NCBI GenBank assembly: GCA_019058315.1
Contig: JAHPZH010000001.1
Coordinates: 343,536 to 407,535 of the forward strand
Direction of reading: 5' to 3'
From: Candidatus Helarchaeota archaeon
Lineage (GTDB): Archaea; Asgardarchaeota; Lokiarchaeia; Helarchaeales; RDOG01
DNA: 64,000 nt
The notes beneath the pieces were generated by a model, which was not told the origin of the DNA, did not search any database, and worked only from the letters and a program-made list of their open reading frames with translations. The position numbers and the translations under genes are program-made. This document shows, piece after piece, positions 1 through 64,000 of the stretch; positions within the stretch are counted from its first letter, which is position 1; every line of letters begins with the position of its first letter.

Positions 1-271
1 ACCACGACCTCCAGATCACCGTCCCCATCAATATCCCCTAGAGCAGGGGAAGAATATATATCGCCCCCTGTCTGTACGGGCCAACCCGTCACGTTCGTCC
101 CATCAGCGTTCAATGCCCAAATTTTATCATCATAGGATCCAACCACGACCTCCAGATCACCGTCCCCATCAATATCCCCTAGAGCAGGGGAAGAATATAT
201 ATCGCCCCCTGTCTGTACGGGCCAACCCGTCACGTTCGTCCCATCAGCGTTCAATGCCCAAATTTTATCAT
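1..271. repeat. Exact 130-bp direct repeat (1..130 = 142..271), period 141 bp, inside the FG-GAP gene
   Basis: accacgacctccagatcacc...caatgcccaaattttatcat occurs identically at 1 and 142. More degenerate copies continue to ~790. Confidence 0.9.
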
Positions 272-959
272 TTGCCCCTATCACGACCTCCAGATCGCCG
301 TCTCCATCAAGGTCGCCGAGAGCAGGAGAAGAATATACATCCCCCCCTGTTTGTACGGGCCAACCCGTCACGTTCATCCCATCAGCGTTCAATGCCCAAA
401 TTTCATCATCATTTGACCCGATCACGACCTCTAACTGCCCGTCGCCGTCGATATCGCCAAGAGCGGGTGAAGAACGTACATTAAATCCTGTCAGTACAGG
501 CCACCCCGTCACGTCCGTCCCGTCATGGTTGAGAGCATAGATGTTGAAGTCCCACCCCCCGACCACGACCTCTAGCTGACCATCTCCGTCAAGGTCACCA
601 AGAGCGGGTGAAGAACGCACATCGGAGACTAAATCTACGGGCCATCCCGTCACGTTCGTCCCGTCGTGGTTGATGGCATAAAGTTTATCGTCCCACCCCC
701 CGACTAAAACCTCCAGATCGCCATCCCCGTCAATGTCGCCAAGAACGGGCGAAGATTGAACAGATCCGTCTGTCATTATGGGCCACCCGGTCATGTTGGA
801 TACTTTTGAAAATATTGGTCTTTCAGGGTTTGGTGCTAATGAGAAAAGGGTTCTCCACTGTGGTAATTCATTCAATGAAGACGAAGAAAGTGCACAAATA
901 CCTGCTGAAATCATGAATGTTGTAAAAATTAGTAAATATGTCATTTTATTTTTTTTCAA
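1..959 (-). CDS. Secreted FG-GAP/VCBS-repeat beta-propeller protein (partial, runs off window start)
   Basis: Not in the ORF track. Manual translation from TTG at 959 gives MKKNKMTYLLIFTTFMISAGICALSSSS (signal peptide), then ~47-aa repeats GWPVQTGGDIYSSPALGDIDGDGDLEVVVGSYDDKIWALNADGTNVT. The frame is open to position 1. Confidence 0.9.
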   Translation of the reverse strand, partial: MKKNKMTYLLIFTTFMISAGICALSSSSLNELPQWRTLFSLAPNPERPIFSKVSNMTGWPIMTDGSVQSSPVLGDIDGDGDLEVLVGGWDDKLYAINHDGTNVTGWPVDLVSDVRSSPALGDLDGDGQLEVVVGGWDFNIYALNHDGTDVTGWPVLTGFNVRSSPALGDIDGDGQLEVVIGSNDDEIWALNADGMNVTGWPVQTGGDVYSSPALGDLDGDGDLEVVIGANDKIWALNADGTNVTGWPVQTGGDIYSSPALGDIDGDGDLEVVVGSYDDKIWALNADGTNVTGWPVQTGGDIYSSPALGDIDGDGDLEVV

Positions 960-1013
960 AATTTTCCACCATCATCTAATATATTACTAGTCTTATATAA
1001 AAATTGGGTGAGC

Positions 1014-1211
1014 TCATTTCATACGCAATACTTCTATTTCTCCAGTTTTCTCATTTATTTTTATTTCATCAGTTCTATTAGCTTGCTCTATCACTACTTT
1101 TCCATCATTAAAAATTCTTACACGCTTTATATTTCTCGGATATGGAACGTAAAAAGTAACTTCTTTAAATACATTATGATTTTCTGATAAATAGAATTTT
1201 TTTTTCTCCAA
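1014..1211 (-). CDS. Small hypothetical protein
   Basis: 65-aa ORF with TTG start preceded by aggag; fills the intergenic gap. Confidence 0.6.
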   Translation of the reverse strand: MEKKKFYLSENHNVFKEVTFYVPYPRNIKRVRIFNDGKVVIEQANRTDEIKINEKTGEIEVLRMK

Positions 1212-1333
1212 TTTCCAAATCTCCTATTGTAAAAGTTAAAAGATTTCTCTTAAACCTTATTTTTTAAGGGAATTTAATAATTTCCATCTATAAATAAAAT
1301 AATTAAGTTATTAATTCTTTACATTATATTGAG

Positions 1334-1579
1334 GTGATTACTTACACAGATCAAAATGATAAACCAGCTCAAAGAAAAGCAAAATGCCCTTATTGCCTAC
1401 AACCTCCTCCCGTAGGTCCTCACTGGATGTGTAGTGATTTTGAAAGTTTTGGGTGTGGGACTAGCTTTGATACCTTTGAAACAAATGCTGTTTGTCCTAA
1501 CTGTGGACGAAAATTTCGCTTAACACAATGTATAAACTGTGGTGAATGGAGCCCTATAGAAAATTATTATACATACTGA
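1334..1579 (+). CDS. Small multi-CxxC zinc-finger/zinc-ribbon protein
   Basis: CPYC, WMC..GCG, CPNC and CINC pairs; gagg overlapping the GTG start. Confidence 0.75.
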   Translation: MITYTDQNDKPAQRKAKCPYCLQPPPVGPHWMCSDFESFGCGTSFDTFETNAVCPNCGRKFRLTQCINCGEWSPIENYYTY

Positions 1580-2133
1580 TGATTTGGCTCCTCGTGAATT
1601 TTAATATATTTTGAAGGAATATGGTTAGTTAAATAAACTTTATCCGTTGCCTTTTCAATTTTAACACCTTCTTTCATTGCCTCCGAAGCGTTAATTATTA
1701 AAATAACAGGCTTTTTAGTCCTTCTCTTTCCAACTCTAATGGCTGCTTCGATAGTTTTAGATAAATGGACTTTTCTTCTCCCCATTGGATTTAAACCTTC
1801 TTTTAAAATCGTTTCTGCTGCTTTTTGTGTTGTTCCGTGATAAAGTTTGTCTATTTTTATTTCTTCTAAATTATAGGAGACATCAATACTATGTCCATAA
1901 ATTGCCCTTATACGATTCTTTTTGATTTCATATCTTTCATTTCCAAAAGCTACTGAAAGTAATTCTTTTTTATTTAATGATTTATATTTATTTTGAACAA
2001 AAGATAAAAATTCATCTAAATCTACAAACCCCTCTTTATCCAAATTTAAGTTTTTTGGATTATGCCTTAGTAAATAGCTCATATATTTGCTAATTTCAGT
2101 ACTTTTCTTTTTATCGATTATTATTTTTGGCAT
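1567..2133 (-). CDS. kptA: RNA 2'-phosphotransferase (Tpt1/KptA)
   Basis: SKYMSYLLRH, RYE, IRAIYGHS, LYHGT, GLNPMGRRKVHLS motifs. Confidence 0.95.
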   Translation of the reverse strand: MPKIIIDKKKSTEISKYMSYLLRHNPKNLNLDKEGFVDLDEFLSFVQNKYKSLNKKELLSVAFGNERYEIKKNRIRAIYGHSIDVSYNLEEIKIDKLYHGTTQKAAETILKEGLNPMGRRKVHLSKTIEAAIRVGKRRTKKPVILIINASEAMKEGVKIEKATDKVYLTNHIPSKYIKIHEEPNHQYV

Positions 2134-2235
2134 TTGAAGAACATTCTCATTTATTAAATAAGTTTTTAATGTTATTATAATTAGAATTCTTGTTAGATTA
2201 ATTCTTCGTTACTGATTTATATTTGAGGCGTTTAT

Positions 2236-3399
2236 GTGGTTGAATTTTTGCATTTAAAAGGTAGTTATGAAGAAATGGGTCTGCAACAAGGAAAACAATT
2301 GAAGACTAAAATTAAGGGAATGATAGATTATATTTTTCATTCAGAAATGATAACAGTAGTGAAACCAAAACTTGTTCCTCTATTCCTCCTAAAATTTGGA
2401 TTAGGTTTACTTGGAAGATTCAGAATAAAAAAAGCAATACAAAAACATCTACCAAATCAATATGATAAAATGATGGGTATAGCAAAGGGAGCAAAACTCA
2501 GTAAAAATTTTACTTATGGGTTGCATTTTGTTGAAATATATTCCGGAAATCCTAAGACTACCTCATATATTCCCCAAGGATGTACTATGTTATTTGCATT
2601 ACCTCCAGCAACTGCAGATAATTCATTATTATTTGCTCGAAATTATGATTTTCCAAATGTTTTACAACCCTATCAAATGGTTAGAGTTGATGAACCAGAT
2701 GATAAATTAAAAACTATTTGTATTACGCAATATATTTTAGCTGGAACTCACATGGGTATGAATGAAAAAGGATTAGCAATAGCAATAAATTATGCGAGAA
2801 CTTGGGAAAAATACCCTGACGATTTTAGATTCAAAGGAGTTCCTTCCACTTTACTCGTCCAAGAAGCTCTTGAAAATTTTGAAACCACAGAAGAAGCCAT
2901 TGAATTTGTATCGAAATTTCCAGCACGAGCAAATGCAATATATTTCGGAATTATGGATAAATCTGGAGATGCTTGTGTTGTTGAAACTACCTGCAAAAGA
3001 TTTGCTATAAGAAGACCGGAAGATGGAATTATGGCACATTCTAATACCTTTCGCACTGAAGAGCTGAGTGATGTAAATGTTCCTGATAGGTTTCACTGGA
3101 AATTAAAAAAGATGAGACATGTACCCTACATTAAATCGCCGAAAATGCGCTATGATAGGGCTTTCGAATTATTAACTAAGTTCAAAGGAAATATTAGCAT
3201 CGAAACATTGAAAGAAATTCTAAGCGACCATTATAATAAAGAAATTGGAGAACAAGAAATTGGAGATGATTTTACTATATGTTCACATGGGGAAACAGGA
3301 AGTACACTCGCCTCTATTATAGCACGTCCAAAGACCGGTCAATTCTTTGTAACAGATAATAGACCATGTCAATCAATATATGAAGAATTTAAAATATAG
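2236..3399 (+). CDS. Peptidase C45 / acyl-CoA:6-APA acyltransferase-like Ntn hydrolase
   Basis: GSYEEMGLQQG N-terminus, G|CT autocleavage site, ARNYD, GMNEKGL, AHSN. Confidence 0.85.
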   Translation: MVEFLHLKGSYEEMGLQQGKQLKTKIKGMIDYIFHSEMITVVKPKLVPLFLLKFGLGLLGRFRIKKAIQKHLPNQYDKMMGIAKGAKLSKNFTYGLHFVEIYSGNPKTTSYIPQGCTMLFALPPATADNSLLFARNYDFPNVLQPYQMVRVDEPDDKLKTICITQYILAGTHMGMNEKGLAIAINYARTWEKYPDDFRFKGVPSTLLVQEALENFETTEEAIEFVSKFPARANAIYFGIMDKSGDACVVETTCKRFAIRRPEDGIMAHSNTFRTEELSDVNVPDRFHWKLKKMRHVPYIKSPKMRYDRAFELLTKFKGNISIETLKEILSDHYNKEIGEQEIGDDFTICSHGETGSTLASIIARPKTGQFFVTDNRPCQSIYEEFKI

Positions 3400-3441
3400 A
3401 AACTAACTTATTTTTATTTTGTAATCAGAATAGGTGATCTT

Positions 3442-3861
3442 TTGTCAATTAGAAATGCAGAACTTGAAGACGTTCAAGCTATTACTGATCTTGCAAATAA
3501 TTGTGCTCCTCATTTAAGACCTAGTGTGTTTGGAACTTATGAATATTTTGCTCGCTGTTTTAAGAGTACATTTTTTGTTTATGAAGAAAATGGCTCACTT
3601 AAAGGATATATTGTAGGATTTCCAAATATTGATGTTAAAGGGGAATATTGGTTATATCAAATCTGTATACATAGTGAAATGAGAAGTAAAAAAGTTGGAT
3701 CTAAATTAATTGTTCCATTTATTGAAGAAATTAAAAACAAAGGGTATAAAAATATTAAAAGCCATGCAAATAACCAGCATTCAGCCAATCTCCATAAAAA
3801 ATATGGATTTAAAACCTACGATACTGATGAAAGTGGTTGGTTTATGAAGTTAATTTTATAG
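3442..3861 (+). CDS. GNAT N-acetyltransferase (EctA-like subfamily)
   Basis: IRNAELED start, QICIHSEMRSKKVGSKL acetyl-CoA motif, LHKKYGF. Confidence 0.85.
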   Translation: MSIRNAELEDVQAITDLANNCAPHLRPSVFGTYEYFARCFKSTFFVYEENGSLKGYIVGFPNIDVKGEYWLYQICIHSEMRSKKVGSKLIVPFIEEIKNKGYKNIKSHANNQHSANLHKKYGFKTYDTDESGWFMKLIL

Positions 3862-3926
3862 ATTTCATAAAAATCTTTTTATTAATGAGTCAACATTTTA
3901 ATAATAAATTTACGGGATAAATTAAA

Positions 3927-4397
3927 TTGCAAAAAAAATACCTCTTATTACTTATAGGAATCATTGGGGGTGCAGCTGCCATAGGTACGATATATGGAAT
4001 CCAAATTATTACTGACAACCAATCGGGTAATAAGCTGGCAACCTACATGTTAACAATTGCTTTCACTCCCGTTCCAGTGCGTATAGAAGTTTCTTGCGAC
4101 ACTTCATGGGAAGGTAATTGGACCATAGGCACCAAAAGTAATGTAACATCTGGAGTAGGTGGCATTTACAACTTCACTGGTAAGATATCTGGCATTGAAA
4201 ATGCTGTGGGACATTTTTACATTTCAAATATGTTAGGTAGTCACTCAATTAATGTAACAATATACTTGAATGGAAAATTAATGGATAATAAAACGGCTTT
4301 AGTCGTGTATACCGTAGTTTCAGTAAATCAAAAAAGTCCGTATAGTGATCTAATTCCCTTAGCATTTCTTACTGTTGCGGCAGACTTAGACTTTTAA
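3927..4397 (+). CDS. N-terminally membrane-anchored beta-rich hypothetical protein
   Basis: Hydrophobic N-terminus, several N-x-T/S sequons. Confidence 0.7.
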   Translation: MQKKYLLLLIGIIGGAAAIGTIYGIQIITDNQSGNKLATYMLTIAFTPVPVRIEVSCDTSWEGNWTIGTKSNVTSGVGGIYNFTGKISGIENAVGHFYISNMLGSHSINVTIYLNGKLMDNKTALVVYTVVSVNQKSPYSDLIPLAFLTVAADLDF

Positions 4398-4430
4398 ATA
4401 TATTCTCTTCTCTTTTTATTTTTAATTCAA

Positions 4431-5366
4431 CTAAAAGTACCATTGTCTATTCAAGTAAACTATAGTAAATAATAAAACCAACAGTAATAGAATAAGCAGA
4501 ATTAGAGCACTGATTCTATCAATTTTCCCACCATTATCTAGCCCAACGCAAATAAGTATTGCTGCAATAAAACTAGAAAAAAAAATCCAATAATGTAATG
4601 TATCAAAAATAATACCTTGATAAAAAATCACATATAATGGTATTAGAAACAAAAGAGGAATCAATGATACTTCTATTATCCTTAAAAATCTCTTTTTATT
4701 AATTAAAGCATATGTAAGCAAACCAATAACAAACATTAAGAAATTTGTATAAGCATATTTCCAAAACTCAAATGTCTCAAATGGTCTGGAATAAAGGAAA
4801 ACTAATAAAACGGTCACTAATATAATTGAGCTACCGACACTTATAATAAGATTTCTGGCAAGAGAATGTTCACTAGTAAAATGAGATTTCTTCTCTATTC
4901 GGAATGATTCATCGGAAAAAACACTAGGTCTATAAGGTTCGACTGTATCCAACTCTTCTTCTGTAAATGATAGAGCCTGTTCTGGGTGCCTTATAGCATC
5001 ATATAAACCTGCTAATTTATCTTCTACATCTTCCCAATTCTTTAAATATTCAACTGTTTTATTTAAAGTCGGTTTGAAAGACATAACATCCTCATTAGAT
5101 ATTATTACTAATGCGTACGTTTCTGCTCCGCCACGAGCGGAATCTAAAGAAATAGAAAAGCGTTGAGAAATGCAATTTATTCCACTTAATGAAAAAGAGT
5201 TAAATTCTAGTTGTGAACCAAAACCTATAGCGTTTCTTGCAATTTCTGTTAATAATTTGTCATCATTTTCATAATCCTTATCATCGAAAAACATTGGGTC
5301 TATTGGTACATAGCCTTTTTGTTCATCAAATTTACATAGGAACACGCCTTTCATTTGGTTCATCAC
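4431..5366 (-). CDS. Membrane protein with N-terminal longin/uDENN-like domain and ~5 C-terminal TM helices
   Basis: N-terminal GVFLCKFDEQKGYVP resembles the hhhxxFDxxxGP start of longin/uDENN folds; ARG..YALVII follows; hydrophobic C-terminal half. Confidence 0.6.
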   Translation of the reverse strand: MMNQMKGVFLCKFDEQKGYVPIDPMFFDDKDYENDDKLLTEIARNAIGFGSQLEFNSFSLSGINCISQRFSISLDSARGGAETYALVIISNEDVMSFKPTLNKTVEYLKNWEDVEDKLAGLYDAIRHPEQALSFTEEELDTVEPYRPSVFSDESFRIEKKSHFTSEHSLARNLIISVGSSIILVTVLLVFLYSRPFETFEFWKYAYTNFLMFVIGLLTYALINKKRFLRIIEVSLIPLLFLIPLYVIFYQGIIFDTLHYWIFFSSFIAAILICVGLDNGGKIDRISALILLILLLLVLLFTIVYLNRQWYF

Positions 5367-5593
5367 TAATTTTGTATTTTTTATATTCTCTTTTCTGTTA
5401 AACTTTTATTGAAAACATCCTCATTAAATATTTGTTTATAATTTAAAATCTATAAATCTTCAATTAGACTCCACATAAATTTCATAGTACAATATAGGAT
5501 TCAATATTATTGATAAAATGACTTCCTTAAAGATTTAAAAGTATAAAAAAAAGTGAAATAGAATTAGAAATATTAGAATAAATTTATTAAACA

Positions 5594-6268
5594 CTATTTT
5601 ATCTCAATGGAAATACCCATAAAATTTGGTTTCACGATCCAGTTAGCTAAATTTGCTTGCTCAATGAATGTTCGAATCTCATCAGGAGTATAACTCGCAT
5701 AAACAGACGATTTCCACCATTTCCATTCCTTTCTGGCAATGAAAGGCCCAATTACGTATAGAATAAATTTTCCTCTAAATCCCAAATCTCTGCGTTCATC
5801 TTCTATGTGGAGTTTTCCACTAGGCTTCATAACTCGTGCAATTTCCAAAAAACCTTTAATGGGGTCGTCCCAATGATGCAAAGAATCATTCGAGATTACA
5901 AGATCATAAGTCGCATTAGAAATATTCTCCATATTCTCCACGATTCCATGTATATACTGCACTCGTTCGGCAACTCCTTCTGCTTCTGCATTTTTTTTTG
6001 CAACCCTAATCATATCAGGTGAGGCTTCCAAACCTTCAACTGAAATATCTGGACGTTCTTTAGCCAGCCAAATCCCAATCCACCCGGGTCCTGGACCTAT
6101 TTCTAGAACTTTAGCATTTTCAGGAGGTATTATGTTTTTTATGATGTGATTAATAAAGCCTCTATATTCAAAACCCATCATTTTCCTCATTTTCTCACTA
6201 TATTCTTCCATAGTCATCTCTTCTTGATCTAAAATTGCGCCACCTTCAGGAACTCTTGTTTTTACCAT
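5594..6268 (-). CDS. Class I SAM-dependent methyltransferase
   Basis: VLEIGPGPG motif I, YDLVISNDSLHHW, RVMKPSG. Confidence 0.92.
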   Translation of the reverse strand: MVKTRVPEGGAILDQEEMTMEEYSEKMRKMMGFEYRGFINHIIKNIIPPENAKVLEIGPGPGWIGIWLAKERPDISVEGLEASPDMIRVAKKNAEAEGVAERVQYIHGIVENMENISNATYDLVISNDSLHHWDDPIKGFLEIARVMKPSGKLHIEDERRDLGFRGKFILYVIGPFIARKEWKWWKSSVYASYTPDEIRTFIEQANLANWIVKPNFMGISIEIK

Positions 6269-6348
6269 TTTATTTCATACCTAAAGTTTTTAATTATTGA
6301 ATAGTAATAGAAATACAAATAATTAGTGTATAAAACGAAGTATACAGT

Positions 6349-7224
6349 ATGAAACAAGAGCGTTTAATCAAAAAATTACAAAGACTTAATTTGACAAAAG
6401 AGGAAGCAACCCTATTTCTTTTTCTCTTAACCATTAAATCCGCAACTATCCGAGAAATTCACAATTCAAAGGAATTTTGTTTGAAACAACGACCCAATCT
6501 TTACAAAACACTTAATAATTTGAAGGAAAAGAATTTTGTAGTTGAAGAGGTTAAGGGTGGAAAAAAAAGATTTTTTCCTATTGCACCTCATATGGTGATT
6601 GAGAATTATATTTCTAATCAAGAACAAGAGCTTAAAAAGTTAAAAGAATCAGCACCCAAATTATCTGAAGCAATGGAAAATATTTTAAAAACACCATTTG
6701 AGGAATTTTCCCCAATTCCTGATCCTTTAATTGAATTCATAAGCGGTGTTGTAAATGAGGATTGGAGTATTAGGGAACCTCCTGAGATAATTAAAAAAAG
6801 GGAACTGAGAGCGATTATTTATAGTGTCGAATTTAATACACATCGGCAATTTGCAGGTAATAGTGCTGGTCTTGTTCTCTTTATATTTCGATATCAACAA
6901 CATAGGGATGAATCAATAGAAGAAGTTAAACAATACCAACAGTCTCAATTCGAACAAGCACTTAAATCATTTAATGGACAGGGATTTTTTCAAATTGAAG
7001 ATTATTGGGTTGAAAAAAAATTTATGGAAATAAATGATATGAAGTTTGATTATTCTGAATTTCACGTAAAATCAAATATCTCATCTGATTCTGCAAGTGG
7101 TATAATAACCCTTCTTTTTAAAGAACATCCCACTAAAATTATATCACTTTGGGCAGCAGATCTCAAGGATTTCTTCGATCTTATAACACGAGTAACTAAA
7201 AAATTTGAAGTTTCAACTTTTTAA
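6349..7224 (+). CDS. TrmB-family HTH transcriptional regulator
   Basis: LQRLNLTKEEA..LL, RPNLYKTLNNLKEKNFV..RFFPIAP winged HTH followed by a coiled coil. Confidence 0.75.
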   Translation: MKQERLIKKLQRLNLTKEEATLFLFLLTIKSATIREIHNSKEFCLKQRPNLYKTLNNLKEKNFVVEEVKGGKKRFFPIAPHMVIENYISNQEQELKKLKESAPKLSEAMENILKTPFEEFSPIPDPLIEFISGVVNEDWSIREPPEIIKKRELRAIIYSVEFNTHRQFAGNSAGLVLFIFRYQQHRDESIEEVKQYQQSQFEQALKSFNGQGFFQIEDYWVEKKFMEINDMKFDYSEFHVKSNISSDSASGIITLLFKEHPTKIISLWAADLKDFFDLITRVTKKFEVSTF

Positions 7225-7351
7225 AAAAACCTTAAAGTGCTAATTTAATAAATAGGAATTTATCCTTAAATTACAGATTGGTAAATATAAATAAAGATTA
7301 AGGTGTAATATTTATTAATTTGTAATTAAAACTATAATTTGGGATATTTAA

Positions 7352-8272
7352 ATGAAAGTTCTAATAATGGGACTTAGAAGTGCTGGTAAAACTACTTTAG
7401 TTAAGCACGTTCTTGAAGGAAAAGAATGGGAAGAGATAAAAAACCTTAATCCAACAGAATTTGTTGAAACTACGAGCTATAAATATAGGGGGCTACTTGA
7501 TGTAACAACTTTCGATTGCGGAGGGCAAGAATCGTTCATTTTATCATACTTTACGGAGCAATGGAGTCATAAAATATTTAGTAATGTTTCTGTATTTATT
7601 TGGATTATCGATAGCTCTGATTTACGTACCTTTCGTGAATCTAAAAAAGAATTATTAAAATCCTTAAACTTCATAAAAAATTATTCACCTGGGGCACGTA
7701 TTTTTGTAATTGCAACTAAATACGATGTTAATAAAATTTCCTTAAAAAATATTCGTAAAGAACTAGCAGGATTGGGGATTGAACAAATATCTTCTACCTC
7801 TATTCCACTGGGTATTGCACGTGAAATTGTTTGTACGATTTTAGATGGAACATTGACCAAGGAACTCAAATCAAAAATAACTAAATTGGAAAAAGAGCTT
7901 AATAGATTTAATAAAAAAATAAATGCAATAGCCACATTGATAATTAATAAATCAGATGGTCTAGAATTAGCTTCTTCGGTTAGTTCGGAAAAATTAAATC
8001 CTGAAATTTTAAAATACATATCAACAAAGGCGTTAGTTGAACCATTAAATAGCACCCGACCAATCTTTACTAAACTTCAAAAGGAAGGATATGTCGATTT
8101 GCCAGACGCAGAGTTGGGACTATGGCATGTCGGAACTTATTATGTGAATTTATTTAATATCAATGAACAATTTGCTCTATTCTCTATATTAGAAGAAAGA
8201 AATTTCAAAATAAAAACCTTAATAGGTTATTGTGATTCAATAAAAAACTCAGTTTTACAGTTTTTAGGCTAA
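7352..8272 (+). CDS. Rag/Gtr1-like small GTPase with C-terminal roadblock domain
   Basis: GLRSAGKT, DCGGQESF..YF, IFSNV, SPGARIFVIATKYD; C-terminal ATLIINKSDGLELASS roadblock-like segment. Confidence 0.88.
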   Translation: MKVLIMGLRSAGKTTLVKHVLEGKEWEEIKNLNPTEFVETTSYKYRGLLDVTTFDCGGQESFILSYFTEQWSHKIFSNVSVFIWIIDSSDLRTFRESKKELLKSLNFIKNYSPGARIFVIATKYDVNKISLKNIRKELAGLGIEQISSTSIPLGIAREIVCTILDGTLTKELKSKITKLEKELNRFNKKINAIATLIINKSDGLELASSVSSEKLNPEILKYISTKALVEPLNSTRPIFTKLQKEGYVDLPDAELGLWHVGTYYVNLFNINEQFALFSILEERNFKIKTLIGYCDSIKNSVLQFLG

Positions 8273-8304
8273 ATTCGTGTCAGTAGTTATTTTTATTATG
8301 TATC

Positions 8305-8817
8305 TTACTTTTTCTGCGCTTTTTTAACAGCTTCAAAAAAACCTTTCATCTCATCTATTAATTCCGCTCTTATCGATGTCGGTTTAGCTTTAATTTTTTC
8401 TTGAGGTGGTGTAGGTTTTAAAATAGATTTTCTAAAATCAGCAATTTCTGCTTCAGAAACAGGACCCGTTAGTTTTTGACTATCAATAGGTGGAACACTC
8501 GGTTTTAATTGTTTGGGCATTTCTACTGCTACTTTTGGAGCTTGAGGCGGTAATTCCACTGGTTTTTTGATAAGTGTTTTAAGTTCATCTATATTATTTT
8601 TTATTTGATTAATCATTGATTGGTGAAAAGAATAAATATCTATAATTGTATCAATTCCTCTTTCTAAACTTGTAATTCTTTTTTCTAACTCAATTTCACG
8701 TTGTTCCATCATTCCAAATGCATTAATTATCATTTTGAAAAAGTGATCAAACAAATTAGATACTTCTTCCACATTTCCCTTTTCTAAAGCGTCTGAAAGA
8801 AATTTTCCAAACTCCAT
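8305..8817 (-). CDS. Coiled-coil/Pro-rich protein with beta-thymosin/WH2-like motif
   Basis: Heptad N-half, PVELPPQAP..PSVPP linker, AEIADFRKSILKPTPPQEK, C-terminal amphipathic helix SIRAELIDEMK. Confidence 0.65.
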   Translation of the reverse strand: MEFGKFLSDALEKGNVEEVSNLFDHFFKMIINAFGMMEQREIELEKRITSLERGIDTIIDIYSFHQSMINQIKNNIDELKTLIKKPVELPPQAPKVAVEMPKQLKPSVPPIDSQKLTGPVSEAEIADFRKSILKPTPPQEKIKAKPTSIRAELIDEMKGFFEAVKKAQKK

Positions 8818-8893
8818 TTTATTTCAACTTATATTAATCTATGAAAAATTATAAGATGGATCTCATAATTAAGAATTAGTACAAATACTATTC

Positions 8894-10261
8894 TTAACCG
8901 CTTATTTCCTCTAATTCTTTTACTTTATTTAAAAGTTCTAATGCTTCATTATTTTCGGGGTCAATTTTTAAAGCTTTATTTATAAAATCAATGGCTTTTT
9001 TATAATTTTCTAAATTAACATAAGAAACGCTCATTCCCAGCATAGCCTCAATATCTTCGTCGTCTAATTCAAGGACTTTTCGGTAATTTTTAATGGCTTC
9101 TTTAAATTCACCTTTTTCTTTTAATAAACATGCTTTGTTGTAGAAACTATCAATATCATATTCATTTAGTTCTATTACTTTGTCAAAAAATTTTATTGCT
9201 TCATCATTTTGATTTAATTGTTTTAGAACACAGGCTTTATTAAAATATGCTAAATGGTAAGAAGGATCGAGTTTGATCGCTTTATCAAATATTTCTAAAG
9301 CTTCTTCAAGCTTTAAGAGATCTTGAAGAATTAGGCCCTTATTATTTAAAGCATCCAAATAATCATTTTTCAATTCAATAGCTTTGTTATAACTCTCTAA
9401 AGCCTTTTCTTTTTGCTCAAGTCTACTTAAAATATTCCCTTTTAAGAACCACGCTCTATGGTTTTTTGGTTCATATTCCAATATTTTATCAAAACAAGCT
9501 AAAGCTTCATCAGTTCTATTTAATTCCTCAAAAATATTTGCTTCTGTGAATAAAGCTGCAATATAATTAGGTTCGTATTTTAATAATTTATTTAAACAGT
9601 CTAAGGCTTCTTTAAATCTCTCTAAATTATATAGAATTAAACCTTTTTTATATAATAGTGAGTAATTTTTAGGGTATTTTCTACTCAAGGTATCAAGAAT
9701 TTGAATAACTCTCTCCTGTTCGTTTAAGTAACAAAAAACGACTGTATCAAAAGCCATTATTAAATCTTCTTCAATTAGATCGGAAAGAAAGGCTTTTTTA
9801 TAATATTTCATTGCTTCATCTTTATTTCCCAATTCTTCTACTATAATTCCTTTAATGATTAATGCATAGTTTAATTCGGGAGTAAAAGATAGAATTTTAT
9901 TAAAGCATTCAAGAGCACCTTTGAAATGACGTAATAGGAAATAAGTTAATCCAACTTTGAACCAAGCTTCTTTATTTTCAGGATCTTTTTCCAAAACTAA
10001 TTTAAAATGATCTAATGCTCTCTTATATGCTCCTAATTCAAAGGCTACATTTCCTTTGACTAAATTATTATTTATATTACTTTCGTTTGATTGACCAAAT
10101 TCAATATCTCTAAATTGGAAATCTTTAATTGATGCCACTCCAAACTTAACAATTTCATCAAATGTGAGCGCTTTTCCTTGAGTTTCTCCCCAACCAATCT
10201 TTTTTTTCATTTTATATATTTCTTTGTCGTCTAAATATTTTCTTAGCAACTCATTTTTCAA
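8894..10261 (-). CDS. TPR repeat protein
   Basis: About ten 34-aa TPR units (e.g. AWFLKGNILSRLEQKEKALESYNKAIELKND). Confidence 0.95.
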   Translation of the reverse strand: MKNELLRKYLDDKEIYKMKKKIGWGETQGKALTFDEIVKFGVASIKDFQFRDIEFGQSNESNINNNLVKGNVAFELGAYKRALDHFKLVLEKDPENKEAWFKVGLTYFLLRHFKGALECFNKILSFTPELNYALIIKGIIVEELGNKDEAMKYYKKAFLSDLIEEDLIMAFDTVVFCYLNEQERVIQILDTLSRKYPKNYSLLYKKGLILYNLERFKEALDCLNKLLKYEPNYIAALFTEANIFEELNRTDEALACFDKILEYEPKNHRAWFLKGNILSRLEQKEKALESYNKAIELKNDYLDALNNKGLILQDLLKLEEALEIFDKAIKLDPSYHLAYFNKACVLKQLNQNDEAIKFFDKVIELNEYDIDSFYNKACLLKEKGEFKEAIKNYRKVLELDDEDIEAMLGMSVSYVNLENYKKAIDFINKALKIDPENNEALELLNKVKELEEISG

Positions 10262-10383
10262 AAATTTATCTATTGTAATCCACCTATTTCATTTCAAATT
10301 GATTTCTTATAGATAATTTTAATATAAAAAGTAAATTATTTGTGTAAATTGGTTATTTGCTAAAGTATTTTTGAAATACAAAA

Positions 10384-11316
10384 TTAATCTAACTTCAAAA
10401 CTGAAAGAATATCTGGCTTATATTTCTCGATAGCTTTTTCAATTCTTGCTAATGAATCCAAAGCCGAGATTGTAAATAATGAAACAGTCTTATGTAAATT
10501 GACAATACAAATCGAATTTTCTCCGACTCTATATACCGAAAAATCCGATCTATTATTTTGTAAGAATCCCTGTTTCTTAAATTCTTTTAGAAGTGGGGCT
10601 AAAAAGGGAGGTTCGACTAATTTTAAGCTGATATACTCTAAAAATTCTGCTTTTTCCATACTTAGATATTTTTCAAAATGAGATGCAATTTCAATGCCTT
10701 CATCTGAATTGAATAAAATTGAGACACTCCCATTAATTCTATCGGTGAGTTTTTGTAATAAATCTTGCAATGTAAGTAACCGACCCCCCATTACTTCTTC
10801 CATAAGGTCATCTAAAATTCTCTTAACCTTAAGCTTTGCAGAATTATTTTTTATTGATGTTGAAAAGTAATGTATCTTTATTTTTGGCTCCACTAATTCA
10901 TTTACAATTTTTTTAATCTCTTTTAATTCAACTTTCTTTTTATCGTTTTTATGTGCAAGAATAAAAATTTTAGCATTTGGAGAATATTCCTGTAAAGCAA
11001 TATAGTTTTTTGTAAATTCGGTAATTGATTTTCTAATCTTTCCTTTATCGGATGAGTCTATCACCCAAATCATAATAGTTACTTTATTGAAAACCTTTAT
11101 TCTAAATTGGTCAGTTCTATATTCCTTCAAAAATTGTACTTGTCCACCACAGTCAAATATACTTATATTAATCATTTGTCTGTAATTATACTGATGTGTT
11201 TCTAGGAATTGTGTCGGGGATAGGTTTTTTAGCTCTTGAAATGTTTTATTTTCAAAAACATTTTTTGCTATACTTGTTTTTCCAGCATTATCTAGTCCCA
11301 TCATAATTATTTTCAA
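10384..11316 (-). CDS. Rag/Gtr1-like small GTPase with C-terminal roadblock domain
   Basis: GLDNAGKTS, DCGGQVQF, SPNAKIFILAHKND (compare RagA SPDAKIFCLVHKMD), FSTSI; C-terminal SILFNSDEGIEIAS. Confidence 0.9.
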   Translation of the reverse strand: MKIIMMGLDNAGKTSIAKNVFENKTFQELKNLSPTQFLETHQYNYRQMINISIFDCGGQVQFLKEYRTDQFRIKVFNKVTIMIWVIDSSDKGKIRKSITEFTKNYIALQEYSPNAKIFILAHKNDKKKVELKEIKKIVNELVEPKIKIHYFSTSIKNNSAKLKVKRILDDLMEEVMGGRLLTLQDLLQKLTDRINGSVSILFNSDEGIEIASHFEKYLSMEKAEFLEYISLKLVEPPFLAPLLKEFKKQGFLQNNRSDFSVYRVGENSICIVNLHKTVSLFTISALDSLARIEKAIEKYKPDILSVLKLD

Positions 11317-11669
11317 TTTTATTCATTCCTAATTTAGAATTTCATAATTTTAGGATTTTTGATTAATCCATACTTTTTTTAATATTTATTGAAATATTTT
11401 GTAAATATTTTTAATTTTTTTATTTAGGCAAATTTTCAAATTTTAATTTTGTCTGGACAAAAATAATTAATGCACTAACAAATTAAATAAAAATTTATCC
11501 TTTGTTTTTTGTCAATAGTTAATAATTAATTTGAATATTCATTTCGACAGAAAAAGGGAATGTTTTTATTGCCAATTTTCTCATCCTTAACCATAAGAAG
11601 TTAAGAATTTTGCTTAACAAATCATTTATACAAAAAAGTATCGAAATAAATAGTCAAGGTTAATTTCCT

Positions 11670-12089
11670 ATGGAAGAAATTCTCTCATTAAAGTTTTTAG
11701 GAATCGGATCAAAGGCAATCAGTACACGTACCACGAAAGACGAGGGGATAATTCATGGTATATTATTACAAAATGATAATAAGGAATTAGCCGTTTTTAT
11801 ATCTGTTATTAGCTTTAAACAAAATAAAGATAAAAAGGGGAAAAATTTAGGAGTTATTGGTGGTTTTACTTTAGAAGATCTAAAAGAACACCTAGAGAAA
11901 CTAAAAAAAGAGACATGGGTTCCACTGGGTCTTATAAAGATCGATCTTGGGGAGAGAGCTGTAAAAAATTTTCTAAAAGATGGGAAAAAACCATTTACTC
12001 TAATCAATTTAATAAAAGATGTAGAGAATGGAAAATTAAATTATATGAAAAGAAGTTTGGATAAAAATTATCAATCTTATATCATGTAA
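11670..12089 (+). CDS. Hypothetical protein
   Basis: 139-aa ATG ORF with native composition; no motif recognised. Confidence 0.7.
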   Translation: MEEILSLKFLGIGSKAISTRTTKDEGIIHGILLQNDNKELAVFISVISFKQNKDKKGKNLGVIGGFTLEDLKEHLEKLKKETWVPLGLIKIDLGERAVKNFLKDGKKPFTLINLIKDVENGKLNYMKRSLDKNYQSYIM

Positions 12090-12139
12090 TTTAAATTCAA
12101 AAGAAAAACTCAAAAATAAAATTTATTTCTTTAATTATA

Positions 12140-13306
12140 ATGACCGCTGAAATTGAAAAAGAAAAAAGAATCCCCAGATTCAGTTCGATTGATGTATATC
12201 GGGGATATTTAATTGCACTAATGGTGATTCACCATTATGGTGAGTGGGTATACCATCCTCTTAATGGAAATTTTTTATTAATCTCCCTCGATCTTATATT
12301 TATTCAGCTAGGATTATGGCCGGTCTTTAATGCTTTATGTATTAAGCAGAATATCTTTTTAAAAATTCAATATATTTTTAGTTATTTGGGTACTTATCCT
12401 TTCATCATAATTGTAGGTATGGCTTTAGTCCTTTCTACCGAAATAAGGAAACAAAGAGGGTATACTGAACATGAAATTACCAACCATACTATGAAACGTG
12501 TTCTCTGGATTCTTCTTTTTCATATAATTTTAGGTCAAATTGTTTTGGGACCTGGAACTTTATGGTGGTCTGGAGTTTTATCTATAGTAGCCTTTAATAT
12601 ATTCGCTGGCTATTTTTTCCAACGATTGCCTAATAAAATTAATGCCCCTATTGCTGTTTTTATTTTTATTGTATCACCTATAATTAAAGATTTTTTAAAT
12701 ATCCCTAATGTTGGTTATTATGTCGATCCTGACCCTGGAATCCTTGGAGGACTCAGATTCATCGCATATAATATGCTTCCACATTTTTTACCTGTTCTCT
12801 CTTTTACTATAATGGGAATTATACTTGGAAAATTAATAGTAGAGTTTTATAGAAAAGGGAAATTACAAAATTTAACATATATTCTGCTAATTAGTGGAAG
12901 TGTTTTTTGGGTCATGGGGGCTTTAATGGACCCATTTGCTCCCTATTTTGGATACATGTATATTTTAGTTCCTCTTGAAATTTATGAAATGTTTTATGCT
13001 CTTGGACTTTGGTGTATAAGTTTTGGTATCCTTTTCTGGATAATTGAAGTGAAAAGGAAAAAATGGAGAGCTTTCAAATTCTTTGAATTATGTGGCGTTT
13101 CAACTTTATCTTTATATTTTTTCCATCATTTTTTAGGTTTAAACTATTGGATGTATTATAATCATCCATTAATGAATTTTATGTCTACTTTCTCATATTT
13201 CGAAATTTGGGTAGCACTTTGGTCATTTCTATGGATTTATCTTACCCTTTGGTCAAAAGTAAAATATAAGTACAGTCTAGAGTGGTTTATAAGAAAATAT
13301 AGTTGA
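12140..13306 (+). CDS. HGSNAT-like (DUF1624/acyltransferase_3 clan) membrane acyltransferase
   Basis: RFSSIDVYRG..IALMVIHH N-terminal motif, ~10 TM segments, G..TLSLYFFH. Confidence 0.8.
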   Translation: MTAEIEKEKRIPRFSSIDVYRGYLIALMVIHHYGEWVYHPLNGNFLLISLDLIFIQLGLWPVFNALCIKQNIFLKIQYIFSYLGTYPFIIIVGMALVLSTEIRKQRGYTEHEITNHTMKRVLWILLFHIILGQIVLGPGTLWWSGVLSIVAFNIFAGYFFQRLPNKINAPIAVFIFIVSPIIKDFLNIPNVGYYVDPDPGILGGLRFIAYNMLPHFLPVLSFTIMGIILGKLIVEFYRKGKLQNLTYILLISGSVFWVMGALMDPFAPYFGYMYILVPLEIYEMFYALGLWCISFGILFWIIEVKRKKWRAFKFFELCGVSTLSLYFFHHFLGLNYWMYYNHPLMNFMSTFSYFEIWVALWSFLWIYLTLWSKVKYKYSLEWFIRKYS

Positions 13307-13779
13307 GAGGAAATTCAATGGTCAATTTATTAAAAGAATTCTTTCTAACTTTTTTCACATCAAGTATGACGTCAATTAAAGAAGAACTGGGTTTGGCAAG
13401 AGGAATGAATATTGCTGAAGCTCTCTGGAAAAGATTAGCAGAAGATATCTTTCCCATTGTCAACAAAGAAATACAAACTGAAGGGGATGAATTGACTAGT
13501 ACAGTCAAATTTTTAGAAAAGGTTTTTACTGACCTTTTACAGTTTGAAAACGTCGAGTCTCGTGTTGGTGATAATTCTGCATCCCTTAAACTAAATGATT
13601 GTCCATTTTGGAATCAAATAAAAGAAAAAAAGTTACCACCTGCAGCTCATAATCTATGTTCTGCGTTTATTGAAACCCTTGCTAGATTAAAGAGCCCTGG
13701 ACTAATTTTTGACAAAATTGGGTGTAGAAGTATGGCACAAGGCGGGAAATATTGCGAATTTGTATGGAAAATGTTTTAA
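13303..13779 (+). CDS. V4R / ATC-hydrolase-like domain protein
   Basis: LKLNDCPF..HNLCSAF..CRSMAQGGKYCEF cysteine pattern; true start may be ATG 13318. Confidence 0.75.
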   Translation: MRGNSMVNLLKEFFLTFFTSSMTSIKEELGLARGMNIAEALWKRLAEDIFPIVNKEIQTEGDELTSTVKFLEKVFTDLLQFENVESRVGDNSASLKLNDCPFWNQIKEKKLPPAAHNLCSAFIETLARLKSPGLIFDKIGCRSMAQGGKYCEFVWKMF

Positions 13780-13868
13780 AGTCACTAAAAGATTTAATAT
13801 ATTAGAAACTATCATATCTCTTTCATAGCAAAAAATATTCTACTATATTTTAATTATTTCATTAAAAA

Positions 13869-14282
13869 TTAATCAAGAAAGGTTGTATTCTTTCCAAACT
13901 TTAAGGCTTGATCGGTAAAAAAGTAAATTAATAAAAATTCAATAACATGATTCAAGTCCCTACCAAATTTTCTATGTTTTTCACTTGCTCGAATACTATA
14001 AACCAGTTTTATGGTCTTGTCATATATTTCATCAGTCATTTCAATATGAATAATCATTTTTTCATCATTATTATCAAGTAATTTAAGTTCTTGATACATA
14101 TTTTCAAGTTCATCATTCTGTATTCTTTCTAGATCATCAAAAGAAAAATAATCAAGTAAAAATTTTATAATTTCATTCATATTTTTTCCAAATTTCTTGT
14201 ATTTTTTATTTGCCCGTAGTTTTCTTTGAAGTTCTACGAGTTTATTGTATGAAATTTCTTTTAAAGGAATTTGTTTTTTCAA
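13869..14282 (-). CDS. Protein with two tandem ribbon-helix-helix-like repeats
   Basis: Internal duplication: YNKLVELQRKLRANKKYKKFGKNMNEIIKFLLDYF vs YDKTIKLVYSIRASEKHRKFGRDLNHVIEFLLIYF. Confidence 0.6.
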   Translation of the reverse strand: MKKQIPLKEISYNKLVELQRKLRANKKYKKFGKNMNEIIKFLLDYFSFDDLERIQNDELENMYQELKLLDNNDEKMIIHIEMTDEIYDKTIKLVYSIRASEKHRKFGRDLNHVIEFLLIYFFTDQALKFGKNTTFLD

Positions 14283-14528
14283 TATCTTTCAGTTTTTTAA
14301 AATTTGAATTTATTTATTTTTTAAATTTTTAATTTTTTAGATATTTTAATTTTTTCAACTTTATAATTAATCAAAAATGTTTTGAGAGCCATAATTATAG
14401 CTATTTTTTGTTGTATGCTTATTAAATGATATTATTTTATTATATCAAACAAATATTGCTTGAATAAACTAGAATATTTGACTATTTTCCAATTATTGGA
14501 AACAAATCTATAAACTAACAAGAATAGA

Positions 14529-16130
14529 CTAAAATCCTACAGCTTGACCATCTTTTCTGTGATCCGAAGCTGCTATATATCCATCCTTAAGTTTATATAT
14601 TATTTGTGCTCCACCAAAAATAACACTACCTTGTGATATAATTTGATGACCTCGTCGTTTTAGTTCTTTTATTACTTCTGGTTTAAATCCTTCTTCAACA
14701 CTTACTGAAAGCCCTTTATGAACTTGCCAACGTGGAGCGTCAGATGCTGCTTGAGGGTTTTGATTATAATCAAATATCCGGACAATCATTTGGATATGTC
14801 CTTGAGGTTGCATTGGGCCACCCATAACACCAAAACTCATCAAAGGTCTATTATTTTTAGTAATAAATGCTGGTATAATAGTATGAAATGGTCTTTTATT
14901 AGGACCAACTCGATTTGGATGTCCCTCTTCTAAAGTGAAACCAGTTCCGCGATTTTGAAAGCTTATACCTGTGCCAGGTACTACAATACCTGACCCGAAA
15001 AACATGTAATTTGATTGGATATAAGAAACCATCATACCATCGGCATCTGCAGTAGTTAGATAGACAGTATCCCCCATTTTTGGGGTTCCATATTTAAAAT
15101 CTTTAGCTTTATTAAGCTCAATTAGTTTTGCTCGTTCGGCTAGATATTCTGGATTGAGTAAATTTAAATAATCAAATTCCATTGTTGATGGATCTGATAC
15201 ATATCTATGAACATCTGAAAATGCAAGTTTCATAGCTTCAAGCTGGATATGCAGTGAATCTGCCGAATCTACATTATAATCATTTAGATTCCAATGCTTT
15301 AGAATTCCTAATGCTATTAATGCAGCAATTCCTTGACCATTTGGCGGTATTTCATGTAATACAATATCTTTGTATTCAATTGATATGGGTTTTACCCAAT
15401 CTGCTTTATTATTGTTGAGATCTTCAAGAGTTATTAAACCACCACTTCCTCTTGCAAATTCTGCAATTTTATTTGCTAATTTTCCTTGATAAAAAGCTTC
15501 TCCATTTGTTTCAGATATTAATTTTAATGTTTGAGCTTGGTCTGGATTTGAAAATAAATCACCCGCTTTTGGTGCTTTTCCTCCTGGTAGGAAACAATTT
15601 ATGAAATCTGGAAATTTTTTAAATAAACTCTTTGCAAATCCCCAAGATTGCGCCGTTATTGGTGAAACTAAATAACCATGTTTTGCGTACTCAATTGCAG
15701 GTTTGAATAATTCTTTAAATGGTAGTTTCCCAAAACGTTTTGATAATTCCACCCAGGCAGAGACAGCTCCCGGTATCGTCACAGTGTCCCAACCAACAAG
15801 TGGCATTCTTTTATATTTTGAAAAATATTCTGGAGTCCACGCCTTTGGAGATCTGCCAGAGGCATTTAAACCATTTAATTTTTTGCCATCCCAGACTATG
15901 GCAAAAGCATCACTTCCTATTCCATTCATCGTAGGTTCAACAACTGTCAAAGCTATAGCACATGCAATTGCTGCATCGACTGCATTCCCTCCCTTTAATA
16001 ACATCCGAAGTCCCGCTTGTGATGCTAGAGGCTGGGAAGTTGATACAATATTTTTTGCTAAAATTGGCATTCTTTGAGAAGGATATGGGAATTTCCATTT
16101 AAAATTAGCATTAATATCTTTTTTAATCAT
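14529..16130 (-). CDS. ggt: Gamma-glutamyltransferase (YwrD-like)
   Basis: GGNAVDAAIA, GIGSDAF, GD|TVYL Thr nucleophile, KRPFHTI, GVMGG.MQPQGH. Confidence 0.95.
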   Translation of the reverse strand: MIKKDINANFKWKFPYPSQRMPILAKNIVSTSQPLASQAGLRMLLKGGNAVDAAIACAIALTVVEPTMNGIGSDAFAIVWDGKKLNGLNASGRSPKAWTPEYFSKYKRMPLVGWDTVTIPGAVSAWVELSKRFGKLPFKELFKPAIEYAKHGYLVSPITAQSWGFAKSLFKKFPDFINCFLPGGKAPKAGDLFSNPDQAQTLKLISETNGEAFYQGKLANKIAEFARGSGGLITLEDLNNNKADWVKPISIEYKDIVLHEIPPNGQGIAALIALGILKHWNLNDYNVDSADSLHIQLEAMKLAFSDVHRYVSDPSTMEFDYLNLLNPEYLAERAKLIELNKAKDFKYGTPKMGDTVYLTTADADGMMVSYIQSNYMFFGSGIVVPGTGISFQNRGTGFTLEEGHPNRVGPNKRPFHTIIPAFITKNNRPLMSFGVMGGPMQPQGHIQMIVRIFDYNQNPQAASDAPRWQVHKGLSVSVEEGFKPEVIKELKRRGHQIISQGSVIFGGAQIIYKLKDGYIAASDHRKDGQAVGF

Positions 16131-16163
16131 ATTTAAGACCTATAAAAAAAAGTCTGTAATTTC

Positions 16164-16709
16164 TTAAAGGAATTTAGATATTCGAATATATTCTATTATT
16201 AAATTATTAAAAGCTTCATCAATGCCTTGATTCTCTTTAGCAGAAGTTTCAACATATAGGGAATCCAATTTTTCAGATAATTTTATCCCATCGTCCATAG
16301 TAACGACCCTCCTGTCCCGTAGATCGATTTTATTTCCAATAATCATGCATGGTGTAATTTCTTTTGATTTTCCCGCTTCAACAACATCAAATATAGTTTT
16401 ATACCAACCCTCAACATTGTCAAATGATTCTTTTCTAGTTACATCATAAACGATTATGATAAGATCAGCACCTCTGGCATAGTCTTTTGCTAGATCTCGA
16501 TAAAGAATTTGACCAGCTAAATCCCAGATAGAAAGATCAACAAAATGCCCTTCCTTATCCTTATAGGATTTTTGAATACACTCAACACCAACAGTAGCTC
16601 CGTAATCAAGAGAGAATCCTTGTCCCAAAAACCTCTTCACTAAACTTGTCTTCCCTACCGCGTAATCTCCTGCTGTTATTAGTTTCAGCCTGTAACGCTT
16701 TAAGGACAA
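16164..16709 (-). CDS. Rab-like small GTPase
   Basis: G1 GDYAVGKT, G2 ATVG, G3 WDLAGQ, YDVT, G4 GNKID, G5 ETSAK; no C-terminal Cys. Confidence 0.93.
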   Translation of the reverse strand: MSLKRYRLKLITAGDYAVGKTSLVKRFLGQGFSLDYGATVGVECIQKSYKDKEGHFVDLSIWDLAGQILYRDLAKDYARGADLIIIVYDVTRKESFDNVEGWYKTIFDVVEAGKSKEITPCMIIGNKIDLRDRRVVTMDDGIKLSEKLDSLYVETSAKENQGIDEAFNNLIIEYIRISKFL

Positions 16710-16730
16710 CTGAAGTCTCTCCTAATTTCC

Positions 16731-17726
16731 TTAAATAATTGTTTTGATTCCTTCAATAATTTTTTCTTTATTTGGTATTATCCATTTTTCCATTTCTGGA
16801 TTAAAAGGTATTGGCACATCTTGTCCAGCCACCGTTTTGACTGGAGCATCAAGATAATCAAAAGCCCCTTCCATTATAATTTTTGTGATCTCACCAGAAA
16901 TTCCTCCCGTTCTACAAGCTTCATGCACAATAACGGCTCTCCCAGTTTTTTTTATGGAATTAACAATCATTTCTTTATCAAAAGGTGAAATTGTTCTTGG
17001 ATCAAGAACTTCAACTGAAATTCCACTTTTCTGAAGTTCGTTTGCTGCCTCAAGAGCGTGTAAGACCATTATTGAAGTTGCTATTACCGTTATATCCGAT
17101 CCTTCTCTTTTAATTTCCGCCTTACCTATTGGAATAGTAAATTCTTCTTCAGGTACTTCCCCAGTTGTGTTATAAAGAAACTTATGTTCACATGAAATTA
17201 CAGGATTGGGATCTTTAATAGCGGATTTCATTAGTCCATAAGCATCATGAGGAGTACTTGGTTGAATTACTTTAAGCCCAGGAATGTGAATAAACCAAGC
17301 TTCAAGACTTTGAGAGTGATGGGTTGCATAAGAACCCCCCGAGCCAAATGGCAATCTAACAACAATTGGAACTGAACCCTTTCCTCCAAACATATAAAAT
17401 TGCTTAGCTGCTTGATTACAAATTTGATCCATAGCTAAAGCACTTAAATCACCAAACATAATCTCTGCAACAACTTTCATCCCACTTAATGCGGCACCAA
17501 CAGCACACCCTATAATAGCACTTTCCGAAATTGGTGTATCTCTTACTCTTTCTGGTCCAAATTCCTCTTGTAATCCTTGAGTTACTTTAAATGCTCCTTG
17601 CCAATTTTTTCCAATATCTTCTCCAATCAAAACTAGGTCTGGATCTTTTATCATTTCTTCTCGAAGAGCTCTATTTAGAGCTTCATTATATTTCATTACT
17701 ACCATTTCATTCACCTGCATAAACAT
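16731..17726 (-). CDS. acoB: Acetoin/2-oxoacid dehydrogenase E1 beta subunit
   Basis: GEDIG, RVRDTPISE, DQICNQAAK, HSQSLEAWF. Confidence 0.9.
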   Translation of the reverse strand: MFMQVNEMVVMKYNEALNRALREEMIKDPDLVLIGEDIGKNWQGAFKVTQGLQEEFGPERVRDTPISESAIIGCAVGAALSGMKVVAEIMFGDLSALAMDQICNQAAKQFYMFGGKGSVPIVVRLPFGSGGSYATHHSQSLEAWFIHIPGLKVIQPSTPHDAYGLMKSAIKDPNPVISCEHKFLYNTTGEVPEEEFTIPIGKAEIKREGSDITVIATSIMVLHALEAANELQKSGISVEVLDPRTISPFDKEMIVNSIKKTGRAVIVHEACRTGGISGEITKIIMEGAFDYLDAPVKTVAGQDVPIPFNPEMEKWIIPNKEKIIEGIKTII

Positions 17727-18672
17727 CTTTTAATGCATCTTCAACTGGGGGAAATGGACTCTCCATAGCATAATCAACAGCTTTTTGAATTTCCTCTTCA
17801 ACCATTTCCTCAATCTTTACTATTTCCTCTTCTGTAATATTGTTTTCTAGCATCTTAATTTTAATAATCTTAAGTGGATCTCTTTTAAACCAACTTTCTG
17901 CCTCTTCTTGGGGTCTATATTTAGCTGGATCGTAGCGAGAATGTCCTTTTATTCGATAAGTTTTACACTCGATTAAAGTGGGACCATCACCATTTCTGGC
18001 ACGGTTAATGGCATCTCCAGCAACCTTATAAACTTCTAAAACGTCATTTCCATCAACTACTACACCGGGAATACCATATCCAATTGCTCTATCCGCAATG
18101 TTTTCAATAGCAGTAACTGATTTTATACTGGTGCCCATAGCATACAAATTATTTTCACAAACAAAAATTACGGGTAATTTCCATACCGCAGCAAGATTAA
18201 TACCTTCGTGAAATGTTCCGTTGTTTGAAGCACCATCACCAAAAAAACAAGCACAGACTCTCTGATTATTATATTTTAATTTACATGTAAGCCCTGCGCC
18301 AGTAGCTATTGGTATACTACCTCCAACCACACCATTTGCCCCTAATATTCCAATATCAAAATCTGCAATATGCATACTTCCCCCTTTACTTTTACAATAA
18401 CCCGTTTCCTTGGAAAATAATTCCGCAAACATCTTATCAATTGAAGCACCTTTTGCTATACAATGTCCATGACCACGATGAGTGCTTGTAATATAATCTT
18501 CTTTGGATAAATGGGCACAAACTCCGACTGCAACGGCTTCTTCTCCCATATAAGTATGGAGAGTGCCAGGAATTACGGTGGTTCCTAATAATTCATATGA
18601 TTTTTCTTCAAACCGCCTTATTGTAAACATGTTGGCGTAAAAATCGAGTAATTTCATCTTTTCCAGTTCCAT
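17707..18672 (-). CDS. acoA: Acetoin/2-oxoacid dehydrogenase E1 alpha subunit (TPP-dependent)
   Basis: THRGHGH, GGSMH, GDGA..N TPP motif, YRIKGHS. Confidence 0.9.
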   Translation of the reverse strand: MELEKMKLLDFYANMFTIRRFEEKSYELLGTTVIPGTLHTYMGEEAVAVGVCAHLSKEDYITSTHRGHGHCIAKGASIDKMFAELFSKETGYCKSKGGSMHIADFDIGILGANGVVGGSIPIATGAGLTCKLKYNNQRVCACFFGDGASNNGTFHEGINLAAVWKLPVIFVCENNLYAMGTSIKSVTAIENIADRAIGYGIPGVVVDGNDVLEVYKVAGDAINRARNGDGPTLIECKTYRIKGHSRYDPAKYRPQEEAESWFKRDPLKIIKIKMLENNITEEEIVKIEEMVEEEIQKAVDYAMESPFPPVEDALKDVYAGE

Positions 18673-18776
18673 TTATTGCACCAAATAATTTTTCATAAAA
18701 TGATTAATACAATATTATCAATTTTAGATAGTGTTTAAAAAATTTAATTTAATTCTAATTTAATAAAATATTTTGG

Positions 18777-20276
18777 TTGAGATCAATGCCAAAAAAGAAT
18801 GAAAAACCACCAGAACCTTTAAACGACTTAAAAGATGGAGAAGCCATTGAAATAACAAGTACAAGTGGCAGAATTTATAAGATAAAGAACGTTGGAGGCG
18901 TGTATTCTTGCAATTGTCCTGCTTGGCGATTCCAAAATATACCGATTGAACAAAGATCTTGTAAACATATCCGACAATTTCGGGGAGAAGAAGCAGAAAA
19001 ATATCGTGTAGGAAACTTAACTGTTACAAGGATTACCACAAAAAAAGAAAAATCGTCAGAAGAAGAAAAAGAAGTGGATGATAAAAAGTGGAAACCAAAG
19101 GTTTTATTAGCACAAAAATGGACCGAAGAGGTAGATCCGACTGGTTGGTATATGTCTGAAAAATTAGATGGTGTTAGGGCATATTGGGATGGTAATGAAT
19201 TATGGTCGCGTCAAGGTAACAAATACTATGCTCCTGACTGGTTTTTAGATGGGTTACCAGACTTTCATTTAGATGGAGAACTTTTCGGGGGTAGAGGTGA
19301 ATTTCAAGTAACAGTTTCCATTGTTAGAAGACAAGATTATAATGATCTCTGGAAGGATATTAAATACAGAATCTTTGATGCACCTGATGATAAAAATGAA
19401 TTTAAAAAAAGGTTAGAAATATTAAATAACTGGTATAATTTGAATAAAGTTCCTTATGCTGAAATTCTAAAACAGACAATTTGTAAGAATAGGAAACACC
19501 TACAAGAAGAGTTGAATAAAGTATTGGGGTTAGGAGGAGAAGGTCTAATAATTAGACAAGCAAGTTCAAAATATGTTCATGGTAGATCTAATACATTATT
19601 GAAAGTTAAGGCAACCCATGACGCAGAAGCAAAAGTTATTGGTTATAACCCGGGGAAGGGAAAGTATAAAGGGATGGTTGGTTCTTTACAATGCCAAATG
19701 CCAAATGGGCTAGAATTCAATTTGTCAGGGTTTCCAGATGAAATGAGGGAAAATCCTCCTGAAATAGGAACCATTGTGACTTATCATTATCAAGAATGGA
19801 CTAAAGATGGGAAACCAAGATTTCCTGCTTTTTTTAGAATTAGAAAAGATGTTAAATGGGAAGATGTAATTAAAGCTGGAACCGATAGTCTAACAACTGA
19901 TGTAACAAAAAAGGTTAAAAAGACGAAAAAAGCTAAGAAACTAAAAAAAATAAAGGAGAAAGAAGAAATGGGAAAAGCAAAAAAACCTAAGAAAACAACA
20001 AAAACACCTAAAAAAACAACAAAAAAAGAAACAACGGGTGGTACGGAAACAGAATCCGGAAAAACTTATTATTATGAACTCACTGATGAAAAATCTAATA
20101 AATTTTGGCAAATAGTTGTTTCAGGAAATTCTTATACCACAACTTATGGTCGGATAGGAACAGATGGTGGATCATCGACAAAAGATTGGAAAGATAATGC
20201 TGAAGCAATTAAAAAAGCTGCTTCTCAAAGAAATTCTAAAGAGAAAAAAGGATATATTTTGAAAAAAGTGGACTGA
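18777..20276 (+). CDS. ATP-dependent DNA ligase with N-terminal SWIM Zn finger and C-terminal WGR domain
   Basis: SWIM CNCPAW..RSCKH; motif I SEKLDGVR; LDGEL; EGLIIR; LLKVK; PRFP OB-fold; Lys-rich linker; WGR SNKFWQI..YGRIGTDG..KEKKGY. Confidence 0.92.
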   Translation: MRSMPKKNEKPPEPLNDLKDGEAIEITSTSGRIYKIKNVGGVYSCNCPAWRFQNIPIEQRSCKHIRQFRGEEAEKYRVGNLTVTRITTKKEKSSEEEKEVDDKKWKPKVLLAQKWTEEVDPTGWYMSEKLDGVRAYWDGNELWSRQGNKYYAPDWFLDGLPDFHLDGELFGGRGEFQVTVSIVRRQDYNDLWKDIKYRIFDAPDDKNEFKKRLEILNNWYNLNKVPYAEILKQTICKNRKHLQEELNKVLGLGGEGLIIRQASSKYVHGRSNTLLKVKATHDAEAKVIGYNPGKGKYKGMVGSLQCQMPNGLEFNLSGFPDEMRENPPEIGTIVTYHYQEWTKDGKPRFPAFFRIRKDVKWEDVIKAGTDSLTTDVTKKVKKTKKAKKLKKIKEKEEMGKAKKPKKTTKTPKKTTKKETTGGTETESGKTYYYELTDEKSNKFWQIVVSGNSYTTTYGRIGTDGGSSTKDWKDNAEAIKKAASQRNSKEKKGYILKKVD

Positions 20277-20290
20277 AATCTTTGATAATT

Positions 20291-21772
20291 TCATCCCATA
20301 CTTTTTTTATTATTATTTATTTTTGAAGAAATTTCAGCAGCTCTTTCTTTTAAAATTGAATCGACTCGACTAATATCTTTATGAAGCCATTTAGTAGCTA
20401 GTAACCAAAGTAATATTGATGGTAATCCTAGTGATACTGAAATAAAAGCTGTGCTCATATAATTGTAATTGTTAACTGAGAGTAATATACCTGAAATAAT
20501 GGGACCTAAGCCAAAACCAATAAATTCTAAAAATTGGTTCCATGAAGAAATTGTTGCTTGAGCTTCTGGTAAGTTGATTTTTTGTAAAACAGGGTTTTGA
20601 TTGATAGAATAGATTACAATAACAGCCCTAAGAATAAATAGCAAACCTCCAAAGAGAAAAAATACCGGATATTTCAAAATATTCTCAATATAGTTACCTT
20701 CCCATGGAAGTAAGATTGGAAGTGGCATAATAAATAATAATAATATTAAAAAAAACAAGCTTCCCATAGAAAAAACAATCATATAAACACGATTTTTGAT
20801 ATCTTTTGCTGCTAATCTATCAGACAATTTTGAAAAAGTGATTGACCCGAAAATTGCTCCTGGCAATCCAAAAATAATCATAAGTAAAGAACTCACAACA
20901 GGTGAGACATTCCTTGGAGGAGATTGTATGTAGGGGTAAATCATATAGATTGCTATTGAGAATAAAATCCATGTGCTTATACCTTCAACGAAAGCAATAA
21001 TATTTGTAGGAGAAAATATTGTTGTTCTGACGGTTTCTCTATTTAATTTATAATCATATTTAGTTTCAAATTTAATACCATCCTTTTCGTACTGGGTATT
21101 TAAAATATATGCTAATTCATCATACATTAACCCTCTTTTTGGTTCTTTAAAGAAGAGCATAATAAAACCACTAATAAACAATAAAATACCTGTTGACCAG
21201 TAATATATTCGCCATAAACCCGCTTGAATTAAAATAGAACTAAATAGCATCCCAAAAATTACAAATAATTGGAAAAAAAATACAAGTACACCGAAAAAGC
21301 GAGAACGCGCATTAAAGGATATTGTATCATTAGAAATAGAAAAAATTATAGGCAGAACACCTCCTTGACCAATTCCGAGGACGATATAACTTAAAAGAAA
21401 TAATAAATATGTGTTAGCTTCATTCAAAGGAATGAATCCATTAAAAAATCTTCCAATCCCCATAATCCAAAGTACAAATACCAATAACTTCTTTCTTGAA
21501 AATCTATCTGCATAGATACCAAAAATAATCCCCGTTATAGCTAGAGAAATGGTTTTTAAACCAACAATAAAACCAAGTTCTACCGAATGAAAGGAATCAT
21601 ATGGCCAGATAATTTTCGAAATACCAAGCATATTCAACATTAATCCAGCAACAGACAAAGCTACTGCTGCTCTTAAAAAAAATAATGGCCAATAATTTCT
21701 TATAATTTTTTTCATATTTGGAATATCAGAATTTTTTGATGGTTCTATATTCCCTAGTTGTACTGAATCCAT
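20291..21772 (-). CDS. MFS transporter
   Basis: GIYADRFSRKK motif A, ~12 TM segments, EPKRG. Confidence 0.92.
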   Translation of the reverse strand: MDSVQLGNIEPSKNSDIPNMKKIIRNYWPLFFLRAAVALSVAGLMLNMLGISKIIWPYDSFHSVELGFIVGLKTISLAITGIIFGIYADRFSRKKLLVFVLWIMGIGRFFNGFIPLNEANTYLLFLLSYIVLGIGQGGVLPIIFSISNDTISFNARSRFFGVLVFFFQLFVIFGMLFSSILIQAGLWRIYYWSTGILLFISGFIMLFFKEPKRGLMYDELAYILNTQYEKDGIKFETKYDYKLNRETVRTTIFSPTNIIAFVEGISTWILFSIAIYMIYPYIQSPPRNVSPVVSSLLMIIFGLPGAIFGSITFSKLSDRLAAKDIKNRVYMIVFSMGSLFFLILLLFIMPLPILLPWEGNYIENILKYPVFFLFGGLLFILRAVIVIYSINQNPVLQKINLPEAQATISSWNQFLEFIGFGLGPIISGILLSVNNYNYMSTAFISVSLGLPSILLWLLATKWLHKDISRVDSILKERAAEISSKINNNKKSMG

Positions 21773-21849
21773 TTAAATTACTTTAAATATCCTTCTTAAA
21801 ATCATATTGGAAGGAATGAAATAATAATAAAACAGCTAATTATTTTATA

Positions 21850-22578
21850 TTAGTCAGTACTTGAAGCTGTTATTACTATAACTTCTTTATTTTCTTGTAT
21901 TATAATAGTCCACAAATAGGCCCCCCACCATTCTTTCCCCCTTTCAAAGAATTTTGAGCAATTTTCATCCCATAGATAAATCCAAACCGGATATTTAAAA
22001 TCATAAAAAAGCAATCTATTTAAATCCAAAAAGAGTTGATTAAGTTCTGCATTTTCTGCTTTTAGACCATAAGGTGGGTCGGAAAAGCATTTGGCATAAC
22101 CTTTGCTGGAATATTTATAAATTTCTTCAAATCTTTCGTAATTCGGGAGATTATTAATTGAATGGATATTAAGTACTACATTCTCTTTTTTTTCTTCATC
22201 GCCTACATAAAAGTACGCATTTAAAAAATTTTTATTCCTGCCTCGTAAAATCAGCTTTTTTCTATTAAGATCAAAATAAGGTCCAAAAAATTCTTCTATT
22301 GTAATTATTTCTCCTCTTGGAGCTTCGTTTAATATTTTATATATTGATAAATGTCTATCCATTTCTTCTTTAGAAAATCTATGACTGATGTAATAATCTT
22401 CATCTCGTTTACGAAGGATTTTTAAACCTTCTATTGCGGCTTTTTGGCATAATCTATAAATATTTTCAATAAAATCCTCCTCATATTCCAAAATTACAAA
22501 TTTTAAGGCTCCATATATGTTCTTATATTGATCTAATTTATTCGCCCTCTCTTCCAAAATTAGTTTTTCTTTTAGCAT
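21850..22578 (-). CDS. Hypothetical protein (C-terminal EWWGAYLWT..ASSTD motif)
   Basis: 242-aa ATG ORF with Trp-rich C-terminus. Confidence 0.75.
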   Translation of the reverse strand: MLKEKLILEERANKLDQYKNIYGALKFVILEYEEDFIENIYRLCQKAAIEGLKILRKRDEDYYISHRFSKEEMDRHLSIYKILNEAPRGEIITIEEFFGPYFDLNRKKLILRGRNKNFLNAYFYVGDEEKKENVVLNIHSINNLPNYERFEEIYKYSSKGYAKCFSDPPYGLKAENAELNQLFLDLNRLLFYDFKYPVWIYLWDENCSKFFERGKEWWGAYLWTIIIQENKEVIVITASSTD

Positions 22579-22666
22579 TTGTTTTCCTTTGGATTAATTA
22601 GTATTATTAATCTATTTAACTTGATTAGAATAAATAAATTGTATATCATTCAAATCTAAAATAATA

Positions 22667-23728
22667 TTGGAAAGTGTATTTTATATGAAAATGAAAGCGG
22701 CAATGTTTCATGGACCCAAAAATGTAGTATTAGAAGAAACACCAATCCCAGAAATTTCGGATGATGAAGTTCTCGTAAAAATTAAAGCGTCAACAACTTG
22801 CGGTACTGATAGAAAATTATATCTGAGACCGGGTAAAAAATATCCCTCCTATTTTAAACCACCCACTATTTTTGGGCATGAAATCGCTGGTGAAATCTAT
22901 CAAATCGGGAAAAATGTAGAAGGTTATGAAATTGGGCAGCCTGTATATGTACATGATTCTGCTCCTTGTTTAAAATGCTTTTATTGCAAAATTGGACGAC
23001 ATAGCTTGTGTGAAAACATTACTTGGAGCTGGGGAACTTGGACTGAGTTTATTAAGGTCCCCAAAGAAATTATACAAAGTGGAAATATGGTTCCGATTCC
23101 AAAAAATTTGTCATTTGCAGAAGCAGCACTAACAGAACCTTTATCTTGTGTTCTTATGGGTGTGGAACGTTCTAATATCGGACTTGGAGATACTGTAGTA
23201 ATTATGGGGGCTGGTCCTATTGGGTTATTTTGGACTAATCTAGTCAAAAATAAGGGAGCTAAAATAATCCAAGTTGATTTAAAAAAGGAAAGATTGGAAT
23301 TAGCAAAAAAATTGGGTGCTGATATTGTTATAAATGCCGATAAAGAAAAAGACATTATTAAAGCAGTCAAAGATCACACAGACGAAGGGCGAGGTGCAGA
23401 TGTCGCCGTTGAGGCAATAGGTTATCCCCAAACATGGGAGACAACTATTAAAATGGCTAGAAAAGGAGGATTAGTGAATTTATTTGGTGGTCCACCGCCA
23501 ACTTCAGATATTTCAATTAACACAGCTTTGTTACATTATAATGAATTAACTTTAATTGGAGTTTTTCATACTACACCACGTTATGTGCAAGCTTCAATTA
23601 ATTTATTAGCAAATAAGAAAATTAATACAGATATTTTTATTTCAGAAGAATTAAAGCTAGATGATCTTGATAAAATATTAGATAACTTGGTAAACCAGAA
23701 AGGAATTAAAACAGCTATTATTCCTTAA
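22667..23728 (+). CDS. Zn-dependent medium-chain dehydrogenase (sorbitol/threonine DH-like)
   Basis: CGTD, GHE, CLKCFYC..C, EPLSC, GAGPIG; likely start ATG 22685/22691. Confidence 0.93.
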   Translation: MESVFYMKMKAAMFHGPKNVVLEETPIPEISDDEVLVKIKASTTCGTDRKLYLRPGKKYPSYFKPPTIFGHEIAGEIYQIGKNVEGYEIGQPVYVHDSAPCLKCFYCKIGRHSLCENITWSWGTWTEFIKVPKEIIQSGNMVPIPKNLSFAEAALTEPLSCVLMGVERSNIGLGDTVVIMGAGPIGLFWTNLVKNKGAKIIQVDLKKERLELAKKLGADIVINADKEKDIIKAVKDHTDEGRGADVAVEAIGYPQTWETTIKMARKGGLVNLFGGPPPTSDISINTALLHYNELTLIGVFHTTPRYVQASINLLANKKINTDIFISEELKLDDLDKILDNLVNQKGIKTAIIP

Positions 23729-23908
23729 ATTTTTTAAAAACCTAAATTTAGTAACAAAGAGATTTCTAGGAAAAAGTTAATTATATTTAATTTATAAAAT
23801 AAAACTTTAAATAAGATAAATTTGGATAATATAACAATAAATAAAATAAAACTATGAGCTATTTATTGTATTATATTATTTATTATTGGGAATCTTTTTA
23901 AACTATAG

Positions 23909-26900
23909 GTGGTTTCTGATATGAAGGGTAACAATAGGAGTTTTTTTATTATAATAATTCTAATATATTTATGTTATATTGCTTCACCTTTGTTCTTATC
24001 GAATTATTCGGTAAATAATTTTAATTTTATTAATATAGGATTTAGTAAAGAGATAAATTCTGAATTAGATTCTATAAATAATGAATTTAATGATTCTAAA
24101 CTACAACAGATTCTTGAAAAATTCAATTTTAATGAAATTAATAATAATGAATGGAGTAAGGATTTTCAAAAAGCAGATAAAAATTTTAATGGGATTAATG
24201 ATCAATTTGAGCCAAAACTCTTTGAATTATCAAGAATGAAAAACTTACAAGAAATTAAACCTAATAAAGAAATGTTTTTATCTGATGAAGACATAATTAA
24301 TGAAATTTTAGGCAATAAAAAACAAACCTTAGAAGAAATTTCTTACGATAATATTCCAATTATTATACAATTTTCCGATGGAGATTTTGAATCATATTCT
24401 TCTCTTTTTATGAGTTTAGGAGGAAAGGTTAAATCAATTTATAAAACATCTATTAATGGGTTTGCAGGAACAATAGATTTTGAAGGGTTAAGTCGTTTTT
24501 GTGAACTATTAAAGCTGGATAATAAACAATTTCTTTTAGAAGAAGATGTAAGATTAGAAGCTAATTTATATTACAACTCTCGAAACATGAATCTTCGTCC
24601 TTATGTATGGAATACTCTCAATTATACTGGAGATACTAACAGTTCAATTGCTATAATAGACACAGGAATAGATGATTTCCACAATTTTTTTCGACCTGGA
24701 TACTCTTCTGGAAATTCTGCATATAAAATTGTAGGCTGGAATGATGTGGTAAATGGTTTATCTTCACCTTATGATGATGAAGGTCATGGATCTCATTGTG
24801 CTGGCATTGCCGCTGGAGAAGGATCCCCTAAATATGATATTTCTGGGAGATCAGTATCTACTTTTAGTTATGGATTAAATCTATCTGGGGGTTATATTTT
24901 TCTGGGAGGTTACCTGGATTTAATTGGGGGAAGATTCAATGTGACTGATCCTGGACTTATAGAAATAAATTGTAATTTTAATGATTACACGCCTGCACCC
25001 GATGATGTTGATATTTATGCTTATCTTTATCGAGGAGAATCTGTTGTGGATTCTTATGTATCTGGAGCTTCTTCATGGAGTGATACACTTACCTATACTG
25101 CAACTGCTAGTACTCTTGGCGACTACTCATTAAGAATTAGAATAATATTGAGGGATGTTAACGGTGATTGGTTTGTAGATGAACCTATTTTTGGATTTAC
25201 AGGTACAATTCATTGGCCATTTAACCCTCCTGAAATGGGTAGTGGAGATAGATATAAAGGTATTGCACCAGATGCACAACTAGTAGGAATAAAAGTACTT
25301 GACGAAACTGGTGGGGGTTGGGAGTCAGATATAGTTGCTGGAGTAAACTGGGCAATCAATAATAAGTTAAGTTACAATATAACAACTATTTCTATGAGCC
25401 TTGGGTATGATACGGGAGGTCATACTTCTATAATTAATGCAGTTAATAATGCGGTTGCGAATGGGATAGTTACTGTTGTTGCAGCTGGAAATGAAGGTGG
25501 GATAGGGAATAATATTGGATCGCCTGGTGATGCTGATAAAGTAATAACAGTAGCAGCAATGAATTATGAAGATCGAGTCACAGATTATAGTAGCGCAGGT
25601 CGTACCTCATATTCTGGCCAAACAATTAAACCTGATATAATGGCACCTGGTGGCAGTTATAATTCTTTGACAATTTTCTCTACTGATACAAATGATCAAG
25701 ATGCTAATGGAATTTCCACGGATATTTATTTAAACGATACTTATCCTGCTGTTGGGACTTCAATGGCAACCCCTGCTGTGGCTGGAGCTACAAATCTATT
25801 GATTGAAGCAATGGGGGGTTATTCTAACTGGAATTATACTGAAGAAGAGGCTGGGAGAGTCAAGGCGTTACTTTTAATGACCGCAACAGAGACATACCCC
25901 TTAACGAGAGAAGTTGATACTGGATATAGCCCTGTGCTTAATCGTGGAGGAAAAGATTATCATGAAGGATATGGAAGGATAAATATTGATGCCGCAATAG
26001 AAGCTTATACCCAAAAATTAACAGAAGGCACATATAATAGTTCTTGGCTTTCGAGTAGTTTGATTAATCCGTTTAATAAACATGCCCTCGGTTGTTATGT
26101 CGATCTTATTGCCGGAGAGGAATATTATTTTAATCTATTCGTCCCTGATGGAACAGATTTTGATTTGCACTTATATAATAATACACCCACTCTAGTAGGT
26201 GATCCAATATTGGTTGCTTCAAGCACATCTTCTATATTAGGAATGGATGAATTCTTCCGTTATATACCCAATGCATCTGGGAGACATTACTTAATTGCTA
26301 AAGCAATATCTGGTGAAGGAATTGCAAATTTTACTTATAAAACTAACATGCTGCCACCAAATCTCACTAATGGGTCCGTTACGCCTACTACAGGAAATCA
26401 ATCAACTTTATTAAATTTTAGTGTAATTTATACTGAACCTGAAGGTTATCCACCGACATCCATTAATGTACTAATAAATGGAACACCTTATCCAATGGAA
26501 AAACAAAATATCTCCGATAACTCCTATACGGATGGTTGTGCTTACCAATGTTTAACATATCTTCAACCAGGAAGTTATAATTATTCCTTTGAATGCTGGG
26601 ATGGTAAATATTACAATTTTACAAATACCTATTTTGGAATTAATATTGTAGAAGCTAATCTTTTATCGCCAACATTAACAAATGGACAAATATATCCAAA
26701 TGAAGGGTATGCTAACTGGACCACGTTTAAATTTAGAGTTACTTACACAGATGCAGATAACAATGCACCTAGTTACGTGAATGTTACGATAAATACAACA
26801 TCATATTCTATGATTAAGCAAAATCCTTTGGATACGAACTATATGGATGGTTGTATTTTTATGCTCAATACGGAATTGGACATTGGAAATTATTACTTTT

Positions 26901-28885
26901 ATTTTAACTCTTCTGATAATACTTATAATGCAAGTACTGGTCCGTTTTCAGGTCCGATTGTAGATAAATTTAAAGAAGGATTAATTCTTTTTAATGGAAT
27001 GTATTATTCTTGGCAATTGAAATTTGGCACTATTACATTTTCAATGTCTGCAAGGTGTACATATCTAGGAGGCAATACTTACCGTATAACAGAAAATAAT
27101 CCTTTTACCTCTTACTTATTCTGGTTTTCTTCAACTGATTCTAGAGATGTTAATAATCTAACAAGAGTTATTTCTAATTCTATTAACTCATATGATAACT
27201 ATTATGTATTGTTTGAAAATGATACTTGGGAGCCTTTTTGTATATTTAATAATGTTAGTATGGGTGATTTCATTCCAATTGCCACAAGTCTTTGGTTTAC
27301 CGCAGATTCAAATAGAACATTCCAAATTACGGGAGAAAAAAACATTTCAAGATTTGGAAGGGTTTTGGATTGTTGGGAACTAACGGATGTTAGAGGTAGT
27401 GTAGCATATTATGAAAAAGTCACTGGCTTATTAGTATCTGCATACATTGTTGGTGATGGTTCAGATTATTCAATAAATGTTACTAAAACAAATGTATTTC
27501 CTGCGGGATCCACATCATTTCCAAATTTATCTTTCTTATTATTATTACTCGTACCATCTAGTAGTCCTCCTATTATTTTTATTTTAATTATAGCAATAGT
27601 CGTAGTAGCTGGAATAACTGGGATTTTAGGAGTTGCTATACATCAGAAACATAAAGAAGTATATATTTCAAAACCACCAAAACCATCAGAACCCCCAGAA
27701 CGCAAAAAACCCAAAGAAAAAAGAAAACCTAGTCGACCTAAAATAAAAAATGAAAAAGTAGAAGCATGGAAAGATCAAGGAGATATATTTAGGGCTGAAA
27801 GAAATTATGAAAAAGCATACGAATGCTACCAAAGGGCACTTGAAATAGATCCAGAAGATATAAGAGCAAAAGTAATGATAGGTCTATTACAAGATAAAAT
27901 TTCATCTAGTACAAGCCAAGCCGAATCTCCTAGTACTATTATTAAGGAACAAATAGAGAAAAAACCCGAACAAATTACTGTAAAACCTTCAATTACACCA
28001 GAAGAAACACCAGAAGAAAGAGCTAAATCTTTATTTGATCAAGGATTTGACTTTTTTAAAGTAGGAGAATATCAAAGATCTATTTTTTACTTTGAAAAAA
28101 CGATTGAATTAAATCCACAGTTTAAAGATGCATGGTACAGTTTAGGGGTGGCTCATATGAATTTAGGAAATGATCAGAAGGCAATTGAGTGTTTAACAAA
28201 CGAACTTGAGATTGATCCATCGAACAAACTAGCTAAGGCCTTTTTAAATTCATTAAAAAAGAAATATTTAAAAACTGAAGTTGAAACAAAACCAATTAGT
28301 TCAGAATTTAAGGAGATACTAAAAGAAGATGCAAATGAACTGTTTACTAAAGGAAAAGATTTTTTTAATTCAGCAAATTATTTAAATGCTGTAGAATATT
28401 TTGAAAAAGCTGTAAAAATTAACCCCAACCTGAAAGAAGCTTGGTATGAATTAGGTTTGAGTCATGCTTCTCTTGGAAATATGCAGAAAGTAATTGAAGC
28501 CCATAAACGAGTAGTTGAAATCGATCCACAATTTAAAGAAGCTTGGAAATTTTTAGGAACTGCCCATCTATCCTTAAGAAATCATCAAGAAGCTATAAAT
28601 AGTTATAAAAAAGTGCTTGAATTAGACCCTCAAGATAAATATGCTTGGTTTTATATGAGTAAATGCTATGAAAAATTGGAAAATTACCAACAAATGGTTC
28701 AATGCCTCGTAAACGTACTTAATATCGATTCAAAGGATAAAAGAGCATGGTATAACTTAGGAGATGTTTATGAAAGATTGGGACATAATAAGGAAGCCTT
28801 GGAATATTATACAAATGTATATAACATAGATCCACAATATAAACAAGTTTTAGAGAAGATAAATTCACTAAAGAATAAAATTTAG
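23909..28885 (+). CDS. Membrane-anchored S8 subtilase with cytoplasmic TPR domain
   Basis: Signal/propeptide; triad IAIIDTG / GHGSHCAG / GTSMATP; AAGN; two ~105-aa Ig-like repeats (LTNG...YTD); TM; Pro/Lys linker; ~8 TPRs. Confidence 0.92.
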   Translation: MVSDMKGNNRSFFIIIILIYLCYIASPLFLSNYSVNNFNFINIGFSKEINSELDSINNEFNDSKLQQILEKFNFNEINNNEWSKDFQKADKNFNGINDQFEPKLFELSRMKNLQEIKPNKEMFLSDEDIINEILGNKKQTLEEISYDNIPIIIQFSDGDFESYSSLFMSLGGKVKSIYKTSINGFAGTIDFEGLSRFCELLKLDNKQFLLEEDVRLEANLYYNSRNMNLRPYVWNTLNYTGDTNSSIAIIDTGIDDFHNFFRPGYSSGNSAYKIVGWNDVVNGLSSPYDDEGHGSHCAGIAAGEGSPKYDISGRSVSTFSYGLNLSGGYIFLGGYLDLIGGRFNVTDPGLIEINCNFNDYTPAPDDVDIYAYLYRGESVVDSYVSGASSWSDTLTYTATASTLGDYSLRIRIILRDVNGDWFVDEPIFGFTGTIHWPFNPPEMGSGDRYKGIAPDAQLVGIKVLDETGGGWESDIVAGVNWAINNKLSYNITTISMSLGYDTGGHTSIINAVNNAVANGIVTVVAAGNEGGIGNNIGSPGDADKVITVAAMNYEDRVTDYSSAGRTSYSGQTIKPDIMAPGGSYNSLTIFSTDTNDQDANGISTDIYLNDTYPAVGTSMATPAVAGATNLLIEAMGGYSNWNYTEEEAGRVKALLLMTATETYPLTREVDTGYSPVLNRGGKDYHEGYGRINIDAAIEAYTQKLTEGTYNSSWLSSSLINPFNKHALGCYVDLIAGEEYYFNLFVPDGTDFDLHLYNNTPTLVGDPILVASSTSSILGMDEFFRYIPNASGRHYLIAKAISGEGIANFTYKTNMLPPNLTNGSVTPTTGNQSTLLNFSVIYTEPEGYPPTSINVLINGTPYPMEKQNISDNSYTDGCAYQCLTYLQPGSYNYSFECWDGKYYNFTNTYFGINIVEANLLSPTLTNGQIYPNEGYANWTTFKFRVTYTDADNNAPSYVNVTINTTSYSMIKQNPLDTNYMDGCIFMLNTELDIGNYYFYFNSSDNTYNASTGPFSGPIVDKFKEGLILFNGMYYSWQLKFGTITFSMSARCTYLGGNTYRITENNPFTSYLFWFSSTDSRDVNNLTRVISNSINSYDNYYVLFENDTWEPFCIFNNVSMGDFIPIATSLWFTADSNRTFQITGEKNISRFGRVLDCWELTDVRGSVAYYEKVTGLLVSAYIVGDGSDYSINVTKTNVFPAGSTSFPNLSFLLLLLVPSSSPPIIFILIIAIVVVAGITGILGVAIHQKHKEVYISKPPKPSEPPERKKPKEKRKPSRPKIKNEKVEAWKDQGDIFRAERNYEKAYECYQRALEIDPEDIRAKVMIGLLQDKISSSTSQAESPSTIIKEQIEKKPEQITVKPSITPEETPEERAKSLFDQGFDFFKVGEYQRSIFYFEKTIELNPQFKDAWYSLGVAHMNLGNDQKAIECLTNELEIDPSNKLAKAFLNSLKKKYLKTEVETKPISSEFKEILKEDANELFTKGKDFFNSANYLNAVEYFEKAVKINPNLKEAWYELGLSHASLGNMQKVIEAHKRVVEIDPQFKEAWKFLGTAHLSLRNHQEAINSYKKVLELDPQDKYAWFYMSKCYEKLENYQQMVQCLVNVLNIDSKDKRAWYNLGDVYERLGHNKEALEYYTNVYNIDPQYKQVLEKINSLKNKI

Positions 28886-29170
28886 AGAATATATATTTAA
28901 GTTGATTGTTCTAGCTCATCTCGGATATCGAATTAATGGTCAAACCTTCAAGATTTACTCTAAAATCAAAACTTTACAAATCTTCTCATTCTAAAAATTC
29001 TAATATTGTCTACACTTAATTTTCTAATTTCTTTAGATTAAGTTATTAAATTATTCTACGATTAAAAACATTTTATAACTGAATTTTATGAATAAGATTC
29101 TTATTTATTATATGTTATAATTTTTTATTCAAAAGATTTAAACTCATATAATAAAAAAATAGGGATAATC

Positions 29171-31054
29171 TTGAATGTCAAGATAAAAAAAATCCTAATT
29201 ATAATCTTTCTCATGTTTAATATACTTGTATTTTCCCAAATAATACAAAACACGCGGAAAACTACAAATATATTTAATAGTCTATCGTATCCTTTAAAAT
29301 TAAGTTCTAGTAATGTTAAAATAATAATAGGAAATGAAATTAGAGCAAATAGTTACAATACCGATTATTAAGAAAATCCCACTATTTGTTTTTTTGATGA
29401 TGGTTCATTTGTTGTTGCTTGGGATAGTGTAGGTCAAGATGGATGGCAAGAAGGTATTTTCATTAAATTATTCAACTCAACAGGTCAAAATCAGACTGGT
29501 GACATCCAAGTGAATGAGGAATTTATGTGGAAACAAGAAAACCCTTCTATTTGTCGTCTATCAAATGATTCTATTGTAGTGACTTGGCAAAGCGATGAGC
29601 AGGATGGAGAAGACTTTGGAGTTTATGCTAAAATATTCAATTCAACACTTGATAACCAAACTAGTGAATTTTTGGTAAATACCAATATTACAAATATTCA
29701 ACAAAAACCTTCGGTTAGCCGTATTAACAATAATTCGTTTATAATAGTTTGGGAAAGTAGATATCAAGACGGTGATGGGTATGGGATTTATGCTAAAATA
29801 TTTAACTTAACTGGTAATAATCAGACTGATGAATTTCAGGTGAATACATATACTAACAATAGTCAACAAAATCCTTGTGTGTGTAGTCTCACAAATGGCA
29901 ATTTCATTATCACTTGGGATAGTTTAGGACAAGATGGATACCAAACTGGGGTTTTTATGAAAATGTTTAATTCGACAGGTCATAATATGACTGATGATAT
30001 TCAAGTTAATGGATATTATGAATATATACAATCAAATCCTTCAATATGTTACTTATCAAACAATTCATTTGCTGTATCTTGGGCAAGTGAGAATCAAGAT
30101 GGTGATAATTACGGTGTTTTCGCTAAAATTTTTAATTCATCATGTCATAACCAAACTGGTGACATCCAAGTAAATACATATTTTAATGAAGCTCAATCCC
30201 ATCCTTCCATGTCTAATTTCTCTAATGGATACTTTGTGATAACTTGGCAAAGTGTTGAACAAGATGGAGATGGTTATGGAGTTTTTTATAAGCTTTTTGA
30301 TTCAAATGGAAAAAACTTAACTGATGATATTCAAGCTAACACTTTCTGGATAGATTATCAAAGGAATCCATCCGTACATTGTTATCTTGATAATAATTTT
30401 GTCATAGTATGGGATGGTGAGGAAATTATTGGTGATTATCAAGATATTTTCTTTAAAGTCATAAGATATGAAATAAACTCTAGAACAACTAATCCTTTAG
30501 AATCAATTCCTTTACTATTAAACAATTCTTCTAATATAAATTCTGAAATTATATCGATTTTTATTATTTTAGCCATTATAGCTATTTCAACTCTTGGAAT
30601 TGTATCTTATAAATTAAAAAATAAAGAAAATTTAACTCCTAAAATTAAAAATTTCATAAAACAGAATTTTTTAGGATTGATAATCACAGAAAGACCATCG
30701 GGAAACTTAATTTATAAAAAATATTTTAAAAACGAACTAAAAGAGCCCTATCTAATAAGTGGATTTTTAACAGCAATTCAAGCTGTAGATTTAGGTCTTA
30801 TTTCAAGTAATGTTATAGTGAAAAAGCTATCATTTAAAAATTATCAAATTAAATCCGAAGAGGGAGAATATACAACCGTCAATTTTATTCTCTCAAAACA
30901 TCCAATTATTGAAATTTCTGACTTAATATTTAAAAAATTGAAAAATTTTATTCGAGAATTTGAAAGTTTAAATAAAAGTTCATTTAAGAATAAAAAAAGT
31001 CATGACAAATCTGAGGAAATAGATAATTTAATTCAAGAAATAATTTTTGAATAG
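29171..31054 (+). pseudogene. Beta-propeller-TM-longin-like surface protein interrupted by an in-frame TAA at 29369-29371
   Basis: ORFs 29171..29371 and 29510..31054 share a frame. The 138 nt between them encode a full repeat (ENPTICFFDDGSFVVAWDSVGQDGWQEGIFIKLFNSTG). The stop sits at the conserved Gln of the QxNP motif. Confidence 0.85.
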
Positions 31055-31083
31055 CAATATAACAAAATTAAACTTTAATATGA

Positions 31084-31974
31084 GTGCTAATGTTTAAAAT
31101 CAATTCATTACCCGAAAAAATCTTATATAGTTCAGTAAGAATTGAAACTGAAAATACATCTGGTCAAACAGGTGTTGGTACGGGATTTATTGTAAGTTAT
31201 ATCAAGAATAATCATATTAGTCTTTATCTGGTAACCACTAAGCACCATATTAAGGAAGCAGTAAAAGGAAAATTGCTATTTATTCGAAGCGATGGTGAAA
31301 AACCAATTAAAGAACACAGTGTTTCTATTTCAATAAATAATTTTCATAAAAAGTGGTTTCAACACCCACAAGATGAAATTGATATTGCTATTATGCCATT
31401 TAACGAACTAATTTATAAATTGAAGAATAATGGAATTCAAATATTTTTTAGTATGATAGATAGCAAATTAATACCCTCAGAAAAAGTTTTGAGAGAAGAT
31501 ATAAGCACAGTAGAAGATATCCTTTTTCCTGGTTATCCTGATAACATTTATGACACTAAAAATTTAATTCCTGTTATTAGAAAAGGTGTAACTTCAACAC
31601 CTATTTCAATGGATTTTGAGGGGAATCCAATATTTTTAATTGACGCATCAATTTTTCCAGGATCAAGTGGTAGTCCGATATTTATTTATAATATTAATAA
31701 AATCTCTTCGAAACATAAAGAATTAGGAAATCTTGAACGTATTTTCTTTGTAGGAATTCTATCTAATGTCTTTGTAAAAGAAGATTTTATCTTTAGAGAT
31801 GATGTTGGACTTAATATAAGTAATATTCCAGCTCTACAAACAAGACAGTACATGAACTTGGGTATCGTCTTTAAGGCTTTTTTAATTAAGGATTTAATTA
31901 AAGAATACCAAAAAGCGGAATTTATTATTTCTTTATTAGATTATACAATTAAGAAAATATATAAAAAAAGATAA
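31084..31974 (+). CDS. Trypsin-like serine protease (no signal peptide)
   Basis: GTGFIV, LVTTKH, DIAI, GYP, IDASIFPGSSGSP. Confidence 0.88.
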   Translation: MLMFKINSLPEKILYSSVRIETENTSGQTGVGTGFIVSYIKNNHISLYLVTTKHHIKEAVKGKLLFIRSDGEKPIKEHSVSISINNFHKKWFQHPQDEIDIAIMPFNELIYKLKNNGIQIFFSMIDSKLIPSEKVLREDISTVEDILFPGYPDNIYDTKNLIPVIRKGVTSTPISMDFEGNPIFLIDASIFPGSSGSPIFIYNINKISSKHKELGNLERIFFVGILSNVFVKEDFIFRDDVGLNISNIPALQTRQYMNLGIVFKAFLIKDLIKEYQKAEFIISLLDYTIKKIYKKR

Positions 31975-31978
31975 TAAT

Positions 31979-34900
31979 TTAATAATTAGACTTTTTTCCA
32001 GTTTTGCCGTTTATTTTTTTAGAAGAAAGTTGATTTTCGATTTTTTTTAACCTATTTTCTATTACTCTGTTATTTTTATTAGCAGAATTACTAATAATAG
32101 CAATTGTCAGTATGAATGTTATTGCTATTCCTGAGATTATACCTAATCCGATAGGAGATAATAATAAATCTAGAATATTAGCCGTACTTTGTGGAGGAAT
32201 GAAAATAATACTATCATCTTCTGCACTTGGATTATTTGGATCTGTGCCATATAGAAATATTTCATCATAATCACTAACTCCATCTCCATCCGTATCATTG
32301 TTAAATGGATTGGTATTATGGACAAAAATTTCATCGTAATCGTTTAAGCCATCGCTGTCTGTATCATTATTTGTTCCATTAGTTTGATATATAACTACTT
32401 CATCAAAATCGTTTAACCCGTCGCTATCTGTATCAAAATTCGTTGCATTGGTTGGATAAACAATATTTTCATCATAATCGTTTAATCCGTCACTGTCGGT
32501 ATCAGGATTAGTTGCATTAGTTGGATAAATAATAATTTCATCGTAATCATTTAATCCATCACTATCTGTATCCAGATTGGTAGGATTAGTTAGATGAATA
32601 ATAGTTTCATTGTAATCATTCAATCCATCACCATCTGTATCATTATTGATTGAATTGGTATGATAGACAAAAATTTCATCGTAATCATTCAATCCATCGC
32701 CATCCGTATCATTATTATTAGGATCTGTTGGATATACTATTATCTCCTCATAATCATCTAATCCATCACCATCAGAATCATAATTTGTCGCATTTGTTGG
32801 AAAAATATAGACTTCACTATAGTCATTTAGCCCATCATAGTCTGTATCAGGATTAGAACCATTAGTACCATAAATTTTTACTTCCTTGAAATCATCTATT
32901 TCGTCATCATCTGTATCAGGGTCAGAACCATTTGTATAATAAATCATAACCTCTTCATAATCATTTAAACCATCTCCTTCCGTGTCCGAGATTGTCGCAT
33001 TTGTTTGATACACCATAATTTCATCGTAATCATTTAATCCCTCACCATCAGTGTCATTATTCGTTGCGTTTGTTTGATAGACTATAATTTCATCATAATC
33101 ATTTAATCCCTCACCATCAGTGTCATTATTCGTTGCATTTGTTTGATAAACTATAATTTCATCGTAATCACTCAATCCTTCGCCATCAGTATCATTATTT
33201 GATGGATTTGTATTATATTTCCAAACCTCATGAATAAAAGTCAAACCATCTGAATCTAAATCATCATTACCACATTGTCTAAACTTAATGCATCGCAAAC
33301 CTTGAGTAAGATCTGCAACATATGCTATATCTCCCGAAATTGCCACTCCACTTGCGTACCCTGGGGTGTTAATAATACCTATTTCAGAGGGGCTTGTTGG
33401 ATTGCTAATATTAATACACCATAGCCCTTCGGTATAATCGGCAACACATGCCACGTCTCCTGAGACTGACACATCATATGCTAATCCTGTCGTGTTGTAA
33501 GAGCCTATTTTAGAGGGGTTGGTCGGGTCGCTTATATCAATACACTGTAAGCCTTGAGTTGAATCTGCAACATATGCCACGTCTCCCGAGACTGCTACAC
33601 TAGATGCTAATCCTGGAGTGTTATAATAGCCAATTTCAAACGGATTTCTAGGATTACTAATATCAATGCACCGCAAACCTTGAGACCAAGCAGCGACGAA
33701 AACCAAGTCTCCAAAAACTGCCACACCTGAAGCACTACCTATTATGTCATAAGAGCCTATTTCAGAGGGATTTGCAGGGTTACTTATATCAATGGCCCGC
33801 AAGTAACCATAATCAGCAACATATACAATATCTCCTGAAACAGTTACTCCACGTGCAGATCCCGATGTGTTATAGGAACCAATTTCAGAAGGATTTCTAG
33901 GATCGCTAATATCTATGCACCTCAAGCCTTGATCATAATCAGCAATATACGCCACGTCTCCCGAAACTGCCACATCCCATGCTTGTCCTGGAGTTTTGTT
34001 ATAACCTATTTCAGAAGGATTAATTGGGTCGCTTATATCAATGCATTGCAAACCTTGAGAACCATCTGCAATATATGCCACATCTCCCGAAACTGCTACT
34101 TTATATGCAAATCCTGGAGTAATACAAGAGCCTATTTCTGAGGGGTTGGTGTGGTCACTTATATCTATGCATCGCAAACCATGATCATAATTGGCAACAT
34201 AAGCCACGTCTCCTGATACTGCTACTCCCATTGTCAATCCTGGTGTAATATAAAATCCGATTTCCGAGGGTTTGGTCGGGTCGCTTATATCAATACACCA
34301 CAATCCTTCCTCATCATTGGCAATATATGCGATATCACCCGAAACGACTACTCCACGTGCTAAACCTGGGAAATTAATGTAACCTATTTCAGGGGGATAA
34401 GAAGGATCACTTATATTAATGCATCGCAAACCTTGAGAACCAGCAGCAATATATACAACATCACCCTCAACTGAGACTCCATGTGCATATTCTGTGGTCA
34501 CACAAGAGCCTATCTCAAAGGGGTTGGTCGGATCGCTAATATTGATACTCCGCATGCCTTGATCATAAGCTGCAACATACGCAACATCGCCCGAGATGGT
34601 TACAGCATATGCAGGTCCTTTCGCACTACAATTGCCTATTTCAGAGGGGTTAGTAGGATCGCTTATATTAATACACCGCAACCCTCCGTTATCATCAGCT
34701 ATATATGCTACGTCCCCTGAAATTGCCACTGCCCGTGCAAATCCCGAAGTGTTATAGTTCCCTATTTTTGAGGGACTAGTTGGGTCACTAATATTAAAAC
34801 ACGCCAATCCTTGGTTACCATCAGCAATATATGCCATGTCACCTGAGATAGCCACTCCCCATGAGAATCCATTAGTAGAGCAAGTGCTAATTAAAGAAAG

Positions 34901-35206
34901 GTTTGTCGGGTCGCTAATATTAATACAGCGTAAATAATACCAATCAACAATATATGCCACGTCTCCCGATACTGCAACTCCAGATACATATCCAAATCCT
35001 GGGTCTATATAACCGAGCTCCGCCTCTTCAATCTGAAGCTCCATAGGAATTGAAGGAATGAATTCCTCTTTATTTAACTCTTGATTAAACCAATCTGGTA
35101 TTATCATATCTGTTCGAATTAAAGAAGAAGTCGAAATTGTAAATAATATTGAAAATAAAGCTATTAATGCTAAGATTTGAATTTTTTTTCTCTTTTTCAG
35201 GTTCAT
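31979..35206 (-). CDS. Surface protein: 14 LVIVD repeats + 15 DxDxDG (TSP3-like Ca-binding) repeats + TM
   Basis: 42-aa VAVSGDVAYIAD..GLRCIDISDPTNPSEIG units; 23-aa DTDGDGLNDYDEIxxYxTNAT units; N-terminal signal and C-terminal TM. Confidence 0.92.
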   Translation of the reverse strand: MNLKKRKKIQILALIALFSILFTISTSSLIRTDMIIPDWFNQELNKEEFIPSIPMELQIEEAELGYIDPGFGYVSGVAVSGDVAYIVDWYYLRCINISDPTNLSLISTCSTNGFSWGVAISGDMAYIADGNQGLACFNISDPTSPSKIGNYNTSGFARAVAISGDVAYIADDNGGLRCINISDPTNPSEIGNCSAKGPAYAVTISGDVAYVAAYDQGMRSINISDPTNPFEIGSCVTTEYAHGVSVEGDVVYIAAGSQGLRCINISDPSYPPEIGYINFPGLARGVVVSGDIAYIANDEEGLWCIDISDPTKPSEIGFYITPGLTMGVAVSGDVAYVANYDHGLRCIDISDHTNPSEIGSCITPGFAYKVAVSGDVAYIADGSQGLQCIDISDPINPSEIGYNKTPGQAWDVAVSGDVAYIADYDQGLRCIDISDPRNPSEIGSYNTSGSARGVTVSGDIVYVADYGYLRAIDISNPANPSEIGSYDIIGSASGVAVFGDLVFVAAWSQGLRCIDISNPRNPFEIGYYNTPGLASSVAVSGDVAYVADSTQGLQCIDISDPTNPSKIGSYNTTGLAYDVSVSGDVACVADYTEGLWCINISNPTSPSEIGIINTPGYASGVAISGDIAYVADLTQGLRCIKFRQCGNDDLDSDGLTFIHEVWKYNTNPSNNDTDGEGLSDYDEIIVYQTNATNNDTDGEGLNDYDEIIVYQTNATNNDTDGEGLNDYDEIMVYQTNATISDTEGDGLNDYEEVMIYYTNGSDPDTDDDEIDDFKEVKIYGTNGSNPDTDYDGLNDYSEVYIFPTNATNYDSDGDGLDDYEEIIVYPTDPNNNDTDGDGLNDYDEIFVYHTNSINNDTDGDGLNDYNETIIHLTNPTNLDTDSDGLNDYDEIIIYPTNATNPDTDSDGLNDYDENIVYPTNATNFDTDSDGLNDFDEVVIYQTNGTNNDTDSDGLNDYDEIFVHNTNPFNNDTDGDGVSDYDEIFLYGTDPNNPSAEDDSIIFIPPQSTANILDLLLSPIGLGIISGIAITFILTIAIISNSANKNNRVIENRLKKIENQLSSKKINGKTGKKSNY
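32230..33265. repeat. 69-bp coding tandem repeat (TSP3-like units), near-identical copies around 33000-33200
   Basis: ccatcagtgtcattattcgttgc..tttgata..ataatttcatc..aatcatttaatccctca recurs with 69-bp period. Confidence 0.85.
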
Positions 35207-35294
35207 GTTTCATCCTTCCTTTAAAATCATTTGATAAATTGAAGATTTAAAGTAAATTAAATGCAATTAAAGATGAAATTAAAAAATAAAAAAA

Positions 35295-36689
35295 TTAAAC
35301 TCCACTCCAACCTTTCTTTAAAGGTTCGGGTAGACTTTCATGCCATTCTTTTTCCTTGTCTTTTGATGATTTCGAATCTGTTGCAGCTTCTACAGCCTTT
35401 TGTAGACCTTTCTTCATTTTATCTTTCCAACTAAGTTTAACTTTAGCTTTTTTTGGATAGACTTCAGGATTATTTTTTTCTAATATAATTCTAACATTTT
35501 CATAACCTGAGCCTTCGACTTGATGTTTTTTTCCGTGTACAAGTTTTAGGGATTTCATATTACTGAACCATTTTGGCCAATTTACTCTAGAAGTACCAGT
35601 TATATCCGAATCTGTAATATCTAACTCCTCAAGAGATTCCAGATTTTGAAATTGGTCAGGGAATTTACCTAATCCCTTGGTCTCTGCTAAATTTAATTTT
35701 TTAAGATTTTTTAAGTTACCAATTCCATTTGCAAAAGTATTAAAATCTAACATATTCTCTGAAAGATTCAATTCTTCCAATGAAGTAATTTTAAGGACAT
35801 GTTCCAGAAAAGTTGCTGGTGATTTTTTATCTGAAGCTTCAATTTTTAACCTTTTAAGATTAGGAATTGTAGTCAAAGTTACACATTTTTCAGATTCTAC
35901 CGATGTTCGTAAGAGATACAATGTTTCTAGTGATGAAAGACCTTCAAGACTATTAAAATCAAGAATTTTTCCACCGATTCGATAATTATAGGATTTGGAA
36001 AGAAAGAGTGATTTTAAATTCTTTAATTTTGCTAAAGGTTCAAACTTTTTATCGTTTTTATCAATATTTGCAGGATAGATATGTATTTCAACGACAGACC
36101 CATTTTCATGTTTAAACCAATATCCATAATTGTTTTTCTTGCCATATGGAAAAATACTTTGCTCAATATTGTCTTCTAACTCTCTTAATGCCGTGATATC
36201 TTCTTCTTTTAATTCTACATCCCATTGTTTGGTTGATCCCCATTCTGCACGTTTTTTTTCCAATACACCTCTCCATCTTTTATATTCTGCATTATATTGT
36301 GCCTTAATATCTGCAGACGACATAGGGCATGCTATAGGTATTTTGTAAAGCAGAAAAACACCAGCAAATGGAGCACCAAGAGAGCATTGTGAAATGACTC
36401 CTTTTTTTAAATCATATTGATCATAAATTTCATATTCACCACTTGTATTTTCAACAGATCCAACTTGTTCACGATTAGAATCCAATATCTCACATTCACC
36501 CTCTCCTGAATTTTGAATAAAACCAATTGTTACACTATTATGATCCATAATTTCATATTCTCCGCCTCCATTATCGTGGATATAACCTACAGTACGATAT
36601 TCAGAATCTGATACTAAATAATCTCCAGCTGAATCATCTATATACCCAATTGTATCTCCTTCATAATCTCTTATTTCATATTCCGTCAA
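35295..36689 (-). CDS. LRR protein with N-terminal acidic ~19-aa beta-hairpin repeats
   Basis: N-terminus EYEIxDxxxxTIGYI x5; C-half LKNLKSLFLS, LEELNLSEN, LKKLNLAET, LEELDITDS. Confidence 0.85.
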   Translation of the reverse strand: MTEYEIRDYEGDTIGYIDDSAGDYLVSDSEYRTVGYIHDNGGGEYEIMDHNSVTIGFIQNSGEGECEILDSNREQVGSVENTSGEYEIYDQYDLKKGVISQCSLGAPFAGVFLLYKIPIACPMSSADIKAQYNAEYKRWRGVLEKKRAEWGSTKQWDVELKEEDITALRELEDNIEQSIFPYGKKNNYGYWFKHENGSVVEIHIYPANIDKNDKKFEPLAKLKNLKSLFLSKSYNYRIGGKILDFNSLEGLSSLETLYLLRTSVESEKCVTLTTIPNLKRLKIEASDKKSPATFLEHVLKITSLEELNLSENMLDFNTFANGIGNLKNLKKLNLAETKGLGKFPDQFQNLESLEELDITDSDITGTSRVNWPKWFSNMKSLKLVHGKKHQVEGSGYENVRIILEKNNPEVYPKKAKVKLSWKDKMKKGLQKAVEAATDSKSSKDKEKEWHESLPEPLKKGWSGV

Positions 36690-36872
36690 ATTTTACACCT
36701 CTTTTTATTTAAATTTTCTTTGAAGTTTTTTCTCCTATTTAATCATCGTTTCTGTCTTTAATGATTAAAGTAGATAATTTCGAACTATTTTCGCTCATTT
36801 TTAAGAATATTTTAAATATTTAAAAAAAATAAAAAAATTTAGAGTTTTTTTGAACCATTTTTTAGAAGTTCA

Positions 36873-39800
36873 CTATTTTTCACTTTCTGATGTGGATGGA
36901 TAGAATATTTTCTTCCCATTTTTCGATTTCTTACTTACTACAATTCCAATTATAATGACTACCACCGCAATACCTCCAATAACTCCGAAGAATATTGGTG
37001 AAGTAAAAAATGATCCTCCGCCACCTGCCATTGAAGCTGCACCAAGTAACAACCCCGGATCTAATCCTTGAGAAGGTTGCTCTTCTGTAATAGTTATAAT
37101 AACTGTATCAACTATTCCAAGTAACCCGTAGCTGTTATTATATTCAATAGTATAATTGAAAACTCCAGTAACTGATCGATTTAAAGAAATCATCAAATTT
37201 GTGTTGTTTATCCAATCAGTCCAGTCAATCCAAACATAGTAATTGTCATTAGAATCATTCACCAAAATTCTATATTTTCCTGGTCCTACTGAATCCCAAA
37301 GTATCCAATCAATCGTTTCTGATCCAGATAATTCTGAATTAAAATTCGCAGGTTGGTTTGATGTTGGAGGTTGAGGTAAAGTAATAGTAACAATTACTTC
37401 ATCTGTAATTCCATAAATTCCGTAAGAGTTATTGAAAATTATTAGATATCTAAATACTCCAGTAGCCGTTCTATTGATTGGTATTAGTAAATTTGTATTA
37501 TTTATCCAATCGGTCCACCCTTGCCAAATATACATCACATCATTTGTATCATTCGCTATAACGATGAATTTTGCTGGTCCTACTGCATCCCAAAGGATCC
37601 AATCTATTGTCTCAGTTCCTAAAGTGGTTGTTTGTATATCCAGAGGACTATTTGAAGTAGGTGGCAACACAACTGTTACTATAACCATATCAGGAGTTCC
37701 AAGAATACTTGCACTATTATTAAATTCAATCGTGTAATTGAAAATCCCTGTGGCAGTTCTGTTGATAGTTATCATTAAATTGGAATCATTTGTCCAATCG
37801 GTCCAATCTTGCCAAATATAATAATTATTATTTGTATCATTTGCCCAAACTCTATACTTTCCTGACCCTACTGCATCCCAAAGAAACCAATCGATTGTCT
37901 CTAATCCAATCGTTGACGTTAGAATATTTGAAGGACTGTTTGAAGTTGGAGTTGTAACCACATTAACTATTACTGTATCTGGATTTCCAAAGAAATTTCC
38001 ACTGTTATTATATTCAATAGTATAGTTGAAAATTCCTGTAGCAGTTCTATTGATAGCTGCCATTAAATTGGTATTATTCGTCCAATCAGTCCAATCAAGC
38101 CAAACATAATAATTGCCGTTTGTATCATTTGCCCATATTCTGTATTTTCCTGATCCCATTGAATCTAAAAGTATCCAGTCTATAGTTTCAGACCCAGTTG
38201 TTAAGGTCACAATATCGCCAGGACTGTTTGAAGTAGGTAATTCCATTATTGTTACAATAACGGTATTAGGAGTTCCAAATATTCCTCCAGTATTATTAAA
38301 TTCAATTGTATAGTTGTAAATTCCAATGTCTGTTCTATTAATGTCTATCATTAGATTTGTATTATTAGTCCAATCAGTCCAATCAAGCCAAACATAATAA
38401 TTATCATTTGTATCATTTGCCCATACTCTGTATTTTCCCGAACCTACCGAGTCCCAAAGAGTCCAATCAATAGTTTCTGAACCAAGAGTAGATGTTATAA
38501 TGTTCGATGGACTATTTGAATTCGGAGGAGTAACTACTATTACAATAACTGTATCAGGATTTCCAAAGAAATCTCCACTGTTATTATATTCAATAGTATA
38601 GTTGAAAATTCCTGTAGCAGTTCTATTGATGGCTGCCATTAAGTTTGAATTATTCGTCCAATCAGTCCAATCAATCCATACATAGTAATTGTCATTTGTA
38701 TCATTTACCCAAACTCTATATTTTCCTGGTCCCATTGAATCCAAAAGTGTCCAGTCTATAGTTTCAGACCCAGAAGTTAAGGTCACAATATCGTTAGGAC
38801 TATTTGAAGTCGGTAATTCCATAACTGCTACTATGACCATATCGGGAGCTCCATATAATCCACCTGAATTGTTATATTCAATAGTATAATTGAAAATCCC
38901 TACAACAGTTCTATTAATAGTAACCGCTAAATTAGAATTATTGGTCCAATCAGTCCAATCTTGCCGAATATAGTAGTTATCATTCGTATCATTAGCCCAA
39001 ACTCGATACTTTCCAGATCCTACTTTATCCCAAAGCATCCAATCAATAGTTTCTGAGCCTAGAGTCGAAGTTATAATATCATCAGGCTGATTTGAAGAAG
39101 GATAATCCACTACAGTTACTATAACTGTATCAGGTGAACCAATGAACCCTTTACTATTATTATATTCAATAGTGTAGTTAAAAACTCCTATAGTAGTTCT
39201 ATTAATAGTAACTGTTAAATTAGTATTATTGGTCCAATCAGTCCAACCCTGCCAGATATAGTAGTTATCATTAGAATCATTGGCCCAAACTCTATACTTT
39301 CCCGACCCTATTGTATCCCAAAGAGTCCAATTGATCAATTCTGTTCCTAAAGTAGTAGTTAATATATCATCTGGATAATTCGATCTTGGAGGCTGTCCAT
39401 AAAGTCCCGTGTGATTGCAATCATGTTGAAACATTGGCCAAGGAAACCTTTCAGTTTCAAAGTCGCCAGTATATTTTAAGACGTAAATAGAATCATCGAG
39501 AGAACCCACAACAATTTCAACTAAGTCATTATCAATTATATTACCAATAGCTGGTGATGAAGGTACATCTCCCCCAGTTTGCACAGGAAACTCATTTACA
39601 ATTGTTCCATCATGATTTAATGCCCAAATGTAATCATTTGATGAACCAATTACTACTTCCAACTGTCCTTCTCCATCAATATCTCCAAGAGCAGGAGAAC
39701 CCTCAATTAAACCACCTATATATATAGGCCATCCAGTTACATTAGTTCCATCATGATTTAATGCCCATATATTTCCAATATTATCACCAATTACAATTTC

Positions 39801-41975
39801 TAAATTTCCATCACTGTCTAAATCACCAAGCGCAGGGGAAGAGTAAATAACAGACCCTATATTTATAGGCCAACCCGTTACATTAGTCCCATCATGATTT
39901 AATGCCCAAATGTTTTGATCAGTTGAACCTGTTATTATTTCTAAGAATCCATCATTATCGATATCCGCAAGAGCTGAGGATGATCTAACCAAACCTGCTG
40001 TTTTTATAGGCCATCCAGTTACATTATTACCATTTGATTCAAGGGCCCAAATATAACCATCATAAGAATTAACAACGATTTCTAATTGCCCATCATTATC
40101 TATATCTCCAAGAGCAGGAGAAGATATAATATCACCTCCAGTTGTTATAGGCCATCCTGTAACATAGCTTCCATTACCTTCAAGGGCATATATATTATTA
40201 TCGGTTGAACCAACAACAATTTCTAACTGCCCATCATTATCAATATCTCCAAGAGCTGGAGATGATTGTACCCAATCTCCTGTGGTTACAGGCCATCCTG
40301 TGACAGTTGTTCCATCATGATTGAATGCATAGATATTATCTATTAAATTTCCAACGACTACTTCTACCATTCCATCACCGTCAATGTCGCCTACAGCTGG
40401 AGAAGAAAGGCTGATAGCTCCACCTGTATCTACCGGCCAACCTGTAATGTTATTTCCTTTAGCATCAAACGCCCAAATATGGTTATCCTGTGATCCAACT
40501 ACCACATCTGATAAACCATCATCATCAAGGTCTACTATAGTAGGGGATGATCTTACACCAGACCCTGTCTCTATAGTCATTTCTAGAATATCAAAAGAAT
40601 AAAGCCCTGTATTTTGACTATTTTGATGAAATTGAGGCCAAGGTAGACGACTTTCAACGTAAGATTTCGTGAGGTCAAACCCCCAGACATACGTGTCATC
40701 AGATCCCGCAAATAGTTCTAATAAGCCATCATCATCAACATCAGCTAATGCAGGAGTGGATCGGACTGAACCCCCAGTTTTAATAGGATATCCAGTTACA
40801 TTTTGTCCAGTATGATGAACAGCCCAAATATAATCTCCTGAACCAAATATTATTTCTTTGTTTATGTCCCCGTTAATTTCTCCAATTATTGGAGAACCAT
40901 AAATAAAATCGTATGTATACACAGGCCACCCTGACAGCATAGTACCATTATAATAATATGCATTAATCTGATTAACATTTTCAGCTGCAACAATTTCAAG
41001 ATATCCATCGTTATCAAGATCACCAAGAGCTGGTGCTGATTGAATAGTTGCAATTTGAGGCCATCCAGGTTCAGTAGTTCCATCATGTTTTAATACCCAA
41101 AGGCGTGCAGGATTACTTGACCCGATTACAATCTCTAAATTTCCATCATTATCAATGTCTCCAAGAGCTGGGGTAGATTGTATTGAAGTTGCTAAATTCA
41201 CAGGCCATCCAGTTACATTAGTTCCATCATGATTTAAAGCCCATACATATCCATCATTAGTGCCAAATATAATTTCTAACTGGTTATCACCATCAATATC
41301 ACCAATTGATGGTGTATGAACTGCCATATTTCCTGTTTTTATGGGCCATGATGTTACATTTGTTCCATCAAGATTAAGTGCCCATATATAACCATCGTCA
41401 TCTCCAATTATGATTTCCAATTCTCCATCACTGTCAATGTCTCCAAGAACAGGAGAAGATTGTGTATTTCCTATGTTTTTTACCGGAAAACCCCAAGAAT
41501 AATTAAACCAATATATTCTGCCAGTAGTCGTACAAGATATAATACTTAAATTTCCATTTCCTTCTATATCTCCAATCGCGGGGGCTGAATAAATTAAATC
41601 ACCTGGTAATCCAGCATATTTTGGAAAATCATTTGCCATGCTGTAAGTTAAATTATGACCAGTTGAATTCACTACCCAAATTCGGTTACCTGAACCAAAT
41701 ATTATTTCTAATTGATCATCACCATCAATATCTCCAAAAGTTGGAGAAGATCGTACCTGACCATTTGTTTTAAAGGGCCAGCCAGTCATATTAGTTTGCT
41801 TAGTATCAATTAGTTGATTTTCTGGTGGTATTTTTTGTATTGGTCCCTGAGTTGATAGGATATTTTGATTTGTTGAAAATTGTGGAATTATAAGACAAGA
41901 ATATAGTATTGGTAGAAATATCACTATAATTAAAAGACCTAAGCTAATCAACTTCTTTATATTCTTTGTTTTCAT
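36873..41975 (-). CDS. Giant surface protein: two 8-repeat FG-GAP propellers + eight ~96-aa Ig-like repeats + TM
   Basis: 16 SSPALGDIDxDGxLE repeats, each block of 8 closed by PWPxFxxxxxxTGLY; 8 x PTSNSP..ETIDW.LWD..G.GKYRVWANDTN..FNYTIEYNNS; C-terminal TM and basic tail. Confidence 0.93.
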   Translation of the reverse strand: MKTKNIKKLISLGLLIIVIFLPILYSCLIIPQFSTNQNILSTQGPIQKIPPENQLIDTKQTNMTGWPFKTNGQVRSSPTFGDIDGDDQLEIIFGSGNRIWVVNSTGHNLTYSMANDFPKYAGLPGDLIYSAPAIGDIEGNGNLSIISCTTTGRIYWFNYSWGFPVKNIGNTQSSPVLGDIDSDGELEIIIGDDDGYIWALNLDGTNVTSWPIKTGNMAVHTPSIGDIDGDNQLEIIFGTNDGYVWALNHDGTNVTGWPVNLATSIQSTPALGDIDNDGNLEIVIGSSNPARLWVLKHDGTTEPGWPQIATIQSAPALGDLDNDGYLEIVAAENVNQINAYYYNGTMLSGWPVYTYDFIYGSPIIGEINGDINKEIIFGSGDYIWAVHHTGQNVTGYPIKTGGSVRSTPALADVDDDGLLELFAGSDDTYVWGFDLTKSYVESRLPWPQFHQNSQNTGLYSFDILEMTIETGSGVRSSPTIVDLDDDGLSDVVVGSQDNHIWAFDAKGNNITGWPVDTGGAISLSSPAVGDIDGDGMVEVVVGNLIDNIYAFNHDGTTVTGWPVTTGDWVQSSPALGDIDNDGQLEIVVGSTDNNIYALEGNGSYVTGWPITTGGDIISSPALGDIDNDGQLEIVVNSYDGYIWALESNGNNVTGWPIKTAGLVRSSSALADIDNDGFLEIITGSTDQNIWALNHDGTNVTGWPINIGSVIYSSPALGDLDSDGNLEIVIGDNIGNIWALNHDGTNVTGWPIYIGGLIEGSPALGDIDGEGQLEVVIGSSNDYIWALNHDGTIVNEFPVQTGGDVPSSPAIGNIIDNDLVEIVVGSLDDSIYVLKYTGDFETERFPWPMFQHDCNHTGLYGQPPRSNYPDDILTTTLGTELINWTLWDTIGSGKYRVWANDSNDNYYIWQGWTDWTNNTNLTVTINRTTIGVFNYTIEYNNSKGFIGSPDTVIVTVVDYPSSNQPDDIITSTLGSETIDWMLWDKVGSGKYRVWANDTNDNYYIRQDWTDWTNNSNLAVTINRTVVGIFNYTIEYNNSGGLYGAPDMVIVAVMELPTSNSPNDIVTLTSGSETIDWTLLDSMGPGKYRVWVNDTNDNYYVWIDWTDWTNNSNLMAAINRTATGIFNYTIEYNNSGDFFGNPDTVIVIVVTPPNSNSPSNIITSTLGSETIDWTLWDSVGSGKYRVWANDTNDNYYVWLDWTDWTNNTNLMIDINRTDIGIYNYTIEFNNTGGIFGTPNTVIVTIMELPTSNSPGDIVTLTTGSETIDWILLDSMGSGKYRIWANDTNGNYYVWLDWTDWTNNTNLMAAINRTATGIFNYTIEYNNSGNFFGNPDTVIVNVVTTPTSNSPSNILTSTIGLETIDWFLWDAVGSGKYRVWANDTNNNYYIWQDWTDWTNDSNLMITINRTATGIFNYTIEFNNSASILGTPDMVIVTVVLPPTSNSPLDIQTTTLGTETIDWILWDAVGPAKFIVIANDTNDVMYIWQGWTDWINNTNLLIPINRTATGVFRYLIIFNNSYGIYGITDEVIVTITLPQPPTSNQPANFNSELSGSETIDWILWDSVGPGKYRILVNDSNDNYYVWIDWTDWINNTNLMISLNRSVTGVFNYTIEYNNSYGLLGIVDTVIITITEEQPSQGLDPGLLLGAASMAGGGGSFFTSPIFFGVIGGIAVVVIIIGIVVSKKSKNGKKIFYPSTSESEK

Positions 41976-42234
41976 GTTGAACTTTTCCTTTTTTTTTTGA
42001 TAATATTATTGCCCTAATATATCAAAAGGAAGGAGTAATTCAAAGAATATACTTTAAAACAGAAAATTTTGATAAAAAAATTCAAAAATTGTTTTAAAAA
42101 GTAATAAAATCTCATAAAATTTTTTGTTTTACCATTTTCTGTTTCATTTTTTTCCAAAATTGAAATTGACATTCTTTAAATTCGATCCCTTATTTTTATT
42201 AGGACAATATGTATAAATGATTAGTGTACTTATA

Positions 42235-42291
42235 TAAACATTATCACATAATCTATAAATACATTAACAACTATATATGTGATAATGTTTA
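42235..42291. promoter_or_regulatory. Perfect 16-bp inverted repeat with 25-bp spacer; candidate operator
   Basis: taaacattatcacata (42235-42250) and tatgtgataatgttta (42276-42291), ending 43 bp upstream of the RHH gene. Confidence 0.65.
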
Positions 42292-42334
42292 GAAAAAAAA
42301 ACGTTTATAGATTAATTAAAAATCGAAGATTAAC

Positions 42335-42763
42335 ATGTCAGAAAACAAAAAAAAGGGAAAAAAATTAATTAATGAGAATAATTTCAATAACAAAACTACA
42401 AAAACTGAACAATTTAACAATTCTAATGAACTAATAAATCAATCTTTCAAAAAAAATAAAGAACAAAAAGAAAATAATGATAAACTGACGAAAAGAGTAA
42501 AACCTCATAAATTAACTGCAAAAAAAAGAATAATCAATTTTGTAACAAGAATTGATAAAGATACTTCAAAATTATTAAACGCTATGGTTGCTTTAGATAT
42601 TGCACCATCAAGGTCTTCGGCTGCTGCATCCTTAATTTCAGAAGCAATTGAAAACAATAAAGAAAAATATTTAAAAATTTTGGAAAGTTATGATACTTTA
42701 AAAGACGCTAAAGAAAAAGTTAAGTCTAATTACTATAAAACACTTAAAGAATCTAATGAGTAA
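42335..42763 (+). CDS. Ribbon-helix-helix (CopG-like) protein with C-terminal coiled coil, copy 1
   Basis: FVTRIDKDTSKLLNAMVALDIAPSRSSAAASLISEAI. Confidence 0.75.
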   Translation: MSENKKKGKKLINENNFNNKTTKTEQFNNSNELINQSFKKNKEQKENNDKLTKRVKPHKLTAKKRIINFVTRIDKDTSKLLNAMVALDIAPSRSSAAASLISEAIENNKEKYLKILESYDTLKDAKEKVKSNYYKTLKESNE

Positions 42764-43113
42764 GAATCAATAAAAAGTATTGACAAAGAATAATTTGTTA
42801 ATAAACTTGTATTAACAACCTAATTCTGCTATATATTAAAATTCTTACCTTTTTTGAATAAATTAATCCTAGTGTTTAAAATTAATATAAGAATCCACAA
42901 AACTCAATTCCCTACTTAAATAATCTATTTTTAATTTAATTTTATACATAATTAGAACAGACAAATCTTAAAATCCGATTTCAATATACTAGGAGAAATG
43001 TATTGATAAGTTATGTATTTATACAAACTTCATCACATAAAGGACTTTTACATAATTAATATATACTAATCATGAGTATTATACTTAGAAATCATTTATT
43101 TCTTACGATTAAT

Positions 43114-43458
43114 ATGTCAAAAAAAATAAAAAAAATTAAGAAAAAACCAAAAACTACACTAGATAGAATGAAGTTGGGTCAAGAAAAGAAAACCGAAAGC
43201 CTTGTGGCAAGAATTGACGATAAAACATCAAATTTATTGGATGCTATTGTTGCGTTGGATATTGCTCCCTCACGTTCTTCCGCGGCTGTTACTTTAATTT
43301 CTGAAGCTTTTGAAAAGAATAAAGAAAAATATTTAAAAATTTTAGAAAGTTATGAGGCTCTTAAAGCAGCTAAAGAAAAATTAAAGACCAACTTTTATGA
43401 ATCAATCAAAGAAACTGAAGAGGAAGAATCAGAAGAAAAAAGTGATAACGAAGAATAA
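43114..43458 (+). CDS. Ribbon-helix-helix protein, copy 2 (tandem paralog)
   Basis: LVARIDDKTSNLLDAIVALDIAPSRSSAAVTLISEAF. Start moved from 43072 to ATG 43114 because its context (gattaatATGtca) matches copy 1 (gattaacATGtca). Confidence 0.75.
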   Translation: MSKKIKKIKKKPKTTLDRMKLGQEKKTESLVARIDDKTSNLLDAIVALDIAPSRSSAAVTLISEAFEKNKEKYLKILESYEALKAAKEKLKTNFYESIKETEEEESEEKSDNEE

Positions 43459-43464
43459 TTGATT

Positions 43465-44376
43465 TTACTCTTTATTTCGAGATTTCTTTTGTTCAGCTGC
43501 CATTGGATTTTTGTCCATACAAGGAACACCGAATTGGCAGAAAGCACAACCTACTGGGGGTTTTTGTTTAAAATATTGACCATCAATGCGGCGATAATGA
43601 GGTTTTAGAATGGGTTCAAGACGTTTATTCATCACTCTCTCAATTTTACTTCCAAGTGTCCTACACTTGACTTTATCATGACCTTTTTCTGAAATAGCTC
43701 CTATAGGGCATCTATCTACACATTTTTTACATGTACCCTTTGAATAAAATAAGCAATTAGCATATGGATCATCACTTTTTCTAGGAGTTACAGTTAGAGG
43801 GGCATCAGTAATAACTGAACAGAGTCTAACATTACAACCAACTTCCGTAATTAGTCCCTCATGAAGACTAAATGTGCCTAAACCTGCAGCAAAGGCGATG
43901 TGTCTCTCTGACCAAGTAGAGTAAAATCCTGGGTAGATAGTAAAAACTTCACTTAACATCCCAGCTGTTGCTTTATATCCCTGTTCCTCAAAATATTTTA
44001 TTGTTTTTTCCATAATATCTATCTTAAATGCGTTAGCATAATTCCGTCCTATACAATAAATTTCAGCAGGAAGTCCTTTTAATCCTATGCTTTTTTCTCG
44101 AATTTCTTTGGAATATGGGCAAACAATCGATAATATACGTAGACTTACCGATAAATTCTCTTCATCTGGAAGTTCGTTTGCCACCCACATTTCAATAGGT
44201 GTCAGATGTTTCGGGGCAACAACTTTTTTAAATTTCTGGAAAATTGGATCATTACCACGAGAAACTCCAATTATGGGATTGGAAAAAATCCTTCCTCCTC
44301 CATAGCTTTCTGGAAGTCTGTTGAGTTCATTAGTAGCAAATAATTTTACTAAAAAACTTAGTACTTTTTCATTCAT
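43465..44376 (-). CDS. QueG/reductive-dehalogenase-like cobalamin Fe-S reductase
   Basis: WSERHIAFAAGLGTF..GLITE.G..VRL.SVITD; CxxCxxxCP and CxxCxxxxPC. Confidence 0.85.
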   Translation of the reverse strand: MNEKVLSFLVKLFATNELNRLPESYGGGRIFSNPIIGVSRGNDPIFQKFKKVVAPKHLTPIEMWVANELPDEENLSVSLRILSIVCPYSKEIREKSIGLKGLPAEIYCIGRNYANAFKIDIMEKTIKYFEEQGYKATAGMLSEVFTIYPGFYSTWSERHIAFAAGLGTFSLHEGLITEVGCNVRLCSVITDAPLTVTPRKSDDPYANCLFYSKGTCKKCVDRCPIGAISEKGHDKVKCRTLGSKIERVMNKRLEPILKPHYRRIDGQYFKQKPPVGCAFCQFGVPCMDKNPMAAEQKKSRNKE

Positions 44377-44409
44377 TTCAAATCATTATATGCTATTGCC
44401 AATATATTT

Positions 44410-45447
44410 TCAAGGATTAATCATTATTTTTAAAGAAGATTTTGGATTGTGAGCAAGATTTATTGCGTCATTTAACTTTTCAAGATTAAAATTATGAGTA
44501 ATTAACTTTTTGACATCGATTTTTCCATTTTTAATCATATTTAGACCAGTTGCATATTCATTCGGAGAGGAAGAATATGAACCAACAAAACAGGCTTCCT
44601 TTTTATAAATAAGATTAGGATCTAAAGGAAATGTTCCTTGCAATGATTCTGCAAAAAATAATACATCCCCACCTCTTCCAATTATTTTAGTACTTTCATT
44701 ATAAATAGCGGGATGGCCTACTGTTACTATAACTAAATCCACACCATTATTTCTAGTAATTTCATTGACTATATCAACAACTCCTATATTATCTGAAGGG
44801 TTTATAAGGTGAGAGGCTCCAAAAGATTCTGCATATTTTAACCGGTAATCCATTAGCTCTGTGCAGAAAATATCTGAAGCATTAAAAGCTTTTGCAATCT
44901 GAACAAAAAGTAAACCGATTGGTCCTGCTCCATAAATAAACACCGAATCTCCTTTTCTAAAACGTGTTTTTCTGAATCCCCTTAAACAACAAGCTAAAGG
45001 TTCCATGAATGCAGCTTCATCAAAACTTAATCCCTCTGGTATATGTAACATTGTATTACGGACATTAGGTTCTGGAACCCTCACATGAGTTGAAAAACCT
45101 CCAGGGTCAAGATTTGTCTTTAAGTATTGATCGCATAATGAATGATGATCTTTTTGACAATAATGGCATACTCCACAACCTGCATGATGGGCTAGGGCTA
45201 CTTTATCTCCCACTTTAAATTCAGTTACCTTTTCACCAAGATCTATAATTTCTCCAGAAACTTCATGTCCAAGGACAATTGGTGTTTTTACAGTTTTATG
45301 TATGGCTTTATGAACGTCAGTTCCGCAAATTCCACAAGATTTGACCCGAACTAAAGCTTCTTGAGCACTAATTTTAGGAAGAGGAAGTTCTTCAACTTTA
45401 AAATCCCCTATATCATAATAAAAAGCCGCCTTCATGTTTTCTTTCAT
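44410..45447 (-). CDS. Zn-dependent medium-chain dehydrogenase (sorbitol/L-iditol DH-like)
   Basis: CGICGTD, GHE, CGVCHYC..C, EPLAC, GAGPIG. Confidence 0.93.
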   Translation of the reverse strand: MKENMKAAFYYDIGDFKVEELPLPKISAQEALVRVKSCGICGTDVHKAIHKTVKTPIVLGHEVSGEIIDLGEKVTEFKVGDKVALAHHAGCGVCHYCQKDHHSLCDQYLKTNLDPGGFSTHVRVPEPNVRNTMLHIPEGLSFDEAAFMEPLACCLRGFRKTRFRKGDSVFIYGAGPIGLLFVQIAKAFNASDIFCTELMDYRLKYAESFGASHLINPSDNIGVVDIVNEITRNNGVDLVIVTVGHPAIYNESTKIIGRGGDVLFFAESLQGTFPLDPNLIYKKEACFVGSYSSSPNEYATGLNMIKNGKIDVKKLITHNFNLEKLNDAINLAHNPKSSLKIMINP

Positions 45448-45512
45448 AAGGATCTATCCAAATAGAATTAAAAAATTAAGTAGGATAATTTAATTTAACA
45501 AAAGAAAAAGTT

Positions 45513-46523
45513 TTAGAATGTTCTTTCTTTTAAAGCTAATTCATTATTATCTATGAATTGAAATATTTCCTCAACTTTTGATGGAAATCCTTCTCTGACT
45601 CCTAATACCATGCATTCAAACGCAGAAAATGCTGTAGCAAATTTAGTAGTTTCAACTAAAGAAAAATTATTCAATTTACTATAAATAACTCCTGCCATAA
45701 AAGCATCTCCTGCACCTGTTGTATCCTTTGCATCAATTTTATAAATTGGGGCAGTGATAATATTGGTTCCATCAGTGACATAAGAGCCATTTTTTCCATC
45801 TGTGCAGGCAATTAATTTGATATTCCAACTAAAAACTTTTTGAATTGCATCTTCTAAATTCGATTCTCCAGTAAGGACAGTAAGTTCTTCTTTGTTTAAT
45901 GAAAGTACATCTGACTGTTTAACAAATTCAATAGCAGAATCCAGTTTTTTTGATAAAATTGACATAGAAGGGGCTGCAAAAATGGGAGCATTTTTCTCTT
46001 TCATTAGATCAATACAACGTTGAATAGTAGCCGTAGCCGTTTTTGAGGTTAGACTAGTCCAAACCAAAGCTCTTGATTTTTTAATTATATCATCATTTAA
46101 TTCATCTGGAGTAATTAAGTTATTTGCACCTTTATACGATAAAATGGACCTGTCTTTTCCCCATGGAGTGAGAAGGATAACCGATAGTCCTGTAGCAACG
46201 CTTTTATCTAAGAAGACTGAATCTATATTGACATTATTATCCTCTAAATCCTTAATACATTCATGCCCTAAAAAATCGTCACCCAACTTTCCTATATATG
46301 CAGTCTTCATATTTAAATATCTTAAATCCACCGAAATGTTAGCTGCACTTCCCCCTGTAACAAAATGCAACTCTTCAACATTTAATTTTGTCGAATACTC
46401 AATTGCTGTATATTTCTTAACAAATCCTTGATCAAACGTTTGTAATCGCATAACATCTGAAACACCAATAATTACGTCTATACACGCCGACCCAATACAT
46501 GCAACATCAATCATTTCGCTCAT
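45513..46523 (-). CDS. PfkB/ribokinase-family carbohydrate kinase
   Basis: GGSAAN, G.LGDDFLG, LNKEE, DTTGAGDAF. Confidence 0.93.
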   Translation of the reverse strand: MSEMIDVACIGSACIDVIIGVSDVMRLQTFDQGFVKKYTAIEYSTKLNVEELHFVTGGSAANISVDLRYLNMKTAYIGKLGDDFLGHECIKDLEDNNVNIDSVFLDKSVATGLSVILLTPWGKDRSILSYKGANNLITPDELNDDIIKKSRALVWTSLTSKTATATIQRCIDLMKEKNAPIFAAPSMSILSKKLDSAIEFVKQSDVLSLNKEELTVLTGESNLEDAIQKVFSWNIKLIACTDGKNGSYVTDGTNIITAPIYKIDAKDTTGAGDAFMAGVIYSKLNNFSLVETTKFATAFSAFECMVLGVREGFPSKVEEIFQFIDNNELALKERTF

Positions 46524-46683
46524 ATTTATTCTATCCTTAATCTTATTTGTAACCTTTATTTTTTTATCAACTTATTAATTTTTTTTAATAATCAAAGTAA
46601 TTATATTTCGGATAAATATTTCAATAGATTACTTTAAAATGATCTTGATAACTTTGTGGATACGAATTTAACGGTGAAATTAT

Positions 46684-47916
46684 TTGAATTTGAATTTAAA
46701 GCTAGAATATTATCCTAAAGTTAAAAATGAACAATTAAAAGAATATTTTACAAATATTAGGAATAATATAAAAAAATGGGACTCTCCTTTTTTTACTGAT
46801 ACTGAATCTTACTTGAATATGGAAAAAATTAAACAAGTAACCAGAGAAAATATAGATAAAAACATAGAAAACACCATTATTTTAGGAACAGGAGGGTCAA
46901 TTCAAACACTTCTTGCATTAAAACATTTATCTAATAAAAAAATTTTCCCAATACCAAGTTCTAGGAGTGTTGAACTAAAGGGATGCTTAGATAAAACAAC
47001 ACCAGAAAATTCTATTGTTATTCCTATCTCAAGAGGCGGTAAAACATTAGATGTGAATTCAACAATTGGAGTATTTTTAAAACTCGGATATAAATTTTTA
47101 GGAATATCCTCAAAAGGTCCCATGAATGAAATGTTAAAAGAGATTAAATGCCCAATTCTAGAAGTTCCAGATCTTTCAGGTCGCTTCGCTGGGTCTATTA
47201 GTAATGTTGGAATAGTTCCCGCTTTGGTTTCTGGGGTTAAGGTTGAATCTTTTCTAAAAGGATTACAAGAAGGTTATAAATTATTTATGAATAATGATCT
47301 CAATCCTAGTATCGAAATGGCGTCATTTTTGTTCAATTTGTATCAAAAAGGATATAAAGTCGTCTTTTCTATGCCATATTCTAAAAATATTGAAGAAAGT
47401 GTTGCATTATTTGTCCAAGAGATTTCTGAGAGCACAGGTAAAGATGAAAAAGGTTTAATGGGTGCATATCAATCCGCTCCATTATGTCAACATTCGGTGT
47501 TAGAATATCTTTTGGGTGGTAGTAAGGGAGCCGTCATTCCTATACTATGGATAGTTGAAAAAGAAATTCCAGATTTAATTTTAGATTCGTCAATTGATTA
47601 TGTTAACGGTCAGACCGCACAAACTATTGTGAATTATCAAGCAGATGCAACTTTTCAAGCTTTAATTGAAGAATCCGTTCCTTCGGCAAAAATAACAATT
47701 AATACCCCAGAAGCAGCTAATATTGGATATTTAATTTCATTTATTCAATCTACAGTTTATTATCTATGTTTGTTATTGGACGTAAATTGGGCGAACAATC
47801 CAAAGGTAGTGATTGGTAAAAATATCTGTAATGAGGCATTGAAAAATAAAATTCCCTCGGATCAGCGAACAGAAACAAGAAAAAAAATCGCAAATGAAAA
47901 ATTCAAAAATTTTTAA
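46684..47916 (+). CDS. Divergent glucose-6-phosphate isomerase (PGI/SIS) family protein
   Basis: LGTGGS, ISRGG, SGRF, QEISESTGK, QHS, NPKVVIGK, in the order of the PGI motifs. Confidence 0.75.
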   Translation: MNLNLKLEYYPKVKNEQLKEYFTNIRNNIKKWDSPFFTDTESYLNMEKIKQVTRENIDKNIENTIILGTGGSIQTLLALKHLSNKKIFPIPSSRSVELKGCLDKTTPENSIVIPISRGGKTLDVNSTIGVFLKLGYKFLGISSKGPMNEMLKEIKCPILEVPDLSGRFAGSISNVGIVPALVSGVKVESFLKGLQEGYKLFMNNDLNPSIEMASFLFNLYQKGYKVVFSMPYSKNIEESVALFVQEISESTGKDEKGLMGAYQSAPLCQHSVLEYLLGGSKGAVIPILWIVEKEIPDLILDSSIDYVNGQTAQTIVNYQADATFQALIEESVPSAKITINTPEAANIGYLISFIQSTVYYLCLLLDVNWANNPKVVIGKNICNEALKNKIPSDQRTETRKKIANEKFKNF

Positions 47917-48005
47917 TAGGAATGAGTGAAAATTAATGAAATTATATTTATTTTTAAAATTAGCTTATTAAATTTTAAGATATCATAATTAATATCAAAC
48001 CGATA

Positions 48006-49229
48006 ATGGAGAAGAAAATGACTATAACGCGAATGATAATGCCAAAACTAGGCATGACAATGGAAGAAGGTACAGTAGTTCAATGGCTAAAGAAGGAAGG
48101 TGACACTGTTGAAAAAGGTGAAAAAATTCTGGAGATTGAGACCGATAAAGTTACAATTGAGGTGGAGGCACCAGCTACTGGTGTTCTCCGAAAAATTATA
48201 GCAGCTGAAAACAAAATCGTCCCAATTGGGAGAACAATCGCTATAATCGCTGATTCAGATGAAGAAATCGATTTGGAAGCTATTATGGTGGAAGAAACTC
48301 GCACTTTACCAAGCATAACTCTACCCGCTGCTCCAATTTCACACGCAGTAGAAAGACCCACGGGAAGAATAATAACCTCTCCAAGAGCAAAAAAATTTGC
48401 AAAGGAAAAAAATGTAGATTTAAGATACATAAGAGGCACTGGACCTGGTGGACGAATTATTGAGAAGGATGTTATTAATTATTTAGAGCAACCAACGGAT
48501 TTGACGCGAACTGGAGTAAAAATTAAAGAAATTCTTCCTATTAGAGGTATCCGTAAAGTAATTGCTGAAAGAATGTCAAGTAGCTTGCAGACAGCTGCCC
48601 AATTAACGATTACAATGGAAGCGGATGTCTCAGATTTAGCAAGATTTCGCAACTTAATTTTGCCAACAATTGAAAAAAAAGAAGGAATTCGAGTTTCATA
48701 TACTGAAATCCTAGTAAAAGTCGTAGCAAAAGTCCTTGAAGAATTTCCAATTGTTAATTCTATCATTGAGGACAATAGAATAAAATTATTGGATGAGATA
48801 AATATTGGAGTTGCTGTAGCAGCAGAAGAGGCATTAATTGTTCCAGTTATTCATGATGCAAATAAAAAATCTATTTTGGAAATTTCTAAAGTCTCAAAAG
48901 ACCTAATTAATAAAACAAGATCTGGTAAATTATCTTTAAACGACCTAAGTAAGGGAACATTTACAGTTACCAATTTAGGGATGTTTGGAGTCGATATTTT
49001 TACACCGATTTTAAATCCTCCTGAAAGTGGAATTCTTGGGGTTGGTCGTATAATTAAAAAGTGGTTGGTAAAAAATGGGGAAGAACAACCCAAAATAGCT
49101 CCAACAATGCAATTGAGCCTTACTTGGGATCATAGAGTAATAGATGGTCATATTGCCGCTCAATTCTTGAGGAGGATAAAAGAAATAATCGAAAATTATA
49201 ATCAATTATTTAGTTTTAAATGGATTTGA
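48006..49229 (+). CDS. Dihydrolipoamide acyltransferase E2
   Basis: Lipoyl domain ETDKV, E3-binding SPRAKKFA..GTGPGGRI, catalytic DHRVIDG. Confidence 0.95.
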   Translation: MEKKMTITRMIMPKLGMTMEEGTVVQWLKKEGDTVEKGEKILEIETDKVTIEVEAPATGVLRKIIAAENKIVPIGRTIAIIADSDEEIDLEAIMVEETRTLPSITLPAAPISHAVERPTGRIITSPRAKKFAKEKNVDLRYIRGTGPGGRIIEKDVINYLEQPTDLTRTGVKIKEILPIRGIRKVIAERMSSSLQTAAQLTITMEADVSDLARFRNLILPTIEKKEGIRVSYTEILVKVVAKVLEEFPIVNSIIEDNRIKLLDEINIGVAVAAEEALIVPVIHDANKKSILEISKVSKDLINKTRSGKLSLNDLSKGTFTVTNLGMFGVDIFTPILNPPESGILGVGRIIKKWLVKNGEEQPKIAPTMQLSLTWDHRVIDGHIAAQFLRRIKEIIENYNQLFSFKWI

Positions 49230-49261
49230 GAAAATAACTTACGCATAGCTAGAAATCTATT

Positions 49262-49801
49262 TTATATCGGACTAATTTTAAGAATACAACCATCTTTGGT
49301 AACATTTATCTCAGTTTTTAACCCAAAATCAGTAGATTCTTCAAACATTTTATTGCAAAAATAACAAGGGTATTCTTCAGGTATAAATTGTTTATCCCTT
49401 TTCCCATATTTGCGTAAAGCTTTACGAAATTGACATTTTTTTAATTCTAAAATTGCTAATTTATCACTAACTTCGAGATGGTAGTGCTTTAATTTATGAA
49501 CCCATTGAAATTTCCGTACAAATCCTTTTAGAAATTGACTAATCATAAAATTTTTTGGTAATTTCCGTATAGCTGCCTTAAGGATAGGATTACTTAGCGG
49601 GGTATTACTTAAATTTTTAAATTTCTCAACTTGAAAATCTAAAAATTTCTTTAAATCAATTCCATTATCTAGACAAAATGAGCATATCGAGTTCTGTGTC
49701 ATATGCCAAATCTCTAAACACGCCTGCCATTTTTCATTATCACTCAATTCATCAGTAATTTCTTTTCCTTTTTTTATTTCTGTTTTCTTAGTTTTTTCCA
49801 A
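49262..49801 (-). CDS. V4R/ATC-hydrolase-like hypothetical protein
   Basis: LELKKCQF..PCYFC..DGCILKI cysteine spacing. Confidence 0.55.
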   Translation of the reverse strand: MEKTKKTEIKKGKEITDELSDNEKWQACLEIWHMTQNSICSFCLDNGIDLKKFLDFQVEKFKNLSNTPLSNPILKAAIRKLPKNFMISQFLKGFVRKFQWVHKLKHYHLEVSDKLAILELKKCQFRKALRKYGKRDKQFIPEEYPCYFCNKMFEESTDFGLKTEINVTKDGCILKISPI

Positions 49802-49902
49802 TTTAGGTTCCCCACTGTTTTATGTTTTAATAAATACAATTTAATTATATTTTAAAATATAATAGCTTATTAGTTGAAAATAGAAGCATGATTTTGATTT
49901 AA

Positions 49903-51447
49903 ATGAATGAAAAAATGAACGTATTACTCATAATAACAGATCAACAGCGGGCTGATCACCTTTCTTGTGCAGGAAATTCAGTTTTAAAGACTCCTAATAT
50001 TGATTCCATAGCAAAAAATGGAGTAAGGTTTACAAATTATTTTTGCACAAATCCAATGTGTATGCCTAATAGAGCGACACTCTTTACAGGGTTATATCCA
50101 AATATGCATGGTGTTAGATGTAACGGAATTAATCTTCCCCCTGAAATTCCAACTATAACTCAAACCCTTAGAAAGAAAGGGTATCACACTATATCTATTG
50201 GAAAAATACACTTTCAACATTATTCTCCAGTAATTAAAAGAAATGCTAAATCATGGGAAAGTATGGATGATTGGACTAGTGAAAAAAAAGGAAAAAGAGT
50301 ACGAGAGAATTTTCCTTTGCCATATTATGGATTTAATGAGGTGGAAATTACTTTAGGTCACGGGGATATCATGACAGGACATTACCAAGATTGGCTAAAG
50401 GAAAAAGCACCCCAACTTAGTAATTATCTAGGAAAGAGATTGGCTCAAAGATGGATGTTAATGCGTTATTTATATGATGAAACTGAATTACCCGAAGAAT
50501 ATTTTCCAACTTCTTATGTTACTGAGAGGACTATTGCGTTTCTTGAAAGATTTGCACAGGGAAAATACGATGATGAGTCCTTTTTCTTACATTGTTCAAT
50601 CCCCGACCCGCATCATCCTGCTTGTCCTCCAGGAAAATATAAAAATATGTATAAACCAGAAGATATAGAACTTCCACCGAATTATATTGACATGGATAAT
50701 TTATCTAATCACAATTTTTTAGGTAACAATATTAAAAAATCAAATTTTAAAGATCAATCAGGGTTGGTCAAGCTATTGGAAATAACCCCAGAAGAAAAAG
50801 TACGAAAATTTATTTCATATACCTATGGATCTATTGCTTTAATTGATTATAATATTGGAAAAATCTTATCTACATTAAAAAATCTTGGTTTAGAAAAGAA
50901 TACAATGGTAATTTTTACAAGCGATCATGGGGATCTAATGGGAGATCATGGACTAACTCTAAAAGGACCGGTCCCTTTCAAAGGAGTTTTAAATATTCCA
51001 TTAATTTGGAAAGTTCCTGGATTAACTAAAAACGCGGTATCATCTTCTCTCGTAAGTTCAGTTGATATTCCAAAAACAATTCTTAAAATTTTAGGAATTA
51101 GAGATAAAACGCTTATAAGAACGTTTCAAGGATTTAATCTTACTCCAATTCTAAAAGATCCAAATCAAAGGATAAGGGATTGTTGTCTTGTAGAGGAAGA
51201 TGAAGAGGGAGGTTTTTTAAAAACTAGATTAAGACATTTGATAACTGAAAATTACAAATTAACTATCTATGAGGACTTTGAAAATTTTGGAGATCTCTAT
51301 AATCGTGATGATGATCCAGGAGAGACAAATAATTTATGGAATAATGATAAATTCAAAGATATACGTAATAATTTATTGAGAAAAATGTTACATGAATCAC
51401 TTAAGATTCAAAGTAGATATCCTGAAACACAAGCTAATATCATTTAA
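49903..51447 (+). CDS. Sulfatase (Cys-type, formylglycine-dependent)
   Basis: IITDQQR, CMPNRA (CxPxR), GKIH, PHHP, FTSDHG. Confidence 0.95.
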   Translation: MNEKMNVLLIITDQQRADHLSCAGNSVLKTPNIDSIAKNGVRFTNYFCTNPMCMPNRATLFTGLYPNMHGVRCNGINLPPEIPTITQTLRKKGYHTISIGKIHFQHYSPVIKRNAKSWESMDDWTSEKKGKRVRENFPLPYYGFNEVEITLGHGDIMTGHYQDWLKEKAPQLSNYLGKRLAQRWMLMRYLYDETELPEEYFPTSYVTERTIAFLERFAQGKYDDESFFLHCSIPDPHHPACPPGKYKNMYKPEDIELPPNYIDMDNLSNHNFLGNNIKKSNFKDQSGLVKLLEITPEEKVRKFISYTYGSIALIDYNIGKILSTLKNLGLEKNTMVIFTSDHGDLMGDHGLTLKGPVPFKGVLNIPLIWKVPGLTKNAVSSSLVSSVDIPKTILKILGIRDKTLIRTFQGFNLTPILKDPNQRIRDCCLVEEDEEGGFLKTRLRHLITENYKLTIYEDFENFGDLYNRDDDPGETNNLWNNDKFKDIRNNLLRKMLHESLKIQSRYPETQANII

Positions 51448-51514
51448 AAAGATTTGTTAAATTTTTAAAATATAGGTTTATTAGATATGGTTAGTAATAT
51501 TTTGAGTTTATTAA

Positions 51515-52363
51515 ATGGAAAAACCAGACTGGCTTAAGGTTAATATAAATCTTAACGAATTCGAAAAAGTATCGAATTTATTAAAAAAATTAAATTTAAA
51601 TGTAGTATGTTACCATGCTGCTTGTCCTAATATAGGGGAGTGTTTTGCGAAACATACTGCAACATTCTTAATTCTTGGAAATATTTGCACTCGAAATTGT
51701 GCATTTTGTTCTATTAAAAAAGGAGATCCTCTTCCACCAGATCCCAATGAACCAAAAAATGTAGCTCAAGCTGTTAAGGAATTAAATATAAGACATGCAG
51801 TTATTACTTCTGTTACTCGAGATGACCTTCCAGACTTTGGTTCAACACAATTTGTGAAGACAATACAAGAAATTCGTAATATTCAACCTCAGACTATAAT
51901 TGAAGTTTTAATTCCCGATTTTAATGGCTCACTTACAGCACTAAAGAGGATTATAGAGGAAAAACCTGAAATAATTAATCATAATCTTGAAACAGTTCCT
52001 CGATTATATTCTAAAATAAGACCTCAAGCGAATTATAAAACCTCTTTGGGGATTCTTAAACAAGTTAAAAGGTTAAATTCAAATATTTTTACAAAATCCG
52101 GAATAATGTTAGGACTAGGGGAGACAGAAGATGAAATTATATCTCTAATGAAAGACTTGAGAACTGTTAAATGTGATATTTTAACAATTGGACAATATCT
52201 ACAACCTTCTAAAGAGCAAATCGAGGTTATTGAATATATTAAACCATCTACTTTTCAAAAATTTAAATCTATGGGGGAATCCATTGGGTTTTTATATGTG
52301 AATTCTGGACCATTGGTAAGAAGCTCATTTAATGCAGAAGATTTTTCAAAAAAACATATCTGA
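51515..52363 (+). CDS. lipA: Lipoyl synthase
   Basis: KPDWL, CX4CX5C (CYHAACPNIGEC), CX3CX2C (CTRNCAFC), NHNLETV, VRSS. Confidence 0.97.
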   Translation: MEKPDWLKVNINLNEFEKVSNLLKKLNLNVVCYHAACPNIGECFAKHTATFLILGNICTRNCAFCSIKKGDPLPPDPNEPKNVAQAVKELNIRHAVITSVTRDDLPDFGSTQFVKTIQEIRNIQPQTIIEVLIPDFNGSLTALKRIIEEKPEIINHNLETVPRLYSKIRPQANYKTSLGILKQVKRLNSNIFTKSGIMLGLGETEDEIISLMKDLRTVKCDILTIGQYLQPSKEQIEVIEYIKPSTFQKFKSMGESIGFLYVNSGPLVRSSFNAEDFSKKHI

Positions 52364-52440
52364 ATAAATCCATATAAAAAAAATTAAATTTAAAAAATCA
52401 AAAGACTATCTAATCAAAATTATTAACTTAGATTAAAGAA

Positions 52441-52722
52441 ATGACTAAAATGTCAGACCTCGAAGAAATTAAATTCAATAATTTACAAAAAGTAATCGAA
52501 TTAGCAAAGTCAATGAACGTTCTAGTGATGGATGAGTTATTATTCGAAAAAGCAGAAATTGAAAAACAACCAGTTAATATCATTTTCAAAATTCACGATG
52601 ATGAAAGTATTATCCAAATCTTCCTCGGACTTGCAAAATTCTTCAATACTCTTATAATCCAAAAAGGATATGTCTTTTATATTATAACAACAGATCATCT
52701 AAGTCTCGAGCTTCATTGTTAA
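52441..52722 (+). CDS. Small hypothetical protein
   Basis: 93-aa ATG ORF downstream of lipA. Confidence 0.65.
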   Translation: MTKMSDLEEIKFNNLQKVIELAKSMNVLVMDELLFEKAEIEKQPVNIIFKIHDDESIIQIFLGLAKFFNTLIIQKGYVFYIITTDHLSLELHC

Positions 52723-52795
52723 CAAATTTTTATTTTTTGTAATGAAAAAGTGTTTTCAAATAATAAAGCTGGCAAAAAAAAAATTAAAAGAAGTA

Positions 52796-54421
52796 TTATT
52801 CTTTCACTTTTTTAATATAAACTATTATAATAACAGCCGCAATTCCTACACCTACCAATGTAAACCCAATTGCTAATCCAACACCTATATCTTCTGGTCT
52901 CATTATAAGAAGGAGAAGTCCAGCGGGATTTTCCCCATTTCCTCCTGCTGAATGTTTTGTTATATTTTTTGTAGATTGGGCATAAATGTCACGAATTGAT
53001 CCCACATTTCTATAATCATACCAAGTAATAATTGCTTCACCTGCTCCACTGATACATAATTTTGGACCCGAATTATCTGCTAAATTTGTACATACGGGAG
53101 CACCATTAGAAATCCAATGCCTAGATCCGTTTGATGCAATCTTCTGTACATAGATATCAGTGCTATTAGATCTTTGATCTTGCCATGTAATATAAGTATC
53201 TGAACCATAAACTGCGATTTGAGGGCTACCTTGCTCTCCGCTACTTGAACAAATTGCGATTCCATTCGTTTGCCATGAAGAAACTCCGCTAATACCCACC
53301 CTCTGTGCATATATATTTCCATCGATTGTTCTCGTATCGATCCAAACTATATAAGCCCCCCCAGAAGCATCACTAGCGATTTCTGGACCAAATTGGTCAT
53401 TTGAGGCTATACATATGTCAGTTCCATTTGTTGTCCATTGCGTAATTCCAAGACTATTTACCCTTTGGGCATAAATATGTTCATTTCCATCTCTTGAATC
53501 TGACCAAGTTAATATTGCACCACCTATAACATCACTACAAATTTCAACATGAGTTTGATAACCATTTTCATTAGAAATTACTACTCCATTTAATGTCCAT
53601 TCAATATATCCCGTTGAATTTATTCGTTGTGCAAATATATCACTAACTGGATATGAAGTTCTCGTATCTCTCCAAGTTATTATTGCTCCATTGTTTCCAT
53701 CTGTACATAATCTGGGATCATTTTGAGCTTGGGTTGCATTACATATTACAGTTCCATTTGGAGTCCATTGTGTTACACCATCTGAATTTATTCTCTGAGC
53801 ATAAATATCAAAATTTCCTAATCCTTCCCTTAGATCTTCCCAAGTAATTATAGCGCCTCCAGCCCCATCACTGATAATTGATGGATTATCTTGATGATTA
53901 GTTGCATTACAAATTACAACCCCCTCACTAGTCCAGTTCAAGTCTCCAGTTGAATTAATACGTTGTGCATAAATATCCCTATCCGAACCTCTTTGATCCC
54001 TCCAAACAATAATAGCACCTCCTGCTCCATCACTAACAGCTTTTACGTACCATACATCTGTGGTTACCGTACATACAGCAATGCCATTATTATTCCAAAG
54101 AGTTGTTCCATTTTCATCAATTCTTTGTGCATAAACATCACCATTGGAATCCGTCCTAGTGTCTCTCCAAACAATAATTGCACCGTCTGACCCATCACTA
54201 ATAATATATGGTTGGGATTGGTCATTTGCAGAATTACATATAGGAATTCCATCTTCTTGCCAAGCCATCTTATCAATAACAAAGTTTTTATTAGATTCTA
54301 TTGGGTTTATGAAGCTAATTGTAGTGTTTTTAATAGAGAGAGACGATAATACTATTCCGAAAGTCGTTAGAAATATGAATACTTGTACTGCAATTAGAAA
54401 TTTTAAGTTAATTCTTTTCAT
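52796..54421 (-). CDS. Single-pass beta-propeller surface protein (SDGxGGAIIxW..DIYAQRI repeats)
   Basis: Signal peptide, eight ~55-aa repeats, C-terminal TM. Confidence 0.9.
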   Translation of the reverse strand: MKRINLKFLIAVQVFIFLTTFGIVLSSLSIKNTTISFINPIESNKNFVIDKMAWQEDGIPICNSANDQSQPYIISDGSDGAIIVWRDTRTDSNGDVYAQRIDENGTTLWNNNGIAVCTVTTDVWYVKAVSDGAGGAIIVWRDQRGSDRDIYAQRINSTGDLNWTSEGVVICNATNHQDNPSIISDGAGGAIITWEDLREGLGNFDIYAQRINSDGVTQWTPNGTVICNATQAQNDPRLCTDGNNGAIITWRDTRTSYPVSDIFAQRINSTGYIEWTLNGVVISNENGYQTHVEICSDVIGGAILTWSDSRDGNEHIYAQRVNSLGITQWTTNGTDICIASNDQFGPEIASDASGGAYIVWIDTRTIDGNIYAQRVGISGVSSWQTNGIAICSSSGEQGSPQIAVYGSDTYITWQDQRSNSTDIYVQKIASNGSRHWISNGAPVCTNLADNSGPKLCISGAGEAIITWYDYRNVGSIRDIYAQSTKNITKHSAGGNGENPAGLLLLIMRPEDIGVGLAIGFTLVGVGIAAVIIIVYIKKVKE

Positions 54422-54781
54422 TGCTATTCACATTATCATTTCTTGATTAAATGAATTCTTAACATAAAAAATAATCCATTATTAATTTGTTACTGTTAAT
54501 GCAAAAGCAAAAATTATTTTCCATTAAAGAATAGATACGATTATTTAGATTGAATTTTGGACCATATATAAAGAGATTGTTCAATATAGAAGATTTACCA
54601 AGTAAGTTTATTCAAAAATATCTTATTTTTATTTTTATTTTTCAATTTTACATTTCTAAAAATATGATTGCAAATTTGCAAAGATTACCAATTAGAAAAA
54701 TTTAAATAGTATATCTTGCATTAGTGTCCTACAGAAATACTGTATACTAAATTATTCTAAAAATATCAGGAATTACAAATT

Positions 54782-55948
54782 ATGAAGACAATTATGAATT
54801 TCTCAATGACTGAAAAGCAGAAGATGATTCAGAGAATAACTCGTGAATTTTCAGAAGAATTTATAGTGCCTATAGCGGAAGAAAGCGATAAAAACTCACA
54901 ATTAGATATCAAAATATTAAATCTAATGAAAAAAATGAACTTTTTTGGTCTTTGTATTCCAAAAGAATTTGGAGGAGCAGGTTTGCATGATGATACAGTA
55001 AGTTTTTGCATCATAGTTGAGGAAATTGCAAAAATTGATGCTTCTTATGCTCTTACTCCAGGTGTCCACTGTAGCGTCGTTGCTCGTCCAATATATATTT
55101 ATGGTACAGAAGAACAGAGAAGGAAATTTTTAATTCCCCTCGTCAAAGGGGATAAAATTGGTGCATTTGCCTTGACTGAGGCTAATGCAGGATCTGATGT
55201 TGCTAGTATTGAAACGAATGCAGTAATAGATGGTGATGAGTGGGTCTTAAATGGGAATAAAATATTTATAACAAATGGTGGAATAGCTAAAACTATAATA
55301 GTCCTCGCAAAAACTGGTGAAAAAGGTAAAAGAAAGTTTCATACTCTTTTTATTGTAGATGCCGATACACCCGGATTTTCTGTGGGGGTAAAAGAAGATA
55401 AACTAGGGGTCCGGGCTTCTAATACTACTGAGCTTGTTTTTCAGGATATGAGAATTCCTCATGAAAATATCTTGGGAGAAGTCGGAAATGGACTAAAAAT
55501 TGCTTTAGAGATATTAAATTTTGGTCGAATCATTGTTGCTGCTCAATGTGTTGGATTAGGGCAAGGGGCAATGGAATCTGCAATTAAATATGCTAATGAA
55601 AGAGAACAATTTGGAAGTAATATTGGTCGATTTCAAGGTATACAATGGAGAATCGCGGATATGGGTTGCGCAGTCGAATCTGCAAGATTATTGACTCAAA
55701 AAGCTGCTCATATGTGTGATAACAACATGGATTATAGTTTAATGGCTTCTATGGCAAAATTAGTTGCAAGTGAAGTAGCAATGAAAGTAGCTCATGATGC
55801 TGTTCAAATACACGGTGGATATGGTCTAATGAAAGCATATCCAGTAGAGAGATATTTTAGAGATGCTAAAATGGCCGAAATCTATGAAGGAACATCTGAA
55901 ATCCAAAGAATGGTTATTGCAAAACAATTATTGAAAAAATTCGTATAA
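54782..55948 (+). CDS. Acyl-CoA dehydrogenase (short-chain/butyryl-CoA type)
   Basis: FALTEANAGSD, LNGNKIFITNG, RQFG-like REQFG, QIHGGYG, EIYEGTSEIQR. Confidence 0.95.
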   Translation: MKTIMNFSMTEKQKMIQRITREFSEEFIVPIAEESDKNSQLDIKILNLMKKMNFFGLCIPKEFGGAGLHDDTVSFCIIVEEIAKIDASYALTPGVHCSVVARPIYIYGTEEQRRKFLIPLVKGDKIGAFALTEANAGSDVASIETNAVIDGDEWVLNGNKIFITNGGIAKTIIVLAKTGEKGKRKFHTLFIVDADTPGFSVGVKEDKLGVRASNTTELVFQDMRIPHENILGEVGNGLKIALEILNFGRIIVAAQCVGLGQGAMESAIKYANEREQFGSNIGRFQGIQWRIADMGCAVESARLLTQKAAHMCDNNMDYSLMASMAKLVASEVAMKVAHDAVQIHGGYGLMKAYPVERYFRDAKMAEIYEGTSEIQRMVIAKQLLKKFV

Positions 55949-55964
55949 AAGAGGTGTTAAAAAG

Positions 55965-56771
55965 ATGAAAATATTCGTTTGTATTAAACAAGTTCCTGGA
56001 ATATCAGAGGTAAAGATAGATTCAAAAACTGGGAATATAATTCGTGATGGTGTTCCGAGCATTATCAATCCACTTGATAAACATGCCCTCGAATTAGCTT
56101 TACAAATAAAGGAAGATAAAAATGCTGAAATTATCGCCATTAGTATGGGACCACCACAAGCCGAAGAGGCTTTACGTGAAGCACTAGCAATGGGAAGTGA
56201 TAGAGCCTTCCTCTTGACTGACAAGAAATTTGCTGGAGCAGACACATTAGCCACCTCTCATACGTTATCCCTTGCTATTAAGAAAATCCTAAATGATTTT
56301 GATATTGATGAAAAATATTTAATCATCTGTGGTGCCTGTGCTATTGATGGAGATACCGCACAAGTAGGTGTAGAATTAGCAGAAGAATTAAATATACCTC
56401 AAATAACCTATGTCCAAAAAATACATATTAATAATGACAAAATTATTGCAGAAAAAGTTCTAAGACCCGAAGAGATAGTTGTGGTAGAATCTAGATTTCC
56501 TTTATTAATAACCGTTTTAAAGGAATTAAATAAACCACGTTTTCCAACAATAGCTGGTATTATGGAAGCATATGATGAAAAAGAAATAATTAAGTTGGAT
56601 TCTCAAAGTTTAAAAGCTGATGATGCAAAAATTGGATTAAATGGTTCTCAGACGCAAGTTTGGAAGATTTTTACTCCCCAAAGAGTATATGATCACGTTA
56701 AACTTTCTGGAGATATCGGAGAAATGGTAAAAAAATTATGTGCAAACTTAGTAGAGTGTAAAATCTTATAA
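55965..56771 (+). CDS. etfB: Electron transfer flavoprotein beta subunit
   Basis: VCIKQVP, INPLD, SMGPP, FAGADTLAT, IDGDTAQVG. Confidence 0.95.
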   Translation: MKIFVCIKQVPGISEVKIDSKTGNIIRDGVPSIINPLDKHALELALQIKEDKNAEIIAISMGPPQAEEALREALAMGSDRAFLLTDKKFAGADTLATSHTLSLAIKKILNDFDIDEKYLIICGACAIDGDTAQVGVELAEELNIPQITYVQKIHINNDKIIAEKVLRPEEIVVVESRFPLLITVLKELNKPRFPTIAGIMEAYDEKEIIKLDSQSLKADDAKIGLNGSQTQVWKIFTPQRVYDHVKLSGDIGEMVKKLCANLVECKIL

Positions 56772-56793
56772 GAATTCTATAGGAGTTTAAAAA

Positions 56794-58002
56794 ATGGGGA
56801 TAAAAATTCAAGTTGAATTATGTACCGGATGTGGAAGTTGTCATTCTATATGCCCCTATGGTGGTATAAAACTCGTAAATGATAAAGCGCAATTAACAAG
56901 TGAATGCAGTGCTTGTGGTTTATGTGTTGAAGAATGCCCTACCAAAGCCATTCTGTTAATAAGAGAAGGTTCGGTAAAACAAGTTGACATCTCTAAATAT
57001 AAAGGTGTATGGGTTATTGGGGAACATTATAGCAATAATATCGAAGGTGTGGTTTATGAATTAGTAGAAAAAGGTCGAGAACTGGCAGATAAATTAAATG
57101 TTGACCTAACAGTTGTGTTATTAGGCTCACAATTAGATGACGAATTGGAAGAATTTGGTCAATATGGTGTAGATGTGGTTATTTATATCATGTCTCCTGT
57201 GTTAGAAAACTATTATTCAGAACTATATGTAAAAATTTTGACTAATCTCATAAAGAAAAATAAGCCCGAAATCGTTTTAATGGGAGCAACGCCGATTGGA
57301 AGAGATTTTGCACCACGAATTTCAAAAAGACTTAATACTGGGCTAACTGCTGATTGCACAGGATTGGATATAGATTCAGAATGCAAAAATTTACTACAAA
57401 CACGCCCAACATTTGGTGGTAATATAATGGCAACGATTAAAACTCCACATAGTAGGCCCCAAATGAGCACAGTAAGACCAGGTATATTTAAACCAACTAA
57501 AAAAATGGGAAGAAAAGTGAGAATCAGAAAATTTTATTATAATTTCAATCAAAAAGACCTAATTACAAAAATATTGAAGATAATAAAGAAAGAACGCAAA
57601 ATCAGAAACCTTTCGGATGCAGATATTATTGTAGCTGGAGGAAGAGGGGTTGGTAGTAAAGAAAATTTTATAATATTAGAAGAATTAGCTGAAGTTTTAA
57701 ATGCTGAAGTAGCAGGTTCAAGAGTAGCTGTCGAACTGAACTGGATTAATTCAGACAGACAAGTCGGACAGACAGGGAAAATAGTTTCACCAAAACTATA
57801 TATTGCATGTGGTATTTCAGGAGCAAGTCAACATATAGTGGGGATTCAATGTTCTGATATAATCGTAGCAATTAATAAAGATCCTAACGCACCAATTTTC
57901 GAAATAGCACATTATGGAATCGTTGGCGACCTTCATAGAGTCATTCCTGAGCTGATAAAAGAAATAAAGCGTATAAAATCTAAGGAGGAAATCCCAAACT
58001 AA
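56794..58002 (+). CDS. etfA: Electron transfer flavoprotein alpha subunit with N-terminal 2[4Fe-4S] ferredoxin
   Basis: CTGCGSC..CP and CSACGLC..CP; GLTADC; RPTFGGN; QVGQTG; GISGASQH; INKD. Confidence 0.95.
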   Translation: MGIKIQVELCTGCGSCHSICPYGGIKLVNDKAQLTSECSACGLCVEECPTKAILLIREGSVKQVDISKYKGVWVIGEHYSNNIEGVVYELVEKGRELADKLNVDLTVVLLGSQLDDELEEFGQYGVDVVIYIMSPVLENYYSELYVKILTNLIKKNKPEIVLMGATPIGRDFAPRISKRLNTGLTADCTGLDIDSECKNLLQTRPTFGGNIMATIKTPHSRPQMSTVRPGIFKPTKKMGRKVRIRKFYYNFNQKDLITKILKIIKKERKIRNLSDADIIVAGGRGVGSKENFIILEELAEVLNAEVAGSRVAVELNWINSDRQVGQTGKIVSPKLYIACGISGASQHIVGIQCSDIIVAINKDPNAPIFEIAHYGIVGDLHRVIPELIKEIKRIKSKEEIPN

Positions 58003-58064
58003 AAAAATCGAAAAAAAAAATTAAAAAAGAAAATTTATGATTATTCAAAACCTACTTTTTTATT

Positions 58065-59294
58065 ATGAAATTCTTCTCAATAAATTCCAATTTTACTAGA
58101 AGGGATTTTTTTACATCAGCTTTATTTATATTGATGTTTTTTGTCTTTGAGAATTTTTCACTCGATTTTTATCTCCAAAAAACTATGATTTTTGTAAAAT
58201 CTTATTTTTACTTTAAGTTGATCTTAGTATCTATCATATTTATTTCAAATTTAATTAGCGGATTATTACTTCTAAAAATAAAAGAATTTTATTTATTGTT
58301 ATCTTCGGTTATATGTGTCGGTTGTAGCACAATTCTTATAAATACAGTCAAATTAAGTCCAATTGAGTTAAACTTCTGGTTTATTGTTCCATATTCAGTG
58401 GCAATAGGATTGATACCTGCAGCTGTATTAAGTTTTTTTAATTCGAGAATAAAGATTGTCGATAGACAAAAACAGATTTCTTATGTTCTATTGATTTCCT
58501 ATCTTATAATGGTTTTAATCTTTCATATTTTTTTCATATTTTACGGATTTCAAGCCATTTTAAATATATCGTTAATGGTTATTCTGACATATTTTTTAAT
58601 ACAGACTAAAAAAGAAGAAATTAATATAGATGATGATTTAAAAAATGTTTCTTTCTTGGAGTTTTTATTTATAATCATTCCTTTCTTTCTATTTTTTATT
58701 GCTTTTTTCATAGGAAATATATTGTATAATTCGTTTTTATTCTATAGAAGTGTCGCTGGAAGTTCTTTCTTTCCTTTTCTGTATGGAGTCATTATAGCAT
58801 TTTTAATTTCTGGATTAATAGATTATTTTGGAAGAAAATTAATTGTTTTTATTTCATTTGGATTTGTTGGACTGAATTGGGTTCTTACAAGTATGTTCGG
58901 GTATTCAGAACTTATAAGCATCCTTGATGGGATAGCATATGGTTTAATGATTGCAATTGGTCTCTTTACTCTTTCAGGTGATATTATCATCGAATCAAGA
59001 TTAAATCTTCGAAATTGTATTTATTCTCTATTTTTAAGTCCTATTTTTTTATATGATTTCATGACAACCTATTTTTTAACTCAAGCAGCCCATTCAATTT
59101 GGTTGCTTTTTGTATGGGATGTTAATTTAAGTAGAAATTCTCTTTTTTCTTTAATGGTTGGATTAATAGTATTAGGAATAATATTATTTATCTATAGCCC
59201 GGAAACTTATCCAATGAAGAAGAAACAGAAAGTTCTTATTAATAAATATATGATGAAGGCGAAAAATATAGCTGATAAATATAAATCTGAATGA
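58065..59294 (+). CDS. MFS-fold membrane protein
   Basis: ~12 TM segments, GLIDYFGRK motif, PETYP C-terminal. Confidence 0.75.
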   Translation: MKFFSINSNFTRRDFFTSALFILMFFVFENFSLDFYLQKTMIFVKSYFYFKLILVSIIFISNLISGLLLLKIKEFYLLLSSVICVGCSTILINTVKLSPIELNFWFIVPYSVAIGLIPAAVLSFFNSRIKIVDRQKQISYVLLISYLIMVLIFHIFFIFYGFQAILNISLMVILTYFLIQTKKEEINIDDDLKNVSFLEFLFIIIPFFLFFIAFFIGNILYNSFLFYRSVAGSSFFPFLYGVIIAFLISGLIDYFGRKLIVFISFGFVGLNWVLTSMFGYSELISILDGIAYGLMIAIGLFTLSGDIIIESRLNLRNCIYSLFLSPIFLYDFMTTYFLTQAAHSIWLLFVWDVNLSRNSLFSLMVGLIVLGIILFIYSPETYPMKKKQKVLINKYMMKAKNIADKYKSE

Positions 59295-59393
59295 GATGGT
59301 TTTAAATTAAAGGTTATTGGGCATACAAAATGTTAAATAGATGAAATATAGTGTTTTCGATGAAATTCTTTAAAAATAAATTAAAAATTCATC

Positions 59394-59582
59394 TTAATCT
59401 TTTTTTCTACGAACTTTTTTCTTTATTTTAACTCGAGTCTGCATCAAGCCACATTCGGTACAAGTATATGAAAACCTCCCCGTCTTCACCATTTTGCCAT
59501 TACATTCCTCACACTTCTCGTCAGTAGAGATGAATTCTGCACGTCCCAAAGCTTTATCCTTTTTCCGTGATGATTTTGTCAT
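59394..59582 (-). CDS. Small basic zinc-ribbon protein
   Basis: CEEC..CTECG with Lys/Arg-rich ends; ATGA overlap with upstream gene. Confidence 0.75.
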   Translation of the reverse strand: MTKSSRKKDKALGRAEFISTDEKCEECNGKMVKTGRFSYTCTECGLMQTRVKIKKKVRRKKD

Positions 59583-59848
59583 ACGTATTCTCCTTCATAA
59601 TATCCTTTGAATTTGTACACAAGACCCACAATAAGATTAGTAACACCTAATATAATAAAAACTCCTCCTAAAAGTACATAAATTGGATAGAATAAACTAG
59701 GTGCTATCAATCTTTGAAGAGAATGAAAGATATCTTGTGGAATAATATCTGGTAGAATTAGAATAACTGATAGTCCTATAATAATTAAAATAATTCCAAT
59801 TATTGTTTGAGTGACGGGGTATACCCGAACTCGACCCAGAAATGACAA
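59579..59848 (-). CDS. Small two-TM membrane protein
   Basis: Two hydrophobic helices; translationally coupled to the zinc-ribbon gene. Confidence 0.7.
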   Translation of the reverse strand: MSFLGRVRVYPVTQTIIGIILIIIGLSVILILPDIIPQDIFHSLQRLIAPSLFYPIYVLLGGVFIILGVTNLIVGLVYKFKGYYEGEYV

Positions 59849-60089
59849 TATTTTATAATCCTTTATTCTAAAAAGTTATTCGAACTATTTAGTTATATGT
59901 TCGATCTTGCCTGCTATTTACTTTATTTTCACACAATAGAGGTGCTTTTTAGGTTTATGTTTATGTATATTCAATTGAAACATAATATGGCAAATACTCT
60001 TAATTTATAGTTTTCAAAAAATTTATATTTTTATTAAACAAAATAAAGATGATTATTTTTCAATTTTATCCGTTAAAAATTAAACAAAA

Positions 60090-61715
60090 ATGGTGGGTAA
60101 TTTGATAAAGCGGAAAATTTTTTACTTGATCCTTTTTAATATGTTTCTAATTTCAAGTGTAGTTCTCACAGATTCTTCGTTCACAATAAATGGTTTAATG
60201 ATATTAAACAATAGAAGTTCTAATTCAAACTTAGGTTCAAGTGGAATACCCTACTTATCGTGGGATCCGGCTGGAGTTAGCATATGCCAAGCAACTAATT
60301 TACAATATGAGGCTGAGATATGCAGTGATGGTCAAGGTGGTGCAATTATTGTATGGAGAGATCAAAGAACTGATCCCGATGGAGATATTTATGCACAGAA
60401 AATAAATTCAACTGGAAATATTCAATGGACAGGTAGTGGAGTTCCAGTACACATAACTACTGAAGCTGAAGATAATCCTCAATTATGTAGCGATGGGAAT
60501 GGGGGAGCTATAATAACTTGGGATCATGATGGTATATCAAGTGGTGAAGACATATATGCACAAAGAATTAATTCCACAGGAGATTTTCCTTGGGGAGGAG
60601 TTAAGATGATAAGTACTCAAACGAATGACCAATATTATCCTGAATTATGCATGGATGGTGATGGCGGTGCAATAATAACTTGGGAACATTATCGAACAAT
60701 ACCCCTTTATGATATATATGCCCAAAAAATCAATTCAAGTGGTGGATTTCCTTGGGGGTCAGAAAAACAAGTTTGTACGGCATCTAACAATCAGATTCTT
60801 CCTAAAATTTGCAGTGATGGAGCAGGTGGTGCAATTATTGTGTGGTGGGACTATAGAAGTGATGCTGATGGAGATATATATGTTCAAAAAATTAATTCAA
60901 GTGGACAAACCGAATGGACTAATAATGGCACTATCATACATGCAACGATATGGGAGGAAACAGCTGCGCAAATTTGCTCTGACGGTTTAGGTGGCGCAAT
61001 CATAGTGTGGCAGCATGATGGAGTTTCAACTGGTTTGGACATATATGCTCAACGAATCAATTCTAATGGAGGCATAGAATGGACAGCCGGGGGTGTGGAA
61101 ATATGCACTAATAATTCTGATCAACAAAATGCTCAAATTTGTAGTGATGGTTCAGGGGGTGCAATTATTACTTGGGATGATCAAACAAGTGGTTATGACA
61201 TCTATGCTCAAAGAATCAATTCAAAGGGTGCTGTAGAATGGAAAACTAATGGTGTACCTATTTGTGTCGCAGCTTCAGATCAATATTTTCCAGAAATTGT
61301 CAGTGATGGGGTAGGGGGTGCGATAATTGTTTGGCAAGATTATAGAACCGGAAGTACTTCTGACATTTATGCACAACGGATAGATTCAAAAGGAAATATT
61401 CAGTGGAATTATAATGGGATGTTAATAATTGGTGCAAATGATCTACAACAATACCCTAGATTATGCAGTGATGGAAATGAAGGTGCAATCATCACATGGC
61501 AGGATGATAGAGCAGAAACTAGTGCTGATAACATTTACGCACAACGTATAGAAGATATACCCTTGTCTTCAGAACATGAACCAATTTTAATACCGATAAT
61601 ATCTGGTCCAAATGTTTTCGATTCTATATTATCACTTGTTGGAATAGGGATTATTGCTGCAATTGCTGCCTCAAGTGTCGTTATTACTATAATCATCATG
61701 AAAAAAGCTAAATAA
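60090..61715 (+). CDS. Single-pass beta-propeller surface protein (SDGxGGAIIxW..DIYAQRI repeats), paralog of 52796..54421
   Basis: Same eight-repeat architecture, signal peptide and C-terminal TM. Confidence 0.9.
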   Translation: MVGNLIKRKIFYLILFNMFLISSVVLTDSSFTINGLMILNNRSSNSNLGSSGIPYLSWDPAGVSICQATNLQYEAEICSDGQGGAIIVWRDQRTDPDGDIYAQKINSTGNIQWTGSGVPVHITTEAEDNPQLCSDGNGGAIITWDHDGISSGEDIYAQRINSTGDFPWGGVKMISTQTNDQYYPELCMDGDGGAIITWEHYRTIPLYDIYAQKINSSGGFPWGSEKQVCTASNNQILPKICSDGAGGAIIVWWDYRSDADGDIYVQKINSSGQTEWTNNGTIIHATIWEETAAQICSDGLGGAIIVWQHDGVSTGLDIYAQRINSNGGIEWTAGGVEICTNNSDQQNAQICSDGSGGAIITWDDQTSGYDIYAQRINSKGAVEWKTNGVPICVAASDQYFPEIVSDGVGGAIIVWQDYRTGSTSDIYAQRIDSKGNIQWNYNGMLIIGANDLQQYPRLCSDGNEGAIITWQDDRAETSADNIYAQRIEDIPLSSEHEPILIPIISGPNVFDSILSLVGIGIIAAIAASSVVITIIIMKKAK

Positions 61716-61816
61716 TTTGTAAATAAAAATTCGGATTAATACAATCTCTCTTATTTTTTTATAAGAAAAATAATTCCAGTCATTACCTGATTGATTGGAT
61801 CTGCTCGAAGTATCAT

Positions 61817-62614
61817 TTATTTCATTATATCTTCAATCTTGTCCGCTATTTGCTTTAATGTAACACAATAGGGATGTTTTTCATCCTTAAGAATAAGCAT
61901 GTATTCACTTAAAGTGCTTTGGACTTCACATGAACATGGGATAGTACCAATTATTTTATTCTGAATTTTAGCGATTTTTTCTTCAATTTCTTTATTTTTT
62001 TCCACAAATGCGGCAGGAACCATATTAAGAATAATGTGATTTTCTTTTTCCAATGATTGGTAAATCTCCGAAACCATATTATCAGTACCACTTAAATCAG
62101 CTTTGTTAAGTGTAGAAAGTAATAATACCAAATCAGCACATACAATAGCATTTATCGACCAATATTTAATTCCAGGGCTAGTATCAAAAAATAGATAATC
62201 AATATTATGTTCCTCAAATAATTCTTTTTTTGCTTTCAATAGTACTTTTAATGCATTCATTTGCCATTTTCGTCCAGCAGTTTCAAAGAATTCAAAAACA
62301 TCTCTTCCTGTATTCATCAACCCTAGATATAAATTCCCTTTTAATTTAATACCTGATTCAATATCTTGTCTAACGGGGGTCAAATATTCCATAATTGAGC
62401 ATTTTTTATCTAAAAATTCTTTAAGATAGTAGTTAGATCTTTTAGATTCATCGATATAATGCTCAAATATGTAATTTAAACTTGGAGCACCAATATCGAA
62501 ATCAATCAGAGCAACATTTTTGCCCCTCATGGCTTGAATAATTGAAAAATTTGAAACAAAATAAGTCTTTCCTGTTCCCCCTTTATAAGAATGGATTGCA
62601 ATTGCTCTTGCCAT
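61817..62614 (-). CDS. MinD/ParA-family ATPase
   Basis: Deviant Walker A KGGTGKT, LIDFD..AP, FFDTSPG, ILNMVP. Confidence 0.92.
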   Translation of the reverse strand: MARAIAIHSYKGGTGKTYFVSNFSIIQAMRGKNVALIDFDIGAPSLNYIFEHYIDESKRSNYYLKEFLDKKCSIMEYLTPVRQDIESGIKLKGNLYLGLMNTGRDVFEFFETAGRKWQMNALKVLLKAKKELFEEHNIDYLFFDTSPGIKYWSINAIVCADLVLLLSTLNKADLSGTDNMVSEIYQSLEKENHIILNMVPAAFVEKNKEIEEKIAKIQNKIIGTIPCSCEVQSTLSEYMLILKDEKHPYCVTLKQIADKIEDIMK

Positions 62615-62625
62615 TTTTTATCCTC

Positions 62626-63018
62626 CTATTTAACTGTAGAGAAATAAGCGAGTCTCCCCTTTCTTTCTTTTTTAACATATCCAAGTCGAACTAATTCATT
62701 GAGATGAGCACTTTCTACTGCACGTTGCAACCCTGTTTTTTCGGCAACTTCATTTGCTGTAGCTTCTCCAAGTTCCATCAATGTAGTGGCAGTGTCTTGT
62801 AAGGGTTTTGAAAGCTTAAGCAATTCTGTTACATCTAAAGCTTTTAATTGTCCAACACTCGCCCCTGCTAAAAATTGGTCTAATTTATCAATAAAAATGT
62901 CAAATTTTGAATCAATTGATGCTAAAAGCAGCTTAATTTCCTTGAGCTCTTTTGAAAGCCCATCTTGATCTTGAATTATAATCACCAAAATTTTTATTTG
63001 TATAATTGTAGAACACAA
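62626..63018 (-). CDS. Coiled-coil + winged-HTH DNA-binding protein
   Basis: ATANEVAEKTGLQRAVESAHLNELVRLGYVKKERKGR; likely start near GTG 62985; ends 11 bp before the ATPase start (ggagg RBS). Confidence 0.85.
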   Translation of the reverse strand: MCSTIIQIKILVIIIQDQDGLSKELKEIKLLLASIDSKFDIFIDKLDQFLAGASVGQLKALDVTELLKLSKPLQDTATTLMELGEATANEVAEKTGLQRAVESAHLNELVRLGYVKKERKGRLAYFSTVK

Positions 63019-63115
63019 AGGTATATATATTTTGTTAAAATGAGGAAAAAATAGAATTAGTATAATATAACCTAAAACAAATTTAATATTCTTATAAATT
63101 AGTGTAGGAAAAAAA

Positions 63116-64000
63116 ATGATTATAGCTGTAGAACCATTCTTTTTTAAATTAATTGGAACACAAGAAAAACAAATTTCAAAGTTAATTCCAATAATAAAAG
63201 CGATACTAAAGAATTTGCCTACCGAGGATCTTGAAAGAAGAGTATTTTTAAGAAAATTTACTGGTGAAGGGGATCTAAAAGGAATTCTAGATTATGTTCC
63301 TAGTGATACTAAGATAATCGAATACAACAAATTAGATTTAGAAACTGAAGATTACAACGAAGATTTTATTATTGGTCCATTAAATATGGATGAATTACAA
63401 CATTTTTACAAAAAAATATTAAACAATAATGTTGCTATCTATCCATTCACTCACAATTTAATCAACAGCAAATTTTTTAGAAATATTATGTTTTATCCAC
63501 ACGTTCCGGAGATGGTATACGTCCCCGAATTCTCCTTATATCGCATTAAAAACTTTGATTTTAATAAATATTTTAAAGAAAGGAATGTGGAACGTGTTAT
63601 ATTAAAGGATGAATTTGGTTATCACTCAGGTCAAATTTTAAATTATAGAATCGTAAGCGTGGATAAGATCAATGAAGAATTGAAGATATTCAAAGAAAAA
63701 GTTCGATCAGTAGAGGATTTCGGAGGGATAATAGTTGAAGAATTCCTAGCTGGAATTGAAAGTGAGGTTTTCAAAAATCATATTTTTGGGGAAATAATTC
63801 CTAATGAAGTTTTAAATTATAAAATACGCTTGAAAGGATTAGAAGGAGTATTCAAAGCCTATACAAAAGATGAACCCCAATTACTTGATGAGGTAACTAA
63901 TTCAGTTGGAAATATTAGTAAAACTGATATGCAACTACTAAATCCATTTATAAAGCAGTATTTGCCCTATTCTTTTTCCTCAATTGATTTTATGTTTCGA
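63116..64000 (+). CDS. ATP-grasp fold protein (partial, runs off window end)
   Basis: Not in the ORF track. Frame open from ATG 63116 (MIIAVEPFFFK...), with INSK, VPEF, VILKDEFGYHSG, IIVEEFLAG and SSIDFM in ATP-grasp order. Confidence 0.7.
   Translation, partial: MIIAVEPFFFKLIGTQEKQISKLIPIIKAILKNLPTEDLERRVFLRKFTGEGDLKGILDYVPSDTKIIEYNKLDLETEDYNEDFIIGPLNMDELQHFYKKILNNNVAIYPFTHNLINSKFFRNIMFYPHVPEMVYVPEFSLYRIKNFDFNKYFKERNVERVILKDEFGYHSGQILNYRIVSVDKINEELKIFKEKVRSVEDFGGIIVEEFLAGIESEVFKNHIFGEIIPNEVLNYKIRLKGLEGVFKAYTKDEPQLLDEVTNSVGNISKTDMQLLNPFIKQYLPYSFSSIDFMFR

Follow-up and report, generated by a model that had tools for sequence, protein, structure and literature searches.

The genes at positions 7,352 to 11,316 of a 64,000-nucleotide stretch of Candidatus Helarchaeota archaeon DNA (the window), together with the nearby gene longinTM, are probably a composite of two separately conserved Rag modules, a judgment that includes the mechanism proposed below. 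Module A would be an operon in the order Rag2 (HKxD type), TPR, longinTM, and module B a two-gene cassette in which Rag1 ([ST]KYD type) is convergent with p170. Judged from sequence, the window locus would represent a merger of these modules, within which a Rag heterodimer is a possibility.

Table 1. Positions (window numbering) and properties of the module genes.
Feature	Positions	Strand	Description
Rag1	7352..8272	+	306 aa; Gtr1/RagA-family GTPase, G4 TKYD, C-terminal roadblock domain (AF2 model); GTPase of module B
p170	8305..8817	-	170 aa; helical N-terminus, Pro-rich linker, basic tail; convergent with Rag1
p170 tail	8308..8457	-	beta-thymosin/WH2-like peptide, then predicted second helix
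TPR protein	8894..10261	-	455 aa; ~10 TPR repeats; second of the three module A genes
Rag2	10384..11316	-	310 aa; Gtr1/RagA-family GTPase, G4 HKND; first gene of module A
longinTM	4431..5366	-	N-terminal longin domain and ~5 TM helices; third of the three ancestral module A genes

A preliminary description of the locus had placed four open reading frames here, and all were recovered with its positions and strands: Rag1 and Rag2 are convergent and ~2 kb apart, with p170 and the TPR gene in between, and Rag2, TPR, and p170 share a strand. In the window itself, the interval from Rag1 to longinTM has additionally gained genes for a TrmB-like protein and a methyltransferase. The window's genome contains three members of the Rag1/Rag2 subfamily, and two of the three would lie this close by chance with P ~0.003; chance proximity is unlikely.

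The two GTPases scored above the 22-bit cut-off of Pfam Gtr1_RagA (PF04670), at 88.5 bits for Rag1 (E 6e-25) and 109.8 bits for Rag2 (E 2e-31), and are 37% identical over 287 residues (E 1e-60) in a colinear full-length alignment, in agreement with their earlier designation as convergent Rag/Gtr1-like paralogs. The motifs cited for that designation were likewise present, namely a common G3 (FDCGGQ), the YSPGARIF and YSPNAKIF segments found across the pair, and differing G4 motifs, TKYD in Rag1 versus HKND, the eukaryotic Rag type, in Rag2. The G4 His is common to Rag2 and RagX, a Rag2-type protein; the corresponding residue is Thr or Ser in Rag1 and Rag3. The AF2 model of Rag1 (pLDDT 86) is a full Rag fold, a GTPase plus a C-terminal roadblock domain of topology a-bb-a-bbb-a. 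Foldseek matched this model over its full length to RagA/Gtr1 (E 6e-22), and VIA-align returned Z 23.4 for RagA (276 residues aligned, rmsd 3.8, residues 1-306), 22.8 for Gtr1, and 20.0 for RagC. The roadblock domain that had been assigned to both proteins is thus seen in the Rag1 model and its structural matches; in Rag2 it is presumed to be present from the colinear alignment with Rag1. Both sequences are nearer RagA/Gtr1 than RagC/Gtr2, so A/C-type asymmetry is absent, contrary to the RagA/RagC-like arrangement first proposed.

Phylogenetic analysis placed Rag1 and Rag3 in one clade (97/86 support) without Rag2, and Rag2 in a separate clade (100/100 support), with the grouping of Rag2 and RagX as a polytomy. 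Rag1 and Rag2 are therefore ancient paralogs of an archaeal duplication and not the products of a recent tandem duplication, which agrees with the diverged paralogs that had been anticipated. Rag3 also adjoins a TPR gene, a different one; TPR genes are common in this genome.

We scanned 400 Asgard species genomes, consisting of the window's genome and 399 others. Rag1 orthologs and strong p170 homologs were each present in eight (G000, G123-G127, G007, and G008), and the longinTM profile in seven, the same set minus G008 (84% complete). Rag1 orthologs (51-57% identity) in 7 of the 399 other genomes each adjoin p170, and this adjacency holds in all seven other species genomes having either gene; module B, with its convergent genes, was also found on further metagenome contigs. 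In these genomes, and also in L005-L007, L047, and L049/L050, p170 and Rag1 are immediate convergent neighbors, with a 4-nt overlap of the two genes in L015, L022, L023, and L049/L050. The adjacency persists at 30-40% p170 identity in at least four families, and at every informative locus p170 has a Rag1 ortholog as its convergent neighbor, the one exception being an extended variant, P0040, which does not adjoin any Rag. Convergent genes do not share a transcript, so the basis of the Rag1-p170 link is conserved adjacency together with co-occurrence, in lineages that are related and not independent. An association of p170 with a Rag, suggested previously, thus holds for its convergent neighbor Rag1 (7/7 other genomes) and not for the co-oriented Rag2.

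Module A was evident from loci L051-L053, in which flanks syntenic with those of the window enclose a core of Rag2, TPR, and longinTM without p170 or Rag1; the TPR ortholog (54% identity) sits between the other two genes and overlaps longinTM by 4 nt. Rag2 is 62-63% identical to that of the window in such relatives and 62-79% identical across its orthologs. RagX lies directly upstream of longinTM in family f3 (G127) and 2.4-3.9 kb away in the three f2 genomes; Rag2-type genes are linked with longinTM in three families. In the window's lineage module B lies inside module A, between TPR and longinTM, and the single longinTM gene of G000 is now beside both Rag1 and Rag2. The four genes of the original description are retained together in L005 and L054/L007, and hence are syntenic outside the window, although in close relatives only; they are not a conserved unit, as relatives have Rag2-TPR-longinTM without p170/Rag1, and in f2, f3, and f11 Rag1-p170 is away from any Rag2-type gene. 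A longin membrane protein adjoins Rag1-p170 in f11-type loci and L047, and in an ENA contig lies directly upstream of p170; in f2 and f3 it does not adjoin Rag1. Family f11 has Rag1 as its sole strong Rag (G007, 91% complete), and this lineage without Rag2-type genes retains Rag1, p170, and the longin membrane protein. Since Rag2-type genes are missing there, an obligate Rag1-Rag2 heterodimer is not ancestral, and we infer that the core function of Rag1 is independent of Rag2. Among 149 sampled genomes from families f5 and f6, both within the window's class, no orthologs of Rag1, Rag2, p170, or longinTM were found at the thresholds used.

The TPR protein matched Pfam TPR_1 over 10 stretches (E 4e-62). 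The longin domain of longinTM occupies approximately residues 1-125, ahead of the TM helices, and its AF2 model has the topology bb-a-bbb-a-a (pLDDT ~85). With this domain as the query, the best nine Foldseek matches were chains of Rag-GAP complexes (GATOR1/SEA, FLCN), with marginal E values of ~1e-3, and a wide VIA-align search gave Z 11.2 for a GATOR1 chain (8fw5_B) and 10.7 for an FLCN-complex chain (6nzd_H). The motifs KFDE..G..P, IA.NAIG.G, and ARG are invariant; strands 1 and 2 are separated by a conserved G..P turn, and the ARGG loop that carries the invariant Arg is likewise conserved. These model-based matches make longinTM a candidate membrane-anchored Rag regulator. In the mechanism that we propose, each Rag would be a membrane-proximal GTP/GDP switch, and longinTM, a multi-pass membrane protein with a cytoplasmic N-terminal longin domain, would anchor and/or regulate it, most likely as a GAP acting through the conserved Arg, R74 being the candidate counterpart of the FLCN or NPRL2 arginine finger. 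p170 would serve as a Rag1-specific partner or effector whose tail recruits a further factor. Rag1 and Rag2 may pair via their roadblock domains in the window's lineage, though this is less likely than not.

p170 consists of a conserved helical N-terminus (residues 1-85), a Pro-rich linker (86-120, nine Pro), and a conserved basic tail (121-170); it had no Pfam or PDB match, and a search of 1.84 billion representative proteins gave just 14 clusters. The tail consensus is [DE]E.I..FR..[IL]LKP.P..E followed by KP.S[ILV]R.AL..E.K..F, the latter a predicted second helix. Even where overall identity falls to 30%, there is no variation at I125, F128, R129, L133, K134, P135, and P137, or at P146, S148, R150, L153, E156, and K158. 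The WH2-like character given to the gene earlier is visible as a motif at residues 122-141, and profile methods do not recognize it: neither the Pfam Thymosin and WH2 models nor a PDB profile search detected p170. Actin monomers are the most plausible candidate for the factor recruited by the tail, itself a tentative and rather doubtful proposal. A stronger contender, yet still short of even odds, is that p170 regulates or tethers Rag1 specifically and has nothing to do with actin, being for instance an extended Ragulator-like (LAMTOR1/Ego1-style) partner with helices packing on the roadblock domain or a GEF- or GDI-like factor, and that the thymosin-beta4 likeness arose by chance in a Lys/Glu-rich amphipathic peptide. 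The strict adjacency to Rag1 and the lack of a Thymosin, WH2, or other family match are consistent with this alternative, as are the post hoc choice of the motif, the LKPT in place of canonical LKKT, the replacement of the LKP Lys by Thr in P0045, and a modest pairwise alignment to thymosin-beta4 (hhalign, 21 columns, 57% identity, P 0.0027, probability only 11%). Helices of partner proteins also dock on roadblock-type domains, according to Tran et al. (PMC10933270). Against it, the tail is identical to thymosin-beta4 residues 6-25 at 12 of 20 positions, the top score among 1.9 million genome windows (next, 10), and the matching I, F, L, and K (spacing i, i+3, i+8, i+9) are family invariants. 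The tail is also C-terminal in an unrelated 756-aa protein and so behaves like a portable module. WH2 proteins typically have a helix, an extended Pro-rich stretch, and a helix, with a poly-Pro linker upstream, a layout that p170 shares. There is also a precedent for Pro as the third residue of the motif, the FKPV of a thymosin-beta4/Cordon-bleu chimera of solved structure (PDB 4pl8).

The arrangement originally envisaged, an obligate asymmetric RagA/RagC-like roadblock heterodimer of Rag1 and Rag2 with TPR as scaffold and p170 as actin-directed effector of the dimer, appears unlikely. It could account for the presence of ancient paralogs on either side of the deepest split in one subfamily, with unlike G4 motifs and closer spacing than expected by chance, for the co-occurrence of both types in f1, f2, and one f3 genome, and for one longinTM gene lying beside both Rags; an MK-D1 Rag-like operon pair is moreover modeled as a roadblock heterodimer in PMC10933270. 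However, the four-gene arrangement is confined to close relatives, with the Rags unlinked elsewhere, L051-L053 have module A without Rag1, and f11 has Rag1 as its sole strong Rag; in addition, the TPR gene goes with Rag2 rather than Rag1, no A/C split is seen, and the solved Asgard Rag-like proteins LokiRagO (PDB 8yl2) and LokiRagM (8zla, 9m28) are a homotetramer and a monomer. That the genes are neighbors by drift with no common function, in Asgard genomes rich in small GTPases, TPR, and longin proteins, is highly improbable: 54 matches to the Gtr1_RagA model in the genome (~24 strong), the abundance of TPR genes, with another beside Rag3, and the two genes separating Rag1 from longinTM would allow it, whereas the near-identical and very narrow profiles of Rag1, p170, and longinTM (8, 8, and 7 of 400), the persistent Rag1-p170 adjacency with its 4-nt overlaps, and the Rag2-type/longinTM linkage in three families oppose it.

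The proposed composite of two modules resembles several known systems in part. The nutrient-signaling Rags of eukaryotes (RagA/B-RagC/D; yeast Gtr1-Gtr2) have in common with it the Pfam family, the GTPase-roadblock CRD architecture, and the motifs DxGGQ, [H]KxD, and YSPxAKIF, and candidate longin regulators are encoded near the window Rags. They differ in that the window paralogs, both RagA/Gtr1-like, stem from an archaeal duplication rather than from the A/C split; in that Rag1 has T/S for H in G4; and in that the heterodimer is here only a candidate, one Asgard lineage having Rag1 alone. Asgard Rag-like pairs as such are already published: the one-locus MK-D1 paralogs are modeled as a roadblock-joined heterodimer (Tran et al. 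2024, PMC10933270), and LokiRagO, like Rag1 an Asgard GTPase-roadblock protein, aligns with the Rag1 model at Z 21.4 (VIA-align). The published Asgard Rags belong to another subfamily, f5 and f6 having given no orthologs of the window genes at the thresholds used, and the window combines two merged modules and not one operon. The available part of PMC10933270 describes no p170-like partner for the MK-D1 pair, and the Rag1-p170 pairing appears to be new.

With the longin Rag GAPs (FLCN-FNIP and GATOR1 NPRL2-NPRL3) and the Asgard GP-motif longins of FLCN/SMCR8 type, longinTM shares the longin fold, its best matches being GATOR1/SEA/FLCN chains; it has a G..P turn and an invariant Arg and is linked in the genome to Rag-family GTPases. 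Asgard longins with a GP motif and an Arg finger were reported in 2025, and the GTPase that they serve was posed as a question (PMC12290439). Unlike those proteins, longinTM has ~5 TM helices instead of a DENN or other C-terminal soluble domain and has no known second longin partner, its GAP role being a candidate one. Published reports that we found of archaeal WH2-like motifs place them only inside Asgard gelsolins (PMC9433394; bioRxiv 2025.11.30.690169). The p170 tail has the hydrophobic spacing and L-K motif of beta-thymosin/WH2 peptides (thymosin-beta4, ciboulot, Cordon-bleu, WASP/WAVE/WIP), with a Pro-rich stretch ahead of the motif and a second helix ~15 residues beyond it, and p170 is tied to a small GTPase as are WASP-type effectors; it differs in having LKPT and not LKKT, in being missed by the Pfam Thymosin/WH2 models, and in that its actin binding is putative. 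MglA-MglB is a prokaryotic small GTPase with a roadblock/longin-type regulator, linked to cell polarity and the cytoskeleton. In the window Rags, which belong to the Gtr1_RagA and not the MglA family, GTPase and roadblock domain are instead fused in one protein, the usual Rag arrangement.

Both GTPases of the locus belong to the Rag/Gtr family. The source genome (5.8 Mb, 12 contigs, GC ~30%) contained the four open reading frames Rag1, p170, TPR and Rag2 as the preliminary description had laid them out, and the public homologs carried the labels Helarchaeota, Promethearchaeota or Hodarchaeota. Rag1 and Rag2 scored 88.5 and 109.8 bits, respectively, against Gtr1_RagA (PF04670; curated cut-off of 22) and were 37% identical across nearly their whole length. 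The top PDB sequence matches of both proteins were yeast Gtr1 and human RagA (E ~1e-15 to 1e-16), whereas the Gtr2/RagC matches were far weaker for both (E 2e-6 or weaker). Eukaryotic Rags form obligate heterodimers of a RagA/B-type and a RagC/D-type subunit; this division was not seen in the pair, as both are nearer Gtr1/RagA than Gtr2/RagC. In the subfamily alignment, GxxxxGKT of G1, the Thr of switch I and DxGGQ do not vary, and both Rag1 and Rag2 keep G1, switch I, G3 and the Asp of G4 intact. Their G4 motifs do differ, as had been claimed, with TKYD in Rag1 and HKND in Rag2; [ST]KYD was found throughout the Rag1 clade, representing a clade-specific replacement of His by Thr or Ser that keeps the guanine-specifying Asp. 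An AF2 model of Rag1 obtained with 20 subfamily sequences (mean pLDDT of 86) displayed a GTPase domain followed by a roadblock domain (a-bb-a-bbb-a) at residues 170-305. This model matched RagA/Gtr1 over the full length by Foldseek (E 6e-22) and by VIA-align (Z 22-23; best Z 23.4 over 276 residues, rmsd 3.8). The C-terminal roadblock domain attributed to both paralogs was thereby confirmed for Rag1; for Rag2 it is predicted from colinear alignment to Rag1 alone, which extends to the C-terminus with no large gaps. A roadblock CRD fused to the GTPase is thus common to Rag1 and the eukaryotic Rags, and probably to Rag2.

We searched 400 Asgard species genomes, the window's own included, for Rag1 and p170. 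Rag1 orthologs (52-57% identity) were present in seven other genomes (three of family f2, two of f3 and two of f11), and p170 had strong homologs, at E values of 4e-11 or lower, in precisely these seven; five further weak p170 matches (E 4e-5 to 7e-4), with partial coverage and mostly in the helical part, were left uncounted. In 7/7 of these genomes p170 was immediately convergent to Rag1, and the two genes overlap by 4 nt at loci L015, L022 and L023. The convergent arrangement recurred in the close relatives L005-L007 and on contigs L047 and L049/L050, and an ENA contig carries a partial 236-aa gene, known by position alone, at the convergent position of p170. The sole exception to the adjacency was an extended p170 variant, P0040. 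The whole p170 family amounts to 14 clusters among 1.84 billion representative proteins. A 455-aa relative of the longin membrane protein, longinTM, adjoins Rag1-p170 in f11-type loci and in L047.

Coiled-coil genes were observed next to Rag genes in f2 (loci L021-L023 and L055-L057). One type, encoding proteins of 193-212 aa, immediately precedes Rag1 in the same orientation, with an overlap in L021, and a different coiled-coil protein of 206-213 aa is encoded divergently to RagX, the Rag2-type gene of f2 and f3. These f2 proteins may be lineage-specific Rag partners.

No Rag2 ortholog of >40% identity was found among the 399 other Asgard species genomes, and orthologs of 62-79% identity were located on metagenome contigs. 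At L051-L053 (62-63% identity to the window for Rag2, 54% for TPR and 52-53% for longinTM) the flanks are syntenic with the window, and the core consists of Rag2 -> TPR -> longinTM, with a 4-nt overlap between the last two genes; p170 and Rag1 are absent. Synteny of all four genes, which the preliminary description had treated as one unit, is retained in L005 and L054 plus L007, with p170 and Rag1 between TPR and longinTM, but does not extend to L051-L053. L054 has an adh_short gene between Rag2 and TPR, and L006 is uninformative on Rag2 upstream of TPR, with 842 bp assembled that hold neither Rag2 nor adh_short. RagX of f2 and f3 has the G4 His plus other features in common with Rag2; a homolog of longinTM is found 2.4-3.9 kb from it in 3/3 f2 genomes, and in the f3 genome G127 it is directly upstream of longinTM. 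The longinTM profile matched 7/400 genomes, equal to the Rag1 plus p170 set minus G008 (84% complete). The simplest reading is that the locus comprises two conserved modules, each connected to a longin membrane protein, that merged in the window's lineage. On that simplest reading, module A is a Rag2-type GTPase plus longinTM, with TPR added in the window's family, and module B is Rag1 plus p170.

Additional genes accompany the modules. The TPR protein itself has 10 repeat stretches in Pfam (TPR_1, E 3.7e-62). In the window, the Rag1-longinTM gap is occupied by two genes, one class I methyltransferase-like and one for a TrmB-like HTH protein; both are absent there in L005 and L006, where the Rag1-longinTM spacing is ~200 bp. 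Divergent from Rag2 is a gene for a protein with no family match, beside a gene for an HGSNAT-like membrane protein, and the synteny of these two genes with Rag2 extends to L051-L054. L051 and L052, although distant relatives, keep near the module a run encoding E1-alpha, E1-beta and a small Rab/Arf-like GTPase, at 84-90% identity for the E1 subunits and 61-63% for the GTPase, and therefore this association is also conserved.

Coordinates of the genes and loci discussed in the text
Feature	Location	Strand	Length
longinTM	window 4431-5366	-	311 aa
Class I methyltransferase-like gene	window 5594-6268	-	
TrmB-like HTH gene	window 6349-7224	+	
Rag1	window 7352-8272	+	
p170	window 8305-8817	-	170 aa
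TPR	window 8894-10261	-	
Rag2	window 10384-11316	-	
Gene divergent from Rag2	window 11670-12089	+	139 aa
HGSNAT-like gene	window 12140-13306	+	388 aa
E1-alpha, E1-beta, GTPase run	window 16164-18672		
E1-alpha, E1-beta, GTPase run	L051:3559-6385		
f2 coiled-coil gene upstream of Rag1	L021:8791-9372	-	
f2 coiled-coil gene upstream of Rag1	L022:9688-10278	-	
f2 coiled-coil gene upstream of Rag1	L023:9533-10171	-	
Longin-ubiquitin-like fusion P0018 (L039)	G000:C10:181556-182236	+	
longinTM-type domain, f3	G126:C95:38271-38639		reading frame of 1223 aa
longinTM-type domain, f3	G127:C414:2019-2438		reading frame of 981 aa
P0045 (also L046)	L045:6001-8271	+	756 aa
Extended p170 variant P0040	L048:6001-7041	+	
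Rag3 locus L038	G000:C11:390001-402000		
Rag3	L038:7760-8707	-	

The AF2 model of longinTM (28 input sequences) revealed an N-terminal longin domain of bb-a-bbb-a-a topology (pLDDT ~85). Its best nine Foldseek matches were all chains of GATOR1, SEA or FLCN complexes, with marginal E values of ~1e-3, and an independent all-against-all structural search (VIA-align) ranked first 8fw5_B (GATOR1, Z 11.2), 6nzd_H (FLCN complex, Z 10.7) and, in third place, the Lokiarchaeal longin 8yqg (Z 10.6). The longin fold is the same as in FLCN and NPRL2, but the C-terminal half of longinTM consists of ~5 TM helices instead of a DENN-type domain. Three motifs are invariant (KFDE..G..P, IA.NAIG.G and ARG), with G14 and P17 between strands 1-2 and R74 in the ARG loop of strands 4-5. 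The eukaryotic proteins use arginine fingers, R164 in FLCN and R78 in NPRL2, and R74 is a candidate arginine finger of longinTM, as G14 and P17 are a candidate GP motif. No paired longin gene that could provide a second, FNIP/NPRL3-like subunit was found at the window locus, and the only longinTM paralog in the genome is a longin-ubiquitin-like fusion encoded elsewhere. In this fusion, P0018, a longin domain 60% identical to that of longinTM over 134 aa is joined to a ubiquitin-like domain (PF00240) that replaces the TM helices; P0017 of another MAG is the same fusion. In f3, longinTM-type domains open larger reading frames. A study of 2025 reported Asgard longins of the FLCN/SMCR8 type that have both an arginine finger and a GP motif, and raised the question of whether their clients are ArfR or Rag/Gtr GTPases (PMC12290439). 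The gene order described here points to Rag-family clients.

Residues 1-85 of p170 are conserved, with invariant M29, N32, G35 and E38, and are predicted to be helical or coiled-coil. The linker is Pro-rich (9 Pro/35 residues), and the tail contains invariant I125, F128, R129, L133, K134, P135 and P137 together with a second invariant block (P146, S148, R150, L153, E156 and K158) that is kept down to 30% overall identity. We found no family match for p170 in Pfam or the PDB: the full-length protein yielded noise only against the PDB (haemagglutinin coiled coils), the tail had no match in a Pfam hmmscan at E up to 10, p170 was unlisted in a whole-genome scan with PF01290 (Thymosin) and PF02205 (WH2), and a PDB profile search with the tail returned no thymosin or WH2 chain. 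The tail sequence I..F....LKPT has the spacing of I9, F12, L17 and K18 in thymosin-beta4, and these matching positions are those that contact actin in WH2/thymosin-actin structures. By hhalign, the tail profile aligned with thymosin-beta4 residues 5-25 over 21 columns at 57% identity (P 0.0027), with a probability of only 11%. The genome was also scanned without gaps for likeness to thymosin-beta4 (query sequence confirmed 100% against PDB 4pl7 and 4pl8), using all ORFs of >=60 aa and 1.9 million windows. p170 ranked first with 12/20 identities, compared with 10 for the runner-up; from the histogram fall-off, a few hundredths of 12/20-type matches are expected per genome. WH2/thymosin peptides combine an amphipathic helix with an LKK[TV]-type motif; the third motif residue of the p170 tail is Pro, and Pro is also found at this position in a solved thymosin/Cordon-bleu chimera (PDB). 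Actin binding by the tail, judged from these sequence comparisons, is conceivable yet somewhat unlikely. The tail may instead serve Rag1 or another partner, a serious possibility if short of probable; Pfam and PDB profiles fail to recognize the tail, and the motif was picked out post hoc, both of which count against actin binding.

The tail behaves as a portable module because a p170-like tail also ends an unrelated protein, P0045. This protein has a Walker-A-like GLQYSGKT sequence and a Pro-rich stretch before the tail, and its gene closes a series of four large genes that share one orientation; neither P0045 nor its scanned neighbours (two of the four-gene run scanned) have Pfam or PDB annotation. 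Extended p170 variants were also observed, with an extra N-terminal coiled coil in P0038 and P0040 and long acidic 'KEEPDE' C-terminal repeats in P0039 and P0040. P0040, the sole extended variant for which the context was read, is not beside a Rag gene.

The asymmetric Rag1-Rag2 heterodimer proposed earlier may exist as one specific to the window's lineage, at clearly less than even odds. The Rag1 and Rag2 types are ancient and differ in G4, they co-occur in most genomes of the order, and in the window's lineage both are found at a single locus together with the sole longinTM of the genome. However, they are unlinked outside that lineage, module B is missing beside module A at L051-L053, Rag1 is the only strong Rag in G007 (91% complete), both proteins are A-type by sequence, and, of the Asgard Rag-like proteins with known structures, one is a homotetramer and the other a monomer according to their PDB titles. 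An obligate, ancestral Rag1-Rag2 heterodimer is therefore unlikely. The proximity of the two genes is unlikely to reflect chance and does not stem from recent duplication. The Gtr1_RagA model had 54 matches genome-wide, but the subfamily itself has just three members of full length in this genome, namely Rag1, Rag2 and Rag3 (contig C11); the chance that two of the three lie within ~2 kb is P ~0.003. Maximum-likelihood trees united Rag1 with Rag3 (support 97/86) and placed Rag2 in a separate clade (100/100), with Rag2 and RagX of related families forming an unresolved basal polytomy; from this topology, the window's Rag1 and Rag2 represent the deepest split of the subfamily. Recent tandem duplication is rejected, as the nearest paralog of Rag1 is Rag3, on another contig (41% versus 36% identity).

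The TPR protein goes with Rag2, and the scaffold role once suggested for it is conjectural. A shorter TPR gene follows Rag3, which suggests a recurrent Rag-TPR association. Genes on the same strand after Rag3 encode this TPR protein (139 aa), a CBS-pair protein (144 aa) and a protein of 631 aa with four CBS domains, the N-terminal FLCFFDEARGH of which reads like the strand-turn motif of longinTM. A further Rag-like GTPase of 303 aa and a protein with weak likeness to arrestin_C are encoded 5 kb away. Together these genes may form a ligand-sensing Rag cluster.

Tran et al. 2024 (PMC10933270) already describe Rag-like GTPases of Asgard archaea with their roadblock domains, including two encoded in one operon and modelled as a heterodimer, and explicitly call the role of these GTPases an open question; Asgard Rag-like structures are also already in the PDB. 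Four features appear to be new: the two-module structure of the window locus, the strict pairing of Rag1 with p170, the likeness of the p170 tail to thymosin/WH2 peptides and the membrane-anchored form of a Rag-linked longin. The merged modules bear, in addition, on the GTPase partners of Asgard FLCN/NPRL2-like 'GP-motif' longins (PMC12290439). Conserved gene order links both Rag types to a membrane-anchored longin, one of them also to the rare p170, and the locus with its relatives provides five small proteins as a compact set open to testing. If these links hold, Rag-longin regulation predates eukaryotes, in membrane-anchored form, and at least one Rag type may ancestrally have acted on the cytoskeleton instead of on TOR signalling. 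Should the gene-order result alone hold, the pair would merely add to the Asgard Rag-like paralogs already described.

That Rag1-p170 is an archaeal GTPase-to-actin module, with p170 carrying actin monomers to a longin-marked membrane site, is a speculative proposal that we consider improbable. p170 would dock on the Rag-family GTPase via its conserved N-terminal helices, its Pro-rich linker and beta-thymosin/WH2-type tail would bind or deliver actin monomers, and this would take place where the longin protein marks the membrane. Were this true, p170 would be the first free-standing WH2/thymosin-type peptide outside eukaryotes, and Asgard Rag-like GTPases would gain a cytoskeletal role, not a TOR-type one. 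Rag1-p170 would then represent a prokaryotic counterpart of the logic by which small GTPases act on WASP/WAVE/WIP.

What the first reader, a model, noticed from the sequence alone, without database searches (positions are those of the whole stretch)
8305..8817. Archaeal protein carrying a near-canonical beta-thymosin/WH2 actin-binding motif behind a Pro-rich linker
Seen: nt 8395-8451 encode AEIADFRKSILKPTPPQEK. Known: the thymosin-beta4 core is AEIEKFDKSKLKKTETQEK. The two match at 12 of 19 positions with no gaps, including the amphipathic I/F helix, an LKxT motif (LKPT also occurs in WH2 domains) and QEK. Upstream lie a coiled coil and a Pro-rich linker. Downstream is a second amphipathic helix (SIRAELIDEMK), resembling a second WH2 helix or a WASP central helix. 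Inference: the order oligomerisation / Pro-rich / WH2 recalls eukaryotic actin regulators such as WASP/WAVE. Asgard actin, profilin and gelsolin are established, but I do not recall a characterised Asgard beta-thymosin-type protein.
Basis: partly seen in the sequence, partly recalled or inferred. Interest (0 to 1): 0.92.

Follow-up and report, generated by a model that had tools for sequence, protein, structure and literature searches.

The report
Asgard Rag-GTPase partner with WH2-like tail
A small, conserved protein of one order of Asgard archaea carries a thymosin/WH2-like peptide, but it fails the formal family tests, actin binding is untested, and its one firm link is to a neighbouring Rag-type GTPase gene.

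Summary
The minus-strand ORF 8305-8817 (170 aa) encodes AEIADFRKSILKPTPPQEK at nt 8395-8451. It matches the thymosin-beta4 core at 12 of 19 positions, the best such match in the 5.8 Mb genome.

The gene is real. It belongs to a small family (14 representatives among 1.84 billion proteins), found in one Helarchaeales-like order. The architecture is a long N-terminal helix, a disordered linker and a conserved 45-residue C-terminal module (helix, LKPxP, helix).

The motif core I..FR...LKP.P..E is conserved in orthologs. However, divergent members match thymosin at only 5-7 of 19.
- No member matched Pfam Thymosin.
- Pfam WH2 is sub-threshold in 1 of 13 members (16.5 bits against a 23.1-bit cut-off).
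- Profile-profile similarity is modest (P about 0.002, probability 20%).
- The linker is not always Pro-rich.
- No Arp2/3 subunits were found.

New here: in 11 of 12 loci the gene lies tail-to-tail with a Rag/Gtr1-type GTPase, and both genes occur in the same 6 of 31 genomes.

My odds are: docking peptide for a non-actin partner, most likely the Rag-like GTPase, 0.45; WH2-like G-actin binder, about 0.27.

This scan has flagged WH2/thymosin-like motifs before on other Asgard DNA, in other protein families.

The parts
8305..8817 (-). Whole gene (170 aa plus stop), member of a small unnamed Asgard family
   Evidence: Open frame. Homologs at 28-90% identity. No Pfam or NCBIfam family.
8566..8772 (-). 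Residues 16-84: one long helix (probable coiled coil) with the conserved motif MxINAxGMxExR
   Evidence: AF2 pLDDT above 90. Invariant M29, N32, G35, M36, E38, R47 and E52 among the ten closer homologs. Mean pairwise identity 39%.
8464..8565 (-). Residues 85-118: disordered linker, 24% Pro in this protein
   Evidence: pLDDT below 50. Mean identity 21%. Length is variable and Pro content ranges 0-37% across the family.
8332..8463 (-). Residues 119-162: conserved C-terminal module, P.SEEEI..FRK.(I/L)LKP.P..E....P.SIR..L..EMK.FF
   Evidence: The most conserved part of the protein, at 58% mean identity. Nine columns are invariant across 20 sequences.
8395..8451 (-). Residues 123-141: the 19-mer matching the thymosin-beta4 core at 12/19 (helix A plus LKPT)
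   Evidence: hhalign register.
8311..8373 (-). Residues 149-169: second amphipathic helix (helix B) and short basic tail
   Evidence: AF2 helix 149-169. Invariant R150, L153, E156 and K158. Not predicted to bind lipid.
7352..8272 (+). Rag1: Rag/Gtr1-type GTPase with a C-terminal roadblock-like half, convergent neighbour (32-nt gap)
   Evidence: Pfam Gtr1_RagA 88.5 bits. Foldseek best hits are RagA/C, Gtr1/2 and LokiRagO over about 310 columns, E 4e-16. Adjacent in 11 of 12 loci.
8894..10261 (-). TPR protein (455 aa) directly upstream and co-oriented
   Evidence: Pfam TPR_1 204 bits. Conserved upstream only in close relatives L010 and L011.
10384..11316 (-). Rag2: second Rag/Gtr1-type GTPase paralog, co-oriented with the TPR gene and the 170-aa gene
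   Evidence: Pfam Gtr1_RagA 109.8 bits. 34-36% identical to Rag1. Present in L010 only among the other loci.

Best explanation
The gene encodes a lineage-restricted adaptor or effector of the Rag/Gtr1-type GTPase encoded tail-to-tail with it. A long N-terminal helix, probably a coiled-coil dimer with a conserved MxINAxGMxExR patch, carries a flexible linker of variable length. At the end of the linker sits a 45-residue peptide that probably folds only on binding (amphipathic helix, extended LKPxP, second amphipathic helix).

I think this peptide most likely docks on a non-actin partner. The Rag-like GTPase or its roadblock dimer is the leading candidate. On this reading the resemblance to thymosin-beta4 is a partly accidental convergence of a short K/E-rich helix-plus-LKxT pattern.

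Shown: the gene is real, it has this architecture, the module is conserved, and it is adjacent to and co-occurs with the GTPase. Inferred: physical binding, and which end of the protein binds what.
For: Adjacency. The family gene is the convergent neighbour of a Rag1 ortholog in 11 of 12 loci with enough flank, with gaps from -4 to about 124 nt. All other neighbours differ between loci.

Co-occurrence. Rag1 orthologs (at least 54% identity) and the family occur in the same 6 of 31 genomes. Both were not found in G001, which is of the same family and 94% complete. Neither was found in the other families of the class that were searched, 54 genomes for the family gene and 24 of those for Rag1.

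Rag1 is a full-length Rag-type GTPase: Pfam 88.5 bits, and Foldseek hits RagA/C and Gtr1/2 at E 4e-16.

Similarity to thymosin/WH2 is statistically weak at family level. Divergent members score 5-7/19. No Pfam Thymosin hit was found. The family HMM scores thymosins at about 10 bits, equal to background in this genome.

Amphipathic helices are the usual ligands of roadblock dimers, as with LAMTOR1 around Ragulator and the Rags (background in PMC10933270).
Against: Gene adjacency shows only that the two proteins are functionally tied. It does not show that the C-terminal module is the part that contacts the GTPase; the N-terminal helix could do that.

The genes are convergent, so they are not co-transcribed.

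The long paralogs (P0011-P0013) keep both conserved modules, yet P0012 is not next to a Rag gene.

The first half of the module does align to thymosin better than 99.7% of composition-matched shuffles. One member reaches Pfam WH2 at E 0.0068.
Confidence: 0.45

Rival explanations
1. The C-terminal module is a WH2/beta-thymosin-type G-actin-binding peptide. [quoted passage not shown] LKPx runs along the actin surface, and helix B either caps the pointed face as in thymosin or acts as a second contact. The coiled coil would present two such peptides. The N-terminal helix would couple them to the Rag-like GTPase, giving a GTPase-linked regulator of actin monomers.
For: 12/19 identity to the Tb4 core is the best window in the whole genome.

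The conserved family core I..FR...LKP.P..E coincides with the thymosin/WH2 key positions at identical spacing.

hhalign gives P 0.0012 in that register, and 0/300 and 1/300 column shuffles reach the score.

Pfam WH2 gives E 0.0068 for P0012.

The helix, extended, helix topology lies in a disordered tail.

L-[KR]-P-[TV] occurs in accepted WH2 domains of espin and Spire.

The host has an actin about 60-64% identical to eukaryotic actins, and also gelsolin-domain proteins. LKKT-like motifs already contact actin in Asgard gelsolins (PMC7444086, PMC9433394).
Against: Neither Pfam model reaches its cut-off. No member matched Thymosin, and P0001 matched neither model.

phmmer and hmmsearch scores are at noise level.

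Most members match Tb4 at only 5-7/19.

The position of thymosin M6 is an almost invariant Glu, and the position of D13 is an invariant Arg.

Helix B, the best-conserved part, has no thymosin similarity.

The family is confined to one order, although actin is found across the Asgard lineages in the hit list.

The first-stage reader flags such K/E-rich strings often: at least 24 notes in at least 17 genomes. The look-elsewhere penalty is therefore large.
Confidence: 0.27
2. Helix B plus the basic tail is a membrane-targeting amphipathic helix. The protein would then tether the Rag-like GTPase to the membrane, acting as a functional analogue of LAMTOR1/Ego1 without lipidation.
For: The helix is C-terminal and amphipathic, and a Lys-rich tail follows it in P0001 and its close relatives. 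The protein is coupled to a Rag-type GTPase. Its size is similar to that of LAMTOR1/Ego1 (my own knowledge).
Against: A HeliQuest-type discrimination factor is 0.1-0.4 for most members, below the 0.68 limit that I recall. Net helix charge is mostly zero or negative. Tail charge ranges from -5 to +4. Long variants continue for about 100 acidic residues. Invariant R150, E156 and K158 argue for a protein contact. No Pfam LAMTOR or Ego1 hit was found.
Confidence: 0.08
3. The C-terminal module binds some other protein that is neither actin nor the Rag-like GTPase, for example the upstream TPR protein. The thymosin likeness is chance.
For: The TPR gene lies directly upstream and is co-oriented in the window and in two close relatives. 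TPR domains bind short peptides (established knowledge).
Against: The TPR gene is missing from the neighbourhood in all divergent loci that keep the module unchanged.
Confidence: 0.15

Closest known systems
Beta-thymosins (Pfam PF01290; thymosin beta-4)
   Same: An amphipathic helix with I and F at the same spacing before L-K-x-T, then ..E-K. A second helix follows about 12-15 residues later. The region is disordered on its own. The profile alignment is in register over 24 columns.
   Different: No PF01290 hit. The third and fifth places of LKKTET are invariant Pro. Thymosin M6 corresponds to Glu and D13 to Arg. Helix B is unrelated in sequence. The module is the tail of a 170-aa coiled-coil protein, not a free 43-aa peptide.
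WH2 domain (Pfam PF02205), including the LKPT/LRPV variants of espin and Spire and the LKKT-like linkers of Asgard 2DGel gelsolins
   Same: A helix followed by L-[KR]-P-[TV] as in espin (SLKPT) and Spire WH2-D (LRPV); Spire1C also has LKPTPP in a linker. A hydrophobic residue followed by Arg (F-R here, I-R in many WH2 domains, from my own knowledge). One member hits PF02205 positions 11-28.
   Different: The score is below the gathering cut-off, and only 1 of 13 members hits. The helix-to-Leu spacing is that of thymosin (5 residues), not the usual WH2 spacing (6). The definition 'Leu, two basic residues, Thr/Val' used for Asgard gelsolins (PMC9433394) is not met. Actin contact has not been shown.
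WASP/WAVE-type nucleation-promoting factors
   Same: The order is regulatory or oligomerising N-terminus, disordered linker, WH2-like helix, then a second amphipathic helix. The protein is genetically linked to a small GTPase.
   Different: No conserved polyproline. No acidic-Trp region; the acidic tails of P0012 and P0013 lack Trp. ARPC2 and ARPC4 were not found in the genome. The GTPase is Rag-type, not Rho-type.
LAMTOR1 / Ego1 scaffolds of Rag/Gtr GTPases
   Same: A small, mostly helical and disordered protein functionally tied to Rag-type GTPases with roadblock domains.
   Different: No sequence or Pfam similarity. No lipidation signal. The membrane-helix test was negative. Other Ragulator subunits were not examined.
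WH2-like 50-51-aa microproteins of Lokiarchaeia noted earlier in this scan (AI notes, unverified)
   Same: An Asgard protein restricted to one order, whose short module resembles WH2/thymosin and whose actin binding is untested.
   Different: A different family: a word-based look-up with P0001 found only this window. The architecture differs (coiled coil plus tail). No profilin fusion or tandem array was found among the 14 family representatives.

Membership tests
Beta-thymosin (PF01290) | Scores at or above the Pfam gathering cut-off (24.8 bits) | tested here: not met
   No hit at E<=10 for P0001 or for 13 family C-modules. The genome-wide PF01290 scan does not report this ORF.
Beta-thymosin (PF01290) | N-terminal amphipathic helix with hydrophobic residues 8 and 5 positions before the Leu of LKKT | tested here: met
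   I125 and F128 precede L133 with spacing identical to Tb4 I9, F12 and L17. F128 and L133 are invariant and I125 is nearly so. AF2 helix 122-132.
Beta-thymosin (PF01290) | LKKTET(Q)EK signature | tested here: not met
   The family has L-K-P-[TVIAP]-P-x-x-E-x. Pro is invariant at the K19 place and nearly so at the E21 place.
Beta-thymosin (PF01290) | C-terminal helix related to thymosin residues 30-40 | tested here: inconclusive
   A helix is predicted at the right distance, but hhalign aligns only columns 3-26, so the second half shows no similarity.
Beta-thymosin / WH2 | Binds monomeric actin in the barbed-end cleft | not testable with these tools
   The co-folding job with host actin was not folded by the tool. 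No biochemical data exist.
WH2 (PF02205) | Scores at or above the Pfam gathering cut-off (23.1 bits) | tested here: not met
   The best score is 16.5 bits, E 0.0068, in 1 of 13 members (P0012:192-250). P0001 has none.
WH2 (PF02205) | LKKT-like tetrad: Leu, basic, basic (or Pro as in espin and Spire), Thr/Val | tested here: inconclusive
   LKPT, LKPV, LKPI, LKPA and LRPP occur in the family. The strict definition with two basic residues (PMC9433394) is not met. The espin SLKPT and Spire LRPV variants match.
WASP/WAVE-type NPF | Conserved proline-rich (profilin/SH3-binding) region before the WH2 | tested here: not met
   Linker Pro content is 0-37%, the sequence is not conserved, and there are no polyproline runs in P0001. 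Pfam profilin was not found in the genome, but this HMM may miss divergent Asgard profilins.
WASP/WAVE-type NPF | Acidic region with Trp, and an Arp2/3 complex to act on | tested here: not met
   P0001 ends in a basic tail. The acidic tails of P0012 and P0013 have no Trp. ARPC4 and ARPC2 HMMs find nothing in the 94%-complete genome, but the controls cannot validate that search.
Ragulator LAMTOR1 / Ego1 | Sequence family membership and a membrane anchor | tested here: not met
   No Pfam hit at E<=10. The C-terminal helix is not lipid-binding by the HeliQuest-type score.
Ragulator LAMTOR1 / Ego1 | Obligate association with Rag-type GTPases | tested here: met
   This holds at the genomic level only: adjacency in 11 of 12 loci and an identical presence pattern in 31 genomes. 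Physical binding was not tested.

The most novel reading that the evidence does not exclude
The family is a GTPase-coupled, dimeric WH2/beta-thymosin-type actin-monomer binder. The N-terminal helix would be read by the neighbouring Rag-type GTPase, and the C-terminal helix, LKPxP, helix peptide would grip actin in the barbed-end cleft. That would be a prokaryotic example of small-GTPase control of actin through a WH2-like peptide, a logic so far known only from eukaryotes and their pathogens.
Probability: 0.2. Interest if true: 0.88.

Novelty: new variant of a known kind. Interest (0 to 1): 0.55.

Why it matters
Profilin and gelsolin are the actin regulators described so far in Asgard archaea (PMC12050087). 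A free-standing WH2/thymosin-type module would add a third class. It would also push this eukaryotic peptide logic back before eukaryogenesis, or else show that it was invented independently.

A second point holds whatever the actin answer turns out to be. Partners of Asgard Rag-like GTPases are said to be hard to infer from genome layout (PMC10933270). Here a strictly conserved gene pair nominates one concrete partner for a Rag-type GTPase, and both proteins are small and easy to express. The claim is cheap to test by pull-downs with Rag1 and with actin.

Tried and rejected
- Co-folding of host actin (alignment A4) with residues 112-170 (alignment A3). There is no verdict either way, and I did not try to obtain it by another route.
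- Sequence searches of the C-module against PDB chains, both as a single sequence and as a profile. No thymosin or WH2 chain was found, only noise such as ATP synthase d and eS27.
- Foldseek of the 170-aa model against PDB found nothing, as expected for a single long helix.
- Genome-wide hits of the Thymosin and WH2 HMMs elsewhere in the genome score no better than hits in the control genomes and none reaches the cut-off. The one I inspected, the E 0.47 hit at C5:1350995, lies antisense inside a real 331-aa gene.
- Stand-alone 74-76-aa versions (P0015, P0017). P0017 is preceded by an overlapping 147-aa ORF on a 683-bp contig, so it is probably a split gene and not a thymosin-sized protein.
- P0005 and an actin (P0035) both sit on contigs of 7431 bp. 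They are not the same contig, because no actin is present there.
- The membrane-targeting-helix reading is not supported.
- The VCA-like reading of helix B plus the acidic tails rests only on my memory of the WASP C-helix. There is no Trp, and no ARPC subunits were found.
- The K/E-rich repeat protein beside the actin gene is not conserved next to actin in a relative.

Full report
OBSERVATION. The minus-strand ORF 8305-8817 is open and encodes 170 residues. Residues 123-141, encoded by nt 8395-8451, read AEIADFRKSILKPTPPQEK. They match the thymosin-beta4 core AEIEKFDKSKLKKTETQEK at 12 of 19 positions without gaps.

I scanned every six-frame ORF of at least 50 aa in the 5.8 Mb genome, about 3.0 million residues. 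This is the single best window. The next best is 10/19, six windows reach 9/19 and 94 reach 8/19. A composition model expects 4.5e-4 windows at 12/19 or better, and the real tail is some 3-5 times heavier than that model. The string is therefore really there and is an outlier for this one query. It was, however, noticed post hoc by a reader who flags such strings often: at least 24 notes in at least 17 Asgard genomes.

THE GENE AND ITS FAMILY. The gene is real.
- A word-index search found six relatives at 48-90% identity, labelled by their sources as Helarchaeota, Hodarchaeota or Promethearchaeota MAGs.
- An exhaustive profile search of 1.84 billion representatives found only 14 proteins, none of them eukaryotic.
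- Among 61 related genomes the family is present in the own genome and in all five genomes of two sister families of the same order.
- It was not found in the one other genome of the own family (94% complete), nor in 54 genomes of other families of the class, apart from one weak coiled-coil hit.
- No Pfam or NCBIfam family applies.

ARCHITECTURE. AlphaFold2, run with a 20-sequence alignment, predicts the following:
- a short helix at 3-13;
- one long helix at 16-84 (pLDDT above 90), probably a coiled coil;
- disorder at 85-120;
- helix 122-132, an extended stretch 133-148 and helix 149-169.

Mean pairwise identity is 39% in the long helix, 21% in the linker and 58% in the C-terminal module, rising to 64% in its second helix. 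The module consensus is P.SE(E/D)(E/D)I..FR(K)(K)(L/I)LKP.P(K).E....P.S(I)R..L(h).EMK.(F/Y)F(G). F128, R129, L133, P135, P146, R150, L153, E156 and K158 are invariant across 20 sequences. The N-terminal helix carries its own invariant patch, M29, N32, G35, M36, E38, R47 and E52, among the ten closer homologs. The linker is Pro-rich in this protein (24%), but its Pro content ranges from 0 to 37% in the family. 'Pro-rich linker' is therefore not a family feature.

IS IT A THYMOSIN OR WH2 DOMAIN? The evidence in favour:
- The positions shared with Tb4 that are conserved in the family are I125, F128, L133 and K134, E140 in most members, and an acidic residue at 124. Their spacing is the same as in Tb4.
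- The predicted topology fits.
- In my re-run the score was 17.4. It was reached by 0 of 300 shuffles of the thymosin columns and by 1 of 300 shuffles of the family columns.
- One of 13 members (P0012) hits Pfam WH2 positions 11-28 at 16.5 bits, E 0.0068.
The espin WH2 consensus is NSELLAEIKAGKSLKPT (PMC2173610). In Spire1C, WH2-D ends in LRPV and a linker contains LKPTPP (PMC4574297).

The evidence against:
- Pfam Thymosin hits no member, and Pfam WH2 stays below its 23.1-bit cut-off.
- phmmer with Tb4 ranks this ORF fourth in its own genome at E 6.7.
- The family HMM scores thymosins at about 10 bits, no better than background ORFs of the genome.
- Sequence and profile searches of PDB chains find no thymosin or WH2 chain.
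- The divergent majority of the family matches the Tb4 19-mer at only 5-7 positions, a level that hundreds to thousands of windows reach in this genome. The 12/19 of this protein thus includes several identities at non-conserved positions.
- The place of thymosin M6 holds an almost invariant Glu, the place of D13 an invariant Arg, and the places of K19 and E21 Pro (invariant and nearly invariant).
- Helix B, the best-conserved element, has no counterpart in the alignment.

Membership in either family is therefore not established. A WH2-like mode of action is not excluded.

CONTEXT. In the window the order on the minus strand is Rag2 (10384-11316), TPR protein (8894-10261), then this gene. A second Rag-type gene, Rag1 (7352-8272, plus strand), converges on its 3' end with a 32-nt gap. 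I compared twelve loci, consisting of the window, three close relatives, five genomes of the same order and three metagenomic contigs. In eleven of them the family gene is the convergent neighbour of a Rag1 ortholog, with gaps from a 4-nt overlap to about 124 nt.

Everything else changes between loci. The TPR gene and Rag2 are kept only in the closest relatives. Elsewhere the flanks hold a B12-binding protein, a 963-aa TrmB-domain protein, a PAS protein, a peptidase or ABC transporter genes. The exception is the long paralog P0012.

Rag1 orthologs at 54-57% identity occur in exactly the same 6 of 31 genomes as the family. Both were not found in G001. These genomes are kin, so this amounts to essentially one clade plus one shared absence.

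Rag1 is a full-length Rag-type GTPase. Pfam Gtr1_RagA scores 88.5 bits. A low-confidence AF2 model (pLDDT 62) finds RagA/RagC, Gtr1/Gtr2 and the Asgard LokiRagO as best Foldseek matches over about 310 columns, at E 4e-16. Published work states that partners of Asgard small GTPases are hard to read from genome layout (PMC10933270). That makes this fixed pair informative.

HOST ACTIN SYSTEM. The genome encodes a 378-aa actin that is 60-64% identical to eukaryotic actins, several actin-related ORFs and gelsolin-domain proteins. From the printed sequence and my memory of actin numbering, the cleft residues appear conserved, with Y169 replaced by Phe: Y143, G146, T148, I345, L346, L349, T351 and M355. 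A WH2-type site is therefore plausible. The Pfam HMMs for profilin, ARPC4 and ARPC2 found nothing. The profilin result is weak, because Asgard profilins may be too divergent for this HMM. The absence of ARPC hits removes support for a WASP/WAVE-like nucleation-promoting role.

WHAT COULD NOT BE DONE. 

INTERPRETATION. Four things are firmly shown. The family is real and restricted to one order. It has a coiled-coil, linker and peptide architecture. Its most conserved part is a two-helix peptide. It is genomically locked to a Rag-type GTPase. What the peptide binds is inferred.
- Non-actin partner, 0.45. Gene pairing gives the Rag-like GTPase a high prior as a direct partner of one of the two conserved ends. 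Roadblock dimers typically take amphipathic helices as ligands.
- WH2-like G-actin binding, about 0.27. Actin is the only other partner with specific support, but that support is a P of about 0.002 profile similarity found post hoc.
- Another protein such as the TPR neighbour, 0.15.
- A membrane-tether helix, 0.08. A HeliQuest-type score speaks against this last reading.

The readings are not fully exclusive. The most interesting combination, in which the N-helix is read by the GTPase and the tail holds actin, gets about 0.2.

COMPARISON AND NOVELTY. In print, Asgard WH2-like elements are the four-residue LKKT-like linkers inside 2DGel gelsolins: LRRV, LKHV, LVDV and LKDV (PMC7444086, PMC9433394, bioRxiv 10.1101/2025.11.30.690169). 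The full-text searches I ran found no free-standing Asgard thymosin or WH2 protein. Earlier notes of this scan describe a different, order-restricted 50-51-aa WH2-like microprotein family in Lokiarchaeia. One check of that claim partly failed. A word-based look-up with the present protein found no look-alike stretch outside its own window. I rate the present family as a new variant of a known kind of element, a short helix-LKxT docking peptide on a GTPase-linked adaptor. Membership in WH2/thymosin is unproven.

Noticed in passing
window 7352-8272 (+), 10384-11316 (-); genome C11:397796-398707: There are three Rag/Gtr1-type GTPase paralogs, each about 306-319 aa with a roadblock-like C-terminal half. 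Two of them bracket the TPR gene and the 170-aa gene. Rag1-level orthologs were found only in the genomes of this order among those searched; weaker paralog-level hits (31-32% identity) occur in two genomes of another family.
   Followed up: partly
L005:2696-3589 (-) = genome C5, convergent to the actin gene: A 297-aa K/E-rich protein with four tandem units of about 24 aa (...DYIPEELKGKRKLELKDDAR...) lies tail-to-tail with the host actin gene. In a relative with 94% identical actin a histone gene sits there instead, so the adjacency is not conserved.
   Followed up: partly
L020:10156-11493 (+), L022:10491-11873 (+): In two genomes of the same order a 445-460-aa protein with an IFT52 GIFT domain (Pfam E 2e-13) lies two genes from the Rag1 ortholog. 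A 196-212-aa protein with no Pfam match lies between them.
   Followed up: no
window 6349-7224 (+); L020:4083-6974 (+); L022:4852-7746 (+): TrmB-type winged-helix proteins recur near the gene pair. The window has a 291-aa one upstream of Rag1. Two relatives have 963-964-aa ones with long coiled-coil regions upstream of the family gene.
   Followed up: no
P0011, P0012, P0013 (locus L033:4001-5041 for P0012): Long paralogs of the family carry an extra N-terminal helical insert of about 90 aa. They also carry an acidic, repetitive tail of about 100 aa, which in P0012 and P0013 ends in ILLV(V/I)DDSET. P0012 is not next to a Rag gene.
   Followed up: partly
genome C2:96229-96405 (-) and C5:148334-149449 (-): An actin-like N-terminal segment lies inside a 1667-aa open frame, and a 575-aa actin-related ORF matches the Pfam actin model in two pieces. 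These are unusual actin-family architectures.
   Followed up: no
window 8273-8304 and the equivalent spots in L020, L022, L031: The 3' ends of the family gene and Rag1 are 32 nt apart in the window and overlap by 4 nt in three other lineages. The two convergent transcripts may therefore share a terminator region or overlap.
   Followed up: no
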